From the NCBI GenBank assembly GCA_040771865.1, contig JAXGZF010000004.1, positions 124,001 through 188,000 on the forward strand: a stretch of DNA of 64,000 nt, in the 5' to 3' direction. Below are positions 1 to 64,000 of the stretch, in pieces (position 1 is the first letter of the stretch; every line of letters begins with the position of its first letter). Below the pieces are notes generated by a model that had not been told where the DNA came from, searched no databases, and was given only the letters and a program-made list of their open reading frames with translations. Source of the DNA: Desulfobacterales bacterium. Lineage in GTDB: Bacteria > Desulfobacterota > Desulfobacteria > Desulfobacterales > UBA2245. The translations under genes and the position numbers were made by a program.

Positions 1-235
1 CGACCTCATCGGTCAGCCGTCTTTGATGATCCGTAATGGCTTCAAGTGTTTTCGACATTACAGGCAGAAGGTCCCGCAGCATGGCTTCAAGCTGTTCGCT
101 GCCTTCAGACCGGCGTTGATTGGGATTTTTTCTGCGGAAGTTGGGATTCTGGCGATCCTGGGGATTGTAAACGCCGTTTTCATATGTACGTGGGGGGCGA
201 TTGCCGGAACGATAATTCTGATAATAGTCACTCAT
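1..235 (-). CDS. Hypothetical protein, N-terminal part (runs off the window edge)
   Basis: Not in the ORF track. The minus-strand frame is open from ATG at 235 to the edge (MSDYYQNYRSGNRPPRTYENGVYNPQDRQNPNFRRKN...LEAITDHQRRLTDEV), with an AGGAG RBS just upstream. Confidence 0.75.
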   Translation of the reverse strand, partial: MSDYYQNYRSGNRPPRTYENGVYNPQDRQNPNFRRKNPNQRRSEGSEQLEAMLRDLLPVMSKTLEAITDHQRRLTDEV

Positions 236-556
236 CGGAAATACTCCTAAATTTCGGCGGCCCGAAGGCCTTTCATCGAGAAAAAATTATATGAACTGGC
301 AGAAAGCCGCGTCTAAGCGCGAAATGCTGCGACCGGGCTGCGAAGTCATTGATCGTCGCAATCTAATGAAATTCAGGATCCATACCCGGCGATTTCAAAA
401 AATACAAAAACAAATCGACTTAAAAAGTGTTTGCGCCCAAATTAACCAACTTTTGTATTGCAATTCCGCAGAACGTCACGTAGTTAACAAAAATCTGAAA
501 AAACATCTCGCGACGATATCGTTGAATTTCGCCACTATTTTCATCTGAGCATTATT

Positions 557-603
557 CCTATAATACCAGGAAATTTTCCTGTCAATATGGGAATTTCCCC
601 TAT
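557..603 (-). promoter_or_regulatory. Sigma70-type promoter overlapped by two palindromic operator-like sites
   Basis: Minus strand TTGACA(585-580)-17 bp-TATAGG(562-557). Palindromes CAGGAAA-T-TTTCCTG (567-581) and ATATGGGAA-T-TTCCCCTAT (585-603). Confidence 0.55.
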
Positions 604-808
604 CTGCATTTTTATTCAAAAAATCATGGAATCTTCTTGAGACTTATCCATATTTTCAATAACAAAATTGGTTTTATTCGAAGACCGATCGCATTCTTTG
701 GAAGAAGGCAGCAGGGCCGCCTTCTGATGAGAGCTCATGCAAAAGAGGAGGGAAACTACGAGCGCAACCCTTGTGGAAAAGTATTGGTCTCAGCGCCTTT
801 TCCCGGGC

Positions 809-2086
809 TCAGAGGGAAACATCAAATGCCTCTATCTGGCGTTGAAGTTCGAAATGGCTTTCAAACACCTGAGTATAAGCGCTGATCACGTTGAACCTTG
901 CACGCGATAAATAAAAAATCGCGTCGAGCAAATCCGCGGAGGTATTCAGCCCCTGTTTAAAGGCCAGATCCGTTACCCGGAGATTTTCTTCGGCTTCCGT
1001 CCGGCTGCTTCTGGCCACCTGAAGATTTTCAAAGGCCACCTCCAGATCCAGAATCGTGTTGTGCAGCCGAGTTTTCAGCGCATTTTCAAGTTCATTGCGT
1101 TGATATTCCGACTTTTTCTCTTCGATTCGGGCGTAACGTATTCGGCTGTGTTTTTTCAATCCGTCAAAGACATTGATGGATACGGTTGCCTGAATTCGCA
1201 TATCGTCTTCCTGAAGATCTGAAGAACCGAAATAATAATCATCGAAGTTAAGCTTGCGGTAATTGGCAGAAACATCGGCGCGGGGATACAGTTGGGCTTT
1301 GGCGGACTGGACTTGGAAACGCGCTGCGGCAATCGCCTTTTCAAGCGCCAGAAGTTCGCTGCGGTTTTCCAGCAGCAGGGTTTCCATCTCAGCATAATCT
1401 GTGTTTTCAGGAATGTTCTCAAAGCATGAAAAGTCCAGGGTTTCCAGGGAAATTTCCTCGCCGGTTTCGCGCATCAGGGAATTGATGCTTTTCTGAACCG
1501 ATGCTTGCGCACGACGGGTCTCCTGTTCGGCATTGTCCAGTTCCACCTTGATTCGCAGCAGATCGCTTTTGGTCAGAATTCCCACCTGATGTTTGAGCGC
1601 CACCTCCCGGTACCGGTCCCGGTAGAGGGCAACCGCGTCCTCGGCGACCTTCAGATTGGCCTGGTTTCTGTAAACCTCGAGCATCAGCAGTGCTGTGTTC
1701 AGAAATATGTCCTGTTTCACCGCATTGAGTCCCAGCCGGTCGATCTCTTCGTTGACCCTGGCGGTCTTGAGATCAAAATTGTCCTTGAATCCCGCAAATA
1801 TATTCCATGTAATCGAACCTAGAAATCTGTCGTTTTGTTTGTATTCGCCGGCGGTCAGAGAATCATCTCTGAGCCGGTTCAACGTATAGCTGAAGTCCAC
1901 GGAAGGAAGAAAATTGCCCCGAACCTCCCGTATTTTTTGAATCTGCTGGTCGACATTCGCCTCATAGGTCTTGACCAGATCACGGTGCACCAGGGCCGCC
2001 CGCTGAAGTTCCGTCAGATTTTGAGCATGAACCGTTGCGGTAAGGCACAGACAGGATGCAAACAACATGAGTTTAATGACTTTCAT
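809..2086 (-). CDS. TolC-family outer membrane efflux protein
   Basis: Signal peptide and two OEP-like repeats (FLPSVDFS, LYPRADVS); last gene of the MFP-RND-OMF order. Confidence 0.9.
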   Translation of the reverse strand: MKVIKLMLFASCLCLTATVHAQNLTELQRAALVHRDLVKTYEANVDQQIQKIREVRGNFLPSVDFSYTLNRLRDDSLTAGEYKQNDRFLGSITWNIFAGFKDNFDLKTARVNEEIDRLGLNAVKQDIFLNTALLMLEVYRNQANLKVAEDAVALYRDRYREVALKHQVGILTKSDLLRIKVELDNAEQETRRAQASVQKSINSLMRETGEEISLETLDFSCFENIPENTDYAEMETLLLENRSELLALEKAIAAARFQVQSAKAQLYPRADVSANYRKLNFDDYYFGSSDLQEDDMRIQATVSINVFDGLKKHSRIRYARIEEKKSEYQRNELENALKTRLHNTILDLEVAFENLQVARSSRTEAEENLRVTDLAFKQGLNTSADLLDAIFYLSRARFNVISAYTQVFESHFELQRQIEAFDVSL

Positions 2087-2110
2087 TGGATTTATCCTTG
2101 CATGATTTCG

Positions 2111-5100
2111 TCAAACCGATTTTTTTTCCTCAAAACCGATGAAAAAAGCCAGCAGAGCCGGTATGATAAACAGGGTAAAGACCGTTGACAGGGCCAGTCC
2201 TCCCAGAAGCACGCTTCCGATGCCCCGGTACATCTCGCTGCCCGATCCCGTGGTTGCGACCATGGGCATCAAACCGAAAATGCTGGTGAATGTACTCATG
2301 AATATGGGACGAATGCGGTTTCTAACCGATTCGGAGATGGCCTGCATTTTTTCCATATGCGCGTATCGAATATTGTTGAGGGCCTGATGAACGATCAGAA
2401 TCGCATTATTGACCACGGTGCCGATCAGAATGATGAAGCCCAGTATGGTGAGTACATCCATGGGCTGGGGGGCGATGAACGCATTGACCAGCTTCAGACC
2501 GATAAAGCCGCCAGCGGCGGCAAGAGGCACCGAAAACATGATGATCAGCGGGTAGAAAAAGTTTTCAAACAGAGAAGCCATCAGTAGATAGGTGATCACC
2601 AGAGCCAGCAGGATGTTCCACTGCAGGGCGAGACGGGTCTGGGTCAGCTTGTCGGCGTTTCCGCCCGTATTGACGCTCAGCCCGGAAGGCAGCTTTCCAA
2701 TCTCTTTGAGCTGCGAGACGATCCCGTCGATGGTTTCCATGGCCCCCTGAAGGGCGATGGTCGCAGGAGGCGTGACCTCAAGCCGAATGGTTCGTTTTTT
2801 CTCCAGCCGGTCGATCTGCGTCATGCCCTGGGTGTATTCGATTCGGGCCACGTCTCCGATGCGCACCAGTTGTCCGTGATGATTAACGATCAAGGTGTTC
2901 AGAATGTCTTCCGGAGTCCTGATGTCCGTCTCGGAGCCCCGAAGCACCAGGTCGATCTGATAGGCGCCTTCGGGCCGGTATTCACCGATCTTTCGTCCCG
3001 TCATGAGCACGTCCACATAGGCGCCCAGCTCGGATTCGCTCAGACCGCTGGCGGCGAGTTTGCGCCGGTCCGGCACGATATTGGTCTCGGGATAGGAGAT
3101 TTCAAGAGAGGGCACGGGCCGAATCTGGCTGCCGGGAATCGCCTGTCCGAGAGCGCCGAACAGAATGCGGCCGGCCTGAACCATGTTCTCCAGATTTTCT
3201 CCGGAGATGTTGACGTCCACGGTTCGACCCCGGCCCAGGTCCGACTCGAAGATTCCGGGCTGAATGCTGATGCCCAGCATGCCGGGTATGGAATAAATGA
3301 TCCGGTTCAGCAAGGGAATCAGTTTCGCGGCCTCGGTTTCGTGCTCATCCGTGCACATGGTGCCGCAAAGCGAGATCATGTCGGCGGAAACGTAAAACGT
3401 CCCCTTGACCGGAGGGATTCCGTCCTTGCCGCCTTCTGTGTCCATGTAGGGTTCGATCTGAGCGAAGATGAATTTTCCCACTTCGAGGCGCTTCTGCGCG
3501 CTGTACCCCGGCGGCGGAATCAGAATGCTCATGATGAAGTTCTGATTGCCCTGAGGCAGGTATTCGGCCTTTGGCATCAGCATCCAGACCGTTCCGATGG
3601 AAAAACCGGTAAAAATCAGCACACAGGCCATTCGTGTAAAAATGGTTTTCTGAAAAGCCGCCGAAACGCTCATGATCAGGTTAACGAAAAAAGAACCGGT
3701 GCGTTGAACGATGTCGAATCTTTCCGCCTTGACGGTGCTACGACGGTACAGTAGGTTCATGGCGGCGGGAATCAGCGTTACGGACACGGCCAGGCTGATG
3801 AGAATCGAGAAGGTGATGGCAATGGCGATATCTCGAAAAAGCTGGCCCGCCTCCTCTTGTATAAAGATCACGGGCAGAAACACGGCGACCGTGGTCAAAG
3901 TGGAGGCCAGAACCGCTCCGTAAACCTCTCTGGCACCGTCGTAGACAGCATCGGCGATTTTTTTGTTCATTTTCCGATGCCGGTCGATGTTTTCCAGCAC
4001 CACGATGGAGTTGTCCACCAGCATGCCCACGGCGAAACTGATGCCCGCCAGGCTGACCACGTTCAGATTCCGGTTAAACAACCACAGAAAGATGAAGGTG
4101 CCTACGGCCGACACCGGAATGGCCAGGGTCGTGGTCAGAGTTGAGCGAAAGCTTCTCAAAAAGAGCATCAGCACGCATATGGCCAGAAAACCGCCGATAA
4201 AAACGTTCTGCTCGACGATGGAGATGGCCTTGAAAATATAGGGCGCCTCGTCATAGACCCAACGGATGGTCAGATTTTGTTCCTGAAGCGGTCCGGCGTT
4301 CAGCCAGTCGACCACCTCGCGAACCCGTCGAATCACCTCCGGAACGTTGGCACCCTGCTGGCGCTTGACGCCGATCACGATGCTCTCGGCGCCGTCGTCC
4401 ATTACCGAGACGAACCGGGTCTCATACCCGATTCGAGTAAAGGCGATATCCCTCAGGTACACCCGTTTCATGCCGTCCTCGAAGATCACCACGTCCAGGG
4501 GGTCTTCCGGATTCTGAAATTTGGACGAGGTGCGGATGCGGTAATTTGTCTGATCAATGCCCACGCTTCCGGCCGAGATATCCTTGTTGGCCGCAGCCAC
4601 CCGGAGCGACACCTGGTCGATCGTAATGCCGTACCGGGCCATTTTGACAGGGTCCAGAACAATTTCAAGCTGCTGCGCGGTTCCGCCGAAAACCATCAGG
4701 GAGGCCACGCCGTCGACTCTTTCGAGGTACTGCTGAATCTCATTTTCAAAATAGGTCTGATAGGTGACGATTTTCGAAGGGTCTCCGGATATCGTCTTCA
4801 ACTGAAGCCAGATGATCGGTTCTCCGGCCGCGCCTGAGCTGTACAGAATCGGTTTTTCTACACTTTCAGGGTAATCAGCCACCTCGTTGAGCTTGTTTGA
4901 AACGCGAAGCATGGCCGTGTCGATATCGGTCTCAAGGCCGAAGGTCAGGGTGATGCGGGCAAAATCATTGTACGAAGAACTCTCCATTTTCACAAGATTT
5001 TCAAGGCTCTTGAGCTTTTCTTCCTGTTTTTCAACCACCTCGCTTTCGATTTCGCTGGGGCTTGCTCCGGACCAGAATGTCTGAACCTCAATTTTAGGCT

Positions 5101-5224
5101 GCTCGGTATCGGGCGCCAGCTGAACCGGCAGCCTAAACAGTCCGATAAATCCGAACAGGAGAATCAGAATCGCTCCAACCGTGATCGAAACCGGTCTGTT
5201 GATGGCCAATTTTAGAAAATCCAT
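2111..5224 (-). CDS. RND efflux permease (AcrB/AcrD/AcrF family)
   Basis: 1037 aa with motifs AINRPV, GMLVDNSIVVLENI and RIRPIFMST; two large periplasmic loops. Confidence 0.95.
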   Translation of the reverse strand: MDFLKLAINRPVSITVGAILILLFGFIGLFRLPVQLAPDTEQPKIEVQTFWSGASPSEIESEVVEKQEEKLKSLENLVKMESSSYNDFARITLTFGLETDIDTAMLRVSNKLNEVADYPESVEKPILYSSGAAGEPIIWLQLKTISGDPSKIVTYQTYFENEIQQYLERVDGVASLMVFGGTAQQLEIVLDPVKMARYGITIDQVSLRVAAANKDISAGSVGIDQTNYRIRTSSKFQNPEDPLDVVIFEDGMKRVYLRDIAFTRIGYETRFVSVMDDGAESIVIGVKRQQGANVPEVIRRVREVVDWLNAGPLQEQNLTIRWVYDEAPYIFKAISIVEQNVFIGGFLAICVLMLFLRSFRSTLTTTLAIPVSAVGTFIFLWLFNRNLNVVSLAGISFAVGMLVDNSIVVLENIDRHRKMNKKIADAVYDGAREVYGAVLASTLTTVAVFLPVIFIQEEAGQLFRDIAIAITFSILISLAVSVTLIPAAMNLLYRRSTVKAERFDIVQRTGSFFVNLIMSVSAAFQKTIFTRMACVLIFTGFSIGTVWMLMPKAEYLPQGNQNFIMSILIPPPGYSAQKRLEVGKFIFAQIEPYMDTEGGKDGIPPVKGTFYVSADMISLCGTMCTDEHETEAAKLIPLLNRIIYSIPGMLGISIQPGIFESDLGRGRTVDVNISGENLENMVQAGRILFGALGQAIPGSQIRPVPSLEISYPETNIVPDRRKLAASGLSESELGAYVDVLMTGRKIGEYRPEGAYQIDLVLRGSETDIRTPEDILNTLIVNHHGQLVRIGDVARIEYTQGMTQIDRLEKKRTIRLEVTPPATIALQGAMETIDGIVSQLKEIGKLPSGLSVNTGGNADKLTQTRLALQWNILLALVITYLLMASLFENFFYPLIIMFSVPLAAAGGFIGLKLVNAFIAPQPMDVLTILGFIILIGTVVNNAILIVHQALNNIRYAHMEKMQAISESVRNRIRPIFMSTFTSIFGLMPMVATTGSGSEMYRGIGSVLLGGLALSTVFTLFIIPALLAFFIGFEEKKSV

Positions 5225-5251
5225 GAAAATCGCTTTCCGATATCCATTCGC

Positions 5252-6340
5252 CTAAGGTTTTGCCGACGAATTTATCTCCTTGACAGCTACCGGCTGATCG
5301 GGTCGAAGCCGCTGGTTTCCGTCCACCACAACAGCCATGCCCGCCTGGATCGGACCGGGCACAACGGCAGCATAATTTTCGACATAGGCGGACACCTGAA
5401 CCGGTATCAAAGCGGCCTTTCCTTCGATGACCGCATAGACGAACTGCCCGCCCTGAAAACTGACCAGCGCATCCCGGGGAACCAAGGTAAACAACTTCTT
5501 TTCGCTGACCGACACAAGGACCGTTGCGCTCATGTTTTCGGCCAGGGAACTGGTCTTGGGCAGGCGGATCTTCAGCCATGCGTTTTTGGTTTGAGGATCG
5601 GCAATGGGAATAATTCCTTCAAATTTTCCTGAAAAGGTCTTTCCAAGCGCGTGTACGGTTACCTCCATCATATCGCCGGGTTTCGAAAAACCGGCCAGTT
5701 CTTCGGCTACCGGGGCCTTGACGCATACATCCTGCAGGGAGCCGATGCGGCAGATCCGGTCTCCAGGACCAACCCAGTCGCCGATTTCGGTGAACTTTTC
5801 GAGAACAATACCTTCAAACGGCGCGGAAATCCGGCTTTTTTTCTTTTTCAGCCGCTGAATTTCCAGTTCCTTTTCCAGGGCGTTTTTTTGCTCTATCAGG
5901 CTTCGGCGCTGGAATTGAAGATCATCGTAGGTCTTTTCGCTGGTTGCCTGCTGGTCGTACAGGGCCTGATACCGGGTCAGGTCCCTCTCGGTCTGTTCGA
6001 TCTGGATGGCGATCTGCTGAATCCGGGTCTGGGCCGCCTCGATATCCCGATCGATAAAGTCGGTGTTCAGCTCGACCAGCAGGGCGCCTTTTTCCACAAG
6101 ATCTCCCTGGCGAAAGTGCACCGCCCTGAGCTTGCCGGACACCTCCGTGGAAAGCTGGCTGACCTTGTCATAGTAAACGATTCCCACAATGGGCGCATTT
6201 TCGGCCACCATGCGCTCGACGGCCGGCGCCGTGGCCACAATCGCCGGCGGAGGCCCCTCCGGCTCCGCCAAAACTTTTGCAGCAAGCGCCGCAAACACGA
6301 ACATCCATAACAGGATCTGACGATACTTTGCGCGGACCAT
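5252..6340 (-). CDS. RND efflux periplasmic adaptor (membrane fusion protein)
   Basis: Lipoyl-like halves (VSGKLRAVHFRQGDLVEKG, ISAPFEGIV) flank a coiled coil; adjacent to the RND gene. Confidence 0.92.
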   Translation of the reverse strand: MVRAKYRQILLWMFVFAALAAKVLAEPEGPPPAIVATAPAVERMVAENAPIVGIVYYDKVSQLSTEVSGKLRAVHFRQGDLVEKGALLVELNTDFIDRDIEAAQTRIQQIAIQIEQTERDLTRYQALYDQQATSEKTYDDLQFQRRSLIEQKNALEKELEIQRLKKKKSRISAPFEGIVLEKFTEIGDWVGPGDRICRIGSLQDVCVKAPVAEELAGFSKPGDMMEVTVHALGKTFSGKFEGIIPIADPQTKNAWLKIRLPKTSSLAENMSATVLVSVSEKKLFTLVPRDALVSFQGGQFVYAVIEGKAALIPVQVSAYVENYAAVVPGPIQAGMAVVVDGNQRLRPDQPVAVKEINSSAKP

Positions 6341-6481
6341 GAAATGTCAAACTCCTTTGAAATCAGGAATCAGGGTTTCGCCGGTGAGGTCTGGCCGGCA
6401 GAAAAATCGCCATGGGAGTTCCGGAAACCTTGAGCGCAGGAGATGCTTTTGAAAAGCAAACCCGATAAAGAAAGCGCCGGT

Positions 6482-7039
6482 TTAAAATCCGAGCCCCTCA
6501 ATGAACAGGAGCAAAAAAATCAGCACCGCGCTGGTCGAGGCCACCATGATCCATGCCTTTACGCCCAGAAGTTCTGGAAGGGTGATCTGTCCGAAATCGC
6601 CCCGTTGAAGGATCTTTGCATTTAGCCAGGGATAGGCCAGTGCAAAAAGCCAGGTTCCGATCAGAATGCCCGGAATTCCCGCAAACAGTGCGTCCAGGTA
6701 TCCCTGTCCGACGGCGCCTGCAGCGGTTCCGGGGCAGTAGCCCAGAATTCCGAAACCCAGGCCGAAAATCAGCCCGCCCACGGCCGTAGCTCCCCAGGAG
6801 CCTGGCTTGGGTTGAAGCTGGACCCTGCCGATGCCGCGCAGAAAATAGATGCCGATCATACCGGTGATCACGGCCGAAAGCATGACCTTGGCTACGGTAA
6901 AATCGATCAGAAGCAACTGGGCGATGATGACGTCGTAGTCCGTTACACCGGCTTTCTGCAGAAAAAACCCGAACACGATTCCCGTGACAAGCCCCAGGGC
7001 GAGCCGGCGGGCTTTTTTAAAGTCAAACAGCGTCTGCAT
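6482..7039 (-). CDS. YeeE/YedE-family sulfur-compound transporter subunit
   Basis: Hydrophobic; GIVFGFFLQKAG and GGLIFGLGFGILGYCPGT motifs. Confidence 0.88.
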   Translation of the reverse strand: MQTLFDFKKARRLALGLVTGIVFGFFLQKAGVTDYDVIIAQLLLIDFTVAKVMLSAVITGMIGIYFLRGIGRVQLQPKPGSWGATAVGGLIFGLGFGILGYCPGTAAGAVGQGYLDALFAGIPGILIGTWLFALAYPWLNAKILQRGDFGQITLPELLGVKAWIMVASTSAVLIFLLLFIEGLGF

Positions 7040-7051
7040 GACCGCCTCCTT

Positions 7052-7573
7052 TCAGATTGAAAAACCGCCGTAAAGCATCACGGCCGCAAAGATGCCGCCG
7101 ATAAAAAAACAGATTGCCGCCAGCCAGCCGCTTGCCGCCAGCTGAAGGGTTCCGCTGATTCCGTGTCCGCTGGTGCATCCGCCGGCCCACCGGGCGCCGA
7201 TTCCCATGAGGATGCCTCCAAAGAGTGCGAATAACCATCGGCGCAGCCCCATCGATCCGAACGCGGCGGCCCAGGTATCGGGAACCGCCTTAAATTCAAA
7301 GGTTCCCGACATTTTGGACGAGAGATAAGCGCCGATAAAAATTCCGGCCACTAGCATCCATTCCCAGTCGATTTCAGGAACAAACTTCTGATAATAGGGC
7401 CTGTCCAGCGTTCTCTTTGCGTAAAACAGCTTCTCGATCATGCCGCTGGTGCGTGCAAAGGCAGTGGAGCAGCCGATGGGTTTTTCGGCCAGCAGAAAGC
7501 ACAGCCAGCTCAGGACGCCGATGCCGATGCCGCATGCATAGGGAGACCAGTTTTCCAGAGACAGAAGGTACAT
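7052..7573 (-). CDS. YeeE/YedE-family sulfur-compound transporter subunit
   Basis: WSPY, PIGCST and GARWAGGCTSGHGISG motifs. Confidence 0.88.
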   Translation of the reverse strand: MYLLSLENWSPYACGIGIGVLSWLCFLLAEKPIGCSTAFARTSGMIEKLFYAKRTLDRPYYQKFVPEIDWEWMLVAGIFIGAYLSSKMSGTFEFKAVPDTWAAAFGSMGLRRWLFALFGGILMGIGARWAGGCTSGHGISGTLQLAASGWLAAICFFIGGIFAAVMLYGGFSI

Positions 7574-7586
7574 CGCGTCCCTCCTT

Positions 7587-9011
7587 TCATTCGATGTGTG
7601 TTCCGATCAGCCGGGGGCCATGAGGCGCCACGCAAACCGGGCATTCCGGCGAGAATCCGGCCGCTGCGTAGCCGGCCATTCCGCCGGCCGCGTTAAAAAC
7701 TTCCCTGAAACCCCGCTGCATGAGCAGACTGGCCCCCATACTCGATCGTTGTCCGGTGCCGCAGATCACAAGAACGGGAAGCTCCGGGTCGAGCTCCCTG
7801 TAGCGGGTTCTTAATTCCGGCGCAGGAATATTGACCGCGTTTTGAATATGCCGCGCAGCAAATTCGCTCGAAGCCCGTACGTCTAGAAATGCCATGGACC
7901 CCTCGCGGGCGGCGGCATTGACCTCGTCGGCCCCCATCTGCCGGACATGGGCCATGGGAAGACCGGCTTTGGCCCAACCCAGCATGCCGCCTTCCAGATA
8001 TCCCGGGCTGTGGTCCAGCCCCACCCTGCGCAGCCAGACCACCGCCTTCTGAGCTTGAGCCGGGCTGTCGGTTACCAGATAAAGATGCGCATCCGGTTCG
8101 ATCAACCATCCGCAGAAGGTCGCAAAATTTCCGCCGAAGTCCACGTGCAAAGCGCCGGGAATGTGATTCCCTCCAAAGGCGTCATAGCTTCGAATATCCA
8201 GAATTTTCGCGTTTGCGCCCCGCAAGGCTTTTTCAAAGGCAAGCGGTTCGATGGATTTTATGGGCGCCAGAGAGGCAATCCTGGCCGGACCCTTGCGGTT
8301 TACCTCGCTGCAGCGGCTGAAATGATCCGGCGCCGGAGGCATGTCGGTGGTCAGGGATCGAATGAATTCCTCCTTGTCCCGAATTCGAAGGGCGGGATTG
8401 AATTTCTTTTCATATCCCACGGTACTGGAGCGTTTGGCGCTCAAGGCCCGCCCGCACAGGGTTCCCGCTCCGTGGGCCGGGTAAACCTCGCAGAAATCCG
8501 GAAGCTTCAACAACTTGTCGTGAAGGCTGTGATAGAGTTTTCCGGCCAGTTCCTTCGCGATGTCGGGAAACAGATCCGGTCTTCCCACATCGCCCACAAA
8601 CAGGGTATCCCCGCAGAAAACGGCCGCCGGATCCTTTCCTCTGGCTGAATCCGAAACCACGAAGGCGATGTGCTCGGGCGTATGCCCCGGGGTTTCCAGA
8701 ACGCTCACCCGCATGTCCTCGATTTCAAAAGAATCTCCTTCGACCAGAGGCACATGGTCGAAGGCGCAGTTTCCCGATTTGGGCACGTATATTTTTGCTC
8801 CGGTTTTTGCGGCCAGATCCATGTGTCCTGCGATGAAATCCGCATGCAGGTGGGTTTCCAGAATATGGGTGATTTTCAGATCCATGGCCCTGGCGGCTTC
8901 CAGGTACATCTCGATATTTCGGTCGGGGTCCACAATGGCGCAGGCGCTGTCGCCGCCGAGAAGATAGGAACTGTGGGCAATGCCCTTGACGAAAAACTGT
9001 TGAATAATCAT
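7587..9011 (-). CDS. MBL-fold persulfide dioxygenase-like protein fused to two rhodanese domains (CstB-like)
   Basis: ETHLHADF, TPGHTPEH, GDTLFVGDVGRPDL and PAHGAGTLCG motifs; C-terminal rhodanese loop ICGTGQRS. Start moved to MIIQQF (9011) after an AAAGGAG RBS. Confidence 0.88.
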   Translation of the reverse strand: MIIQQFFVKGIAHSSYLLGGDSACAIVDPDRNIEMYLEAARAMDLKITHILETHLHADFIAGHMDLAAKTGAKIYVPKSGNCAFDHVPLVEGDSFEIEDMRVSVLETPGHTPEHIAFVVSDSARGKDPAAVFCGDTLFVGDVGRPDLFPDIAKELAGKLYHSLHDKLLKLPDFCEVYPAHGAGTLCGRALSAKRSSTVGYEKKFNPALRIRDKEEFIRSLTTDMPPAPDHFSRCSEVNRKGPARIASLAPIKSIEPLAFEKALRGANAKILDIRSYDAFGGNHIPGALHVDFGGNFATFCGWLIEPDAHLYLVTDSPAQAQKAVVWLRRVGLDHSPGYLEGGMLGWAKAGLPMAHVRQMGADEVNAAAREGSMAFLDVRASSEFAARHIQNAVNIPAPELRTRYRELDPELPVLVICGTGQRSSMGASLLMQRGFREVFNAAGGMAGYAAAGFSPECPVCVAPHGPRLIGTHIE

Positions 9012-9199
9012 CGGCGCTCTCCTTTCATGCCGTTTGCGTTGAGACCTTGTCAAAAGACGCGGAGGTCTGTACAAAAACGGAAAAACGGGGCTTTAATCTC
9101 AAGTTGATGCGGCATCGATCTTCAGGAACAGTTTATTTGTCATATAGCAAAAAACAGGCCTTGATAGCCAGTACTAGTTTGATGAATTTGAAACGAAAT

Positions 9200-9871
9200 T
9201 TAAGATGCGATTTGTGGCGCGATACAATAAAAAAAGCCGAAAAAATGACAGGCGCTTCCCCCCAGCACGAACAGGTGCCAGACAGCGTGATGATACGGAA
9301 GCTTTTTCAGAGCGTAGAAGATCACCCCCAGGGTGTAGACAATCCCGCCCGTGACGAGCCATCGGATCAGGTCGGGAGAGAGGGTGTGGGACATGGGCCC
9401 GAAGGCGATCACCACCAGCCAGCCCATGAGAATATAAAGGCATACGGACAGAATCCTGAGCCGGATTCCGGCGACGCAAAACTCCATCAGGATTCCAAGC
9501 ACAGCCAGAGCCCAGACCGCGCCGAACAGGGACCATCCCCAGACTCCGCGCATGAACACCAGCGTTACCGGCGTATAGGAGCCTGCGATGAGAAGATAGA
9601 TCGCGGTATGATCCAGCATTCTGAGCACCTGCTTGGGCTTGTCGGCGACTATGCCATGATACAGCGTGGATGCCAGGTACAGAATAATCAGCGTGGCCCC
9701 GTAGACGCCGAAGCTGACCACCAGTCGCGTATTTCCATAGAGACTTGCATATCGCACCAGAATCACCAGTGCTGCGATACTCAGGGCCGTGCCGATGCCG
9801 TGGGTGAGGCTGTTGGCGAGCTCTTCGCCCGGGCTCTGGCGTTTGCGGTTTTCCGGTGGCGCATCAGACAT
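9200..9871 (-). CDS. Hemolysin III / PAQR-family membrane protein
   Basis: EELANSLTHG, STLYH, DHTAIYLLIAGSYTP and HAVWHLFVLGG motifs. Start moved to MSDAPP. Confidence 0.9.
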   Translation of the reverse strand: MSDAPPENRKRQSPGEELANSLTHGIGTALSIAALVILVRYASLYGNTRLVVSFGVYGATLIILYLASTLYHGIVADKPKQVLRMLDHTAIYLLIAGSYTPVTLVFMRGVWGWSLFGAVWALAVLGILMEFCVAGIRLRILSVCLYILMGWLVVIAFGPMSHTLSPDLIRWLVTGGIVYTLGVIFYALKKLPYHHAVWHLFVLGGSACHFFGFFYCIAPQIAS

Positions 9872-10223
9872 GATTTTTTCCTTGAATTTTTGATATTCTG
9901 CCGTCAGACTGCAAGCCAAGTCAAGGGAAAAGGCTGTCCTTTGCGGGACGTAATTTGAGGATTCCGCGAGATTAACCCGATCAAAGCGCAACAGACATCA
10001 GGCGCGGGAACAGAACTATCCATGCTGCAATCGCGAAGAATATTCAACGGTTCCTGCCCGCCCTCTTGAAGATTTGTCGGCAAATTTGACGCCTTGACAA
10101 TGACGGGCATTATGGCTTAAAGTTTGAACCCTTCATTGCATATCATCTCTCGATGCCTGTCGGCCGAATTCCGGGGTTGATAGGGCAGAAAGTATTTCAA
10201 AACAAAAGGAAAAGGAGTTTAAG

Positions 10224-10640
10224 TTGGGCACTAGGGAAGTGATTATCAAAAACTGTTTTCAATGTCCGTTTCTCCATGGGGGATATGAGCAAAACAAGGA
10301 TGCGTATTACTGCTATCTCGACACAAAGATCGATCTGACGGCATACCGTGAAAAAAGCGATGGTACGCACAAATACGGATTTCACGACAAATGTCCTCTT
10401 TTCGAGTTTGACGAGGTCGTCGTTAAACGAGTCCGGTTGCGGCTGCTCGGAACGGATGACGCCAAATGGGAAATAAAGGAAAACGTGAAATGCGTGGATT
10501 GCGGAAAGGTTTCCCGAGGATACCGGCTCGTCTATGCCAAAGGCTATGATCGGCTGCACCAGGACAACCCGGAATTCCGATGCGAAGAGTGCTCCATCGT
10601 AAAAAGCGAAGAGTTGAAAAAAAGAGGTCTGAGGATTTAA
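10224..10640 (+). CDS. Hypothetical Cys-rich protein (two putative Zn-binding modules)
   Basis: AGGAG RBS before a TTG start; CFQC...C...HDKCP, then CVDC...CEEC; followed directly by a terminator hairpin. Confidence 0.7.
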   Translation: MGTREVIIKNCFQCPFLHGGYEQNKDAYYCYLDTKIDLTAYREKSDGTHKYGFHDKCPLFEFDEVVVKRVRLRLLGTDDAKWEIKENVKCVDCGKVSRGYRLVYAKGYDRLHQDNPEFRCEECSIVKSEELKKRGLRI

Positions 10641-10679
10641 AACCTGAAAAGGCGGCATGAAGTGCCGCCTTTTCAGGTT
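10641..10679. terminator. Bidirectional rho-independent terminator
   Basis: 17-bp perfect inverted repeat AACCTGAAAAGGCGGCA/TGCCGCCTTTTCAGGTT between convergent genes. Confidence 0.8.
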
Positions 10680-10715
10680 GTGATGGAACTCTGTTTCTTC
10701 AGGCGTTTCAACCGA

Positions 10716-11165
10716 TCAGGTTATGTCGATGGATATCTGCTTGGGCTTCTTTTCTTCCGGTTTGGGAACTTCGATCTTCAACACGCCGTCCTTGAAACTG
10801 GCCTTGATGCTTTCAGGGCTGACTTCAGTCGGCATGGAAAAAGACCGCTGAAAGCTGCCGAAGCTTCTCTCCCTCCGGTAATAATTTTCTTCCTTGACCT
10901 CGCTGTCTTCCGAACGTTCCCCCTTGATCGTCAGAATATTGTCCTTGATCTCGATGGATATATCTTCTTTTTTGACTCCGGGGAGCTCGGCTGTGACCAC
11001 GATGGCGTTTTCCGTATCGCAGATATCGACCATCGGACGCCACGTTCCCAGGGAAAGATCATCTCCTTCGCTTCTTTTTCCCGGGAAAGCATCGCTAAAT
11101 AAACGGTTGATTCTGTCCTGCAGGTTCATAAGGCCTCCATAAGGTTCCCAGCGAATCAGCGACAT
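10716..11165 (-). CDS. Hsp20/alpha-crystallin small heat-shock protein
   Basis: AELPGVKKEDI, ERSFGSFQRSF and ASFKDGVLKIEVPK motifs; GGAGG RBS. Confidence 0.95.
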   Translation of the reverse strand: MSLIRWEPYGGLMNLQDRINRLFSDAFPGKRSEGDDLSLGTWRPMVDICDTENAIVVTAELPGVKKEDISIEIKDNILTIKGERSEDSEVKEENYYRRERSFGSFQRSFSMPTEVSPESIKASFKDGVLKIEVPKPEEKKPKQISIDIT

Positions 11166-11593
11166 AATTTCACCTCCCTTTTTTGTTTGATGGAATTGAA
11201 ATCAAATTTCGTATGATTCCGAACCATACATAACCAATCAATATCAAAGGACTATTTTGTTTTTTAAAAAATAATCACCATCCTGAAGCTGTCAAGAAGC
11301 ATCGCCCAGGAGCGTTTATAGAAATTCCGTCGCACAAAATCCGCGGTAAGAAGCCTGTCAAACGGCCTCAATAAGTTGCCATTGAAGCGGGATGGATTCC
11401 AGCGCTCAATGATCAGGATCGACATTTTTCCGGGAGAAAATCGATGAAGAGCATGGCCACACAACTCGCCCTTATGCTCAGAAAAGGCAAGCAGAAAACC
11501 AACATGCGACTGCTGTGAACGAGCTTCTGGACGCTACCAGCATTCGGACATTTCCGTAAGCAGGAACAATCAACCGGTCGCAAATTGGGGGCA

Positions 11594-11640
11594 AAATAGA
11601 AAAGGGGATTCGGCTTCATGCCGAATCCCCTTTTCTATTT
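11594..11640 (-). terminator. Terminator downstream of tRNA-Val
   Basis: 21-bp perfect inverted repeat with a 5-nt loop, immediately 3' of the tRNA CCA. Confidence 0.8.
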
Positions 11641-11641
11641 C

Positions 11642-11716
11642 TGGTAGGCACGATTGGATTTGAACCAACGACTTCTACCGTGTCAGGGTAGCGCTCTCCC
11701 CCTGAGCTACGTGCCT
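11642..11716 (-). tRNA. tRNA-Val(GAC)
   Basis: Reverse complement AGGCACGTAGCTCAGGGGGAGAGCGCTACCCTGACACGGTAGAAGTCGTTGGTTCAAATCCAATCGTGCCTACCA folds as a cloverleaf; anticodon GAC; encoded CCA. Confidence 0.97.
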
Positions 11717-11732
11717 GTAATTAACGAATCTA

Positions 11733-11761
11733 CAGGTAGCATTGATCGGAAAACCTGTCAA
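11733..11761 (-). promoter_or_regulatory. Putative sigma70 promoter of tRNA-Val
   Basis: TTGACA-17 bp-TACCTG with a TG extension on the minus strand. Confidence 0.45.
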
Positions 11762-11858
11762 GAAAAATGAACCCGCGAAATGACGGCTGACGGAAAGGCA
11801 TTGCATGTCGAGGCGTTTGCCGCGGCGCTTTCTTTCATATAATCCGTTCCGGGTTCAT

Positions 11859-12422
11859 TTAACGGTTTTCCGATGCCTGCTGGTATATTTTCAGGCCTCT
11901 GTAGCTGTAATGCACCCCGGAAGCCAGCGTAAACAATGCCGTTGTCCAGTACAGCGCGGGCAGGATCCGCTGAATAAAAATGCCGCCTTCCAACAGGACC
12001 AGCAGAACCGTCATGAGCTGAAGGAAGGTCGTGATCTTGCTGATCCCGCTGGGCCGAATCTCAAAGGGAACGGACTCGAAGGTGAACAGCAGGAGTCCCA
12101 GAATGATCAGAATGTCCCGGCTGATCACCACGACCGGCAGCCAGACCGGCAGCATTTCCAGCATGCCAAGACAGACAAAGGAGCTCATCAGAAGGAGTTT
12201 ATCCGCGATGGGGTCCAGGTAGGAGCCCAGGATGGTGCGCTGATCGAGCAGTCTTGCCAGCAGGCCGTCCAGGGCGTCGCTGACGGCGGCTAGAACAAAT
12301 ATCAGCAGGCTCAACCCCTTTTGATGCTCGAGCATGAATATCACGAAAAGCGGCGTCAGAAATATCCGAAACAGAGTCAGCGCATTGGGAAGATTCAGTT
12401 TTAAATTGGCCACACAGGTCAC
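11859..12422 (-). CDS. CDP-alcohol phosphatidyltransferase (PgsA-like)
   Basis: PNALTLFR and DALDGLLAR...GSYLDPIADK signature. Confidence 0.9.
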   Translation of the reverse strand: MTCVANLKLNLPNALTLFRIFLTPLFVIFMLEHQKGLSLLIFVLAAVSDALDGLLARLLDQRTILGSYLDPIADKLLLMSSFVCLGMLEMLPVWLPVVVISRDILIILGLLLFTFESVPFEIRPSGISKITTFLQLMTVLLVLLEGGIFIQRILPALYWTTALFTLASGVHYSYRGLKIYQQASENR

Positions 12423-12426
12423 CCGA

Positions 12427-13659
12427 TCATGGAGAATTCGTCTGCTGGATTGGGGCAGCTGACACCAACTGGATTTTGAGCATGTCCGGCCCTGTCGCGT
12501 CGATTTTCAGACCGAAGTCGTCAAACGGATTTAAAAGCAGGGCATTGGCCAGCGACTGCGGTTCTTCGGCGAATTCCACAATCAGATGCGCCGAACCGAC
12601 CCGCATTTCCCGAATTTGAATATTGCCAATGCCTGCAACCCGGCCAAGGGCCTGCCTGAATTTGACAAACCGGGACATGAAGGAATCTCCTTCAACCAGG
12701 AGCTCAATGAATTTGGGTTGTTCCTCGGCACGACGCCACGCCGCTGTCAGTTGCCCTTCGAGATCTTTTCCGAGAAGAGCGGCGGCGGCGTTGAGGGCAC
12801 GGCTGATGCCGGCGGATTCCTCCTTGTCTGCAACCATCTGATTTTGTACGCTATTGCCGATGGATTTCCCGGTATCGACTCGAAAGGCTTGAACCTGGAA
12901 CTCTGCCTTGTAGGTCTGAATGGATTCGCCCAGGGTGTTCGGCGTTATGGACACGGTTGCATTTCCGATGATCACGATGTCGGCTTTTAAATCCCGGCCT
13001 GCGGCCACGGCGTCATTTGAAGAGATGGATGGGCCGGATGCGGAATTTTGCTGTATCATGTAAACGGCAAGTTCCTGAAAAGGCACCGTCGCGAAGGCGG
13101 CTTTTTCCATCTGATCTCTCAGGGCCTTCTCGGCGTCGGTCAATTGAAATTCACCCTCTGCCTGCCATCCGTATCGGGCTACAGGGTCCTGAAGACCGTT
13201 CCGGGATATGAAAAAAGCAAGGCGCGGCAATTCGGTTTGGGCCGGCCGGACACCTGCGGTCGAAACATCGGCGTTCAACCTGTCGGCATCGATTGTGGCC
13301 TGGACCATCACCCGGTAGGTATTTTCCTCTGAATATTCCGCCAGCACCTTGTATTGCCGAACATAGATTTCGAGTCGAGGAAATATGGTTTCATTAAGGG
13401 TTTGAAAGTTTTTGACCCTGTTTTCAAGGGGCATCAGTTCTGAAAGCGCCATGATGACGGCTGTGTTTAATGCGTTAGAGATGGCCTGCGTTCTGGCGGC
13501 AGACACGTCCTTTCCAGAAACCTGAGCCGAGCCGATTGCGTCAAGATTCAGAGGAGCTGCCTGAACATCCATCGGAACAAAGGATGCCAGCAGAATCATC
13601 AGCAACACGAGCGCCCGTTTCGGAAAGCGGGACGACGGTAAAACGGCCGGTGAAATCAT
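12427..13659 (-). CDS. Exported hypothetical protein (possible FlgT N-terminal-like domain)
   Basis: Signal peptide; GSAQV...AARTQAISNAL...YKVL...YRVMVQATID pattern. Start moved to the ATG after a GGAGG RBS. Confidence 0.55.
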   Translation of the reverse strand: MISPAVLPSSRFPKRALVLLMILLASFVPMDVQAAPLNLDAIGSAQVSGKDVSAARTQAISNALNTAVIMALSELMPLENRVKNFQTLNETIFPRLEIYVRQYKVLAEYSEENTYRVMVQATIDADRLNADVSTAGVRPAQTELPRLAFFISRNGLQDPVARYGWQAEGEFQLTDAEKALRDQMEKAAFATVPFQELAVYMIQQNSASGPSISSNDAVAAGRDLKADIVIIGNATVSITPNTLGESIQTYKAEFQVQAFRVDTGKSIGNSVQNQMVADKEESAGISRALNAAAALLGKDLEGQLTAAWRRAEEQPKFIELLVEGDSFMSRFVKFRQALGRVAGIGNIQIREMRVGSAHLIVEFAEEPQSLANALLLNPFDDFGLKIDATGPDMLKIQLVSAAPIQQTNSP

Positions 13660-13791
13660 CTTTTCCTCCGCAGTCCATTCGAGGATGGACATTTCAACAT
13701 GAATGACCGCCGAATACACGGGGTTTGAATTCTGGACCGGAACAGGGCTCAAGGAGCCTGCCGAAAAAGCCCGTGAAACAGTTGGTCTCGG

Positions 13792-14772
13792 CTATTCCTT
13801 GCGGGCCAGAGCGTAATCGGCAATTTCCATCAACAGCTGCCGGGTATCCGACGGCTCAAAGACGGACAGGAACGATTTCGCGTTTTGAACGTGCCGGTTC
13901 GCTAGTTCTTTTGTATAGCTTATCCCTTTGTATTTGTGAAGGAAATCTTTGAATGATTCAAAGTCGTTATCGCTGATCGAATCGGCTTGAAGGATCCGTT
14001 CCATCTCCTCCCGGTCCGGGGCGTCGGCCTGTTTCAGGGCGAAAATGACCGGCAGCGTCAGTTTTCCCTCCCGAAGATCCGCGCCGATATTTTTGCCAAG
14101 ATTTTTGGCGTCTGCAACATAATCCAGAAGGTCGTCGGCCATCTGAAAAGCGATGCCGATGCTCAGTCCGTAATCGGCAAGCGCTTTGCACCGGTGTGCC
14201 GGCGCTTTTGCGATCAAGGCCCCTATTCGACAGGCGCCCTGAATCAGAACAGCGGTCTTTCTCCGGATTACTTCGAGGTATTCGGATTCGGACAGGTTCA
14301 GGTCCCGCTTTTTCACCAGCTGGTGGATTTCTCCCTGGCTCATGTTTTCCGTGATTTCCGCGATCACCCGGACCACATCCGGGTTTTTCGTTTCAGCGGC
14401 GATGGTCAGACAGCGGGCCAGCAGAAAGTCGCCGACCAGCACGGCCGCCGCACTTCCCCAGATCGCATGCGCAACCGGCTTTCCCCGGCGAAGGTCGGCC
14501 CCGTCGACAATGTCGTCATGCAGCAGGGTCGCGGCATGCAGATATTCAAATACCGTGGAAAGGGTTTTGTCGTACCTGCCGGAATATCCGCAGAGCCTTG
14601 CGCACAGAATCATCAGCAGGGGTCGAAGCCGCTTGCCTCCGCTGAAAAGGATGTGTTCGGCCACCTCGGAAACAATATCCAGAAAGGGATTCAGGTTTTC
14701 GTGAAGGGCGGATTCGACGGCCTGAAGATCGTGTGAAACCGATGCAAAAAGCCGGTATTTGAGGTCGTTCAT
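13792..14772 (-). CDS. ispB: Polyprenyl (octaprenyl) diphosphate synthase
   Basis: GGKRLRP, LLHDDIVD..LRRG and FQMADDLLD motifs; ATGA overlap with the rimO stop. Confidence 0.9.
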   Translation of the reverse strand: MNDLKYRLFASVSHDLQAVESALHENLNPFLDIVSEVAEHILFSGGKRLRPLLMILCARLCGYSGRYDKTLSTVFEYLHAATLLHDDIVDGADLRRGKPVAHAIWGSAAAVLVGDFLLARCLTIAAETKNPDVVRVIAEITENMSQGEIHQLVKKRDLNLSESEYLEVIRRKTAVLIQGACRIGALIAKAPAHRCKALADYGLSIGIAFQMADDLLDYVADAKNLGKNIGADLREGKLTLPVIFALKQADAPDREEMERILQADSISDNDFESFKDFLHKYKGISYTKELANRHVQNAKSFLSVFEPSDTRQLLMEIADYALARKE

Positions 14773-16082
14773 ATACATTCTCCTATCAGGTCGTATTCCA
14801 AGGCATCGATAATCCGGACCGCCGCAAATTCGCCGACGGCCAGGTTGTTTGCACGGACATAGGTGATTCCATCCACCTCGGGCGCCTGAAAAACCGTCCG
14901 GCCGGCATAGAGTCCCGGTTCGGGCATCTCCTCCACGAGCACTGTCAGGGTTTTTCCGATATGAGCGGCGTTGATTTCCGAAGCGATTTGCATCTGCAGG
15001 TTCATCAGCGCTCTGTAGCGTTTTTTTGCCGTCTGTCTGGAGACCGGTTGAGAAAGCCGGTGGGCGGGCAGATCTTCGGAATCCGAATAGACAAAAGCGC
15101 CCAGGTGATCGAAGCGAATTTCCGAGATAAAATTCAGAAGGGTTTGAAAATCTTCCTCGGTTTCACCCGGAAACCCGGTCATCACCGTGGTTCGAAGCGA
15201 TGCATCTGGAACGGTTGAACGGATCATGTCAAAAAGCCGGCGAAGGTCCTGCCGTGAACCGGGCCGTCCCATGCGTTTGAGCACCGAATCGGAGGCGTGT
15301 TGAATCGGAAGGTCGAAATAGGAGCAGATATTGGAATGACGGGCGATGGCGCCCACAGCGGCCGCATCCAGACTTTCCGGATGCCCGTACAGAACGCGGA
15401 TCCAGATATCGTCCGAAAGTGCTGAAAGTGCATCGATCAGCCCTGCCAGGGAAACATCGGCGGACAGGTCCCTGCCGTAGCTGGTGGCGTCCTGGGCCAC
15501 CAGCACAAGCTCCTTTGCGCCGGATTCGATTAAAAAGCGAGCCTCCGCCATAATGTCCGGCAAAGGCCGGCTTCGAAGATCGCCCCGGAGTTTCGGAATA
15601 ATGCAGTAGGTACAGCGGCGGTTGCAGCCCTCGGCGATTTTCAGATACGCCAGATGCGGAACGGTGGGCAAGCGAAAGGGCATGGATCGCCAAAGCGGAT
15701 TCCAGCCCGCCGGGGGAAGCCGACATGTGCCGGGCTGCAGGGTCCAGACGGCTTCGAGGATCTGATCGTAGGCGCCGGTTCCCAGAAACACATCCACTTC
15801 CGGCAGGGCGCCGACAATATCTTCCCGGTAACGCTCCGGAAGACATCCGGCGACGACCAGTCGTTTGCAGTCGCCTTCGGCCTTGTAGCGGGCCATTTCC
15901 AGGATGGCGTCGATGGACTCGTCGGCCGCCGATTGGATGAAGCTGCAGGTGTTCACCACGATGGCGTCGGCCTGGAAGGGTGAATCGACCATGGTGCATC
16001 CGTTCTGCCTGAGAATGCCGGACATCATCTCACCGTCGACCAGATTTCTGGCGCATCCCAGGTTGATTATATGAACACGCAT
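14769..16082 (-). CDS. rimO: Ribosomal protein S12 methylthiotransferase
   Basis: LGCARNLVD, NTCSFI, radical SAM CNRRCTYC, APEVDG and a TRAM domain. Start moved to MRVHII. Confidence 0.93.
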   Translation of the reverse strand: MRVHIINLGCARNLVDGEMMSGILRQNGCTMVDSPFQADAIVVNTCSFIQSAADESIDAILEMARYKAEGDCKRLVVAGCLPERYREDIVGALPEVDVFLGTGAYDQILEAVWTLQPGTCRLPPAGWNPLWRSMPFRLPTVPHLAYLKIAEGCNRRCTYCIIPKLRGDLRSRPLPDIMAEARFLIESGAKELVLVAQDATSYGRDLSADVSLAGLIDALSALSDDIWIRVLYGHPESLDAAAVGAIARHSNICSYFDLPIQHASDSVLKRMGRPGSRQDLRRLFDMIRSTVPDASLRTTVMTGFPGETEEDFQTLLNFISEIRFDHLGAFVYSDSEDLPAHRLSQPVSRQTAKKRYRALMNLQMQIASEINAAHIGKTLTVLVEEMPEPGLYAGRTVFQAPEVDGITYVRANNLAVGEFAAVRIIDALEYDLIGECI

Positions 16083-16228
16083 TTCAAGTCCTTTTTGCCG
16101 GGTTGTCGGCCCTGATCCATGATTTGAAATACAGAATTCCCTATCAGCAACCTGTCGAAAAGTCAAAACCCGGACCTTTGCGACAGTGATCTAAAATCAA
16201 AGACAAAGAGCGCTGCAAGGCCATGAAA

Positions 16229-16264
16229 TTCAAGGGCCGCCCGATTTCTCAGGCGACCCTTGAA
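16229..16264 (-). terminator. Putative terminator after etfA
   Basis: Imperfect inverted repeat TTCAAGGGCCGCC/GGCGACCCTTGAA. Confidence 0.55.
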
Positions 16265-16288
16265 AAGCTGTCTAGTCTGTTTTGCGGT

Positions 16289-17254
16289 CTATTCTTTGAG
16301 GCGTTTAATTTCTTCGGTGATCAGGGGCACCAGCTCAAACAGATCGCCGACAATTCCGTAATCGGCCTTGGAAAAAATCGCAGCTTCCGGATCCTTGTTG
16401 ATGGCCGCAATGACCTTGGATGAAGACATTCCGGCCAGATGCTGAACCGCGCCGGAGATGCCGCATGCGACATAAAGATTCGGGGAAACGGTCTTCCCGG
16501 TCTGGCCCACCTGGTCCGCGTGAGGCCGCCAGCCCTCATCCACGGCCGACCGGGAAGCGCCGACCGCCCCGCCGAGAACCGAGGCCAGTTCTTCGAGAAT
16601 GGAAAAATCCGATCCGTTCATCCCCCGTCCGCCGGAAACGATTGCATCGGCCTCGGTCAGATCGATTTTTCCGGATGCCAGCTTCTTTTCAATGATCTTG
16701 AAAGCGGATGTCCCGATTTCCGGCTGAAATTTTTCAATAATTCCGGTACCTTTTGCGGCAACCGCCGCCATGGCGTTGGGACGGATCACGGCAATTTTCG
16801 GGCGACCCTTCAACGCGACATCGGCCAGAATTTTTCCGCCGTAAACGGGACGGGTGGCCAGAAGCGTTTGCCCTTCAAGGCGGATACGGACGCAATCCAT
16901 GGCCAGGGGGGCATTGAGCCGTGCCGAAAGTCGGGCCGCCAGATCTTTTCCCTGAGTGGTGGCGCCCAGAATGATGATTTCCGGATCCATGGATTTTGCG
17001 ATTTGATTGATGACATTGACGTAAACATCGGTCAGAAATTCCTGAAGATTCGAATGGTCGGCGACCAGTATTCTGTCCGCGCCGTATTCGGCCAACCGCC
17101 CTGCGAGGTTTTCGTTATCCGTGCCGAGGGTCAGCGCCGTCAGCTCTCCCTTGATCTGATCGGCGATGCGGCGGCCTTCGCTCAGGGCTTCAAAACTAAC
17201 CTTTCGAAATCCGCCATTCGTTTGCTCCGCAATTACCAGTACAACCTGTGCCAT
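16289..17254 (-). CDS. etfA: Electron transfer flavoprotein subunit alpha
   Basis: VSGGRG, QVGQTGKTVSPNLYVACGISGAVQHLAGM and AINKDPEA motifs. Confidence 0.96.
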   Translation of the reverse strand: MAQVVLVIAEQTNGGFRKVSFEALSEGRRIADQIKGELTALTLGTDNENLAGRLAEYGADRILVADHSNLQEFLTDVYVNVINQIAKSMDPEIIILGATTQGKDLAARLSARLNAPLAMDCVRIRLEGQTLLATRPVYGGKILADVALKGRPKIAVIRPNAMAAVAAKGTGIIEKFQPEIGTSAFKIIEKKLASGKIDLTEADAIVSGGRGMNGSDFSILEELASVLGGAVGASRSAVDEGWRPHADQVGQTGKTVSPNLYVACGISGAVQHLAGMSSSKVIAAINKDPEAAIFSKADYGIVGDLFELVPLITEEIKRLKE

Positions 17255-17323
17255 GCCTGCTGCTCCTTGATATTGAATGCGACTGCCCGCGCTGTTTGCA
17301 AAGGGCGCTCGCCGGTATAAAGT

Positions 17324-18103
17324 TTAGATGACGCCTGCTTCTTCCCGAAGCGCCCTGACCAGTTCGGCGGCCTTTTGCCTTGCGGTATCGCCCTGAATAA
17401 TCCGGCCGGCTTTTCGTACCGGAGGAAGATTCATGGCAACGACGCGGGCCGTAGCATCCTGCGAGGGCGGATCGATTTTGAAATCGGCCAGAGTTTTCAC
17501 TTCCAGGGGTTTTTTCTTGGCCTTCATGATGCCGGGAAGGGAAGCGTACCGGGGTTCGTTGAGACCTCGCTGCGTGGTGAACAGCAGGGGCAGACGGGCT
17601 TCCAGTTCCATGGTGCCGCCGTCGACGGTCTTGACGCATCGAATCGCGCCGTCTGCCACCTCGGCCCGAATGACCATCGAAATGCTGGGAATATTCAAAA
17701 ATTCGGCCGCGGCCGGACCGACGAGAAAGTTTTCATCGTCCACGGCTCTTTGTCCGGCGATGATCAGATCAAAGGGAATGGTTTTCAGAACGCCGGCCAG
17801 AATTTTCGCGATGCCAAGGCCGTCGCAGGATTTCAGCTCCGGATCATTGATCAGAATTCCCCTGTCCGCCCCCATGGCCAGAGCGGTGCGAACGGCTTCA
17901 ATGGCTTTTTCGTTTCCGGCTGAGACGATGGTTACGGTTCCCCCCTGTTTTTCCCGGATTCGCAATGCTTCTTCCACGGCGAGTTCATCGTAGGGATTGA
18001 TCACCCACTTGATGCCGTCGGCGCGTATGGATACGCCGTCTCCGGCGATTTCAACAAAAGTTTCCGTTGCCGGAACCTGTTTCAACAAAACAACGATTTC
18101 CAA
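17324..18103 (-). CDS. etfB: Electron transfer flavoprotein subunit beta
   Basis: KQVP, INPYDELAVEEAL, ALAMGAD and NEPRYASLPGIMKAKKK motifs. Confidence 0.96.
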   Translation of the reverse strand: MEIVVLLKQVPATETFVEIAGDGVSIRADGIKWVINPYDELAVEEALRIREKQGGTVTIVSAGNEKAIEAVRTALAMGADRGILINDPELKSCDGLGIAKILAGVLKTIPFDLIIAGQRAVDDENFLVGPAAAEFLNIPSISMVIRAEVADGAIRCVKTVDGGTMELEARLPLLFTTQRGLNEPRYASLPGIMKAKKKPLEVKTLADFKIDPPSQDATARVVAMNLPPVRKAGRIIQGDTARQKAAELVRALREEAGVI

Positions 18104-18229
18104 ATCAAACTCCCTTCTTTCCGTCGGTTGCGGTCGTTACGCTTTCTTTTCACTAGCAAGAACGACTCGGTCTCATTATGAAAACAATTAACAATTTGGA
18201 ATAATTGAATTAATAATTCCTTGCAAGTA

Positions 18230-18258
18230 AAAATACAAAACCAGGACAAAGATGTCAA
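18230..18258 (-). promoter_or_regulatory. Putative sigma70 promoter of etfBA
   Basis: TTGACA-17 bp-TATTTT on the minus strand, in an AT-rich gap. Confidence 0.5.
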
Positions 18259-18312
18259 CCCATTTGTCGCGTCATGAAATGGTTTTGAATGCGAACGAAA
18301 GGGACCGACTGG

Positions 18313-19356
18313 TCAGGGGGAGCCTGTCTGGCACATGCGGTCAAAACCCGATGAACTGAAATCGGTCTTTGTGCCGTCTCGATTCTGAACGATCATGAGG
18401 CATTCGACATTCTCAAGGGCGTTGACCAGTTCAATGCCTTTATCGGGCCCCATGACCATGAGGCCGGTGGCCAGAGCGTCGGCAAAAGCGCAGACGGGGG
18501 CTGTAACGGACACGCTTACCACGGAGTTGTCAACCGGAAATCCGGTTCGGGGATCCACCACATGGGAGTATCGTTTTCCGTTCATTTCGAAAAAATTTCT
18601 GTAGTCGCCGCTGGTGGCCATGGCCTGATTATTCAAGGCGACAATCCGATATACGTCATCCACGGCGGCTTCGGATTTCGGCGTGTTGATTCCGACCTTC
18701 CATGGCCGGCCCTGGACGTTGCGTCCGAAGGCCCTGACTTCCCCGCCGATTTCCACCAGGTAGTTTTGAAAACCGTTTTCCGCAATCAGCTCGCAGAGGG
18801 CGTCGACGCCGTATCCTTTGGCGATGGACGCCAGATCCACTGTCACGAAGGCCTTTTTTTTGACCAGATAGCCTTCAGGAAAGCAGGCGATGTGCTGAAA
18901 TCCGATTGTTTCAATGCATTGCGCAATGGCGGAAGGATCGGGAACCTGGCGGCTGGTTTGTTTGCTGCCGAACCCCCAGAGGTCGATCAGGGGTTTAACC
19001 GTCCCATCCCATGCGCCTTCGGTGATTCGATGAATTTCGCAGGCCAGCGTCATGACCTTCATAAAATCCGAGGAAGCATGAAACGGTTCGCCGGTCTTCT
19101 GATAATTGTTAAACCGGTTGAGCTCGCTTTCGGGAATAAATGCGGACATGCTCTGGTTGACTTCCAGAAGGCGGCGTTCAATTTGATCTTTCAGATGTCC
19201 GGTGTTTTGAAAAAGACCGGAAACAACCTTGATATGATAGGTCGTTCCCATGGTTTTTCCCGAAAACTCCGCAGTTAGATTCTGACTGCATCCGAATGCG
19301 CAGGCGGATGCAGTCAGCAGAACGGCGATTCTTATGCAAAGGGGAAATGACCGCAT
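18313..19356 (-). CDS. apbE: FAD:protein FMN transferase (ApbE lipoprotein)
   Basis: Lipoprotein-like N-terminus; TMGT, DLASIAKGY, ATSGDYRNFF, HVVDPRTG and ADALAT motifs. Confidence 0.93.
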   Translation of the reverse strand: MRSFPLCIRIAVLLTASACAFGCSQNLTAEFSGKTMGTTYHIKVVSGLFQNTGHLKDQIERRLLEVNQSMSAFIPESELNRFNNYQKTGEPFHASSDFMKVMTLACEIHRITEGAWDGTVKPLIDLWGFGSKQTSRQVPDPSAIAQCIETIGFQHIACFPEGYLVKKKAFVTVDLASIAKGYGVDALCELIAENGFQNYLVEIGGEVRAFGRNVQGRPWKVGINTPKSEAAVDDVYRIVALNNQAMATSGDYRNFFEMNGKRYSHVVDPRTGFPVDNSVVSVSVTAPVCAFADALATGLMVMGPDKGIELVNALENVECLMIVQNRDGTKTDFSSSGFDRMCQTGSP

Positions 19357-19364
19357 CGTCCGCC

Positions 19365-19826
19365 TCAGGTCTCGTCATCTACGTCCAGGGTTTCGTCGTC
19401 CGCCACCTTGAGCGAGGAGTTGATGTGGACGATTTTGTCCTCATCATCCAGATCGTCCTCTAAAAGCGAATCGATATCATCCGCATCATCTTCCAGTTCT
19501 TCGACCTCGATATCAGGCGGATTCTCCTGACACAAAAATTCGGCATCGTCAAAGGTAAGCTCAATGGTGTCGCCGTTCTCCGGGCCGTACAGGGTTCTGA
19601 CCGATTCGGCGATTTTCTGCGCGTACAGATTCGGCGGATACATGTTGACGGTTCTCAACGCCAGCGACAGAGCCGAATTTCCTTTTGAAATGGCGGCTTC
19701 AATGGCCTGATTGTCATATACTTCTTCGCAGAGAAGCGACATGGATTCCTTGTCAAGCTCTGCAAATTCCTGAATGATCAGTTGATTTTTATCCCTGTCC
19801 TTGAGCAGCAGATATTTTTGCTTCAT
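19365..19826 (-). CDS. Hypothetical protein with a highly acidic C-terminal tail
   Basis: Start moved to MKQKYL after an AGGGGAG RBS; tail EELEDDADDIDSLLEDDLDDED; 8 bp upstream of apbE. Confidence 0.75.
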   Translation of the reverse strand: MKQKYLLLKDRDKNQLIIQEFAELDKESMSLLCEEVYDNQAIEAAISKGNSALSLALRTVNMYPPNLYAQKIAESVRTLYGPENGDTIELTFDDAEFLCQENPPDIEVEELEDDADDIDSLLEDDLDDEDKIVHINSSLKVADDETLDVDDET

Positions 19827-20025
19827 GATGGTTCTCCCCTTAAAGGTAAAATGGCAGCAGGCGGCGCTGTGTTTTTGCTGGAAACCATAAAAAAATCCTC
19901 CTGTCAACAAACAATCCTGCGGCCGGCCGCGAATGACGGAAGGAGCCAGCCGCTTCAAGGCCCGCGCCGGAGCAATAAAAATATTGACCTGCTGGATCTT
20001 TGATGGTAACAACTTCAAATCTTTG

Positions 20026-20113
20026 GGAGGGATGGCCGAGTGGTTTAAGGCGGCGGTCTTGAAAACCGTTGAGCGTCAAAGCTCCGTGGGTTCGAATCCT
20101 ACTCCCTCCGCCA
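20026..20113 (+). tRNA. tRNA-Ser(TGA)
   Basis: GGAGGGA/TCCCTCC acceptor stem, anticodon loop CTTGAAA, long variable arm, TTCGAAT, GCCA end. Confidence 0.97.
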
Positions 20114-20126
20114 GGAACAAGGTTCA

Positions 20127-20219
20127 GGAGAGATGGCCGAGTCGGCTGAAGGCGCTCGCCTGCTAAGCGAGTGTGGGGGGAAACCTCCACCGAGGGTTCG
20201 AATCCCTCTCTCTCCGCCA
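20127..20219 (+). tRNA. tRNA-Ser(GCT)
   Basis: GGAGAGA/TCTCTCC acceptor stem, anticodon loop CTGCTAA, long variable arm, GCCA end. Confidence 0.97.
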
Positions 20220-20232
20220 CCGTTTTATCCAG

Positions 20233-20260
20233 CCCGATCGAAAGATCGGGTTTTTTGTTT
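20233..20260 (+). terminator. Rho-independent terminator of the tRNA-Ser pair
   Basis: CCCGATC-GAAA-GATCGGG followed by TTTTTTGTTT. Confidence 0.85.
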
Positions 20261-20386
20261 GAAGATCGGGTTGTCTCTGATTTCATCGTATGTATTTCTC
20301 TTCGCTCATCCACTGCAACCAATGCCGCCGCCGATATGCAGCCATGTTTCGGCCCTCTGTCTTGACCGCCGAGAGCCGCGTCTGAA

Positions 20387-21115
20387 TCATGAGCGTTTTG
20401 AAATGCCGCGCGCTTTTTGAAGCCTTTTCCAGAAAGGTTTAAAGAGAAAACTTCTTTCATCCAGGCTGCAGAGCCTTTCGAACATGGGCCGGGTCACGGT
20501 AAAAGCCAGTATGTTTGAAGGCAGATGCTGGCGCATGGCAATGTCGGTTGCGCCGATCAGGGCCTGGCAGGCGTTGAAATCCTCGAACAGAGGGGCCAGT
20601 TTCATGCATCCGGCCCCGAAAGGGGCCAGCACCGCCGGCGGATCTTCCGGGCTTTGGTGGTAGTAGGCCCCGGTGATCAACAGACTCAACTGATCGGGAT
20701 TGACCAGAAAGGTGACGGTTTTCAGCCGGGCATACTGGTCCGGCATCAGCGGCCCGATAAAAAGATGTGCATGGGTCTGGGAATAGGGTTTTACGTTGTC
20801 GAGCCACTGGTGCATCAATTGACGGGAAGCTCTGAGCCCTTCGGCCTCGGCCAGAAACGTGACAAAATCCTCCCGGGATCGACCGCTGATGCCGCAGAGC
20901 CAGTTCCCGCATCCGGGACATCCAAAATTTTCGCGGGTGATATGAAGCGTGGCGCCTTTCAACCAGTGATTGTAGAATTCAAATACGCATCCATGCCGGC
21001 CTTTTTGAGGTTCAATCAGGGGGGCAAACGGTTCCGGGTCCGGCGCATCGTAAAATCCGATCAGCGGAAGCTCGATGCCGGCTTTTTCCAACAAAAGGCT
21101 GGGTTCTGGTTTCAT
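20387..21115 (-). CDS. DUF169-family protein (Cys-containing)
   Basis: GCV, GCPGC, V-PDQLS-L, PFGAGC and IGATDIAMR patterns. Confidence 0.65.
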   Translation of the reverse strand: MKPEPSLLLEKAGIELPLIGFYDAPDPEPFAPLIEPQKGRHGCVFEFYNHWLKGATLHITRENFGCPGCGNWLCGISGRSREDFVTFLAEAEGLRASRQLMHQWLDNVKPYSQTHAHLFIGPLMPDQYARLKTVTFLVNPDQLSLLITGAYYHQSPEDPPAVLAPFGAGCMKLAPLFEDFNACQALIGATDIAMRQHLPSNILAFTVTRPMFERLCSLDERSFLFKPFWKRLQKARGISKRS

Positions 21116-21157
21116 GGTCTTCTCCTGTACGTGTATGAATCGTCTGAAGCATGGATT

Positions 21158-21964
21158 CTAAAAGCGGGACATGATCCGCCGGAAGAAGTTCTGAATCCGT
21201 GCGATCCATGATGCCCGAATGCGCACCTTCAGATACAGATCTCCGGATTTTCCGCCGTCTTTTCCGCGTTTTCCCATGCCGGTCAATCGAATCAGCTGGC
21301 CTTCGCGAACCCCGGGCGGTATGGTGACAACGAGGTCCTTGCCCTGTTCCCGGTGATAATATTTAAACTTTCCGCCCTGAAGGGCCTGAATCGGCGCCAG
21401 AACCAGATCGTCCAATCGATCGGCGCCATTTTCGGGTATGACGGCGCCGGTGAGCTTTCGCAGAAGATTGCGGCCGAATCCGCCGAGGTTTCCGGGGAGA
21501 ATTGAAGGGACCTCGCGGTGAAGGCCGTGGCCGGTTTTCCCGGTAAAGACAAAGCCTGTTGCGTGCATTCCCGGCCGTCTGACCTCAAAACGCTGATAGC
21601 CCTGTCCTTCAAAATCCTTGAAGATGTCGTCGAAACTGCGAAATCCGAAAACCCGGGTCATCTCTTCGAAAATATGGTGAATATCAGAACCTGAAAATAT
21701 GTCGCGGTCGGAATATTGACTGCGAAACTGCCCATAGGCCGATGAACCGAAACGCTGGCGCAAGCTGTCGTATTCACTTCGTTTTTGTGCATTTGAAAGC
21801 ACGGCATAGGCTTCATTCAGATCCTTCATTCGGTCGATGGCTTCCGGGTCGCTGCACCGGTCTGGGTGATATTTGAAGGCCAGGTTCCGATAGGATTCCT
21901 TAACCTCTTTGGCTGAGGCGTTTTTCTCGATGCCCAGAATCCGGTAATAATCTTTTGGTTCCAT
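21158..21964 (-). CDS. DnaJ-domain protein (CbpA-like, no zinc finger)
   Basis: DYYRILG...YHPD J-domain; C-terminal VTIPPGVREGQLIRLTGMG...GDLYL. Confidence 0.9.
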   Translation of the reverse strand: MEPKDYYRILGIEKNASAKEVKESYRNLAFKYHPDRCSDPEAIDRMKDLNEAYAVLSNAQKRSEYDSLRQRFGSSAYGQFRSQYSDRDIFSGSDIHHIFEEMTRVFGFRSFDDIFKDFEGQGYQRFEVRRPGMHATGFVFTGKTGHGLHREVPSILPGNLGGFGRNLLRKLTGAVIPENGADRLDDLVLAPIQALQGGKFKYYHREQGKDLVVTIPPGVREGQLIRLTGMGKRGKDGGKSGDLYLKVRIRASWIARIQNFFRRIMSRF

Positions 21965-22035
21965 GAGCGTCCTTATAGCTGACGGTTAAATTGGCATTCC
22001 GGACGAGCGGCGAAGTCCATTCACGTCAGGAATCA

Positions 22036-22562
22036 TTAAGGACCCATTATAGTCACCGCCGGGGCGGTTTGCAAGGTGTCGCGGGACCATCCGTCCGGAC
22101 GAATTTCAGGATCGCCGCTGCACTTACATTTCAACGATACGGAAAGCTTCAACAGGGCATCCAGGACCGGCGGAACAAAACGCATTTTCAGGGCCGAATC
22201 CAGTTCTTCCGGGCGGATGAGCAGATATTTCCAGGCAAGTTTCGAGATGATGGCGATGGCCTGATATTGTACAGAGATCTTCAGCGTACTGAAATCCAGT
22301 GGAACGATGGTTGCACGGCAGGCTGGAATTTCGACTGCCTTGCTATGAATGATGATTGTTTCCGGACCCAGTGCGTCAAATAAATTTTTCTTGCAGTGCA
22401 CGCCTTCTTCGGCAAGCGCCAGAACAAAATCCGGCTTTCGATCCCGGTGAATTCAATGGGATCCTTTGAGAGAATCGCCTCGCTGATCGAAGGCCCCGTC
22501 ATGACGGTGATTTCGTACTGGTTTTCAGGCTGACTCGAAGCCCGGCAAGCAGGGTATTTCAT
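22036..22562 (-). pseudogene. Truncated, frameshifted 2-oxoacid:acceptor oxidoreductase gamma-type domain remnant
   Basis: Two overlapping ORFs join with one extra base near 22436 to give YEITVMTGPSISEAILSKDPIEFTGIE-x-PDFVLALAEEGV; the N-terminal part is missing. Confidence 0.55.
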
Positions 22563-22574
22563 TTTTTGCGTGGT

Positions 22575-23252
22575 CTAGTCTTTCCACAGGTCCACATCGA
22601 TCAGTCCAAGCTTCGCAGCATACCGGACCAGCTCCATGGTACTGTGAAGATCGAGCTTTTTCATGATATTGGCCCGATGGTTTTCCACGGTCTTGGGGCT
22701 GATGAAAAGTTTGTCGGCAATTTCCCGGGGGCCGACGCCTTCGGCCAGCATCCGCATGATCTCCTGCTCTCTGGGAGTCAGTGCGCCGTATTCGGCATCG
22801 GTGATTCGCGCCTCCTTGACGGGAAATTTCATCAGGTTTTCAACTACCTGAAGTGAAACCGAACTGTCCAGAAAGTATTCGCCTTTGACGATGGCTTCCA
22901 GACCCTGGACCAGACGCTCGGCGGCCGATTCCTTGGCGACATACCCTTTGGCGCCTGCCTGAAATGCTTCGGCGATGTAGTCGATTTTAGAGTGCATGCT
23001 GACGATCATGATCATAACCTGGGGCTGCTGTTTTTTTAGTTCATAGGTCAGTTGAATGCCGCTTTTGTCCGGCAGTGATATATCCACCAGAATGATGTCG
23101 GGATTGAGTTTTTTTGCCTCATGCAGAGCGCCTGCGGCGTTTTCCGCCTCGCCCACCACCTTGAAGCGTTCATTTCTGCCGATGATGTACTTGAGCCCTT
23201 CCCGAAACAGCGGATGATCGTCTACGATGAGTATGCTTTTTTGCTGTGCCAC
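22575..23252 (-). CDS. NarL/FixJ-family response regulator (REC + LuxR HTH)
   Basis: VDDHPLFREG, VDISLP and LTPREQEI...ISPKTVENHRANIMKKL motifs. Confidence 0.95.
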   Translation of the reverse strand: MAQQKSILIVDDHPLFREGLKYIIGRNERFKVVGEAENAAGALHEAKKLNPDIILVDISLPDKSGIQLTYELKKQQPQVMIMIVSMHSKIDYIAEAFQAGAKGYVAKESAAERLVQGLEAIVKGEYFLDSSVSLQVVENLMKFPVKEARITDAEYGALTPREQEIMRMLAEGVGPREIADKLFISPKTVENHRANIMKKLDLHSTMELVRYAAKLGLIDVDLWKD

Positions 23253-23253
23253 C

Positions 23254-25728
23254 TTATCTCTCCTTTACGGGGACCCGAATAAGAATTTTGGTGCCTTCCT
23301 GCGGGCGGGAATGTATCTTGAAAACACCGCTCAAAAGATGAATGCGTTCTTCCATGTTGCGCAGGCCCATGCGTTTGGCTTTCATGGAAGCAATCATCTG
23401 GGTTTTTTCGTCAAATCCTTTCCCATTGTCATTGATTCGCAGAATGATGTTCGGATGGGACTTGACCAGCCGAATGGTGACATGGGTGGCTTCGGAATGC
23501 AGCGCGATGTTGTTGAGGGATTCCTGAATCACCCGGTAGAGGTTGATCTCAAGAGCGGCATCCAACCGACTATTGTCCAGACCGGCTGAAGCGAAATCTA
23601 TTGCTATGGGGTGTCGTTCTGAAAAGCTTTTGCAGTAATCATATACGGTCCGGACCAGCCCCAGCTGATCCAGGCTGGCCGGCCGAAGGTCATAGGTCAG
23701 ATCCCTGACATCCCGAATCGATGCTTCCAGCATGCCGGAAAGTTCGTTCACCTTTTGGCGGATGGCTTCAGGCGCCTCCGGCCATTTATCAAACAGCATT
23801 CGGCAGCCGATATTGACCATAGACAGATTCTGAGCCAAATGATCGTGCAGATACAGGGCGATCTGGTGCCGTTCGCTTTCCTGGGCGCTGATCAGACGCT
23901 GGGTCAGCGTACGAATCTGCTCCTTGGAACGCTGAAGCTGGGTGATGTCGTTTCCGATGCACAGTATTTCACAAACCTTTCCGGCGGCATCGCAGATGGT
24001 TCTGGTGGTCCAGGAAACCCAGAACTTCTCTTCACCGTTCTGTTGAAGCCCCTCGGTTTCAAAGTTGGAAAAATCTCCATGACCCTGAATTTGATCCAGA
24101 ATATATCCCATGTCATTTCCCTGGACGTCGATTTCGGGCATGACGGTGCCGATGATGTTTTTCCCCAGAATTTCACTTTCTCGATAGCCAAAGAAACGCT
24201 GGGCGAATTCATTGAAAAAGGTGATAAAACCCTCTGTATCGCAGCGCAGGATGATGCTGTTGGCATTTTCCACCAACTCCCGGTATTTGGTTTCACTTTG
24301 CTTTAAAGCCAGTTCGGCATAACGATGTTCGGTGATATCCCGAAACGACTCGATAACGCCGACGATCTGTTTCTGAGAATTATAAAACGGGCTGACCTTT
24401 ACCCAGAGCCGCAACATATTGCCTTTAATCAGGCACGATGCCTCGGCGAGCAGAACATCTTTTTCCCTTCTGATGATCTTGTATTTCTTTTCGACTTCCG
24501 GATTCGGGTTCAAAAACAGGTCCGCCAGAAGCGGTTCTCGGATTCCATAAAACGGAAGGGCGTATTCGTAATCCCCCTTTCCAAGCATGTCTTTTGCGGC
24601 AACACCGGTGATCAGCTCCATGGCCCGGTTCCAGATGATCACCCGACCCTCCGTATTGATGGCAAATGTGGGATCCGGAAGAAAATCGATGATATCCGCC
24701 AGGCGCTGTTCCGACTCCGCAAGCGCTCTTTCCATCGTCATGCGACGGGTGATGTCCTGGACAGACACCAGAACATTTTGGATGCCTTTGTTTCCCGGAG
24801 GAATGACAAGATTCAGCAGAACATGGATGGGTCTTCCGTCCAGGGATAGACTGATTCCGTCGCCCTGAAATTCGCTCCTGCCGTCTCCTATGGCAATCAA
24901 CTCCTCGACAAAGAGCCTGTCGAGATCAAGCGCCAGAATTTTGTCGAGGTTGCCAAGCAGTTGCTGCTTATCCCGGGCGCCGAACATTTTGATCGCTGCA
25001 TCGTTGACGTCCTTGACCCGAACCATTCGGGCGACCCTTTTTACAAAATCCGGGTGCTCCTTCAAATATTTTTTAAGATCTTGGATGCCCTGCGATTTGA
25101 GCGCTTCCAGCTCGCGGTACATCGCGGAAAAATCTTCTTCAAAAAGAGGAACCGGCGAGTTCTTGAACAGTCTGGAATAGCGCGACTCGCTGTCGCGCAG
25201 GGCTTTTTCCGCGCTTTTGCGTTCGGTGATATCCAGCATCGAAAGCATCATGCAGATCCGGTTGCCATTCGGATCGGCAATCATGTGGGCGGAAATCTCC
25301 GCATCAAACAGGGAGCGATCACTGCGGCTGGCAACAATTTCTCCTCTCCAGACTCCTTTTTGCGCCAGATCGTCGAGCAGGATCCGGGCGGCATCCGCAT
25401 CATGGAAAAAATCCGTCGAGGACTTTCCCAGGGCCTGATCCGCATAGGCGTACCGGAAGACGGACAAAAAGGCCGGATTGACATAGGAAACTCGGCCGTC
25501 CATATCCAGCAGCGATATGGGGTATTCGGCCGATTCCATGGCCCATTTTTTGATCCACAGAGCTTCGAGCTCATGTTTTCTGGCTGCGACGGCGCTTTTG
25601 AGTTCGTTGCACTGGCGGGTCAGGGCCTCGATCTCTCGAATCAGATCCCGAGGATCTTTTTCTTGATGACAATGTGAATGATTTTCCTTTTTCACCTTTC
25701 CGACCTGTCCCCGGCTGATTTTCTGCAA
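23254..25728 (-). CDS. Multi-PAS sensor histidine kinase (HisKA_3 type)
   Basis: Four PAS/PAC repeats (DITERK, DITRR, DITEHR, DITQ); ERHQIALYLHD H-box; QESLNN and DNGKGF. Exact start uncertain. Confidence 0.9.
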   Translation of the reverse strand: MQKISRGQVGKVKKENHSHCHQEKDPRDLIREIEALTRQCNELKSAVAARKHELEALWIKKWAMESAEYPISLLDMDGRVSYVNPAFLSVFRYAYADQALGKSSTDFFHDADAARILLDDLAQKGVWRGEIVASRSDRSLFDAEISAHMIADPNGNRICMMLSMLDITERKSAEKALRDSESRYSRLFKNSPVPLFEEDFSAMYRELEALKSQGIQDLKKYLKEHPDFVKRVARMVRVKDVNDAAIKMFGARDKQQLLGNLDKILALDLDRLFVEELIAIGDGRSEFQGDGISLSLDGRPIHVLLNLVIPPGNKGIQNVLVSVQDITRRMTMERALAESEQRLADIIDFLPDPTFAINTEGRVIIWNRAMELITGVAAKDMLGKGDYEYALPFYGIREPLLADLFLNPNPEVEKKYKIIRREKDVLLAEASCLIKGNMLRLWVKVSPFYNSQKQIVGVIESFRDITEHRYAELALKQSETKYRELVENANSIILRCDTEGFITFFNEFAQRFFGYRESEILGKNIIGTVMPEIDVQGNDMGYILDQIQGHGDFSNFETEGLQQNGEEKFWVSWTTRTICDAAGKVCEILCIGNDITQLQRSKEQIRTLTQRLISAQESERHQIALYLHDHLAQNLSMVNIGCRMLFDKWPEAPEAIRQKVNELSGMLEASIRDVRDLTYDLRPASLDQLGLVRTVYDYCKSFSERHPIAIDFASAGLDNSRLDAALEINLYRVIQESLNNIALHSEATHVTIRLVKSHPNIILRINDNGKGFDEKTQMIASMKAKRMGLRNMEERIHLLSGVFKIHSRPQEGTKILIRVPVKER

Positions 25729-25734
25729 AGAGCA

Positions 25735-26751
25735 TTATGATTTGGAATTGGTTTTGATCCGCAAAAAACTTTCAGGATTCCAGTCATCCGTACTCTCAAC
25801 TGAGTTTTGACGCAAGTCGCAATTATGACGTCGGCACACCGGGCAATCCGGGTCGATGCAGGGATCCATATGAATCAGAACGCTGGCGGATCCGCCAAAG
25901 CGATCCGCGATGATTTTCTCAAGCGCTTTGGCTTCGCTGTGGGCGCGTTCCAGTGAAAAATACCGCGGCAGAATCAGGTGAAAATCCAAGTGAATAAAAT
26001 TCCCCGATCGCCAGGCGCGAAGCTGGTGGACATCGATCCAGCTGTCCCGGCGCTCCTGAACCAGCACCTCGGATATCTGCTGAAGCAAAGCTGCATCCGA
26101 GGCGTCCATGAGTCCGGAAATCGAGCGTTTTACCAGCCATGTCCCTGAAAAGAGTATATTGATTCCCATCAGACAGGCCACCATGCCGTCAATCCAGAGC
26201 CATCCGGTATGATAAACCAGAAAAAGTCCGGCTAGAACGCCCACCGAGGTGTATACATCGGTCAGCACGTGTTTTCCGTCCGCGATCAGGGTGAGTGAAT
26301 GGGTTTTATTGCCAATGTGAACCAGACCTGCTCCCAGCAGCAGATTGATGATTCCGGCCCCTGCCACAACGTACAGGCCGCCCTCCAGGTTGGGCAGCTC
26401 CCGCGGGGAGAGCAGGTGGTTCCAGCCGGTTTTGAATATGCCAATGGCGGCCAGAATAATCAGAGCACCCTCAAATCCCGCCGAAAAATATTCAACCTTT
26501 CCGTGGCCGTAAGGATGACCTAAATCTGGGGGTTTGGCGGCGATCCAGATGCTGGCGGCCGCAAAGGCGCTGGCCACGACGTTGATGATGGATTCCAGCG
26601 CATCGGAAAGAATGGCCGATGACCCGGTAATCCGGTAGGCATAAAATTTTCCACCCATCAACCCCAGACCGATCAAGAAAGACAGACCGACGGCGATCAA
26701 TCGCAGTTTCTGCGGGTTTTGCAATAAGTGCGACGGTGTGTTCAAAGCCAT
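25735..26751 (-). CDS. Cation diffusion facilitator family transporter
   Basis: SDALES, HPYGHGKVEY and ADGKHVLTD motifs; Cys-rich C-terminus (CIDPDCPVC). Confidence 0.92.
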   Translation of the reverse strand: MALNTPSHLLQNPQKLRLIAVGLSFLIGLGLMGGKFYAYRITGSSAILSDALESIINVVASAFAAASIWIAAKPPDLGHPYGHGKVEYFSAGFEGALIILAAIGIFKTGWNHLLSPRELPNLEGGLYVVAGAGIINLLLGAGLVHIGNKTHSLTLIADGKHVLTDVYTSVGVLAGLFLVYHTGWLWIDGMVACLMGINILFSGTWLVKRSISGLMDASDAALLQQISEVLVQERRDSWIDVHQLRAWRSGNFIHLDFHLILPRYFSLERAHSEAKALEKIIADRFGGSASVLIHMDPCIDPDCPVCRRHNCDLRQNSVESTDDWNPESFLRIKTNSKS

Positions 26752-26966
26752 CGAAGATTTCCTCTTGGCGCCTGACTGCGCAAACAAAAAAAACATCATA
26801 CGCCTGTTCGAAAGTTTTCGTCAATCGACGGAATAACGAAAACAAACTATTTGCCAATGCCGGCCGGTTATGCTGATTTTCAAGGTTATTTGAACTTTTG
26901 CCGGCGAAGTTTCTTGATCTGGCAAAAATTGCTGGATTTGTTTTGGCCGTCTCAAGACTCAGCGCA

Positions 26967-27386
26967 TTATTTAATCAGCATGACAGGGCATTTGGCCAGC
27001 AGAGCCACCTTGTAGCTGATTGTTCCCCAGCCTCCTGCAGGATTCTGGGGGGTGACCGTGTGCGAATGCATCACGATCAGGTCAATGCCGTGCGTTTCAG
27101 AAAAATTGAGTATTTCCCGCCACCGACTTCCAAAAACGATTTTAGGTTCAACGGCAACCGATGTCTCGATATCGCGCTGCATCCACTCTTTCATGCGGGA
27201 CTGGGCGCGGCGTTCGAGCCGGAGATAAAACTCGCCGAACTCTTCAAAGGAGGTATCGGCAATGGTTTCGATAACGTGAAACAGGTAAATAACGGCTGAA
27301 TTGCAGGCAGCCATTTTTGCGGCAATATTCAGGGCCGAGCGGCTTTTTTCCGAAAAATCGATGGGAACCAGAATCTTTTCAAACAT
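26967..27386 (-). CDS. Universal stress protein
   Basis: KILVPIDFS, DLIVMHSH and CPVMLIK motifs. Confidence 0.92.
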   Translation of the reverse strand: MFEKILVPIDFSEKSRSALNIAAKMAACNSAVIYLFHVIETIADTSFEEFGEFYLRLERRAQSRMKEWMQRDIETSVAVEPKIVFGSRWREILNFSETHGIDLIVMHSHTVTPQNPAGGWGTISYKVALLAKCPVMLIK

Positions 27387-27431
27387 GGCGGACCTTTCAG
27401 ATGTAGTGAAATGGGCTATACTTGGCGCTTC

Positions 27432-27656
27432 TTATTTTTCCAGCGCATGGAGTCTTTCTTCTGCCTTCTTCGCGTAGGCGCTTCGGGAATGTTTGTCAAG
27501 TATTTCACGGTACAGCTGCCGGGCGTGTTCGGGGTTGTTTTGCAGCTCTTCCAGTTTGGCGGTTTTAAAAAGCGTTTCTGCCGATTCACTTCCGCATCCC
27601 GGCAAAAATGCGATTAAAAAGACCAGGCACAGCGCGGGAACAATTTTTTTCATCAT
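27432..27656 (-). CDS. Small lipoprotein with a TPR-like helix pair
   Basis: Lipobox-like LPGC; GGAGG RBS; ARQLYREILDKH...AKKAEERL. Confidence 0.7.
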   Translation of the reverse strand: MMKKIVPALCLVFLIAFLPGCGSESAETLFKTAKLEELQNNPEHARQLYREILDKHSRSAYAKKAEERLHALEK

Positions 27657-27668
27657 GCCTCCATTTTG

Positions 27669-28733
27669 TTATGAGACGGTAATGGTGTTTTGATTTTCAT
27701 CGACCCGGAACCTTGCGTCGATAAATTTTTCACATACATGAATATTGGCCCGAATATGATCGGTTAACCCGGAAATTCGTATGGTTCCGCCCAGCAAAGC
27801 CATCAGGGGTATCAAATTGTCAGCCAGATGTTCATCGACAGCCGCCTTTGATGCAATGCGTTCGTGAAGTTTGCGGGCGGCCGTCTGCCCGACAATCTCG
27901 GCCCTAAGGCCTTTTTCTCCCAGGGCATCGGCGCCGATTCCGGGAGACTTTCGGCCGCCGGCCGCCCACAGGGTGATAACGGTTCCGGTCGATGCGCTTT
28001 GAACGTAAGATTCCTGAATATGGACGGAAAAAAACTTTTCCAGTGCCTGGCGTGCCCCGGCGGCCTGTCGTTTTGCCACATCGGCTTGGCGAAGGTTTTC
28101 CGTGGCAACTGAGATACCGCAGATTCGATCGATGAATGGCGGAGAAGCCCGAACCACTGGGGGAATCCGGGTTCGAAGATGACCGGTAAAGTCTTCGAAA
28201 TCGGCAAAATCCGTTGCTCGAAACCGGGGCTGAATTCTAATTTCAACCTTGCCTTGGCCCCTGGGATAAAATCCTCTGCAAAGGACTTTCAGCTCGATGT
28301 CGGCAAGGGCTTTAAAATGCGGCAGAACGATACGGGAAACATAGTCCATGGGCATGCTCCATCGAACATCTGTGCCGCCGGTGATTTGAAGCCGGATTGC
28401 ATCATCGGCGAACATGCAGGGCAGCAGCAGACATTGGAGCAGCAGACTGATGGAACCGGCCGTTCCGATATTCAGACACAGGGTTTGAGGAGTGATCTTT
28501 CCGGGAAAAAATGCAAGGGAATCCGCTCCGGGCCGGGTGCCGTCGGTTTGAACGCCGGAAAGCCGGTCAAGGGCCTGAATTCCGCAGACATGTTGTGCCT
28601 TGAGACCCGGTTTGGGTCGGTTCCGGCGGATATTGACCGCCTGAAAAGGCCGACCGGTAAGCGCAGATAAGGCCAAAGCCGTTCGCAGCATCTGGCCTCC
28701 GCCTTCCATCAGGCTTCCGTCGATGAAAATCAT
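27669..28733 (-). CDS. rtcA: RNA 3'-terminal phosphate cyclase
   Basis: EGGGQMLRTALALS, RPKPGLKAQH, GGTDV and RGFYPRG motifs; His in TDHIRAN at the adenylation-site position. Confidence 0.93.
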   Translation of the reverse strand: MIFIDGSLMEGGGQMLRTALALSALTGRPFQAVNIRRNRPKPGLKAQHVCGIQALDRLSGVQTDGTRPGADSLAFFPGKITPQTLCLNIGTAGSISLLLQCLLLPCMFADDAIRLQITGGTDVRWSMPMDYVSRIVLPHFKALADIELKVLCRGFYPRGQGKVEIRIQPRFRATDFADFEDFTGHLRTRIPPVVRASPPFIDRICGISVATENLRQADVAKRQAAGARQALEKFFSVHIQESYVQSASTGTVITLWAAGGRKSPGIGADALGEKGLRAEIVGQTAARKLHERIASKAAVDEHLADNLIPLMALLGGTIRISGLTDHIRANIHVCEKFIDARFRVDENQNTITVS

Positions 28734-28740
28734 GGTCCAA

Positions 28741-29847
28741 TCACAGTGTGATCAGGTTATATTGTGCGTTTCCCAGGCCGATTTTCTCGGCATAGGCGAT
28801 CTGGTGCCGACCCTCCACATAATTCCAGACTCCTCTGAATTTGTCTTCTCCGGGCTGATGATTGCAGGACAGCAGGGAATTTTTGAACCCGCTCTGCTGG
28901 TTGACCATATCATAGGAGGCGTTGTCCAGAGCAACCGGATCCCTTGAGGCCAGTATTCCGATGTCCGGAACAATGGGCGCATCGCTCCAGGGCACGCAAT
29001 CGCAGTCCGGTGTAATATGGGTCAGGAAGTTGATGAAGCCGATTCTGCCGGCCTTGTTTTTGGCGGCGCCGTAAGCGTATTCGGTCATCTTTTCGATAAA
29101 GGGAACGATTTCCGTGCGCCAGTCCAGGGAAATGGCTTTTTCCGGGCACATTGTCACGCACTCCCCGCATCCGATGCACAGGGATTTGTCAATGCGGGAT
29201 TTTTGACCTTCCATACCGATGGCGCCTGCGGGACAGATGTCCCGGCACAGGCCGCATCCGGTGCATTTTTTTGCGACCACCACCGGCCGGGGGGAATGTT
29301 GCTCGCATTTTCCGGCCGCAGGCGCGCATCCCATGGCCAGATTCTTGATGGCCCCTCCGAACCCGGCCAGTTCGTGACCTTTGAAGTGAGAGAGCACGAT
29401 CATGCTGTCGGCGCTTTCGATGTCCTGAGCAATTTTGACGTTTTTGAAATGGTTTCGATTGATTTCGATTTCGGTGAAGTTTTTGCTTCGCAGACCGTCG
29501 GCGATGATCAGCGGCGCTCCGACGACGGCATAGGCAAAACCGTGTTCAATGGCGGTGATCAGGTGGTCAACCGCATTGGACCGGCTTCCGGCGTACAGTG
29601 TGTTGGAATCGGTCAGAAAAGCCCTGGCGCCGGCATTTTTGACCTTGTCCACAATGGGCCGAACAAAGATCGGACTGATGTGGGAATCATTGCCGGATTC
29701 GCCGAAATGAATCTTGATCGCCGTCAAATGATTCCGGGAGATGAAATCGGAAAATCCGGCCGCATCAAACAGATCTTTGATTTTGTTGACCTTGTTTTTC
29801 TTTTCGTTTCGACTTCTTAAATCCGTAAAATACACATCCGATGCCAT
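28741..29847 (-). CDS. DUF362 domain protein with a 2x[4Fe-4S] ferredoxin insert
   Basis: AIKIHFGE, SHFKGH...GGAIKNLAMGC, CTGCGLC..CP, CIGCGEC..CP and PDCDC motifs. Confidence 0.85.
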   Translation of the reverse strand: MASDVYFTDLRSRNEKKNKVNKIKDLFDAAGFSDFISRNHLTAIKIHFGESGNDSHISPIFVRPIVDKVKNAGARAFLTDSNTLYAGSRSNAVDHLITAIEHGFAYAVVGAPLIIADGLRSKNFTEIEINRNHFKNVKIAQDIESADSMIVLSHFKGHELAGFGGAIKNLAMGCAPAAGKCEQHSPRPVVVAKKCTGCGLCRDICPAGAIGMEGQKSRIDKSLCIGCGECVTMCPEKAISLDWRTEIVPFIEKMTEYAYGAAKNKAGRIGFINFLTHITPDCDCVPWSDAPIVPDIGILASRDPVALDNASYDMVNQQSGFKNSLLSCNHQPGEDKFRGVWNYVEGRHQIAYAEKIGLGNAQYNLITL

Positions 29848-30205
29848 GGCAGACTCCTTTAGTGCTTAAATGATTTCCCCCGGAGAAAAATGCAGAATCG
29901 AAACAGTCTTCAATTTGCCGCAGGAAATGATTTCATGAGTGAAAACAGCGGGCCTGACCCTGGAAATATTGACAAGCCTTTGATCATTAAGCATGGTTTC
30001 AACGGCCTTTTCATATTCTTTTTTACAGGCGAACTCCGACACTGAAAATTCCATTTGAAAACATCAGCATTTTCGGGCAATGATGAACCGGCAACAATGA
30101 ATTGAATAGACTGGGAATCACATCTTTTTTTACCATATCACGGGCTGGCGGTTAAGCCAATATGGAGCTGCCGGTTTCGTGTTGCAGGCCGCGAAGGGTG
30201 TATTG

Positions 30206-30646
30206 ATGAAGCGTTTATTTTTCTTGATGGGGTTTCTGTCCTTGACCGGCCTGGCTTTGGGGGTATATTCCGCGAGCCATGCTCAGGAGGCGGTTTCAGA
30301 TGAGCAACCGATTTCCCCGGCAGTTCCCACCCTGGCCAAGGCGGTCATGTGCGAAGATATTCAGGATTTCCAACCCAAAAACGCGGCGGTTGTTTTTTCC
30401 ATCTCCCGGGGGAAGGTGTTTTGCTTTACGTTTTTTGATCCCGTTTCCGAGCAGACGTTTATTTATCACCAATGGATTCATAAAAACAAGTTGAACACCA
30501 AGAGAAGGCTATATTTACAGCCGCCCCGCTGGTCCTCGTTCAGCAGTATTCAGCTTCGAGAAAGCGACAAGGGTCCATGGCGCGTTGAAATTCTCGATCA
30601 GTCGGAGAATGTGCTGGCCGTCTTGACTTTCAGTATTACGGACTGA
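30206..30646 (+). CDS. Exported DUF2914-like protein
   Basis: Signal peptide; CFT, IYHQW, RWSSFS and GPWRVEI patterns. Start moved to MKRLFF. Confidence 0.7.
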   Translation: MKRLFFLMGFLSLTGLALGVYSASHAQEAVSDEQPISPAVPTLAKAVMCEDIQDFQPKNAAVVFSISRGKVFCFTFFDPVSEQTFIYHQWIHKNKLNTKRRLYLQPPRWSSFSSIQLRESDKGPWRVEILDQSENVLAVLTFSITD

Positions 30647-30649
30647 CCG

Positions 30650-32089
30650 ATGATTAAAAATATTCTTGAATTATTTTCGGGCATCCGATGGCAGGACATT
30701 CTCGATATTGGTTTGAACAGCTATATTCTGTTCCGCCTTTACGCCCTTTTCAGAGGAACCCACGTGCTGAGGGTGATCATATGGCTTGCCCTTTTGTGGT
30801 TTTTTCAAAGAGCCGCCGTTTCCCTGGGATTGATCGTCACCAGCTGGGCGATTCAGGGTATAACGGCCATGGGCGCCCTGATTATCATTGTCATATTCAG
30901 AAATGAGATCCGCAACGTTTTGCAGGCGCGGAGGTTTAAATCCTTTCTCTGGGGGTTTTCAATCAAAAACCCCGTCACTCCGGTGGAAATTGTTGCGGAA
31001 AGCATCGCCGAACTGGCCCGGCGGCATATCGGCGCTCTACTTGTTTTTCCGGGCAAAGAGAGTCTTCATGATGCGGTTCAGAACGGCATATTGTGGAAGG
31101 GCCAGATTTCCAAGGAGATGATATTGAGTATTTTCTGGCCCGACAATCCGGTACATGACGGGGCTGCCGTAATCCAGGGGCAACAGGTGGCGGAAGTCGG
31201 CGTAATTCTGCCGCTTTCCTACCGAAAGGATCTTCCCTCTTACTACGGTACCCGGCATCGGGCCGCCCTCGGCCTTGCGGAAAACACCGATGCCCTAGTG
31301 GTAGTGGTGTCCGAAGAAAGGGGTCATGTCGTTGTCGCTAAAAACGGTCGAATGCGTATGGTCAACCGGCAGGAGGAGTTGGTTGAGATTTTGAGAATGC
31401 ATCAGGGGATTGCAGATGATACCGAAGAACGTAGAAAACGGGAAAATCTAAGGGTCGGGCTGGCGGCCATTGTCTGCCTGATCATTATCACAGGCGTCTG
31501 GTTCAGTTTTACCCGGGGTCAGGATGTCCTTGTCCCCATGGAAGTGCCGATTGAATTCGTCAACCGGGCTTCTAAAATGGAAATCATAGACGCTTCAACC
31601 AGTACGGTTCAGCTGCATTTAAGCGGATCAGCCAGCTTGATGAAATCAATTCGGCCGGAGCAGATTCGGGTCCGCCTGGACCTTGGAAGCGCCGGTGTGG
31701 GTGAAAATCGTTTTTCCCTGAGCCGGGAAAATATTACGGTGCCGCCCGGCATCGGAATTAAAACCATCAAGCCGCAGGACATCCAGGTTCAGGTGGATGT
31801 TCCCTTAAAAAAGACGCTGCCGGTTCAGGTGGACTGGGAAGGAAAACTACCGGATCAACTGATCATGGTCAAGGCGTCGCCCTTTCCCAGAAATATCGAA
31901 GTCGTTGGACCCAGTCAGATCGTTGAGTCTCTATCCGCAATTTATACCCAAAAAGTGATGTTGCCCGATTTTCAAGGCTCGGGAACCCTGGAGGCCGATC
32001 TGGAACTGGAACCGTCTTCGATCAAAATTGCACCCGGCGCCAGCCGTCGGGTCCAGATCGCGTATACGATCAAGGAAAGAGAAAATTAA
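30650..32089 (+). CDS. cdaA: Diadenylate cyclase (CdaA) fused to YbbR/CdaR-like domains
   Basis: Three N-terminal TM helices; DAC motifs HDGA and GTRHRAALG, VVSEERG; then a TM helix and two YbbR-like repeats. Confidence 0.88.
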   Translation: MIKNILELFSGIRWQDILDIGLNSYILFRLYALFRGTHVLRVIIWLALLWFFQRAAVSLGLIVTSWAIQGITAMGALIIIVIFRNEIRNVLQARRFKSFLWGFSIKNPVTPVEIVAESIAELARRHIGALLVFPGKESLHDAVQNGILWKGQISKEMILSIFWPDNPVHDGAAVIQGQQVAEVGVILPLSYRKDLPSYYGTRHRAALGLAENTDALVVVVSEERGHVVVAKNGRMRMVNRQEELVEILRMHQGIADDTEERRKRENLRVGLAAIVCLIIITGVWFSFTRGQDVLVPMEVPIEFVNRASKMEIIDASTSTVQLHLSGSASLMKSIRPEQIRVRLDLGSAGVGENRFSLSRENITVPPGIGIKTIKPQDIQVQVDVPLKKTLPVQVDWEGKLPDQLIMVKASPFPRNIEVVGPSQIVESLSAIYTQKVMLPDFQGSGTLEADLELEPSSIKIAPGASRRVQIAYTIKEREN

Positions 32090-32191
32090 GGGCAAACGAA
32101 CCCGGCTCAAAGCCGAGGTGTGTCTATTTGCGTCTTGTCAGAACTCTGGAGGACGCCATACTCCATCCGCAACTCAAAATTCCCGGTGAGG

Positions 32192-33139
32192 TTATTCGGG
32201 AATCGCAACAACAGCCGAAGCAGGGACGAGTTCCACTTTTTCCCGCAGATCCGGCAAGGCTTCATTAAGCGCCTGGCATGTGGATTTGTGGGGATGTCCA
32301 ATTCCGACGGCCCATCCCTGCTTCTGGGCGATCCGGATCAACTCCTCGATCCTGGCTTGAATCGCGGCCGGTTCCTGGACATTATCCAAAAACACATCCC
32401 GTTGAGCAAAGGGAAGTTGGAAAAGTTTTGCCGAGGGCCTGCATACGCTTTTCGGATGGGTCAGGCTGTCGATGAAAAACAGGTCCCTTTGTTTCAGAAT
32501 GGTGAAGATCTGGTACATCTGTGAAGACGCTGTCGTCAGCCTTGAGCCCATATGATTGTTGACCCCTCTGATAAAGGGGATGGCATCCAGGTCTTCTTTA
32601 AGCTGAAGAACCAGTTCGTCGGGAGACATGGATGCCAGCAGCGCGCCGGGACCGGGATTCACATGCGGATATTCTGCGGGCTCCATGGGCAGGTGCAGCA
32701 TGATTTCAATATTTTTTTGCCGGGCTTTATGGACGATCGAATGCCGGAACGGGCTGCGGGGCAAGACCGCGAAGGTGATCGGTACATCCAGCGCCAGGAG
32801 TTTGTCGGCTGCTTGTAAATCATAGCCGATATCGTCAATGATAATAGCCAACCGGGGCGGTATGAGATCCGGACGGGCGATATCCGGAAGGGGGGCGGCC
32901 GGCGGCTTGGGAACCGAAGACGGCACATGTTTTGGATATGCCGCGGAAGGAATCTTATGTACGAGTGGAGGTTTAGGAACCTTCAGCGGAACCGGTTTAG
33001 GCGTTAAGAGATGGTGAAGCCAGAAGCACACCGCCACGGTCAAGGCCGCCACCAGGGCCAAGCCGAACAGAGCGCGTTTTAAATGCGAATTCTGTACAGT
33101 TTTACGAGATTTTTTACGTGTTTTCTTTTTTTCGGCCAT
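32192..33139 (-). CDS. Divergent polysaccharide deacetylase family protein
   Basis: AIIIDDIG, LHLPMEP, NNHMGS, RDVFLD and IGHP motifs. Confidence 0.9.
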   Translation of the reverse strand: MAEKKKTRKKSRKTVQNSHLKRALFGLALVAALTVAVCFWLHHLLTPKPVPLKVPKPPLVHKIPSAAYPKHVPSSVPKPPAAPLPDIARPDLIPPRLAIIIDDIGYDLQAADKLLALDVPITFAVLPRSPFRHSIVHKARQKNIEIMLHLPMEPAEYPHVNPGPGALLASMSPDELVLQLKEDLDAIPFIRGVNNHMGSRLTTASSQMYQIFTILKQRDLFFIDSLTHPKSVCRPSAKLFQLPFAQRDVFLDNVQEPAAIQARIEELIRIAQKQGWAVGIGHPHKSTCQALNEALPDLREKVELVPASAVVAIPE

Positions 33140-33149
33140 CGATGGCGGA

Positions 33150-34511
33150 TCAATTACCGGATGCCGGAGTTTCTTTGGAACCAGCGAATATTTCATAGCT
33201 GGTTAAAATTTCAAGAGCACGCTGCACCTGTTGGTCCAATTTCAAAGTTTCCAGGTTCAGCCCTCCGGGAAAAGCCGATTGTTCTTCCGGCTTCTGAACC
33301 GGATGAGCCTTAATATCCGGTTTTGATTCCGGTTTCAGATGATTTTTCAGATCCTTTTCTTTCATGCCGTGTTCCGGCTTTTCAGTCGCGCCTTTTTCTT
33401 CAACGAACCTTTGCCGGACGATTACATCCGGCTCGATTCCCTGGGCCTGAATGGACCGGCCGCTGGGGGTGTAGTAACGGGCGATGGTAAATTTCAATCC
33501 ATAACCGTCGCGAAGATTTTCTACGGTTTGCACGGATCCTTTGCCGAACGAGGTGGTTCCCAGAATCAGGGCCCTTTTGTGATCCTGCAGGGCGCCTGCA
33601 ACAATTTCCGCGGCGCTGGCGCTTCCGCCGTTAATCAGGGCCACAATCGGATAGGTGCGCGTCTGTGTGTCCGGATTGGCTTGGAAGATCTGGGTATGGC
33701 GTTTGAGCCGGCCTTTGATGGAAACAATAACGCCCTCATTCAGAAAAAGGTCGGAAACCGAAATCGCCTGATTCAGAAGTCCACCAGGATTGTCACGGAG
33801 ATCAAGTACGAGGCCCTTTAAGGGTTCGGAACCGGTTTCCAGAGCATTGAGTGTCTTTTCAAGATCTTCGGTGGTGTTTTCCCTGAAATTGGTAATCCAG
33901 ATATAGCCGTATCCCGGTCGAAGGGTAAAGTGCCGGATGCTTTCAATCGGGATCAAATCGCGGACCAGCTTGAACTCAAGCGGTTCAGGCGCCTCGTTCC
34001 GCTCGATGGTCAAAACGACCTCGGTCCCCTTGGGTCCCCGCATTTTCTTGACCGCCTCCCAAAGCATCATTCCCTTGGTGGACTGTCCATCCACCGTGAT
34101 GATCCGATCGCCGGCCACAATGCCGGCCTTGTAAGCAGGAGTGCCCTCAATGGGCGATATGACCTTGAATACCTCGTCTTCCTGAGTGATGACGATGCCG
34201 ATGCCGCCGAATTCCCCCTGGGTTTCCATCTGAAGCTCTTCTAAGGCTTCCGGCGGCAGAAGCGTCGAGTGCGGATCGAGACCTTGCACCATTCCCTGAA
34301 TTGCCTTTTGAATCAGCTCCTTGGATTCCACAGGATCGACATAATTTTTCTCAATCAGTTCGATCACGTCGCTGAAAAGCTTCAAACCCTTGTACGTTTC
34401 TTCAGATGCCGCTGAAAGAGTCCGGCTAAACCCCGCAAAAAAGATCCAGAAGACGCTAGCGGTTATCATCAACAGCCAGAGCTTGAAGCGCGGCTTTTTC
34501 ATTTCGGTCAT
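33150..34511 (-). CDS. ctpA: C-terminal processing peptidase, S41 family
   Basis: LDPHS, PDZ GGIGI, DLRDNPGG, SASAAEIVAGALQD and FGKGSVQ motifs. Confidence 0.93.
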   Translation of the reverse strand: MTEMKKPRFKLWLLMITASVFWIFFAGFSRTLSAASEETYKGLKLFSDVIELIEKNYVDPVESKELIQKAIQGMVQGLDPHSTLLPPEALEELQMETQGEFGGIGIVITQEDEVFKVISPIEGTPAYKAGIVAGDRIITVDGQSTKGMMLWEAVKKMRGPKGTEVVLTIERNEAPEPLEFKLVRDLIPIESIRHFTLRPGYGYIWITNFRENTTEDLEKTLNALETGSEPLKGLVLDLRDNPGGLLNQAISVSDLFLNEGVIVSIKGRLKRHTQIFQANPDTQTRTYPIVALINGGSASAAEIVAGALQDHKRALILGTTSFGKGSVQTVENLRDGYGLKFTIARYYTPSGRSIQAQGIEPDVIVRQRFVEEKGATEKPEHGMKEKDLKNHLKPESKPDIKAHPVQKPEEQSAFPGGLNLETLKLDQQVQRALEILTSYEIFAGSKETPASGN

Positions 34512-34602
34512 ACCCACTCCTTGATGTATGAAAATATTCACACCGGACTGATCTTAAGGTCCATATTTTTGTCCTTTGTTGCACATTCGACGGACAATGG
34601 GG

Positions 34603-35898
34603 TCAACTTTTTTTAATCCATTCCGCCGGATTAACCGGTTTGCCGTTGCGGCGGATTTCAAAATATAATGCGCACTCTGCCATGGAGCCGGTATCTCCCA
34701 CGGTTGCGATGACCTCGCCGGTTTCAACCGGATCGCCCCTGGCTTTGAAGAGTTCTTCGGCATATGCATACACGGTATAGTAACCCTTGCCATGATCAAT
34801 AATGATCATGTTTCCGTAGTTTTGAAACCATTGGGCATACACAACTCTGCCCGTGCAAACCGCCCGAACGGGTTCTCCTTTTTCAGCCTTGATTTCAATG
34901 CCGCTTCTGAAGTTTTCAACGTTGAAGCGAGGATTGAGGTAATGTCCAAAGGCTCCGGCAATAATACCCTTCACCGGCATATTAAGCAAGCCTTTGAGCT
35001 TTGTAAAGTCTTCATATGGCGTATATTTTTCCAAAGGAGAGGATGGCTCCGCTGAAAAGTCCTGAATTTTCTGATCCAGTTCTTCGGCGGCTTTTTTAAG
35101 AGCGTCGATGGCGGCCAGTGCAAGCATCTTATTGTTTTGAATCTTTACAAGCATTTGTTCCCGCTGGGCGTTTTCAGTCTTCAGGGTTTCCGCCTGTATT
35201 TGCAGCTCCTTTTGAATGCGGGCTTTTTCTTCCTTCTGAAGTGCGAGATTGCTGATCAGGGCTTCCATCTGGTTTCGGCTGTCCGAGAGCGCTTGCATCA
35301 GACGCTGATCGTCGGCCAGAATATATTGAAATGCGGTTTTGCGCTGAATGAATTCATGAATGGAACGGGCTGAGCCCAACACGTTGAGCTGACCTAGGCG
35401 ATAAAGCTTGTAGAGCGCGACAAGCCTTTGAGAGAGGTCTTTTTCCAGAACCTGAATTTTTTGGCTCAGCGCGATGGATTCCTCCTGAATTCGAGATATT
35501 TCTTTTTCAATGACGGCAAGTTCGGTTTGATATTTTGCTATTTGAATGGATAAATCGTTGCGCTTTCGAGCGGTTTGATTCAAATCGGCGATAACCGATT
35601 TTTCAGCTTCAGAATAGTCCCGGACTTTCCGGTTGAGGTTTTCTATATCCTGGTCGATGGTTTTTTGTTTTTGCGGTTCATCCTGAGAGTTTTCGGACAG
35701 GAGCCGAATCAAACCCTCTGAATTGCTTGTGAATCCGGCCTGGCTGTCGCAAACTATCTTCGGCCATTGACCCTCCTTGCAAACGACGGTTGCCGGCCAG
35801 TTCGAAGCCCACGAACCAACGCACCAGACAAGCGCGCAGGATACCGGAAACGCTAATTTTTTAAGAACTGACGCAGTGATAGAAAGCATCCGAACCAT
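34603..35898 (-). CDS. envC: Murein hydrolase activator EnvC (coiled coil + M23 domain)
   Basis: Long coiled coil, then a degenerate LytM domain (YGNMIIIDHG, VGDTG, LYFEIR); follows ftsX. The true start is uncertain, near the ftsX stop. Confidence 0.85.
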   Translation of the reverse strand: MVRMLSITASVLKKLAFPVSCALVWCVGSWASNWPATVVCKEGQWPKIVCDSQAGFTSNSEGLIRLLSENSQDEPQKQKTIDQDIENLNRKVRDYSEAEKSVIADLNQTARKRNDLSIQIAKYQTELAVIEKEISRIQEESIALSQKIQVLEKDLSQRLVALYKLYRLGQLNVLGSARSIHEFIQRKTAFQYILADDQRLMQALSDSRNQMEALISNLALQKEEKARIQKELQIQAETLKTENAQREQMLVKIQNNKMLALAAIDALKKAAEELDQKIQDFSAEPSSPLEKYTPYEDFTKLKGLLNMPVKGIIAGAFGHYLNPRFNVENFRSGIEIKAEKGEPVRAVCTGRVVYAQWFQNYGNMIIIDHGKGYYTVYAYAEELFKARGDPVETGEVIATVGDTGSMAECALYFEIRRNGKPVNPAEWIKKS

Positions 35899-36734
35899 CC
35901 CACCAGCATACTGACCAGGACAATGGACATACAGACTGGCGGAGAGAGAAATGAAAGATGAATGAATTCGAAAATCATGGTCTGCTGCAATTTTGCCTTT
36001 ATTGTCAGGTAGGCGGCCATCAGAAGCACCAACCCTCCGATGCCGCCCAGCCCGCCGAGAATCAAACCCTGAAGGTAAAAGGGCGCCCGAATGAAATTGT
36101 TCGCGGCGCCAACCAGCTGCATGATTTCGATTTCTTCCTTCCGCGAGTAAAGCACAAGCCGTATGGTATTGGCTACGATGAACACGCCGGCGAATAAGAA
36201 CACGGCGCCCAGGCCGTAACCGGCCAGTCTGAAGAGCTCGATCGTCTGAATGATTCGCTGAAGCCATTTCTGGCCGTATTCAACATCTTCCACCAGATCG
36301 AAGGATTTGATCCGGGAGGCTATAGCCTCGATCTTATCCCAATTGCCGTCCTCCGAATGTGCGCTGATCTCAAAAGAATCCGGAAGCGGATTTCCACGCA
36401 AATGGGCCAGCAGGGATTCCTGATGCTTGAGTTGTTCTCTGAGCTGCTCAAGCGCCTGATCCTTTGGGATGAATTGAATCCGATCCAGCTCTGGAATTTG
36501 AGAAAGAAGTTTTTGAAATTCGACGATCTGCGCTTGGGTCGTATCGGCTTTCAGGTAGGCGATGATTCGTATCCCCTCCTGCCAGGTTGAAAGCATTTTC
36601 CCGACGTTTGCATAAAACAGGGCAAAGGCGCTGATAATCAAAACCGAGAGAGCGATGGTGACAAGGGTGACCAGTGTAATTAAAGGGTTGTTGCGAATGT
36701 CTTCGATCGACCGTTTTATGTAGATTCGAATCAT
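35853..36734 (-). CDS. ftsX: Cell division permease FtsX
   Basis: NPLPDS and NTIRLVLYSRKEEIEIMQLVGA...IRAPF motifs. Confidence 0.93.
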   Translation of the reverse strand: MIRIYIKRSIEDIRNNPLITLVTLVTIALSVLIISAFALFYANVGKMLSTWQEGIRIIAYLKADTTQAQIVEFQKLLSQIPELDRIQFIPKDQALEQLREQLKHQESLLAHLRGNPLPDSFEISAHSEDGNWDKIEAIASRIKSFDLVEDVEYGQKWLQRIIQTIELFRLAGYGLGAVFLFAGVFIVANTIRLVLYSRKEEIEIMQLVGAANNFIRAPFYLQGLILGGLGGIGGLVLLMAAYLTIKAKLQQTMIFEFIHLSFLSPPVCMSIVLVSMLVGWFGCFLSLRQFLKN

Positions 36735-37429
36735 AATCCGCCCATGTACGTGTCATTTTCGAGCCTGCCGGAACGAAGCCGGATGAGACGCCCTCCGCTT
36801 CTGTGCGCCATCTCCAGATCGTGGGTGGCAATGATGACGGTCGCTCCTTTTTCGTGGAATTGCTGAATAAGTTCAAGAACGATTCGGGCGGATTCGGGGT
36901 CTAGGCTGGCCGTGGGTTCATCTGCCAGAATGATTGTTGGATCTCCGACAACCGCCCGGGCAACGGCCACACGCTGCTGTTCTCCGCCGGAAAGACTAGG
37001 GGGCATGGCATCAAGACGATCTTCCATTCCCACAATCCGCAGCACGCTTCGAACCTTTTTTTGAATCAGGCGTTGCTTCTGACCGGCGGCTTCCAGCACG
37101 ATGGCCACGTTATCGAAGACGGTTTTTCGGGCAATAAGCTTGTAATCCTGAAAGATGATTCCGATTTTTCTTCGAAGAATGGGAATCCGGTTGTCAGGAA
37201 TGGCGGTCAGATTCATGCCATCAATCAGGATCTGCCCCCCCGAAACGGGTTCTCCACGGTAAAGAAGCTTCAGAAGGGTGCTTTTCCCGGCGCCGCTGGG
37301 ACCGGTAACAAATACGAAATCATTTCGATTGATTTCGAGGCTCAAATCCACGAGGGCCTGTTTGGCGCCGTAATGCTTGTTTACATGAAACATTCGAATG
37401 ACAAGATTCCGGCCATATGGCTCGCTCAT
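36731..37429 (-). CDS. ftsE: Cell division ATP-binding protein FtsE
   Basis: [26 protein letters not shown] and ADEPT motifs; overlaps ftsX. Confidence 0.93.
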
Positions 37430-37515
37430 GGCGCATTTTCCTGTTGTTGCATCTTTCGCTGAGACATTTCATATTTTCGGACTGACATGGGCGGCTTGAG
37501 CAGAAGGGTTTTGGA

Positions 37516-37648
37516 TTGACCCGCTTCGTTTTTGCTGATAAAGGTGCGAACGGAATGCAGGGAGTGCTGCCAACGGTTTTCCCTGATCCGGGCCTCCACT
37601 GAACCCTTTATAACAAGCTTCTTCCATACCAGTGGAGGCTCAATTTTT
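37516..37648 (+). promoter_or_regulatory. Putative promoter followed by two tandem hairpins (structured leader or sRNA upstream of pyrE)
   Basis: TTGACC-17 bp-TAAAGG with a TG extension; hairpins at 37551-37590 and 37591-37640; then CAATTTTT. Confidence 0.4.
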
Positions 37649-37761
37649 ACCCGATTCCATCCATAAAATCAATAGCTCTTTGGCTGGCTGCCGCTGTGCG
37701 TGCCTGAGCTGTTTATCAGCGGAGTTGCGGCTCCTGACGCGAAAATTTCAAGAAAAAGGGT

Positions 37762-38331
37762 ATGATGATTTTGAAAACGGAACTGATCGAATTGCTTTGC
37801 AACAGATCCTTCAAATACAGTGACCAGCCGGTTTTCAAACTGGTTTCCGGGCGCATGAGCCAGTTTTACATCAACTGCAAGCCCACCACGCTCAGCGCAC
37901 GCGGTCTCTTTCTGACCGGCAGCCTTGTGTTTGAAGCACTATCGGATCTGAAAATTCAGGGCGTGGGAGGATTGACTTTCGGAGCAGATCCGATTGCCGT
38001 TGCCGCGGCCCTGATATCCGAGATAAGGCACCGTCCTTTCAATGCATTTTCGATTCGAAAGACGCCCAAGGACCACGGAATATCCGTCTGGATCGAGGGG
38101 GACATCAAGCCCGGAGACCGAGTGGCGATTATTGACGACGTGGTGACCACGGGAGGCTCGACTATTCAGGCTGTTGAACGGGCCAGATCCGAAGGGCTGG
38201 ACGTGCGAAGGGTCATTGCTCTGGTGGACCGCCAGGAAGGCGGCGTGGAAAATATTCGTGGTTATGTGGACGATGTTCGAACCATCGTAACCCGGGATGA
38301 ACTTGTCGAACGCTATCAGAAAGGGATCTGA
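37762..38331 (+). CDS. pyrE: Orotate phosphoribosyltransferase
   Basis: [31 protein letters not shown] and [11 protein letters not shown] motifs. Confidence 0.95.
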
Positions 38332-38337
38332 AAACGG

Positions 38338-38715
38338 CTATTGTCCTGCAAGAATGAAGGTGGCGCAGGCGTTCTGGGATTCCCAGACCGAAACCTTTGA
38401 AACGCGAACGGTTTCGTTGCCGATCCTGGCATCAAGGCTTTCAGCGATAAATTTTGCAATGTTTTCAGAAGAGGGGTTCAGGCCTTTAAAGCAATCGAGA
38501 TCATTTAAGCATTTGTGGTCCATTCGGGCGACGATTTCAGCGACCAGCTTTTTCAGGTCTTCAAAATCCATCAGCAGACCGGCCGGATTCAGAGCATTTC
38601 CCTGGACGCAGACCTCAACCTTCCAGTTATGCCCGTGCAGGGTTTCGCTTTTTCCCGTTTCCAATTTCAGTTGATGGGCGGCTGAAAAGCAGGAGGCAAT
38701 TTTTACTTCAAACAT
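38338..38715 (-). CDS. queD: 6-carboxytetrahydropterin synthase
   Basis: FSAAH, LHGHNW, DH..LND, NPSSENIA and VWES motifs. Confidence 0.9.
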   Translation of the reverse strand: MFEVKIASCFSAAHQLKLETGKSETLHGHNWKVEVCVQGNALNPAGLLMDFEDLKKLVAEIVARMDHKCLNDLDCFKGLNPSSENIAKFIAESLDARIGNETVRVSKVSVWESQNACATFILAGQ

Positions 38716-38729
38716 CGAATCATTCCGGA

Positions 38730-39845
38730 TTATTGGGCCGCCCTCGCAGTACGCCCCTTAAGTATGTTTTTTAATTTACTAGAAAATTTGTTTTTACCGA
38801 GCTGCTCAAATTCCCTCAGCAGCTCTTCCTGCTTCTTGCTCAGATTCGTGGGTGTTTTGATATCCACCTGGATGATCTGGTCGCCGGGTTTGTGGGTTCT
38901 GATGGATATGATTCCTTCTCCCCGGAAACGGAATACGGCGCCGGGTTGCGTGCCCTTGGGGATTTCCAGTTTTTTTTCTCCGGTCAGGGTCGGGACGGTA
39001 ATCGTATCCCCCAATGCCGCCTGAATAAAGGAAATCTCAACCTTGCAGATCACATCGCAGTTTTCCCGAATGAAAAAGTCGTGGGGCTCCACATGAATAA
39101 ACACGTAAAGATCACCAGGCGGGCCGCCGAATGTCCCGGGTTCTCCTTCACCAGTGAGCCTGAGCCGGGAACCGGAATCTACCCCTGCAGGAATTTTTAC
39201 GGACACTTTTTTCTGTATTTCGATCCGTCCTGCCCCCCTGCATTTCCCGCAGGGACTGGAGATTTTTTGGCCGGAACCGCGACAGGTCGGGCATGTAGTT
39301 CGGACGGTGAAAAAACCTTGGGTTCTGGATACCTGACCGCTTCCATGACAATCTGAGCAGATTACCGGCGCCGTACCAGGCTCGCAGGCTGACCCCGAAC
39401 ATTTCGGGCAGACTTCCATTTTATCGACAATGATTTCCGTTTCGGTACCAAAAGCCGCTTCCATGAAGCTCATGCGAAGATCATAGCGAAGGTCCGAACC
39501 TCTTTGGGCCCGGCTTCTGGACCGCCTTCCGCCGCCGAATCCAAAAAAGTCTTCAAATATGTCGCTGAAACTTGAAAAGATGTCGTCGAATCCGCCAAAT
39601 CCGGAAAATCCGGCGCCTTCGAGGCCTTGATGACCGTATTGATCGTAGAGTTGACGTTTTTTGGGGTCTCGAAGCACTTCGTAGGCTTCGGAAGCTTCCT
39701 TGAAATTTTCTTCGGCAGCCTTGTCTCCCGGATTTCTGTCCGGGTGAAAGCGAAGCGCCATTTTCCGATAGCTTGATTTTATTTCATCCGGGCTTGCTGT
39801 ACGGCAGACGCCCAGGATCTCATAATAATCCCGTTTCGAAGCCAT
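38730..39845 (-). CDS. dnaJ: Molecular chaperone DnaJ
   Basis: J-domain HPD, G/F region, four CxxCxGx(G) repeats and the C-terminal domain. Confidence 0.97.
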
Positions 39846-40056
39846 TGATATTTCCGTAGCTGCTTATATTTTACAGATACGCTGCTGCATGCATCTGTAA
39901 TATCTTTATGTTCCGTTTACGCTTTTAATTGCTCCGGCTCCGGCAGGCGCAATCAGTTTAATTAATAAAATTAATGCATAAATAGTGCTTGTCAACGTTC
40001 TACCGGTGATTATTTGCACGCCTGATTCCACTTCAAGGGGTTAAACCCTTTGTCGT

Positions 40057-41691
40057 TCAGGCTGAAAACGGCCGACGCATGACCGTATCCTGTTTCCAGA
40101 CCTTGTCGTCCCGATAAGGATATTCGATGTTATAGTGAAGCCCCCGGCTTTCTTTTCGTTGCATGGCGCATTTAATAATCAGCTCGGCAACCGTGGCGAT
40201 ATTTCTCAGTTCAATCAGATCCGAAAAAATTCGGAAATCCCAGTAGTAGTCCCGGATTTCGCTTTGAATGCTTTCAATGCGGTGTTTTGCGCGTTCCAGT
40301 CGTTTATTGGAACGCACAATACCCACATAGTTCCACATAAATCGGCGTATCTCATCCCAATTGTGCGCGACCATGATCAATTCATCGCTGTCCGTGGTTC
40401 CCGCATCGTCCCAGGGGGACAGTTCCGGCGAAGACGGTTCGGAGATTTGCTTTAAATCTTCAACCGCTTGAATTGCCGCACTATGGGCATAAACCAGCGC
40501 TTCGGCCAGAGAGTTGCTGGCAAGCCGGTTGGCGCCGTGAAGTCCGGTGCAGGCGGTTTCGCCAATAGCGTATAGCCTTTTGATGTCGGTCCTGCCGCAT
40601 GTGTCGGTTGCAACCCCTCCGCACATGTAATGGGCCGCAGGGACAACGGGAATCGGCTCACCGGTCATATCGATTCCGAACGAAAGGCATTTTTCATAAA
40701 GATTGGGGAATCGTGTTTTGATGAATTCAGCGTCTTTGTGAGAGATATCAAGAAATACCGAATCCTTTCCACTTTTTTTAAGTTCAGTGTCTATAGCGCG
40801 AGCCACCACGTCCCGGCAGGCGAGCTCTTTCTGAGGATCGTATTTTTCCATAAAACGGTGACCGTTTGCATCGATCAGATAGGCGCCCTCTCCGCGAACC
40901 GCCTCTGAAATCAGAAAATTCTTGGCTTCCGGGTGATACAGGCATGTGGGATGAAATTGTACGAATTCGAGATTGGCCACCATGGCGCCAGCCCGATAGG
41001 CCATGGCGATTCCGTCTCCTGTGGCAATGTCGGGATTGCTTGTGTAAAGATACACTTTTCCGGCGCCACCGGTTGCCAGCATCGTGATTTTGGCGCAGAA
41101 GGTTTTTACCTCCCGGGTATTCCGATCCTGAACATAAGCGCCGTGACAGCTCTCTTCATGGGTGGTGATGACCGTTCCTCTTTTGATGCGTGTGGAACGG
41201 GTGATCAGGTCGATGGCGATGTGGTTTTCATAGACCGTGATCCGGTTATTGCGTCTGACATGCTCCACCAGAACCCGTTCGATTTCCAGGCCGGTCATAT
41301 CCTGAGCATGAACGATGCGCTTCCGGGAGTGCCCGCCTTCCCGGCCCAGATCAAGTGCGGGCGGGTCTTCTGTGGATGCCTCGCTCAAATTGAAATTCAC
41401 TCCGAGGTTAATCAGCTCAAGTATCCTGTCCGGACCGTTTTTGACGACCATTTCCACGACTTCCGGGTTGCACAAGCCGTCTCCCGCAGCCAGCGTGTCC
41501 TGTATATGAAGGTCGAAGGAATCCAGTTGCCCGAATACCGAGGCAACGCCTCCCTGAGCCTGGGAGGTATTGCTGTCCATGATTCCTTTTTTGGTCACCA
41601 GAGCGACGGTGCCGTAAGCAGCCACTTTGAGGGCAAAGGTCAACCCGGCAACTCCGCTGCCCAAGACTAAAAAATCAGACTGAATTTCCAT
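40057..41691 (-). CDS. nadB: L-aspartate oxidase
   Basis: GSGVAG, AQGG, REGGHS..RIVH, QFHPT, SEAVRGEG and HGANRLASNSL motifs. Confidence 0.96.
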   Translation of the reverse strand: MEIQSDFLVLGSGVAGLTFALKVAAYGTVALVTKKGIMDSNTSQAQGGVASVFGQLDSFDLHIQDTLAAGDGLCNPEVVEMVVKNGPDRILELINLGVNFNLSEASTEDPPALDLGREGGHSRKRIVHAQDMTGLEIERVLVEHVRRNNRITVYENHIAIDLITRSTRIKRGTVITTHEESCHGAYVQDRNTREVKTFCAKITMLATGGAGKVYLYTSNPDIATGDGIAMAYRAGAMVANLEFVQFHPTCLYHPEAKNFLISEAVRGEGAYLIDANGHRFMEKYDPQKELACRDVVARAIDTELKKSGKDSVFLDISHKDAEFIKTRFPNLYEKCLSFGIDMTGEPIPVVPAAHYMCGGVATDTCGRTDIKRLYAIGETACTGLHGANRLASNSLAEALVYAHSAAIQAVEDLKQISEPSSPELSPWDDAGTTDSDELIMVAHNWDEIRRFMWNYVGIVRSNKRLERAKHRIESIQSEIRDYYWDFRIFSDLIELRNIATVAELIIKCAMQRKESRGLHYNIEYPYRDDKVWKQDTVMRRPFSA

Positions 41692-41731
41692 TGTGTACGA
41701 TTGTCCTTGGTGTGGATCAAGTTTGAATAGT

Positions 41732-42406
41732 TTAAAGCAAAGAAGACCTTCTTCGTTTGCTTTTCCCAGTATAGCCGATCATCACTCCGACCAGCAGAAC
41801 GCCGGCGCCGGCCAGAAACCAGTGAATTGCGTTTTTCATTTGAAGCCCGGATAAAGTTTTTTCCAGATCGCCGATCTTTTCATTTTGCTTTTGCAAAGCT
41901 TCGGACTTTGTTTGAAGGTCTTGCCGAAGTTGAATGACTTCCGCGGAATCCTGCTTCAGGGCTTCATAGGCGTTGGAGATTTTATCGAGTTCTTCCCGGG
42001 CTTGTAACAGTTCCGAGGAATGCTTCTGTATGTCGGATTTCAGGGTCCGGTTCTCTTCGGATAAGAGCCCGAATTGGGCCAAAAGCTCAGCATGGCGCTT
42101 TTCGAGACTTTCCATAAGCATGGTTTTGGGTTTTTCGGAACTCAAGAAACGGGTCAGCACCCATCCCTCTTTTCCGTTGGCAATTTGAACTCTGGACCAG
42201 TCCTGTCCTTCCTCAAGCATCTCCACGGGCTGCCCGATTTTCAGCATGGCAATAATTTTATTTTCAGTGGTTGGCCCGGTGCGCATGGTGATTTGCACCG
42301 TATCGGAGATATAAACCGTTCTGGCCTGGGCGGAACCGGGCATAGCGCAAGCGGCAAGGATGCAAATTAAAAATAAAGGACGCTTCATGCAGGATGCTCC
42401 ATCCAT
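41732..42406 (-). CDS. SH3-domain protein, TIGR04211/YgiM family
   Basis: Signal peptide, YISD...MRTGP, EGWVLTRFL, a coiled coil and C-terminal TM WFLAGAGV. Confidence 0.85.
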   Translation of the reverse strand: MDGASCMKRPLFLICILAACAMPGSAQARTVYISDTVQITMRTGPTTENKIIAMLKIGQPVEMLEEGQDWSRVQIANGKEGWVLTRFLSSEKPKTMLMESLEKRHAELLAQFGLLSEENRTLKSDIQKHSSELLQAREELDKISNAYEALKQDSAEVIQLRQDLQTKSEALQKQNEKIGDLEKTLSGLQMKNAIHWFLAGAGVLLVGVMIGYTGKSKRRRSSLL

Positions 42407-42589
42407 GTCATTTTTACTGAAAAGCCGATTTTTTGTCCCGAAATTGTTTTCAGGTATCTTTTGTTGAAAAAAAGCAGGGTGTCAATAATTTCTTTTCATA
42501 AACGGTCTCCTGTGATACTTGTGAAACACTTTTTAGCCATAAGGAGTCGATTTGATTCATAGGGACAGCACGCGACCTACATACCTTTC

Positions 42590-43006
42590 ATGATTGCTTT
42601 CGATTTTGAATGTTCCAACGGCCACCATTTTGAAGGCTGGTTCGATGATTCCCGGGCATATGAAGAACAACGGGAAAACGGAATGATTGCATGCCCGGTA
42701 TGCAATGATGCCGCTGTATACAAGGTTCCTTCAACTTTCGGCATCAAGCGGGCTTCGTGTGAGCACAGCCTGCCGGCATCCCGCGAGGAAGTGATGGCCG
42801 TGCTCGGAGGTCAACTGGCTCAATATATCCAGGAAAATTTTGAAGATGTTGGCGCAGATTTTCACAATGAGGCCCTAAAGATTCATTATGGAAATTCCGA
42901 ACCGCGCAACATTCGAGGGTACACCAGCAAGGCGCAGGAGAAGATTCTGAAAGAAGAAGGCGTCTCTTATTTCAAGATTCCCATTGTCGAAGCCGAAGAC
43001 TTCTGA
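42590..43006 (+). CDS. DUF1178-family protein
   Basis: C..GHHFEGWF, CPVC, FEDVG..F..EALKIHYG and RNIRG motifs. Confidence 0.85.
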   Translation: MIAFDFECSNGHHFEGWFDDSRAYEEQRENGMIACPVCNDAAVYKVPSTFGIKRASCEHSLPASREEVMAVLGGQLAQYIQENFEDVGADFHNEALKIHYGNSEPRNIRGYTSKAQEKILKEEGVSYFKIPIVEAEDF

Positions 43007-43116
43007 TCTGGACCGGTTTCATAGATTTCAGTCCAGTGCCCGGCATAAACCGGCGAATCCCGATTGATCATCCCGCGCAGATCCAGAAATCCCAATTGTC
43101 GAGGATTGAATCAATT

Positions 43117-43893
43117 TTATTCTGCTACGGTAAAAAGCTCGTCATATCCGTTTTGCATCAAACACTCTTCCAGAATCCGCGCTTCTTCCAGGGTCCGGCA
43201 TTTGCCGACGCGGACCCTGTGAAATGTCAGCTGGTCCTGATCGTATTCAACGATATGAGCGTTTTCGTATCGGGCGGCCAGCTTTTGCCGGAGACTTTCA
43301 GCATTCCTGGAATTCTGAAACGCGCCGACCTGAATGGTGAAGTTGCCTGAACAGTAGTTTCCAGGAGTATATGCGGTATCGGATTCCATTGATTTGAAGC
43401 CCAGGGCTACAACCTCCACCGTTGCCGTTCCCGGCCCTACGACACCGAGCTTTCGGGCCGCCGAGTACGAGAGATCAATGATTCTACCCCGAACAAAAGG
43501 GCCGCGGTCATTTATTTTGACCGTTGTGTGCAAATTGTTCTCAAGGTTGGTGACCCTGACGTAGGTTCCCAGAGGAAGGGTTTTATGGGCGGCGGTCATG
43601 GCAAACATGTCATAGGTTTCTCCGCTGGATGTTCTACGGCCGTGAAAATCCTTGCCGTACCATGAGGCGATGCCTTTTTCCCGAAAATCTTTTGCATCGG
43701 GCAGCGGCTGATACCAGGTTTTTCCGATCCGGTAAGGTTTCGGATAATCCGGCCGGGGCTTGGCGGGGGGTTTCGAGGCGCATCCTTCCAGCCAGATTCC
43801 GAAAATCAACATGACAATCATGAGGATAATGCGGCGAAATTCCGGATGATCAATGGTTACGGATTTTTGAATCATGCAGGAATTGATTGTCAT
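43117..43893 (-). CDS. rlpA: Septal ring lytic transglycosylase RlpA with SPOR domain
   Basis: GIASWYG, TAAHKTLP, INDRGPF and IIDLS motifs; SPOR IQVGAF. Confidence 0.93.
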   Translation of the reverse strand: MTINSCMIQKSVTIDHPEFRRIILMIVMLIFGIWLEGCASKPPAKPRPDYPKPYRIGKTWYQPLPDAKDFREKGIASWYGKDFHGRRTSSGETYDMFAMTAAHKTLPLGTYVRVTNLENNLHTTVKINDRGPFVRGRIIDLSYSAARKLGVVGPGTATVEVVALGFKSMESDTAYTPGNYCSGNFTIQVGAFQNSRNAESLRQKLAARYENAHIVEYDQDQLTFHRVRVGKCRTLEEARILEECLMQNGYDELFTVAE

Positions 43894-46238
43894 TTTCGGA
43901 ATGCAATTTTCAAAACATCCATCATCTTGCTTACGAAGTGAAACTGGATCTGGTTCAGAATTTTTTTGGGAATGTCTTCAAGATCTTTTTTATTCCATTT
44001 GGGCAGAATCACCGTTTTGATCCCTGCACGGTGGGCGGCCAGCACCTTTTCCTTGATGCCTCCTACGGGAAGCACCTGACCCCGCAGGGTGATTTCTCCG
44101 GTCATGGCCAAATCCTTTTGAATGGTTCTGTTGGTCAGCAGGCCGGTCAAGGCGGTCAGCATGGTCACTCCGGCCGACGGACCGTCCTTTGGAATGGCGC
44201 CTTCGGGAATATGAATATGAATATCCAGATTTTCAAAAAAATTCTCCGCCAGTCCGATTTCCCTGGCATTTGCCCGAATAAAGCTCAGAGCGGCGGATGC
44301 CGATTCTTTCATCACCTCGCCCAACTGACCGGTCATGATCAGGTTGTTTTTCCCCCTCATGGCCGTGGCTTCGACAAAAATAAGCGTGCCTCCGTTCTGC
44401 GTCCAGGCCAGTCCCATGGCTACCCCCGGAGTGGATATTCGCTCGCTGATTTCCGATATGAATCGAATGGGTCCAAGATAGCGGGCAAGATCTTTTGCCT
44501 TGATCGAGACGGATTTAGCCTCATCGGCGGCGATCTTGCTGGCAACGCTTCTGCAGATATTGGCGATTTCACGTTCCAGATTTCTCAGGCCGGCTTCACG
44601 GGTGTAGCCTGAAATGATTTTTTCGACTGCGCCCTTGCTAAATCGGATTTGATCGGGTTTCAGACCGTGAAATTCGAGCTGCCGGGGAATGAGATAAGCT
44701 TTGGCGATTTTGATCTTTTCTTCGGCAGTGTAGCCGTGAAGATTCAGAACCTCCATGCGGTCCCGCAGGGCGGGTGGAATGGTTTCAAGGATATTGGCCG
44801 TCGTGATGAACATCACCTTGGACAGATCAAAGGGAACATCCAGGTAATGATCGGAAAATGAAAAGTTCTGTTCGGGATCCAGCACTTCCAGAAGGGCCGA
44901 AGAAGGGTCGCCTCGAAAGTCGCTGCCCACCTTGTCGATCTCATCGAGCATAAAAACAGGATTGTTGGAGCCGCAGCGACGGATGCCCTGAATGATCCGC
45001 CCTGGAAGCGCACCCACGTATGTTCTGCGATGCCCCCTGATTTCAGCCTCATCACGGACTCCGCCCAGGGAAATTCGATAGAATTTCCGGCCTAGAGCCC
45101 TGGCGATCGAACGCCCGAGAGAGGTCTTACCGGTTCCCGGAGGACCGGCAAAACAAAGAATCGGGCCCTTGGAATCGGGCTTGAGCTTTCGAACGGCTAG
45201 GTACTCGATGACCCGTTTTTTTGCTTTTTCGAGGCCGTAATGATCATCGTTGAGAATTTTTTGGGCTTTTTTGATGTCCAGCCGGTCTTCTGTGCTTTGA
45301 TTCCAGGGCAAGGAGGTCAGCCAGTCCAGATAGGTCGTGGAAACGGTATATTCCGATGAAGACGGATGCATACGGGAGAGGCGGTCCAGTTCTCTTTCGG
45401 CTTCTTTTCTGGCTTCTTCGGGGAGGCCCTGAATTTCAAATTTGTTTTTGAATTCTTCAATGACCACGGCCGTGTCATCCTTGTCTCCCAGTTCTTCCCG
45501 AATGGCCTTAAGCTGCTGGCGAAGATAGTATTCCCGCTGGCTCTTGTCCATGTCGACCTTCACCTGAGACTGAATCTTGTTGCCAAGTTCAAGAATCTCC
45601 AGCTGGTAGTTTACCAGACGGGTTACCTGCTTCAAGCGCTCCTTTGTGTTGATCAGTTCCAGGACCTGTTGCTTTTCTTCCACAGAGATGTTCAGGGTCG
45701 AGGCGATCAGGTCTGTCAGGATGCCGGGATCCTGAATGGATCTGGCCATGGCGCCGATTTCCTTGGGCAGTCCCGGAGAAAGGTCCACCACTCGAAGGAA
45801 AAGACCCAGGATGTTGGCCATAAGCGCATCGGTTTCCTTGTCTTTGAATTCAACCTCCTGAAGATGCTGCACCTTGGCGCGGGGATAGGGCTTTGCGCTT
45901 ATGAACTCAGTAATTCGGAATCGTGAAAGCCCTTGAACGAGCAACTGGGCTTTGTTGTCTTCGGTCTTGGCCATCTTCAAAATCAGAGACAGGGTTCCAA
46001 CGGAATAGAGATCTTCGATCTTTTGGTCTCCATTTTTCGGACTTTTACGTGAAACCACCACGCCGATGAGCCGGTCTCTTCTCATTGCCTCATCTACGAG
46101 TTGAATGGATTCGCTCTGCATCACCACAAGCGGCAGGATCATCTTGGGAAAAAGCGCTGCATCATACAAGGGCAGAATCGGAAGGCTTTCAGGCAGCTTT
46201 CCGGAATCAAGATCCGTATTTTGATGCTGGTCTGTCAT
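43890..46238 (-). CDS. lon: ATP-dependent protease La
   Basis: LON N-domain, Walker [16 protein letters not shown], catalytic PKDGPSAG and GGIKEK. Confidence 0.97.
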
Positions 46239-46282
46239 GGGTTACCTCCAAATATTTTCTGCTTAAGACAGCTCCACGGGTT

Positions 46283-46723
46283 CTATTCATCCGAGATGGG
46301 GACCTGGTAGATTTGATTGACTGGAAGTTTGGTCAGCCGTATTTGAAGGAATCCATTGGAATAGGAAGAGGACACCTTTTCCGTGTCAATGGGCGCGGGC
46401 AGGAAAAGAATCCTTTCGAAATGGCCGTACTGGATTTCCGCCAGCCGATAGTTCGCATTCTTCATTCGGGGCATTTCGGTGCGCTGCCCATAAATTTTGA
46501 CCGCCTTACTGTTGATTTCCACCTCCAGGTTTTCTTTATCGACCCCCGCGATTTCAGCAAGAATAATGATTTCTTCGGGGGTCTCATAAATATCCATCGG
46601 GGGCTTCCAGGTCCGTACAGACAGTGTAAACATCGGGTTTATGGCCCGAAACATTTCCTCGATGGATAATTTGGAACTTAACCTTTCAAAATCGTTGCCG
46701 AATCGTATCTTTATACAGTTCAT
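46283..46723 (-). CDS. Hsp20-family protein
   Basis: PPMDIYET, AEIAGV, EIQYGHFER and YSNGFL motifs; directly upstream of lon. Confidence 0.9.
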   Translation of the reverse strand: MNCIKIRFGNDFERLSSKLSIEEMFRAINPMFTLSVRTWKPPMDIYETPEEIIILAEIAGVDKENLEVEINSKAVKIYGQRTEMPRMKNANYRLAEIQYGHFERILFLPAPIDTEKVSSSYSNGFLQIRLTKLPVNQIYQVPISDE

Positions 46724-46849
46724 TTTAAAGCTCCTGAGGATTTTAGAAAAGATCCTGATTGATGAGCGATGTTACGAGTTTAATAATTATCATTGCAGAA
46801 ATGATTTGTAAAGAAAGCGTGATCGCGAAGGCATTCTATTGCTTATAGC

Positions 46850-47052
46850 CGGGCTTGACAGCATCGGCGGAACACAGGTTCGGTTTCAGGGTGTCCCGGA
46901 AGTTTTCCACGAGGCTTTGAAAGGGGTCCAGCTTAAACCGGATAAAAAAAAGCCTTGAAGGGTCGCGTAAAATCAGGAGATTCAAAGCGGAACGGAATAA
47001 AGCCGCTTGCAAACAATCCTGAGCGATGCAAAAAAGAAATGCGATTGCCCGG
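46850..47052 (+). mobile_element. Highly decayed ISAs1-family 3' end remnant
   Basis: With frameshifts reads LK.DKK.LKGRVK.RRFKA..NK..LQTILS, similar to the remnant at 51614-51846; ends in ATGCGATTGCCC. Confidence 0.4.
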
Positions 47053-47066
47053 AAGGACAATCGCAT
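47039..47066 (-). terminator. Hairpin after hisF (terminator-like; also resembles ISAs1 terminal repeats)
   Basis: ATGCGATTG...CAATCGCAT stem, followed on the minus strand by TTCTTTTTT. Confidence 0.55.
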
Positions 47067-47182
47067 GTTCGAATGGACTTGGTGGCAGCGGCTATCGGAT
47101 GTGCGCGCTGTTTGATGGCTGAAGCACCAGACTGCGCAATAGATGTAATTTCAAAATTCGTTACCGTGAGGGCGCGCCTGGC

Positions 47183-47944
47183 TCAATTTGTCTGAATCCC
47201 TTTATTATTCAGGTATCTTTTAAGATCCGATATATTAATTTCGCCAAAATGGAAAACAGACGCAGCAAGCAGAATTCCGGCCCCGCCGTCCCGCGCTGCT
47301 TCCAGGAAATGATCCATGGTTCCAGCGCCGCCCGAGGCGATCACCGGCACCTTGACCGCCTTGCTGATTCCAGAAATTAATGGAATGTCATATCCGGTTT
47401 TGGCCCCGTCACAGGCTTTACTGGTCGGCAGTATATATCCCGCGCCTCTGATTTCCGCCTCTCTGGCCCACTCAATGGCGTCTTTTCCAGTCGGAGTATT
47501 ACCACCGTCGATATAAACTTCGTATCCGGAAGCAAGGGACGGATTCCGGTCAACATCAATGGCCACCACCAGTTTGGAAGAACCGAATTTCGAAGCCGCC
47601 TGATCAATTAAACCGGGATTGCGAAAAGCCGCGCTGCTGATGGAAATGCGATCAGCCCCCGCCGTTAATACGTCCTCGGCGTCCGCGATAGAAGCGATGC
47701 CTCCGCCAACCGTAAAAGGAATGGTAGTCACCTCCGCGACCCGACGGACAGCCTCTAAAGTCGTTTTCCTTTTATCGATGGTTGCGGTGATGTCCAAGAA
47801 GGCCAGTTCGTCGGCGCCGCTTTCACAGTAAATCCTGGCGCACTCCACCGGATTTCCCGCATCTCTAAGATTTACAAAATGAACGCCTTTAACCACCCGC
47901 CCGTTCTTCATGTCCAGGCAGGGCATGATCAGGACTTTTCTCAT
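47183..47944 (-). CDS. hisF: Imidazole glycerol phosphate synthase cyclase subunit (stand-alone copy)
   Basis: PCLDMKNGRVVKG, GADELAFLDITA, VGGGI, VVAID, IASGGAG and LAASVFHFG motifs. Confidence 0.92.
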   Translation of the reverse strand: MRKVLIMPCLDMKNGRVVKGVHFVNLRDAGNPVECARIYCESGADELAFLDITATIDKRKTTLEAVRRVAEVTTIPFTVGGGIASIADAEDVLTAGADRISISSAAFRNPGLIDQAASKFGSSKLVVAIDVDRNPSLASGYEVYIDGGNTPTGKDAIEWAREAEIRGAGYILPTSKACDGAKTGYDIPLISGISKAVKVPVIASGGAGTMDHFLEAARDGGAGILLAASVFHFGEINISDLKRYLNNKGIQTN

Positions 47945-48215
47945 ATCTGAATTCTCCTTTCAATTTTATGGGATCAGAACCTGCTTGACGGAAGTTAGTG
48001 TATGTCAAAAGAGTGCTTGTTTATCAAGAAAAAAAACCTGGGTAATATTGAGTGCTGGCCAAAAAAATCCGATCAGCACTCGAAAAGCGAACGCCGCTTG
48101 GAATCGTTTGCGATCTGTTTCGCGCCTTGTCTCTCGAAGAGCCGCACGAGTTTGTGGATTTTCAATGCCGTATTTTCCTGCTATTTTCAAAGCCGTCCGG
48201 CGGACACACGTCATT

Positions 48216-49343
48216 TTATTTTCCGAGATAGGTGCAGGCTTTGGGAACGGGTCTGGAGTAGAGCAGACCATGGGTTTTATCGTCAAAGGCATTCGCTCTT
48301 TCAAACGCGTCGATGATGGACGGTATCAGCTGCCCGGCCACAATCATGTTGCTGATTTCACGTGCGGGTGAAATGTTTACCAGGTCGGAATCCTGCGGAC
48401 GCACATGTTTCAGCCTGCTGATGGTAGCGCCTGCTGCGCCTGCTGTCATGGCGGCTTTCACAAGGGCGTCCGCACGGCCTTCATTGCAGATCAGGGTCAG
48501 ATCCATGAGATTTGAAAGGTATCTGCGTCGTGAAGCCTGGTCAAGGGAGGCCATGCCGGACCTGCTGCGCCACTGGGTTCCGCCCTTGATTTCGTCAAGA
48601 GCGGTGATGATCTGCTCGATGCTGGCGGCGTGTTTTGGTATGCCCCACAAGATTTTCGTGTTCACAATGCCCCTGTCCATCGGGAATAAGTAAATGAATC
48701 CCTTTCCCGGCTCATCCAGTTTTCCGGCGTCAATCATGAGGTCCATGACGGCATCCGCATCGTGAATGCTGGCCGCCAGAGTGATTACTTCCTTTTCCGC
48801 CGGAATGGTGATGCGCAGAATTCCAAGTTTGTCGCGCACACCGGTGCCGGTTCCGAAGGTAATAAACGGCACGCAGGTTCCGGTGTCCAGAGCCACGCGT
48901 GCAACGGTGTCTCCCTGTCCGCGCTGGACGATGCAGCATATCCCTATCAGCTCGGTCAGCATCGGCAGCTTAAAACCTGTTGTCTGGGTTTTTTCGCCGG
49001 CGTTTTCCAAGCACAGCTCATGAGCTCTCAGCAGCGTGACGCTCTCGCTGTAAACGGAACCACGGCCGGGAATGTTCAGTTTGCCTGTTTTGGTAATGAT
49101 GTCCAGGGCGGTGGATTCCAGTTCGGGGCTGACCAGGAAAGACAGAATATCGACGGGGTCTTCCACGATCACGGAACGTGCTCCGATGCCGAAAACCCCT
49201 TTCTTGTACTCAAGAGCAATGGATCGTCCCGCTGCAAGGTGTCCGTTTTTCATACCGGATTCCTCGAGCGCTTTCAGTATCGGCTCCGCGACGCCGCGGG
49301 AAGTCGCCGCAACAACTCTGCAAATGGCTTTATTATCAATCAT
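48216..49343 (-). CDS. Protein of three tandem PII/GlnB-like domains
   Basis: Three ~100-aa repeats ending in GKLNIPGRGSVY, GKLDEPGKGFIY and AFDDKTHGLLY; ATGA-type overlap with the upstream DUF1538 gene. Confidence 0.75.
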   Translation of the reverse strand: MIDNKAICRVVAATSRGVAEPILKALEESGMKNGHLAAGRSIALEYKKGVFGIGARSVIVEDPVDILSFLVSPELESTALDIITKTGKLNIPGRGSVYSESVTLLRAHELCLENAGEKTQTTGFKLPMLTELIGICCIVQRGQGDTVARVALDTGTCVPFITFGTGTGVRDKLGILRITIPAEKEVITLAASIHDADAVMDLMIDAGKLDEPGKGFIYLFPMDRGIVNTKILWGIPKHAASIEQIITALDEIKGGTQWRSRSGMASLDQASRRRYLSNLMDLTLICNEGRADALVKAAMTAGAAGATISRLKHVRPQDSDLVNISPAREISNMIVAGQLIPSIIDAFERANAFDDKTHGLLYSRPVPKACTYLGK

Positions 49344-51472
49344 AGCGCGACACCATTTTCTTTGGAGACCCCGGTTTCCTCCTCAGCCAGTGCGACCTTT
49401 CGTTTTCGGGTTACCACGAGACCCACGAGCAACACGGAAAGAATCGGGCAGACCGATGCCATGGAAAGAATGCCGAAGCCCTCTACTACGCCAACCTGGC
49501 CGCCGATGCCAAGCCCCATGGCCAGAACCAGAGGAACGGTTATGGGGCCGGTGGTTACACCCGCACTGTCCCATCCGATATTGACGAACTCTTCGGTCGA
49601 GACCTTTGTGATCAACAGAAGCAGCAGATATGGCGGGCCGAGCATCCACAGTAACGGAATGTTCCATATAATTTTTGCCACACCGAAAGCAATGCCTGCG
49701 CCGACTCCTAGGGCGACGGTCTGCATGAGCAGAGATCTCTTAAACGCGCCCACGGTAAGTTCTTCTACAGTCAATCCCAGTGCGTTCAGGGCCGGTTCGG
49801 CGAGCGTAGCTCCATATCCAAGAAGAAAAGCGAAGAGCAGGACAATCATGATGCCCGACAGGCCGCCTTCAGAGCCGAAAAGCGGCCCGCGTTTCGGCGT
49901 GAAGTTGTATTGCCCGGTTTCGGGGTTGTACTGTTTCTCTTCATATGGAAGCGTCTCAAATCTTCCTTTATATTGAACATAGAAAAATGATTCTTTTTTC
50001 CCATCAGACGTTATCGCCGTCTGAACAATGTTCGGATCGAACTGGTTGATCGTGTTTTTCCGCTCAACCAGTTCGATGGCCTTGAAAGCCGAGGGCACCT
50101 TGCTGCCTACCTGGTTGCCGAGTCTTGACAGGCCGATTTCGATTCCGATGTTGAACAGCATCATACCGAATAAAGCAAAACCCAGACCGAGGAAGACCTC
50201 GTCGGCCCGCGGCAGCCGTTCGTGCAAAAGAAGCGTCAGCACGGCAAGAAAGAAAATGGAAAGCGGTATGATGGCCTGGGCTGCGGCCATGATATTTCGC
50301 AGCATCAGGTCGGCTGGTTTCAAGGGGGTCTCTTTCGGTTCGGAATATTTGGCCGCGGCTTCACATGCCGATCGACGGTCAGGAAAGATATACTCCTGTT
50401 GTTCCGCTGTTCCCTTGAGAATGGCCCAGCTCTCCAGAGAATCTTCCCGCGATCCCATAACCCTGAATCTCAAGTCTGCATTTGACTTCATTATTACAAG
50501 ATAATCCAGCATCTTATCCCGGTTTCCTTCGAAAAGCGCCAGCTGGCTCGATTCCTGCGCGTTCTGAAGTGCATATCCGATCATTTCCTCCCGGTTTTCA
50601 AACAGGGCTTGCGCCTTGTCCCGGTTCTGCAAATTGAAGAACTCCGCTTCATCCATCGGTTGCGGCACTTTTACCAGAAGGGCCGTTCCAAGCAGAAGCA
50701 CGGAGATGATGGGAAACAAGGAAGCCAGAGTGACCACGCCGAATCCCGATGATCCGGATCCCGCAGTGCCGACAATCCGGCAGATGCCTATTCCGAGCGC
50801 CAGAACCAGCGGTACGGTGACCGGGCCCGTTGTCACCGCTCCGCAGTCCCACGCCAGACCGGTTATGTTTTTCAGGTTCTCGTTAAAAAAAGACCAGAAG
50901 GTAAAAAAAACCAGGAATGAGATCAAAATATATATGAAAGGCTTGAGGGACAAGTTGTACATGAACCGTATCATTCCGAACACGACCGCGACCCCCACGC
51001 CCATGCCCACTGATACGACCAGATAGCCTGAATATTTGTTCAGCATGAGAAACAGCAGCGGCGCCTCCCATGGCCTGACGGCGGATCCTGCCGCTTTCAG
51101 CACGCTGATGGCGGGTTCCGCGAAAGTCGCGCCGACCCCGAGTACGAACGCGAAACCCAGTATGACCGCCAGTGTCGACTTTTGAGGCAGTTTCAGGCCA
51201 ATTATCTCGCCCAGCGGCATCAGACCCAGCATCAGACCCTCCATGAAAAATGCGAGCCCTACGATAACTAAAGCGAGACCGGCTGCGATCAAGGTTGCTT
51301 GAGCTATCGCGATGCCGAGCACAACGGTCTGAAAAAATATCAGGTAGATGATGACCAGCGCCACGGCCTTGACCTGTTCGAGCAGGCGCGTTTTTGCATA
51401 GGGATACAGCATGCTCATGCTCTGCCTGAAACCGACCTTGATGCGTCCTCCGGATTGTTGTTGATAGTTCAT
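49340..51472 (-). CDS. Membrane protein with two fused DUF1538 domains
   Basis: Duplicated motifs ATFAEPA/ATLAEPA, WDCGAVTTGPVTVPLVLALG/WDSAGVTTGPITVPLVLAMG and GFG..LAS..PI; GGAGG RBS. Confidence 0.85.
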   Translation of the reverse strand: MNYQQQSGGRIKVGFRQSMSMLYPYAKTRLLEQVKAVALVIIYLIFFQTVVLGIAIAQATLIAAGLALVIVGLAFFMEGLMLGLMPLGEIIGLKLPQKSTLAVILGFAFVLGVGATFAEPAISVLKAAGSAVRPWEAPLLFLMLNKYSGYLVVSVGMGVGVAVVFGMIRFMYNLSLKPFIYILISFLVFFTFWSFFNENLKNITGLAWDCGAVTTGPVTVPLVLALGIGICRIVGTAGSGSSGFGVVTLASLFPIISVLLLGTALLVKVPQPMDEAEFFNLQNRDKAQALFENREEMIGYALQNAQESSQLALFEGNRDKMLDYLVIMKSNADLRFRVMGSREDSLESWAILKGTAEQQEYIFPDRRSACEAAAKYSEPKETPLKPADLMLRNIMAAAQAIIPLSIFFLAVLTLLLHERLPRADEVFLGLGFALFGMMLFNIGIEIGLSRLGNQVGSKVPSAFKAIELVERKNTINQFDPNIVQTAITSDGKKESFFYVQYKGRFETLPYEEKQYNPETGQYNFTPKRGPLFGSEGGLSGIMIVLLFAFLLGYGATLAEPALNALGLTVEELTVGAFKRSLLMQTVALGVGAGIAFGVAKIIWNIPLLWMLGPPYLLLLLITKVSTEEFVNIGWDSAGVTTGPITVPLVLAMGLGIGGQVGVVEGFGILSMASVCPILSVLLVGLVVTRKRKVALAEEETGVSKENGVAL

Positions 51473-51613
51473 GCGTCCTCCGAAATGATTCCGTGAAAGG
51501 GATCCGAGCTTGATCTCCGGGATTCAGTGTACGGCAGAGGGCGGCTCGTTTGTCAAGCAGGAAAATGCAGCTGCCAGTGTAGCCTCATTGGTTTTTTTGG
51601 AATTTGAATCCGA

Positions 51614-51846
51614 CGGGTCGTCGAAAAAGTGTGCATTGGGCGCTGGACGTATTTTTTCGTGAAGACGACAGCAGGGTCGGAAAGGATAATGCCCCGGAAA
51701 ACTTCGCGGTGCTCAGGCATGTTGCCCCGAACATGAAAAAAAGAAACGTCGCTGAAAAAGAGCGTCAAATCCAAACGTCAGAGCCGGGTGGGACAACAAG
51801 TACTTGATGAAAATTTTAAACGGCTGATTTCCAAATGCGGTTCCCG
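51614..51846 (+). mobile_element. ISAs1-family transposase C-terminal remnant (pseudogene)
   Basis: VHWALDVFFREDDSRVGKDNAPENFAVLRH, then after frameshifts SVKSKR..AGWDNKYLMKILNG; degenerate end ATGCGGTTCCCG. Confidence 0.8.
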
Positions 51847-51864
51847 TCGCAACGCGAACCGAAC

Positions 51865-51893
51865 TTGACTTGGCAAAATGGTTTTTCTATAGT
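51865..51893 (+). promoter_or_regulatory. Near-consensus sigma70 promoter for the ferritin-like operon
   Basis: TTGACT-17 bp-TATAGT. Confidence 0.6.
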
Positions 51894-51987
51894 TTAAAAA
51901 ATATTATCCGATTTGTATTTTTGATACGATTCTCGTTCTGAAACAGTTCCAGGGCACTGATTGCATTTGCGTAAGCAAATCTGGACC

Positions 51988-52136
51988 AACAGGGTGTTGA
52001 AAAACAAGAATCAGGCCGTCAGGCAAGGCTTGCGGCGATGCGACAAGCGCAAAACATTCAAGCATATGTGAGCATTGGCGAGGGCCGCGCAACGCTGAAT
52101 GGCGGCCTCAGACGCAGTTTTTCAACAGCCTGCTAA
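51988..52136 (+). mobile_element. 149-bp MITE-like repeat, copy 1
   Basis: Terminal inverted repeats AACAGGGTGTTGAAAAAC / GTTTTTCAACAGCCTGCTAA; near-identical inverted copy at 53904-54052. Confidence 0.8.
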
Positions 52137-52196
52137 CAGGGTCTGCAATAGCAATAGACCTGTGTGCTTTCATCCTACAATTTGCAGGAGGACATC

Positions 52197-53063
52197 ATGG
52201 ATCAACAAAAACTGGCCGAGATGCTGAATCAGGATCTTGCCGACGAGCACGCCGCTATTATCCGCTATCTGGTGCACAGCTATCTGGAAGGGGAAGACAC
52301 GCCGATCGGCGCCGGCCTGCTCTCCCGAGCCAGGGAGGAGATGTGGCACATGCACTGGCTGGGAATGATTCTGGGCCGCATGGGCGTGGAACCGGAACTG
52401 GTCCCGGTGCCTTATCCTTACGACCCGACCAGCCGGGCCACAATCTTTCAATCCTATATCGCTTATGAGCAGAACCTGATTCCCCTTTATCGCAAGCAGG
52501 CCGAAGCCGTCGATGATCCCCATATCAAGCGGGTGTTGCAGCGCGAGGGCTGGGAATCGGCCATGCATGCAGGCAAATTTCAAAAGGTCCTGGACAAACT
52601 GACTCCGGAGCAGGCCGCCGGTCTGCCGGGCGGAGAAAAAGAACTTCCAGATTCGTTCATGGATAAACTTCAAAAACTTGTCGCCGGCAAATACACCCAG
52701 ATGCTTCAGGGGTTGAGAAACGCCTGGATGTTCCAAAAGGACGGACTCCTGGGCTGGAAGATCATGGATTTTTCCATGACCAAGATGAAGCAGCTGGCCC
52801 ATCTTGCGGAGACCGTGGCGGAAAACGGGATTGTTCCGCCGCTGCTGCCGGGAACGATTGATCGGAGCACGGCGGTCGGGAAAGCCCTTCAGCTCGCCCT
52901 CGAAAATATCAAGGCCTCACGTGAGATCCATCTGGCTTTTTCCAGGGAAGCCGAGTTGGAAACACACACAGGGCTTGCGAAGAATGTCAATCTGATCATC
53001 CGGCAGGAAGAGTATGAATTCCAGGAGATCGAAGGCTGGATCCAGTCTGGTTCATCGGAATAA
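52197..53063 (+). CDS. Tandem (two-domain) bacterioferritin/ferritin-like protein
   Basis: Domain 1 has DEHAA, EEMWH, YEQ and ESAMH diiron ligands; domain 2 is degenerate (SMTKMKQL, QEEYE). AGGAGG RBS before ATG 52197. Confidence 0.75.
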   Translation: MDQQKLAEMLNQDLADEHAAIIRYLVHSYLEGEDTPIGAGLLSRAREEMWHMHWLGMILGRMGVEPELVPVPYPYDPTSRATIFQSYIAYEQNLIPLYRKQAEAVDDPHIKRVLQREGWESAMHAGKFQKVLDKLTPEQAAGLPGGEKELPDSFMDKLQKLVAGKYTQMLQGLRNAWMFQKDGLLGWKIMDFSMTKMKQLAHLAETVAENGIVPPLLPGTIDRSTAVGKALQLALENIKASREIHLAFSREAELETHTGLAKNVNLIIRQEEYEFQEIEGWIQSGSSE

Positions 53064-53071
53064 ACAGCCGA

Positions 53072-53884
53072 ATGGATCAATCCGCCTTCGAATTGCCGGA
53101 AATTGTGTCCCGGATTCAGGTCCGTATTCCACTGAACTCGCTTTTGAGCCAGCCGGTGAGTGGATTTATTCAGGCTGGTCTGAATCCTGAAATCGGCCTC
53201 AACGCCCTGGATCTGACCTTGAATTCCTCTGACCGGATAGGAGAGGCGGCGCAGCAATTTCGGAAAGCCGGGCGTCGAATCACTCTGCATGCTCCCTTTA
53301 CGGATCTTTCAGCAGGCTCTTCGGATCCGGCGATCCGCGCCGTAACCCGCCATCGTTTTGCCCAGATACTGCGGCTGCTGCCGGTGCTCAGTCCTGAAAC
53401 AGTGGTGTTCCATACGGGCTACGACTGGCGGCATCACGGATATTTTCGCCGACAATGGCTTGAAAACAGCCTTGAAACATGGATCTGGCTGGCGACTCAG
53501 ATTCGAGACCTCGGAAGCCGTATGATGCTGGAAAACGTCTACGAACAGAATCCCGAAGAGCTGCGTTCCCTTCTGGAACCGCTGGCGCCCTGGGGCGTCG
53601 GGTTCTGTCTGGACACGGGGCATCAGGCGGCCTTCAGCGATGCAACGATGGATCAATGGCTGGATGCCCTTTTGTCCTGTATCGGCCAGGTGCACGTACA
53701 CGACAACCGGGGCCGCAGAGACGAACACCTGGCCCCGGGATGCGGGTGTATTGATTTCAAGGGCCTTTTTGAAAGGCTGGCGCTTCTGAACCGCCGGCCG
53801 GTTGTAACGCTTGAAATCAACAGTGAATCGGATCTATCCGCGAGCCTGGAATATATCGGCAGAATATGGCCCTGGTCTGGATGA
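53072..53884 (+). CDS. Sugar phosphate isomerase/epimerase (xylose isomerase-like TIM barrel)
   Basis: TLHAPF.DL, VFHTG, MLENVYE, CLDTGH, HVHDN.G..DEHL and TLE motifs. Confidence 0.88.
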   Translation: MDQSAFELPEIVSRIQVRIPLNSLLSQPVSGFIQAGLNPEIGLNALDLTLNSSDRIGEAAQQFRKAGRRITLHAPFTDLSAGSSDPAIRAVTRHRFAQILRLLPVLSPETVVFHTGYDWRHHGYFRRQWLENSLETWIWLATQIRDLGSRMMLENVYEQNPEELRSLLEPLAPWGVGFCLDTGHQAAFSDATMDQWLDALLSCIGQVHVHDNRGRRDEHLAPGCGCIDFKGLFERLALLNRRPVVTLEINSESDLSASLEYIGRIWPWSG

Positions 53885-53903
53885 GGCGTCATTTGAATTG
53901 TGT

Positions 53904-54052
53904 TTAGCAGGCTGTTGAAAAACTGCGCCTGAGGCCGCCATTCAGCGTTGCGCGGCTCTCGCCAATGCTCACATATGCTTGAATATGCTGCGCTTGTCGC
54001 ATCGCTGCGCGCCTTGCCTGACGGCCTGATTCTTGTTTTTCAACACCCTGTT
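53904..54052 (-). mobile_element. 149-bp MITE-like repeat, copy 2 (inverted)
   Basis: Reverse complement of 51988-52136 with a few substitutions. Confidence 0.8.
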
Positions 54053-54153
54053 AGAACGGGTTCTGATCTGGTTTCAAGAATATTTGCTCATCTGCGATTG
54101 CCGCACTAGTCGCGGCCCAGGGCTTTGAGAAAAATCACTCCAGGAGTTCCGGC

Positions 54154-55047
54154 ATGTCCAAAACCGATCCCTCGCGTTATGCATTTTTGCCGTCAAGGAC
54201 CGCTCTGAGGTCTTTTGCCTTCAATATCGGGCTGATTTCTGCAGGAAGTCTGGTTTATGTCTGGGGACTGAAAGCCCTGATCATGCCTCAGATGTTTCTG
54301 ACCGGCGGCATCAGTGGCATTGCCGTCCTGATCGTGTATATTTTTCAAAAACTGGATCTGGGCGTCGTTTATTTTCTGCTGAACATCCCCCTGGTTCTTC
54401 TGGGCTGGTTTTTTATCAGCCGCCATTTTATCCTGTATTCGATTTACGGAATGGTTTTTTTCTCCATTATTGCGATGCTGATCCATCCGCCGCCTCTTTC
54501 CATTACGGATCCGATTCTCGGCGCACTTCTGGCCGGAGTGGTCTGCGGCGCCGGCAGCGGCCTGATTCTGCGATCCGTTGGTTCCGCCGGCGGACTGGAT
54601 ATTCTGGCCATTTTTCTGAACAAAAAGTTCGGTTTCCGGCTGGGCATGTTTTCCATAATCGCAAATACCGGCATACTGACGGCCGGCGCTTTTTTCCTGG
54701 ATCTGGAAAAGGCCCTGTATACCATCGTGTTGGTCTATACTGCCGGCCGTGTGATGGATTCGGTGCTGACCGGTTTTAACCGAAAAAAATCCCTGATCGT
54801 CATTTCGGATCAGGCCCAGATCATTGCCGACGCCATTCTTGGACGCAAAAGGGGCAGAGTCACCTTTTTAAAAGGGGAAGGCGCCTTTTCCGGAAAGCCC
54901 AAAAAGGTCATTTTTACCATCATCGCTCTGACCGAGTTGCCGAAAATCAAGGAATTGATTCTGCAGAATGACCCGGAAGCCTTTATTGTGGTTAATGATA
55001 CGCTGGAAGTGCTGGGAAAAGATCAGGGTAGAATGCGGATATTCTAA
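54154..55047 (+). CDS. YitT-family membrane protein (C-terminal DUF2179)
   Basis: GGISGIA, LNIPL, GSAGGLDI, T.L.GEGAFSG and DPEAFI motifs. Confidence 0.9.
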   Translation: MSKTDPSRYAFLPSRTALRSFAFNIGLISAGSLVYVWGLKALIMPQMFLTGGISGIAVLIVYIFQKLDLGVVYFLLNIPLVLLGWFFISRHFILYSIYGMVFFSIIAMLIHPPPLSITDPILGALLAGVVCGAGSGLILRSVGSAGGLDILAIFLNKKFGFRLGMFSIIANTGILTAGAFFLDLEKALYTIVLVYTAGRVMDSVLTGFNRKKSLIVISDQAQIIADAILGRKRGRVTFLKGEGAFSGKPKKVIFTIIALTELPKIKELILQNDPEAFIVVNDTLEVLGKDQGRMRIF

Positions 55048-55074
55048 AATCATTATTTTCGCTCCGGCAATTGT

Positions 55075-56937
55075 TCAGGTCGAATCCAGAGCGCACCGGA
55101 CCTCATCGAAAAAGCGGCTCTGCCGGTGGTACTCGCCCTTCCGATAGTTTGCCCAGCTCAGGTAAAGGTACTTCTCCGCTCGAGTCAGGGCCACGTACAT
55201 CAAGCGCCGTTCCTCCTGAAGTTCCTTGACGGACTCCATGCTGCGCCAGTGCGGGAAAAGCGTTTCCTCGCATCCGGCGATAAATACCGCCTGAAATTCT
55301 AGCCCCTTGCTGGCGTGAACGGTCGAGAGTCGAACGCCGGACCCCGGTTCCGTTTCATCATCGGTGCGATCCTCCTTGAGCAGGGCCGCCTCTTCCAGGT
55401 ATTCGACCAGGCTGTCGCTCTGGGAGGCCGAATAAATCAGCTGATCGATGTTTTCCTTGCGCGCGATAAATCCCGTGGAATCGCCCTTGCAGTACTGACG
55501 CAGGTATTCCAGATAGTCGGTCTGATCCAGGATGCGGCAGACAGCCGCACCCGGCTTCATGGAACGGATCTCTTCCAGAAGCGCCATCAAATCCCTTAAT
55601 GCCTGGTAAAGCTTCTGGGTGAAAATTTTTTCGTGAAGAGCCCGCTCCGTCGCCTCCTGAAGGCTCATATTCACAGAACGCATTCGGGAGATTTTTTCAA
55701 GGGCGCCTGGGCCGATTCCCCGCCTGGGCGTGTTGACAATTCTCTCAAAGGAGGCATCGTCTTTGGGAAAGACAGCCGCCGCGATATAGGCGTTGAGGTC
55801 CAGAATCTCCTTGCGTTCAAAAAAACCTTTTCCGCCGAGCATCTCATACGGAATCTTCATGGAACGAAAGGTTTTTTCAAAGGCCAGTGAGCAGAATTTG
55901 GTCCGGTATAAAACCGCGATCTGGTCCAAATGGATTCCCGAATCCTGCAAGGACCGGATCTTGGCGCCGATCCAGCGGGCTTCCTCCTCCTCGGTGAAAA
56001 ACTCGTGGAGTTCAACAACGCCGCCGCATTTCCGGGAAAAGCAGCTCTTGTCCATCCGGTCGGCATTGTTCTGAATCAGGTCGTTTGCCACTCGAACAAT
56101 CTCGTCGAAAGACCGGTAGTTCTGCTCCAGCCGAAAGATTCTGGCATTCGGGTACTGATCCGAAAAGGCCAGAAAATGGTCCACATTGCTGCCCCGGAAC
56201 GCATAGATCGCCTGCCAGTCGTCGCCTACGCAGAAAAGATTTCCGTCTCTGACCAGAAGCCGGGTCAAAGACTCCTGAATATCGTTGGTGTCCTGGTATT
56301 CGTCGACCAGAATGAACTGAAAGAACCGCCGGTAATACTCCAGAAGGTCTTCGTGATCCCGAAGCAGATTCCGGGTCAGCAGCAGAATGTTGTCAAAATC
56401 CACGGCGTTTCTGGATTTCAGAAGCGCTTCATACCGATTGAAAACATCGATCAGACGAATGCCGCCCACCCGCGGACGCCGGTCAAAATAGGCCAGAGGC
56501 TGCCCCGTGTTTTTGGCGTTGGAGATTTCGGCAGCCACCTCTCCGAGGTATTTTTTGTCCGCGTTGAGTTCCGTGACCAGAATTTCCTTCAGAAGGCTCT
56601 GCTGCTGATAGGAAGCATAGATCTGAACCGGCTGAGCGTAGCCCGCCCTTTCGCAGTGCTGTTTAAAGATTCGAAAACAGGCCGAGTGACAGGTCCGGAC
56701 CCACGGGAAGCGGTTCTGGGGAATTCCTGTTGTTTCCACCAGGCGTTTTTTCATCTCTTCGGCAGCCTTGTTGGTGAAGGTGATGGCCAGAATGCGGTCC
56801 GGCTCATAGCCGTTCTGAAGCAGATGCGTGATCTTGGCGGTCAGGGTGCGGGTTTTTCCCGCGCCTGCGCCGGCAACCACCAGGGTGGGGGATCCGATAT
56901 ATTCAACGGCAGCCCGTTGCTGCGAAGAAAGGGGCAT
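55075..56937 (-). CDS. UvrD/PcrA/Rep-family ATP-dependent DNA helicase
   Basis: AGAGAGKTRTL, TFTNKAA, VDEYQD, GDDWQAIYAFRG, LEQNYRS, HASKGLEF and EERRLMYVALTRA motifs. Confidence 0.95.
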   Translation of the reverse strand: MPLSSQQRAAVEYIGSPTLVVAGAGAGKTRTLTAKITHLLQNGYEPDRILAITFTNKAAEEMKKRLVETTGIPQNRFPWVRTCHSACFRIFKQHCERAGYAQPVQIYASYQQQSLLKEILVTELNADKKYLGEVAAEISNAKNTGQPLAYFDRRPRVGGIRLIDVFNRYEALLKSRNAVDFDNILLLTRNLLRDHEDLLEYYRRFFQFILVDEYQDTNDIQESLTRLLVRDGNLFCVGDDWQAIYAFRGSNVDHFLAFSDQYPNARIFRLEQNYRSFDEIVRVANDLIQNNADRMDKSCFSRKCGGVVELHEFFTEEEEARWIGAKIRSLQDSGIHLDQIAVLYRTKFCSLAFEKTFRSMKIPYEMLGGKGFFERKEILDLNAYIAAAVFPKDDASFERIVNTPRRGIGPGALEKISRMRSVNMSLQEATERALHEKIFTQKLYQALRDLMALLEEIRSMKPGAAVCRILDQTDYLEYLRQYCKGDSTGFIARKENIDQLIYSASQSDSLVEYLEEAALLKEDRTDDETEPGSGVRLSTVHASKGLEFQAVFIAGCEETLFPHWRSMESVKELQEERRLMYVALTRAEKYLYLSWANYRKGEYHRQSRFFDEVRCALDST

Positions 56938-57048
56938 GTCACCGGCCATAAAGATTATATTTGTGTCCAACCCGGTTAAGGTGATTGATGGATGCCTTTG
57001 GCGTTGGTCTATATAGAAAACTGCGCAGGCGGTGTCAAAGCAAAAAAA

Positions 57049-57831
57049 TCACACGCTGACAAAATCCGCCGGATTCAGCTTTCCGGCAATCGCCGCAAGG
57101 GTGAGAACGAAATCATACCGAACCGGATCCTGCGGCGCGATCTTACGAAATGTTTCGGTTACTTCGAGGACGGTCCGGACATCGGCCTGTCTGCGCGAGG
57201 TCATGCCCGTTTCCAGCCCGAACCGGTGCATGTGAGTATCCAGCGGAATCAACAGCCTGGACGGAGGTACGGCATCCCAGCCTCCAGGGTCTACGGCATC
57301 CTTTCTCACCATCCACCTCAAATAAAGATTCAACCGCTTGCAGGCGCTTTTTTTGCCCGGAACCGGAATCAGGTGACCCGGATTCATACCTGCGCAGAAA
57401 GCCGTTATTTTTTCGGAGAATGCCTGCAATCCATTCCAGACCGTGACATGCTCCATATGGAATCCTTCCAGAAAACAGGCCTGCAGGGAGCCGTGAGTTT
57501 TAATTGCGCGCTGAATGCCCGCCATCAATGCGCAGATATGCGCGTCCGAGGCAAAGCGATGCACGAATCCCGCAAAATCGGCCTCAATGGATTTCAGCCC
57601 GGTATTTTCAATATAGCGCCGCGGACTTTTCCCCATAACCTCCAGAACACGGGATATGCTTTTTCGAATCTGCGCCACACGGCCATAAGCCAGGGAAGAA
57701 GCCACCAGCCCGGCGATTTCCCTGTCGGCCGGATGATGGTACCGGTATAGAAATTCAATCGGATCCGAACAGGCAAACCTTCTGTGATTATATGCCTGGT
57801 AAAGTGTCTCGAGTTTGTCGGAATCGATCAT
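57049..57831 (-). CDS. TIGR02757/DUF2400-family protein (HhH-like)
   Basis: DPIEF, LAYG, SACKRLNLYLRWMVR, PLDTH and DPVRYDF motifs. Confidence 0.88.
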   Translation of the reverse strand: MIDSDKLETLYQAYNHRRFACSDPIEFLYRYHHPADREIAGLVASSLAYGRVAQIRKSISRVLEVMGKSPRRYIENTGLKSIEADFAGFVHRFASDAHICALMAGIQRAIKTHGSLQACFLEGFHMEHVTVWNGLQAFSEKITAFCAGMNPGHLIPVPGKKSACKRLNLYLRWMVRKDAVDPGGWDAVPPSRLLIPLDTHMHRFGLETGMTSRRQADVRTVLEVTETFRKIAPQDPVRYDFVLTLAAIAGKLNPADFVSV

Positions 57832-57948
57832 GCGGCAAGTCTTGTGCGACGGCGAGCAATTGTTCTGAATTGTTGAATCGAAAACATGCTTTGAAATGAA
57901 ATCGGAGATTGTTGGTCACTTAATCCATCTTTGAAAAACATTACTGGA

Positions 57949-58248
57949 TTAGAGCGAATGGCGCTGCATCTCATCTTCTTCAAACAACCGTTTCCAGTGG
58001 CGTTCAAAGATCAGCAACGAGTACAGCAGGCCCTCGAGCCGAAGGTCGATTTCGGTAGTGGCAAATCCAAAACGCTTTCCATAAAGTCTGGATTCAAATG
58101 CGCGGATTTCATTGACCAGTTCGACATACGCGGGATAAGGATACCGCTGCCGGTCTGACAGGTACAAGCGAACCCTGCAATCCATGTCGAGAATCTTTTT
58201 TTTATAATCTTGTAATTTATTGATGATGTCCTGGGGATCGGAAAGCAT
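57949..58248 (-). CDS. Small helical hypothetical protein
   Basis: 99-aa ORF in the same orientation as its neighbours, with amphipathic helices. Start uncertain. Confidence 0.55.
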   Translation of the reverse strand: MLSDPQDIINKLQDYKKKILDMDCRVRLYLSDRQRYPYPAYVELVNEIRAFESRLYGKRFGFATTEIDLRLEGLLYSLLIFERHWKRLFEEDEMQRHSL

Positions 58249-58602
58249 ATCGCACTCGTAAAATTCAATTTTATGCCTTAAAGCAATAACAACCTAATGC
58301 ATCATAAGCAAGCCTCATTCGCAAGATTTTAATTTTTCTCAGCTGAGCGGACGATCGAGCGCCGATTTGATAGAGCGGGAACGCCTGATGCGCTGACGGA
58401 TCAACAAAGACGCGGCGCTTCTAATCGAAGCATACCCAAGACGTTTTCCGTAACGGGTGACGAAATTCAAGATTTTTGATATACATGCCGATAAAAATTT
58501 AATTGGATATGCCGGTCAGGCTCCGAAGGCTGTCAGAGCCTCCGCCTTTGCTTCCATCAATTTCAGGGATGCGTCAAAAAAACAGTGAGAGGAGATATCG
58601 GA

Positions 58603-60666
58603 ATGAGAACCAGCAGGAATTCGGGTTGGCCCGGCCGTTTCTTTCTGGGGCTGTCGATCATATTGCTGAGTTTTTCCTGTTTCGGAACCTCATCCGCAGG
58701 ATCCGACGGTCGAACCGTAACCGTCGGCGTCTATGAAAATGCGCCGAAAATCTTTACCACCCAATCCGGTCAGCCCGCAGGCATATTTATAGATGTCATC
58801 GAACACATCGCCAGAATCGAAGGATGGCGTCTGGTCTATGTGTCCGGTACCTGGGTGGAAGGACTGGACCGGCTGGAAAAAGGAAAGATCGACCTCATGC
58901 CCGACGTGGCGTTTACCGTGGATCGCGCCAGGATTTATGCCTTCCACAAAATCCCGGTTCTTTCCTCCTGGTTTCAGGTTTACGCGCCTAAGGGAAACGG
59001 GATTCAATCCATACTGGATCTGAATGGAAAGCGAATCCTCGTTCTCGAACGCTCGGTTCAACAGGAAGCGTTTGTGCGGCTCAGCAAAGGTTTCGAATTA
59101 GAGTGCACCCTTATTTCCGTGCAAGATTACAAAACCATGTTCGAGATGGTCGCCAAAGGCCAGGCCGACGCCGCCATCACCAACCGTTTTTACGGGTTGA
59201 TGCATGCAAAGCAATTCGGGCTGGAAGACACCTCGGTCGTATTCGAACCCTCCGATCTCTTTTTCGCAGCGCCCAAGAGGACTTCCGGAGAATTGCTGGC
59301 CATTCTGGACAGGCATCTTTCGGACCTGAAAAAAGACCACCGGTCGGCGTACTATGAATCCCTGAAACGCTGGACATCCGAAGAGGTCCGGTTCAAATTG
59401 CCGGCGTGGCTGAAAACCGTTGGCATGTTATTGGGTCTTTTTCTGCTGGCAAGCCTTGCGGGAAGCCTGGTTCTGAAACAGCAGGTCAATGCGCGCACCC
59501 GGGAACTGAAACAGACCAATCAGGAGATGGAACAGCGCATTGAAGAACGCACGGCGGAACTCGCCGCCATGAACGATGAACAGCGCACCATCTTCGATTC
59601 GGCCAGCACCGGAATCGCGCTTTTGAGGAACCGCGTCATCGTGCGCTGCAACCGCAGGCTGGAGGAAATGGCCGGTTATTTACCCGGTGAGCTTGTCGGA
59701 GAATCAACGCGCATCTGGTATCCGGATGAAAAAGCATACGAGACAGGCGGGGAAACGATTTACGCGCAGATGGCCAAAGGAGAGACATACCGTGATGAGC
59801 GGCAAATATTGCGCAAGGACGGCACACCGTTCTGGGTTCGAATGAATCTTCGCGCTATTGAAAACAATGATCCGCTAAAGGGAGCGGTCGGTATTTTCGA
59901 AGATATCACGGAAGAGCGGGAGGCGGCTGAAAAGCTGCGCCAGGCCATGGAGGCGGCTCAGGCGGCCGACCGGATCAAGTCCGCCTTTCTGGCCACCATG
60001 TCGCATGAACTGCGCACGCCGCTCAACTCCATCATCGGCTTTACCGGCATCATGCTTCAGGGTCTTGCCGGTCCACTGAACGAGGAGCAGCACAAGCAGA
60101 TGAACATGGTTCAAAAAAGCGCCCGTCATCTTCTGGCGCTGATCAACGACGTGCTGGATATTTCCAAGATCGAGGCCGGCCAGCTCAAACTTTCCTCGTC
60201 TTCCTTTGATCTCAGGCAGTCCATCGAAAAAATGGTTCAGCTGGTTTCTCCGCTGGCTGAAAAAAAAGGTCTTGAAATCCGGATGGATATCGCGGAATAT
60301 ATCAGATTGATTATGGCGGACCAGCGCCGAGTCGAGCAGGTGGTTCTGAATCTGCTCAGCAATGCCGTCAAATTCACCGAAAAAGGACACGTTCAAGTGT
60401 CATGCCGCATCGAAAACGATCAATATGTTCTATCGGTGTCCGATACCGGCATCGGCATGCGGCCGGAAGAGATTCCGAACATCTTTCAGCCCTTCCACCA
60501 GATTGATACGGGGCTGGCCCGCAAGCGTGAGGGCACGGGTCTCGGGCTTTCCATATGCGGGAAAATTCTTGAGATGATGGGCGGCTCCATCAGCGTTGAA
60601 AGCCGGTGGGGGGAGGGCAGCATCTTTACCGCCCGCTTTTCCGGACAACAGGGAAATTTATCATGA
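58603..60666 (+). CDS. Sensor histidine kinase with a periplasmic substrate-binding (family 3-like) domain and PAS
   Basis: Signal/TM helix, G...GIFIDV...IDL periplasmic domain, TM helix, PAS, FLATMSHELRTPL, NAVKFT, DTGIG and GTGLGL. Confidence 0.92.
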   Translation: MRTSRNSGWPGRFFLGLSIILLSFSCFGTSSAGSDGRTVTVGVYENAPKIFTTQSGQPAGIFIDVIEHIARIEGWRLVYVSGTWVEGLDRLEKGKIDLMPDVAFTVDRARIYAFHKIPVLSSWFQVYAPKGNGIQSILDLNGKRILVLERSVQQEAFVRLSKGFELECTLISVQDYKTMFEMVAKGQADAAITNRFYGLMHAKQFGLEDTSVVFEPSDLFFAAPKRTSGELLAILDRHLSDLKKDHRSAYYESLKRWTSEEVRFKLPAWLKTVGMLLGLFLLASLAGSLVLKQQVNARTRELKQTNQEMEQRIEERTAELAAMNDEQRTIFDSASTGIALLRNRVIVRCNRRLEEMAGYLPGELVGESTRIWYPDEKAYETGGETIYAQMAKGETYRDERQILRKDGTPFWVRMNLRAIENNDPLKGAVGIFEDITEEREAAEKLRQAMEAAQAADRIKSAFLATMSHELRTPLNSIIGFTGIMLQGLAGPLNEEQHKQMNMVQKSARHLLALINDVLDISKIEAGQLKLSSSSFDLRQSIEKMVQLVSPLAEKKGLEIRMDIAEYIRLIMADQRRVEQVVLNLLSNAVKFTEKGHVQVSCRIENDQYVLSVSDTGIGMRPEEIPNIFQPFHQIDTGLARKREGTGLGLSICGKILEMMGGSISVESRWGEGSIFTARFSGQQGNLS

Positions 60667-61049
60667 GCAAAACGCTGCTGATCATCGAAGACAATGAGCA
60701 GAATTATTACATGATGCGCTTTCTGCTGGAAAAGAACGGTTTTACGGTTATCGGCGCGGAAAACGGAAAGCTTGGAATCGAAATGGCCCTGAGCAGGAAG
60801 CCTCTGGCCATTCTGCTGGATATTCAGTTGCCGGAAATGGACGGGTACGCGGTTGCGGCGGAACTGAAAAAACACGACGAGATGAAGGATATTCCCATTA
60901 TTGCCGTGACTTCCTACGCCATGGTGGGGGATCGGGAACAAATACTGGCCGCAGGCGCAACCGGCTATATCGAAAAGCCCATTGATCCGGATGCCTTTGT
61001 GTCCGACATTATCCAATATCTGCCGAAAGACTGGAATGATGAACCATAA
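60663..61049 (+). CDS. Single-domain response regulator (DivK/CheY-like)
   Basis: IEDN, LDIQLPEMDG, AVTS and EKPI motifs; overlaps the kinase stop. Confidence 0.92.
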   Translation: MSKTLLIIEDNEQNYYMMRFLLEKNGFTVIGAENGKLGIEMALSRKPLAILLDIQLPEMDGYAVAAELKKHDEMKDIPIIAVTSYAMVGDREQILAAGATGYIEKPIDPDAFVSDIIQYLPKDWNDEP

Positions 61050-63102
61050 AATGAACGTTCTTATCGTGGACGATCAGGAGGAAAACCTCTATCTGCTGGA
61101 GGCGCTGTTCAGGGGAAACGGACATGATGTTCATCTGGCTTCAAACGGGGCCGAGGCGCATAAATTTCTGAAATCCGGCGGGGCCGATCTGATTGTCAGC
61201 GATATTCTCATGCCCGTCATGGACGGTTTTGAACTGTGCCGGAAGGTCAGGACGGACGAAGCGCTGCGGCATATTCCGTTCATCATTTACACCGCCACAT
61301 ATACCGGGCCTCAGGATGAGGAGTTCGCCATCAAGATCGGTGCGGACCGGTTCATTCAAAAACCCTGCGAACCGGATGCATTCATGCAAGCGGTTCAGGA
61401 GGTCGTGGAGCATGCAAGGCGCTCCGATGTGGACGTATCCGCCGCACCGCATGAAGGGGAAGTTCTTAAGCTTTATAACCAGCGGCTCGTCAGAAAACTC
61501 GAACTGAAGATGCAGGAGCTGGAAAAAGAGACTCTGGCGTTGCGGGAAACCGAAAAGGCTCTGCGCATTTCGGAGGGAAAATATCGAAGGCTGCATGAAA
61601 GTATGACGGATGGTTTTGTTTATGTGGATATGGATGGATTCATCCTCGAAAGCAATAAATCATTCCAAAACATGATTGGATACAGCGGCGAAGAGCTTTC
61701 CCGTCTGACATACATGGATCTGACCCCGGAGAAATGGCATGCCCATGAAGAGGGCATTGTTGCGAATCAGATCCTGGCAAAAGGTTATTCCGCGGTCCAT
61801 GAAAAGGAATACCGGAAAAAAGATGGAACCGTATTTACTGCCGAACTCAGGACGTTTCTGATTTGCGATGACTCCGGCAGGAAAGAAGGGATGTGGGCCA
61901 TTGTTCGGGACATCACCGAACGCAAACAATCGGAAAAGGCTCAAAAAGAGCTCGAGGACAAGCTTCACCAGGCTCAGAAAATGGAATCCGTTGGCAGGCT
62001 GGCCGGCGGGGTGGCCCATGATTTCAACAATCTGCTCGCCGTTATTCTGGGGTATGGAGAAATTCTTTTGGGGACCCTGGACAGGAACCATCCCCACTAT
62101 AAACCGCTGGATCAGATCTGCCGGGCGGGTGCTCGGGCCAGGGACCTCACCCGGCAGCTGCTGGCATTCAGCCGTAAACAGATCCTTGAAATGAAGGTTG
62201 TGAATATCAACCACGTGGTAACCAGCTTTGAAAAGATGCTGCACCGCATGATCGGAGAAGACATTCATCTGGTGCTGTCGCTTTCTTCAAATCCCCTTGC
62301 GGTCAGAGCCGACGCCTCCCAGCTGGATCAGCTGCTGATGAACCTGGCGGTCAACGCGCGCGACGCCATGCCCGAGGGAGGGACGTTGACGATCGAGACC
62401 GCTTCCGTTGAGCTGGACCGGACCTATACTGAAAAAAAGCCGGGCGTTTTGCCTGGCCGTTACGCCATGATATGCGTCAGCGATACCGGATGCGGCATGG
62501 ATAAAAAAACGCTGGACCGCATTTTCGAGCCGTTTTTTACCACCAAGGACCAGGAGAAGGGTACCGGTCTGGGGCTGGCGACCTCCTATGGCATCGTCAA
62601 ACAGCACGGAGGAAATATCTGGGTGTACAGCGAGCCGGGAGAAGGAACGGTATTCAAGATATATCTGCCGCTTTGCGCCGAAGAGGATGTGGCTGAAATT
62701 CCGCCGGAAACGCATCAGCCGGCGGTCAGAGGTTCGGCTACGGTGCTGGTTGTGGAGGATGAGCCGTCCGTTCGAAATCTTGTTGGCGAGATACTGACGG
62801 ATCATGGATACAAGACGATCGAATCAGGAGGCGCGTCGGAAGCCGTAGCCAAGGCCGCAGCTCAAAGCGATCCGATCCATCTGGTAATTACCGACGTGGT
62901 CATGCCGGAAATGAAGGGGCCCGAGGCATTCGAAAAGATCCGCGAACACCATCCCGAGGCCAAAGTGCTTTATATGTCCGGTTACACGGACAACGTTGTT
63001 ACCTGCCAGGGCGTATTGAAAGAAAATATCGAGTTTATTCAGAAACCGTTTACGGTCAGGGGGCTGCTTGAAAAGTGCCACCAGGTGCTTCAGGGCAGGT
63101 GA
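61036..63102 (+). CDS. Hybrid sensor kinase (REC-PAS-HisKA-HATPase-REC)
   Basis: VDDQ...SDILMP, PAS, AGGVAHDFNNLL, NARDAM, PFFTTK...GTGLGL and a C-terminal REC. Confidence 0.93.
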   Translation: MMNHKMNVLIVDDQEENLYLLEALFRGNGHDVHLASNGAEAHKFLKSGGADLIVSDILMPVMDGFELCRKVRTDEALRHIPFIIYTATYTGPQDEEFAIKIGADRFIQKPCEPDAFMQAVQEVVEHARRSDVDVSAAPHEGEVLKLYNQRLVRKLELKMQELEKETLALRETEKALRISEGKYRRLHESMTDGFVYVDMDGFILESNKSFQNMIGYSGEELSRLTYMDLTPEKWHAHEEGIVANQILAKGYSAVHEKEYRKKDGTVFTAELRTFLICDDSGRKEGMWAIVRDITERKQSEKAQKELEDKLHQAQKMESVGRLAGGVAHDFNNLLAVILGYGEILLGTLDRNHPHYKPLDQICRAGARARDLTRQLLAFSRKQILEMKVVNINHVVTSFEKMLHRMIGEDIHLVLSLSSNPLAVRADASQLDQLLMNLAVNARDAMPEGGTLTIETASVELDRTYTEKKPGVLPGRYAMICVSDTGCGMDKKTLDRIFEPFFTTKDQEKGTGLGLATSYGIVKQHGGNIWVYSEPGEGTVFKIYLPLCAEEDVAEIPPETHQPAVRGSATVLVVEDEPSVRNLVGEILTDHGYKTIESGGASEAVAKAAAQSDPIHLVITDVVMPEMKGPEAFEKIREHHPEAKVLYMSGYTDNVVTCQGVLKENIEFIQKPFTVRGLLEKCHQVLQGR

Positions 63103-63120
63103 AGAATGAATTCCGGCGGC

Positions 63121-63999
63121 TTACGACGCCGCCTTGACCGCCTGGGCGTCTGAAGCCTCTCCTGCCGCTGATGCCCGACGCTGACTGTTGGGCCGGAAGG
63201 TGTCACGGAAAGCGGTCAGCAGGTTGACGGCCTGATCGCATATCTTCTGTGAATTTCCGGAAAGCGCGTAGAAAAGGATGCTCAGACGGGTTTTGGACTG
63301 CTCGGTTTGAATGCGCTTAATCTGGTTCCGGTCGAATTTTTCGATCATTGCTTTCAGGGATTCGTTCTGGGCCAGAATGTCTTCAATCGCTTCATGATCT
63401 AGAGTGTTGCGTTTGACAAGCAGCACCTGAGAGGCGTTTTCCAGCAGTTTGTCAACGCACGCCTGGATCTGTTTCAGCTCTTCGATCTGAACCTCCAGAA
63501 GTCCTCTGTGCTGATTGGAATGGTGCAGGTAGGAGCGGAGAATGACGTCGCGAAGGCTTTCCGTAATTTCCTGAAGCGCGCCGATGGTCTGGGAATACTT
63601 GTGTGCGTGGTCCATGTCTTTTTTGTGGAGCAGGCGAAGGGTCTTGAATATGTTGGCCACAATGATGTTGGACCAGTCCTGAATCTTTTTGGTTTCCTTG
63701 CGGCAGGCTTTGAGCTGTTTGAGATTTTCGGAAAAAAGAGCATCACAGCAGGCGTTGAACTTTTCCCTGGCCACTTTCAGAAAATATCCGCTGTGCTCGA
63801 AAGAGGTATTGATAGCGAGGTTTGCATCGGTGACCTTTTTCAGGTTAAACACTTCGATCTGCCGGGCGTCGGTTTCCCGCTGACCGTGAAGTTGCAGGTT
63901 CCGCCATATGATATAAGCCACAAGGCCCAGCAGGGCGATCACGGCGTATGCCTCGAGGTAAGAGATGGCAAAGGCGAAGATCAGCGATACGGTAAACGC
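63121..63999 (-). CDS. Membrane protein C-terminus with PhoU-like helical bundles; probable inorganic phosphate transporter (partial)
   Basis: Frame open to the window edge with TM helices (AFTVSLIFAFAISYL, VIALLGLVAYIIW), then a helical domain ending KTRLSILFY. Confidence 0.6.
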   Translation of the reverse strand, partial: AFTVSLIFAFAISYLEAYAVIALLGLVAYIIWRNLQLHGQRETDARQIEVFNLKKVTDANLAINTSFEHSGYFLKVAREKFNACCDALFSENLKQLKACRKETKKIQDWSNIIVANIFKTLRLLHKKDMDHAHKYSQTIGALQEITESLRDVILRSYLHHSNQHRGLLEVQIEELKQIQACVDKLLENASQVLLVKRNTLDHEAIEDILAQNESLKAMIEKFDRNQIKRIQTEQSKTRLSILFYALSGNSQKICDQAVNLLTAFRDTFRPNSQRRASAAGEASDAQAVKAAS

Positions 64000-64000
64000 C

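Follow-up and report, generated by a model that had tools for sequence, protein, structure and literature searches.

A gene for a membrane protein with two DUF1538 repeats and a gene for a chain with three PII-like repeats follow each other in the 64,000-nucleotide stretch analysed here (the window), which comes from a Desulfobacterales genome. This raises the question whether the two products work together, and what they would transport and sense. Textbook PII proteins are homotrimers that act on trimeric or symmetric targets.

Gene arrangement

Both genes are located on the minus strand. The preliminary description had read them as translationally coupled with a 4-bp overlap, and the ORFs and the ATGA at their junction agree with this. 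Among 74 related loci, 48 share such an overlap, of 1-11 nt, between the estimated start of the triple-PII gene and the ORF upstream of it.

51476..51481, minus strand: GGAGGA ribosome-binding site, 4-9 nt 5' of the first ATG of the 710-aa gene, as read from the sequence
49340..51472, minus strand: 710-aa gene, fused double-DUF1538 (UmpA-like and UmpB-like) membrane protein (ORF, Pfam, NCBIfam, AF2)
49340..49343, minus strand: ATGA stop/start overlap (translational coupling), in which the TGA of the 710-aa gene shares ATGA with the ATG of the 375-aa gene
48216..49343, minus strand: 375-aa gene, single-chain triple PII-like protein (ORF, homologue searches)

The source genome also encodes two canonical PII genes. 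The RNA data show just one short contig within each gene of the pair and none across the gene junction.

The membrane protein combines two DUF1538 halves

The 710-aa protein is a member of the DUF1538 family, since it matches the Pfam profile PF07556 twice with 347.5 bits (cut-off 22.6). Both repeats are complete and two insertions are present, as had been described. One insertion is a linker between the repeats, and the 137-aa piece between the Pfam matches (residues 265-401) matched no Pfam family. The other, of about 70 residues, lies in repeat 2, where 281 residues cover 209 profile positions.

50684..51355, minus strand: DUF1538 repeat 1, residues 40-263 (Pfam E 3.4e-53)
50318..50668, minus strand: helical linker domain, residues about 269-385 (modelled as short helices, 275-376)
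49415..50257, minus strand: DUF1538 repeat 2, residues 406-686 (Pfam E 7.2e-53)
49862..50086, minus strand: beta-rich insertion that separates helices 2' and 3' of repeat 2, residues about 463-537 (modelled strands 473-524)

Invariant columns were found in repeat 1 at TFAEPA (116-121) and WDCGAVTTGPVTVP (208-221), which lie at helix breaks of the AF2 model (pLDDT 79.2, pTM 0.77), and in repeat 2 at TLAEPALNA (556-564) and WDSAGVTTGPITVP (634-647). They include the carboxylates E119, D209, E559 and D635. No solved structure of a DUF1538 protein was found by sequence profile or fold search.

Among the NCBIfam models, the N-terminal half resembles UmpA (NF041627) and the C-terminal half UmpB (NF041628). 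Having both halves in one ORF is the functional equivalent of a covalent heterodimer. UmpAB of Halomonas zhaodongensis is a heterodimeric, two-component Na+(Li+,K+)/H+ antiporter whose subunits are predicted to have 7 TMS each, known only from complementation of E. coli KNabc and vesicle assays (PMC5484666). The earlier statement that DUF1538 has no assigned function therefore does not hold. The UmpAB substrate cannot be confidently transferred to the 710-aa protein, because both equivalog scores are far below the cut-offs (179.3 bits against 490 for UmpA, 144.7 against 500 for UmpB).

The membrane topology was read from the charge bias. The putative cytoplasmic segments are positive (N-terminus +5.5, L2-3 +1.85, L1'-2' +1.59, L3'-4' +1.0, C-terminus +2.68), and the helical linker (−2.24) and the beta insert (−1.83) are negative. 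This suggests a 7+7 inverted-repeat transporter with N-in and C-in orientation and both large insertions outside the cytoplasm. The net acidic linker is thus probably extracytoplasmic.

Three non-equivalent PII-like repeats in one chain

The 375-aa protein had been described as three PII-like repeats of about 100 residues. When the repeat sub-alignments were compared by hhalign, R1 matched R2 (96.4%, E 1.2e-9), R2 matched R3 (92.1%, E 6.2e-7) and R1 matched R3 (16.7%, E 1.5e-3), all in register and over the full length. In these profile comparisons the mutual likeness of the repeats exceeds chance.

49023..49331, minus strand: PII-like repeat 1, residues 5-107, least conserved, 2.17 bits (PDB profile match, VIA)
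48666..48950, minus strand: PII-like repeat 2, residues 132-226, most conserved, 3.15 bits (hhalign, PotN match)
48789..48854, minus strand: T-loop of repeat 2, GTGTGVRDKLGILRITIPAEKE, residues 164-185, 3.88 bits (conservation, model)
48564..48629, minus strand: conserved R2-R3 linker helix, residues about 239-260, HAASIEQII..DEIKG..WR, 3.23 bits
48234..48518, minus strand: PII-like repeat 3, residues 276-370, 2.56 bits (hhalign, SbtB/CPII matches)

The likeness to PII was found by profile and by predicted fold, which bears out the three repeats. The family profile matched the PII chain 6yc6_A in the PDB over residues 6-103 of R1 (E 2.9e-4). Against a profile built from 31 canonical PII sequences, matches were obtained for R1 (E 1.7e-4, 92 columns), R2 (E 1e-4, 39 columns) and R3 (72%, E 3.4e-5, 75 columns). 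The per-repeat comparison with PF00543 that the preliminary description had proposed gave no Pfam PII match for the whole protein (E<=1) or for the three pieces (E<=10), and no NCBIfam PII model was reached. PF00543 is carried by some relatives, namely 1 among the 120 matches listed and 61% of one Atlas cluster.

The AF2 single-chain model contains three beta-alpha-beta-beta-alpha-beta units (pLDDT 84.3, pTM 0.83). Foldseek with this model retrieved PII chains at probability 1.00 (TMt 0.55-0.75), and the GlnB-type fold claimed for each repeat is supported by the prediction. In the VIA comparisons, R1 matched GlnZ and GlnK (Z 8.0-8.6), R2 matched PotN 7o4x (Z 8.1) and R3 matched SbtB 6mm2_A (Z 6.7) and CPII 5d4l_A (Z 6.1); the PII of 8wm7 matched repeat 1 with Z 6.8. 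For a fold as common as the ferredoxin-like one, these Z scores (6-8.6) are middling. A trimer-like packing of the three repeats is suggested by the pTM of the model, by alignments to PII in which R1 is combined with the final strand of R3 and by the T-loop bases, which face the transporter in the modelled complex. The protein differs from a PII homotrimer with three equivalent clefts, as it is a single chain whose repeats are non-equivalent and unequally conserved, in agreement with the earlier reading.

Conservation in the protein peaks at the T-loop of R2. This loop is long and nearly invariant (167-181, pLDDT about 40), whereas its place is taken by a short hairpin in R1 and by a short loop in R3. 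In the free model the pLDDT is low at 172-180, as expected of a flexible loop. That the GTGTG...EKE region (164-185) is confined to repeat 2 was correctly noted from the sequence, as were the B-loop-like motifs PGRGSVY (92-98), PGKGFIY (212-218) and THGLLY (357-362). R1 and R2 retain two B-loop glycines (PGRGSV, PGKGFI). Repeat 3 has a degenerate B-loop (KTHG), yet a conserved AGAAGAT before strand 2. The B-loop lysine of PII has a role in ATP binding. The genome's own GlnB has this lysine (GDGKIF), but R1 has S, R2 has F and R3 has L in its place, so that the repeats need not bind nucleotides in the canonical way. The linker helix between R2 and R3 (242-253 in the model) carries the invariant residues A240, E243, Q244, D250, W258 and R259.

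The gene pair is conserved across several phyla

The homologue searches with the 375-aa protein gave 529 hits among 90% clusters (E<=1e-3) and 569 clusters at 50% identity (E<=1e-3), 215 of these at E<=1e-30. The triple-PII family is present in 149 species-level genomes of Desulfobacterota-like, spirochaete, Fibrobacterota, Calditrichota, Zixibacteria and Cloacimonadota lineages. The gene neighbourhoods were surveyed at 80 related loci. Of the 76 loci with upstream room, 74 carry a DUF1538 ORF immediately 5' of the triple-PII gene: 58 have a full-length fused ORF on the same strand, 12 are cut by the contig end and 4 are partial or split. Four further loci have no upstream room, and two (L057 and L062) have a triple-PII gene and no DUF1538 ORF. 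No third conserved neighbour gene was found across the 80 loci. The survey thus confirmed the pairing, and the DUF1538/triple-PII pair is a conserved module across several phyla. The orphan gene at L062 adjoins a Ser/Thr kinase and a sigma-54 activator.

Within the same phylum, a PII-like gene was present at 7 of 7 DUF1538 loci examined. The triple-PII gene is downstream of a fused DUF1538 gene in 4/4 loci, and a one- or two-domain PII-like gene is downstream of a split DUF1538 pair in 3/3. A natural DUF1538-PII fusion was not found among longer proteins, which is weak evidence, and our search found no paper on the pair.

Modelled docking of the PII-like chain on the transporter

Docking of the 375-aa chain on the DUF1538 protein had been proposed and is supported in silico. 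Three runs gave ipSAE values of 0.66, 0.67 and 0.68 against 0.01 for the best of three controls, in a job unlike its calibration since it used its own unpaired alignments and three chains with residues 281-371 omitted. In the calibration, the ipSAE mark was attained by 116 of 157 solved complexes and by 2 of 215 mismatched pairs. The runs share at least 87% of their contacts, with a partner pLDDT of at least 74.

In the modelled pose, all three repeats turn their T-loop side towards the transporter and rest precisely on those loops that are predicted to be cytoplasmic, a pose that may in part be carried over from the PII-transporter complexes already solved. The transporter contributes residues 11-25, 82-97, 232-238, 421-428, 571-577 and 691-699. 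The partner contributes the T-loop base and the B-loop from each of its three repeats and, in addition, the T-loop of R2, of which residues 172, 174-176 and 178-180 are inside the interface. On the PII-like chain the interface is more conserved than the whole chain (3.11 versus 2.51 bits), which was attained by 3 of 10,000 random sets, whereas the transporter side is no more conserved than the whole protein (3.14 versus 3.03 bits, permutation 0.26).

The two soluble insertions were also considered as docking sites. Judged by the charge bias and the complex model, they are probably extracytoplasmic instead; the beta-rich insertion is absent from the modelled interface.

Proposed mechanism and alternatives

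Taken together, the explanation that we hold somewhat likelier to be right than wrong is a coupled module of a fused UmpAB-type transporter and a PII pseudo-trimer regulator, switched by an effector. By analogy to PII-controlled transporters, the pair probably forms a metabolically switched ion transporter. The 710-aa protein would be the single-chain form of a two-subunit UmpAB-type (DUF1538) secondary transporter. Its two homologous 7-helix halves would most likely have opposite membrane orientation (N-in, C-in), each with broken helices bearing invariant carboxylates (AEPA and WDxG..TTGP motifs), and the helical linker and the beta-rich insertion would probably be on the outer face. The 375-aa protein would be a cytoplasmic regulator whose three diverged PII-type domains pack as a pseudo-trimer. 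In the model it is seated 1:1, T-loop side down, on the cytoplasmic side of the transporter, which is asymmetric there and would be reached by the long, nearly invariant T-loop that R2 alone has kept. Binding of a small effector may then alter the docking and turn transport on or off, as in GlnK-AmtB and SbtB-SbtA. The putative effector cleft would probably consist of the T and B loops of R2 and the AGAAGAT segment of R3, the one ancestral-looking cleft. The substrate is the weakest step; most likely it would be a monovalent cation exchanged for H+, as for UmpAB. In this account the genes, their domains, the homology of the repeats, the conserved pairing and the pattern of conservation are observed, the folds, the compact packing and the docking come from models, and topology, effector cleft, ligand binding, gating and substrate are inferences.

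The same architecture could serve a substrate other than Na+, K+ or Li+ against H+, such as inorganic carbon, ammonium, a different anion or some small metabolite, with the UmpAB antiport in E. coli being a side activity or specific to its branch. PII partners of known transporters (GlnK-AmtB, SbtB-SbtA) report carbon, nitrogen or energy status and not salinity, and R3 is best matched by two regulators from carbon metabolism, SbtB (Z 6.7) and CPII (Z 6.1). The equivalog scores (179 and 145 versus 490 and 500), the missing solved relative that could constrain the chemistry of the DUF1538 fold and a UmpAB activity known from heterologous complementation and vesicle assays only (PMC5484666) point the same way. 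We nevertheless regard another substrate as unlikely, since cation/H+ antiport is the sole experimental datum for the family, the membrane-embedded invariant E119, D209, E559 and D635 fit cation or proton coupling, and no neighbouring gene or riboswitch was found that points elsewhere.

The other alternatives concern the partner. The triple-PII protein could be a constitutive structural or assembly subunit, a cytoplasmic cap that uses the PII fold as a mere scaffold and has no ligand switching. In favour of this are the largely replaced nucleotide-contact residues and the loss of long T-loops from R1 and R3, and the strict 1:1 linkage of the genes, whose stop and start codons overlap, would suit an obligate subunit. 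What makes it improbable is that conservation is highest in the sensing and transmitting parts of PII (the R2 T-loop at 3.88 bits, the Gly-rich base, the B-loop and the AGAAGAT of R3) and that a flexible loop that hardly varies would be superfluous in a pure scaffold. PII proteins act as hubs for several targets, and AmtB sequesters GlnK from its other partners. Likewise, the transporter could act chiefly as an anchor or sensor in the membrane and sequester the PII-like protein, whose real output would be other cytoplasmic targets, and the neighbours of the orphan at L062 would suit this. The partner is, however, retained at 74 of 76 loci, no other neighbour is conserved across the 80 loci, and the two canonical PII genes are available for hub functions, which leaves such a role quite improbable. 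That the products do not interact and are merely co-expressed or co-inherited appears highly improbable to us: although binding rests on a model and the RNA contigs do not span the junction, the pairing with overlapping stop and start codons holds over several phyla, one-, two- and three-domain PII-like proteins track the split and fused DUF1538 forms, the complex scored 0.67 against 0.01 for the best control, and the partner-side interface is conserved.

Within the preferred reading of a switched transporter, we tentatively put forward a symmetry-broken PII, to which we give slightly less than even chances. Triplication and fusion would have adapted a threefold sensor to a target without threefold symmetry, the inverted-repeat 14-helix transporter. 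The modules would be specialised, with the sole T-loop in R2, the sole ancestral effector site in the R2/R3 cleft, and R1 and R3 as docking feet on different cytoplasmic loops. DUF1538 would be a fold without a solved relative, whose separately encoded pairs would be antiparallel heterodimers; the family would thus show split, fused and regulator-matched evolutionary stages.

PII proteins rank among the most widespread signal processors. If the proposal is true, single-chain, internally differentiated pseudo-trimers illustrate how an asymmetric partner is accommodated by the fold, and each cleft and loop could be mutated separately in a natural system, which is impossible in a homotrimer. The DUF1538/UmpAB transporters, of which one family member has been studied so far, would gain a regulator and thus a physiological context. 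The host organisms inhabit anaerobic digesters and wastewater, where ion and pH homeostasis bears on process stability. New here are the topology from the charge bias, the complex model and the conservation peak at the R2 T-loop. PII-controlled transport is already known as a principle, and so is DUF1538 antiport, from UmpAB (PMC5484666).

Comparison with known systems

UmpAB belongs to the same Pfam family and has two homologous units that are needed together, corresponding to the N- and C-terminal halves found here. The 710-aa protein differs in that it fuses both units and adds a helical linker of 117 aa and a beta-rich insertion of 75 aa. The terms 'PII', 'P-II' and 'nitrogen regulatory' occur 0 times in the available part of PMC5484666, and a PII partner is absent from it.

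GlnK-AmtB (PDB 2ns1) and GlnB-GlnK (PF00543) share the PII fold of each repeat, the gene adjoining the transporter and the T-loop-down cytoplasmic docking, which is modelled here. In contrast to GlnK, the window encodes one chain of three diverged domains and not a homotrimer, with one long T-loop instead of three, modelled 1:1 and not 3:3 on a non-trimeric transporter; the Pfam PII model is not reached and the B-loop lysine is replaced. SbtB-SbtA and CPII (PDB 6mm2, 5d4l), which gave the best structural matches to R3, are likewise PII-like proteins co-encoded with and dedicated to one secondary transporter, but they are homotrimers with unrelated transporter families, and our analysis yielded no evidence for carbon transport. 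PotN (7o4x), the best named match to R2, and the PII on NrtBCD (8wm7) share the PII-type fold and the control of transport, but they are homotrimers that act on ABC ATPase subunits and not on a secondary transporter.

Single and double PII-like proteins also follow split DUF1538 pairs of the same transporter family (G160, G049, G058, L051), in the same position and on the same strand. They share the motifs GA[TE]GAT, GTGI[RH]E and PGxG and match the R1 and R2 profiles above canonical PII. R2 keeps GTGxR[DE] and R3 keeps GAxGAT, motifs common to the DUF1538-linked single PII-like proteins. These relatives have 135-229 aa with equivalent or two-fold modules and presumably form trimers, whereas the 375-aa protein of the window carries three distinct modules in one chain and is paired with a fused, insertion-bearing transporter.

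Organisation of the gene pair

The module under study is encoded by two open reading frames on the minus strand. The preliminary description of two overlapping genes was borne out at every checkable point, from the reading frames to the shared ATGA. A GGAGGA ribosome-binding site lies 4-9 nt 5' of the ATG of gene 1. The features of the region are as follows.

49340..51472, minus strand: gene 1, double-DUF1538 membrane protein (710 aa)
48216..49343, minus strand: gene 2, single-chain triple PII-like protein (375 aa)
49340-49343, minus strand: ATGA, stop of gene 1 and start of gene 2
51471-51482, minus strand: 12-nt string with the ribosome-binding site and start of gene 1
51441-51452, minus strand: exact second copy of the 12-nt string
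51583-51807, plus strand: stop-to-stop frame, C-terminal end of an ISAs1-family transposase
54154-55047, plus strand: YitT-family membrane protein with a C-terminal DUF2179

The second copy of the string, CGGAGGACGCAT, is found 30 nt downstream within codons 7-11 of the 710-aa gene, where the next base is C, not G. The ISAs1 frame lies in the intergenic stretch of about 690 nt upstream of the pair. It matched positions 278-313 of the 314 of the profile NF033564 (E 7.6e-11, below the cut-off) and no Pfam family, and looks like an insertion-sequence remnant.

In the intergenic region 51473-52163 upstream of gene 1, the promoter scan gave no promoter-like site on the minus strand, and the terminator scan likewise gave no terminator-like site on that strand after 48216. 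Rfam was searched across 47900-52300 for riboswitches and other RNA families and returned no match at E<=1; in nine related loci (135,975 bases) it detected tRNA and no other family. In each of two metatranscriptome runs from one study, one short contig was 100% identical to the pair, at 50061-50319 in gene 1 and at 48496-48726 in gene 2. These matches are weak evidence and may reflect DNA carry-over. The remainder of the pair was uncovered, and in neither run did an RNA contig cross the junction of the two genes; a joint transcript is therefore not demonstrated. Three DNA runs from two studies of anaerobic-digester and wastewater metagenomes contained contigs that cover the stretch nearly whole, and the window itself may derive from one of them.

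The neighbours of the pair in the window (Lon, Hsp20, HisF, a ferritin-like protein, a TIM-barrel protein, YitT and UvrD) gave no hint to its function. The YitT/DUF2179 protein, about 2.7 kb from the operon, has no apparent relation to the pair as far as seen.

The 375-aa protein contains three PII-like repeats

The 375-aa protein reached no family of Pfam or NCBIfam, either whole or as three pieces; a PlsX row (E 0.14) was dismissed as a chance match. Of 8000 scored candidates, 529 are related to it at E<=1e-3; the best 120 are near constant in length, mostly 370-384 aa. An exhaustive search found 569 related clusters (50% identity) with E<=1e-3, of which 309 reach E<=1e-10 and 215 reach E<=1e-30. 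Co-fusions, a prospect raised in the preliminary description, did not appear: no natural fusion of the triple PII was found at E<=1e-3 in longer proteins (658-2000 aa), although this search is weak evidence.

Sub-alignments of the repeats R1, R2 and R3 were then compared profile to profile. R1 matched R2 with 96.4% (E 1.2e-9), R2 matched R3 with 92.1% (E 6.2e-7) and R1 matched R3 with 16.7% (E 1.5e-3), all in register and full-length, in line with the three homologous repeats described before. When a profile of 40 family members was searched against the PDB, residues 6-103 matched the PII chain 6yc6_A (E 2.9e-4) and residues 186-224 GlnK1 (E 0.014). Against a canonical profile made from 31 PII proteins from genomes of the window's phylum, R1 (E 1.7e-4, 92 columns), R2 (E 1e-4, 39 columns) and R3 (E 3.4e-5, 75 columns) all aligned in register. 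In these alignments, none of the three repeats keeps the lysine of GDGKIF, the B-loop of GlnB. Since the Pfam PII model also missed the protein, we did not class it as a strict member of the PII family.

The AlphaFold2 model computed from the protein's own alignment was compact and confident (pLDDT 84.3, pTM 0.83). It has beta-alpha-beta-beta-alpha-beta units at 5-107, 132-226 and 276-370, with unsure segments at 172-180, 236-240 and 261-270. With a probability of 1.00, Foldseek matched the model to chains of PII and GlnK. VIA-align found GlnZ and GlnK for R1 (Z 8.0-8.6) and the PII-like PotN for R2 (Z 8.1), and for R3 a structure search independent of Foldseek found SbtB (Z 6.7) and CPII (Z 6.1). 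In the wide VIA-align search no single chain matched all three domains at once. For so common a fold, these are middling Z values; as they agree with the sequence profiles, the three predicted PII-type domains are well supported, and the PII-like nature claimed for each repeat held in profiles and models alike.

The 710-aa protein is related to the UmpAB antiporter

Pfam DUF1538 (PF07556) matched the 710-aa protein twice, as had been proposed, at residues 40-263 and 406-686, with 347.5 bits against a cut-off of 22.6. The second copy takes 281 residues across 209 profile positions, and the 137 residues between the copies belong to no Pfam family. The earlier view of DUF1538 as a family without an assigned function is out of date, since an antiporter of this family has been published. 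UmpAB of Halomonas zhaodongensis is described as a heterodimer of two DUF1538 proteins with seven predicted TMS each, which gives E. coli KNabc a Na+(Li+,K+)/H+ antiport activity; PII is not mentioned in that paper (PMC5484666). In NCBIfam, half 1 of the 710-aa protein was nearest to UmpA (E 7.5e-53, 179 bits) and half 2 to UmpB (E 3.3e-42, 145 bits), both far under the equivalog cut-offs of 490 and 500, respectively.

The AF2 model (pLDDT 79.2, pTM 0.77) shows two helical halves. In each, two helices are broken at conserved motifs, which are TFAEPA and WDCGAVTTGP in the first half and TLAEPALNA and WDSAGVTTGP in the second. The model also contains a helical linker at 275-376 and, at 473-524, a beta-rich insertion. 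E119, D209, E559 and D635 are invariant in the family and would fit a cation or proton coupling.

The fold searches were run with the whole-chain model of more than 400 residues. Foldseek, which the preliminary description had proposed for the membrane domain, returned no PDB match at E<=1e-3 (best 8iad_A, E 0.018, TM 0.10). VIA-align against 48,161 chains had a best Z of 6.3 and none of Z>=8, and most of its rows were generic helix bundles over residues 54-448. The best match of the family profile (A3) to PDB sequences was OspA (E 0.057), which is unrelated. No solved structural relative was thus found by Foldseek, VIA-align or the PDB sequence profile, and the predicted fold may be a known one.

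The membrane topology was analysed by the mean net charge of the loops.

Net charge of segments of the 710-aa protein (mean K+R minus D+E, 41 sequences)
N-terminus: +5.5
Loop 2-3: +1.85
Linker: -2.24
Loop 1'-2': +1.59
Beta insertion: -1.83
Loop 3'-4': +1.0
Loop 6'-7': -1.0
C-terminus: +2.68

Given seven crossings per half, the positive-inside rule would place both the N- and the C-terminus in the cytoplasm, with the halves oppositely oriented; the linker and the beta insertion would then both be outside the cytoplasm. Four split pairs, in which the DUF1538 proteins are encoded by two separate genes, were also inspected (L131, L132, L133 and L051). In three of them, K/R-rich stretches mark the N-terminus of the first subunit, which lacks a C-tail, and the C-terminal tail of the second; the tails of the fourth are too short to be informative. 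By the same rule, this charge pattern is what antiparallel heterodimers would be expected to have.

The pairing is conserved in other genomes

A genome scan with one genome per species gave 149 loci with a relative of the 375-aa protein, of which 80 were kept. The loci include Desulfobacterales, Syntrophales and spirochaete lineages (among them Leptospiraceae and Brevinematales), and also Fibrobacterota, Calditrichota, Zixibacteria, Cloacimonadota, Thermodesulfovibrionales and others. In 58 of the 80 loci, a full-length fused DUF1538 ORF is directly upstream on the same strand, and in 12 more it is cut by the contig end, which upholds the pairing seen in the window. The upstream DUF1538 is partial or split in 4 loci (L036, L056, L065 and L084), the upstream room is less than 300 nt in 4, and DUF1538 is absent in 2. 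One of these (L057) has a weak transposase match upstream. The other (L062:7001-12020) has an orphan triple-PII gene, with 15 kb devoid of DUF1538 genes. After this orphan come genes for a Ser/Thr protein kinase and a GAF-sigma54 activator, and a PLD/SNF2 helicase precedes it on the opposite strand. In 48 of 74 loci, the triple-PII gene is estimated to start within the end of the upstream ORF, with an overlap of 1-11 nt. There is no third conserved neighbour; the next gene cluster was present in 13 of the 80.

DUF1538 is sparse in the window's phylum, with 10 of 201 genomes (the window's own and 200 others), five of six in one family, and with none in the five genomes sampled from its order. 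This patchy spread suggests gain by transfer or frequent loss. Within the phylum, a triple-PII gene was downstream in all four fused loci examined and a PII-like gene in all three split pairs, the latter coding for one-domain proteins of 145 and 157 aa and a two-domain protein of 229 aa. Since fused and split loci both carry a PII-like gene, the association of DUF1538 with PII-like proteins is general, and the triple-PII form accompanies the fused, insertion-bearing transporter. In a Desulfobacterales MAG (L051:4815-10094), the fused DUF1538 and triple-PII genes are directly followed by two 261-aa DUF1538 genes and a 135-aa single PII-like gene, so both architectures coexist side by side.

The triple-PII protein is predicted to dock on the cytoplasmic face

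The complex was predicted with three chains, the transporter as residues 8-280 and 372-710 (alignment A3) and the whole 375-aa protein as partner (alignment A2 of its family). The partner, modelled confidently on its own, was also docked on the 710-aa protein as the preliminary description had imagined: the ipSAE was 0.66, 0.67 and 0.68, compared to 0.01 for the best of three controls. Of 157 solved complexes, 116 reach the ipSAE mark, as do 2 of 215 mismatched pairs; these counts are only a rough calibration here since we used our own alignments and three chains and omitted residues 281-371. The runs shared at least 87% of the contacts, with a partner pLDDT of at least 74.

Interface segments in the complex model
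Transporter, N-terminal helix: 11-25
Transporter, loop 2-3: 82, 93, 97
Transporter, loop 6-7: 232-238
Transporter, loop 1'-2': 421-428
Transporter, loop 3'-4': 571-577
Transporter, C-terminal helix: 691-699
Partner, R1: T-loop base 38-40 and 61-63, B-loop 91-94
Partner, R2: 161-163, T-loop 172-180
Partner, R3: 310, 312, 325-327

All transporter segments of the interface are those put in the cytoplasm independently by the charge analysis, and the beta insertion is outside the interface. Equivalent elements of R1, R2 and R3 all contact the transporter, so that three equivalent faces point one way, as a PII-like pseudo-trimer would give. The VIA alignments that join R1 to the last strand of R3 likewise point to a pseudo-trimer packing. 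On the partner, conservation is higher at the interface than over the whole chain (3.11 versus 2.51 bits), a value that was matched by 3 of 10,000 random sets. The transporter residues showed no such excess (3.14 versus 3.03 bits for the whole protein, 0.26), with the other loop residues lower at 2.56 bits. PII-transporter complexes have already been solved, and the T-loop-down pose may therefore in part reflect complexes that the predictor had learned. For the DUF1538 side no solved relative was found.

The three repeats are not equivalent

Conservation was calculated from 108 distinct sequences of the 375-aa family.

Conservation of elements of the 375-aa protein (bits, maximum 4.32)
R1: 2.17
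R2: 3.15
R3: 2.56
R2 T-loop (residues 167-181): 3.88
R3 AGAAGA: 3.64
R2 GTCVP: 3.57
R2 B-loop: 3.39
Helix in the R2-R3 linker (residues 239-260): 3.23

The T-loop of R2 is the most conserved element of the protein. The one- and two-domain PII-likes next to split DUF1538 pairs have three motifs in common: GA[TE]GAT ahead of strand 2, GTGI[RH]E where the T-loop begins and, in the B-loop, PGxG. R2 retains the T-loop and B-loop motifs, and R3 retains GAxGAT, which aligns with G-M-T of the GlnB from the window's own genome. The canonical PII nucleotide site is made of the T- and B-loops of one subunit and the start of strand 2 of its neighbour. If this layout applies, just one cleft of the three, formed by R2 with R3, would look ancestral.

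Comparison with known PII-controlled transporters

In the DUF1538 literature we found nothing that links the family to PII. No publication on the DUF1538/PII pairing or on a single-chain triple PII was found in a search mostly outside subscription journals, which agrees with the earlier view of the pair as uncharacterised. The module would belong to the PII-controlled transport type: as with GlnK-AmtB and SbtB-SbtA, a PII-type protein is co-encoded with a transporter and, here in the model, docked on its cytoplasmic face. It would depart from both systems in three ways. The regulator is predicted to be a pseudo-trimer in which differentiated repeats are covalently joined and which has one T-loop. 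Its partner, a DUF1538 transporter, is not trimeric, and the stoichiometry implied by the model is 1:1.
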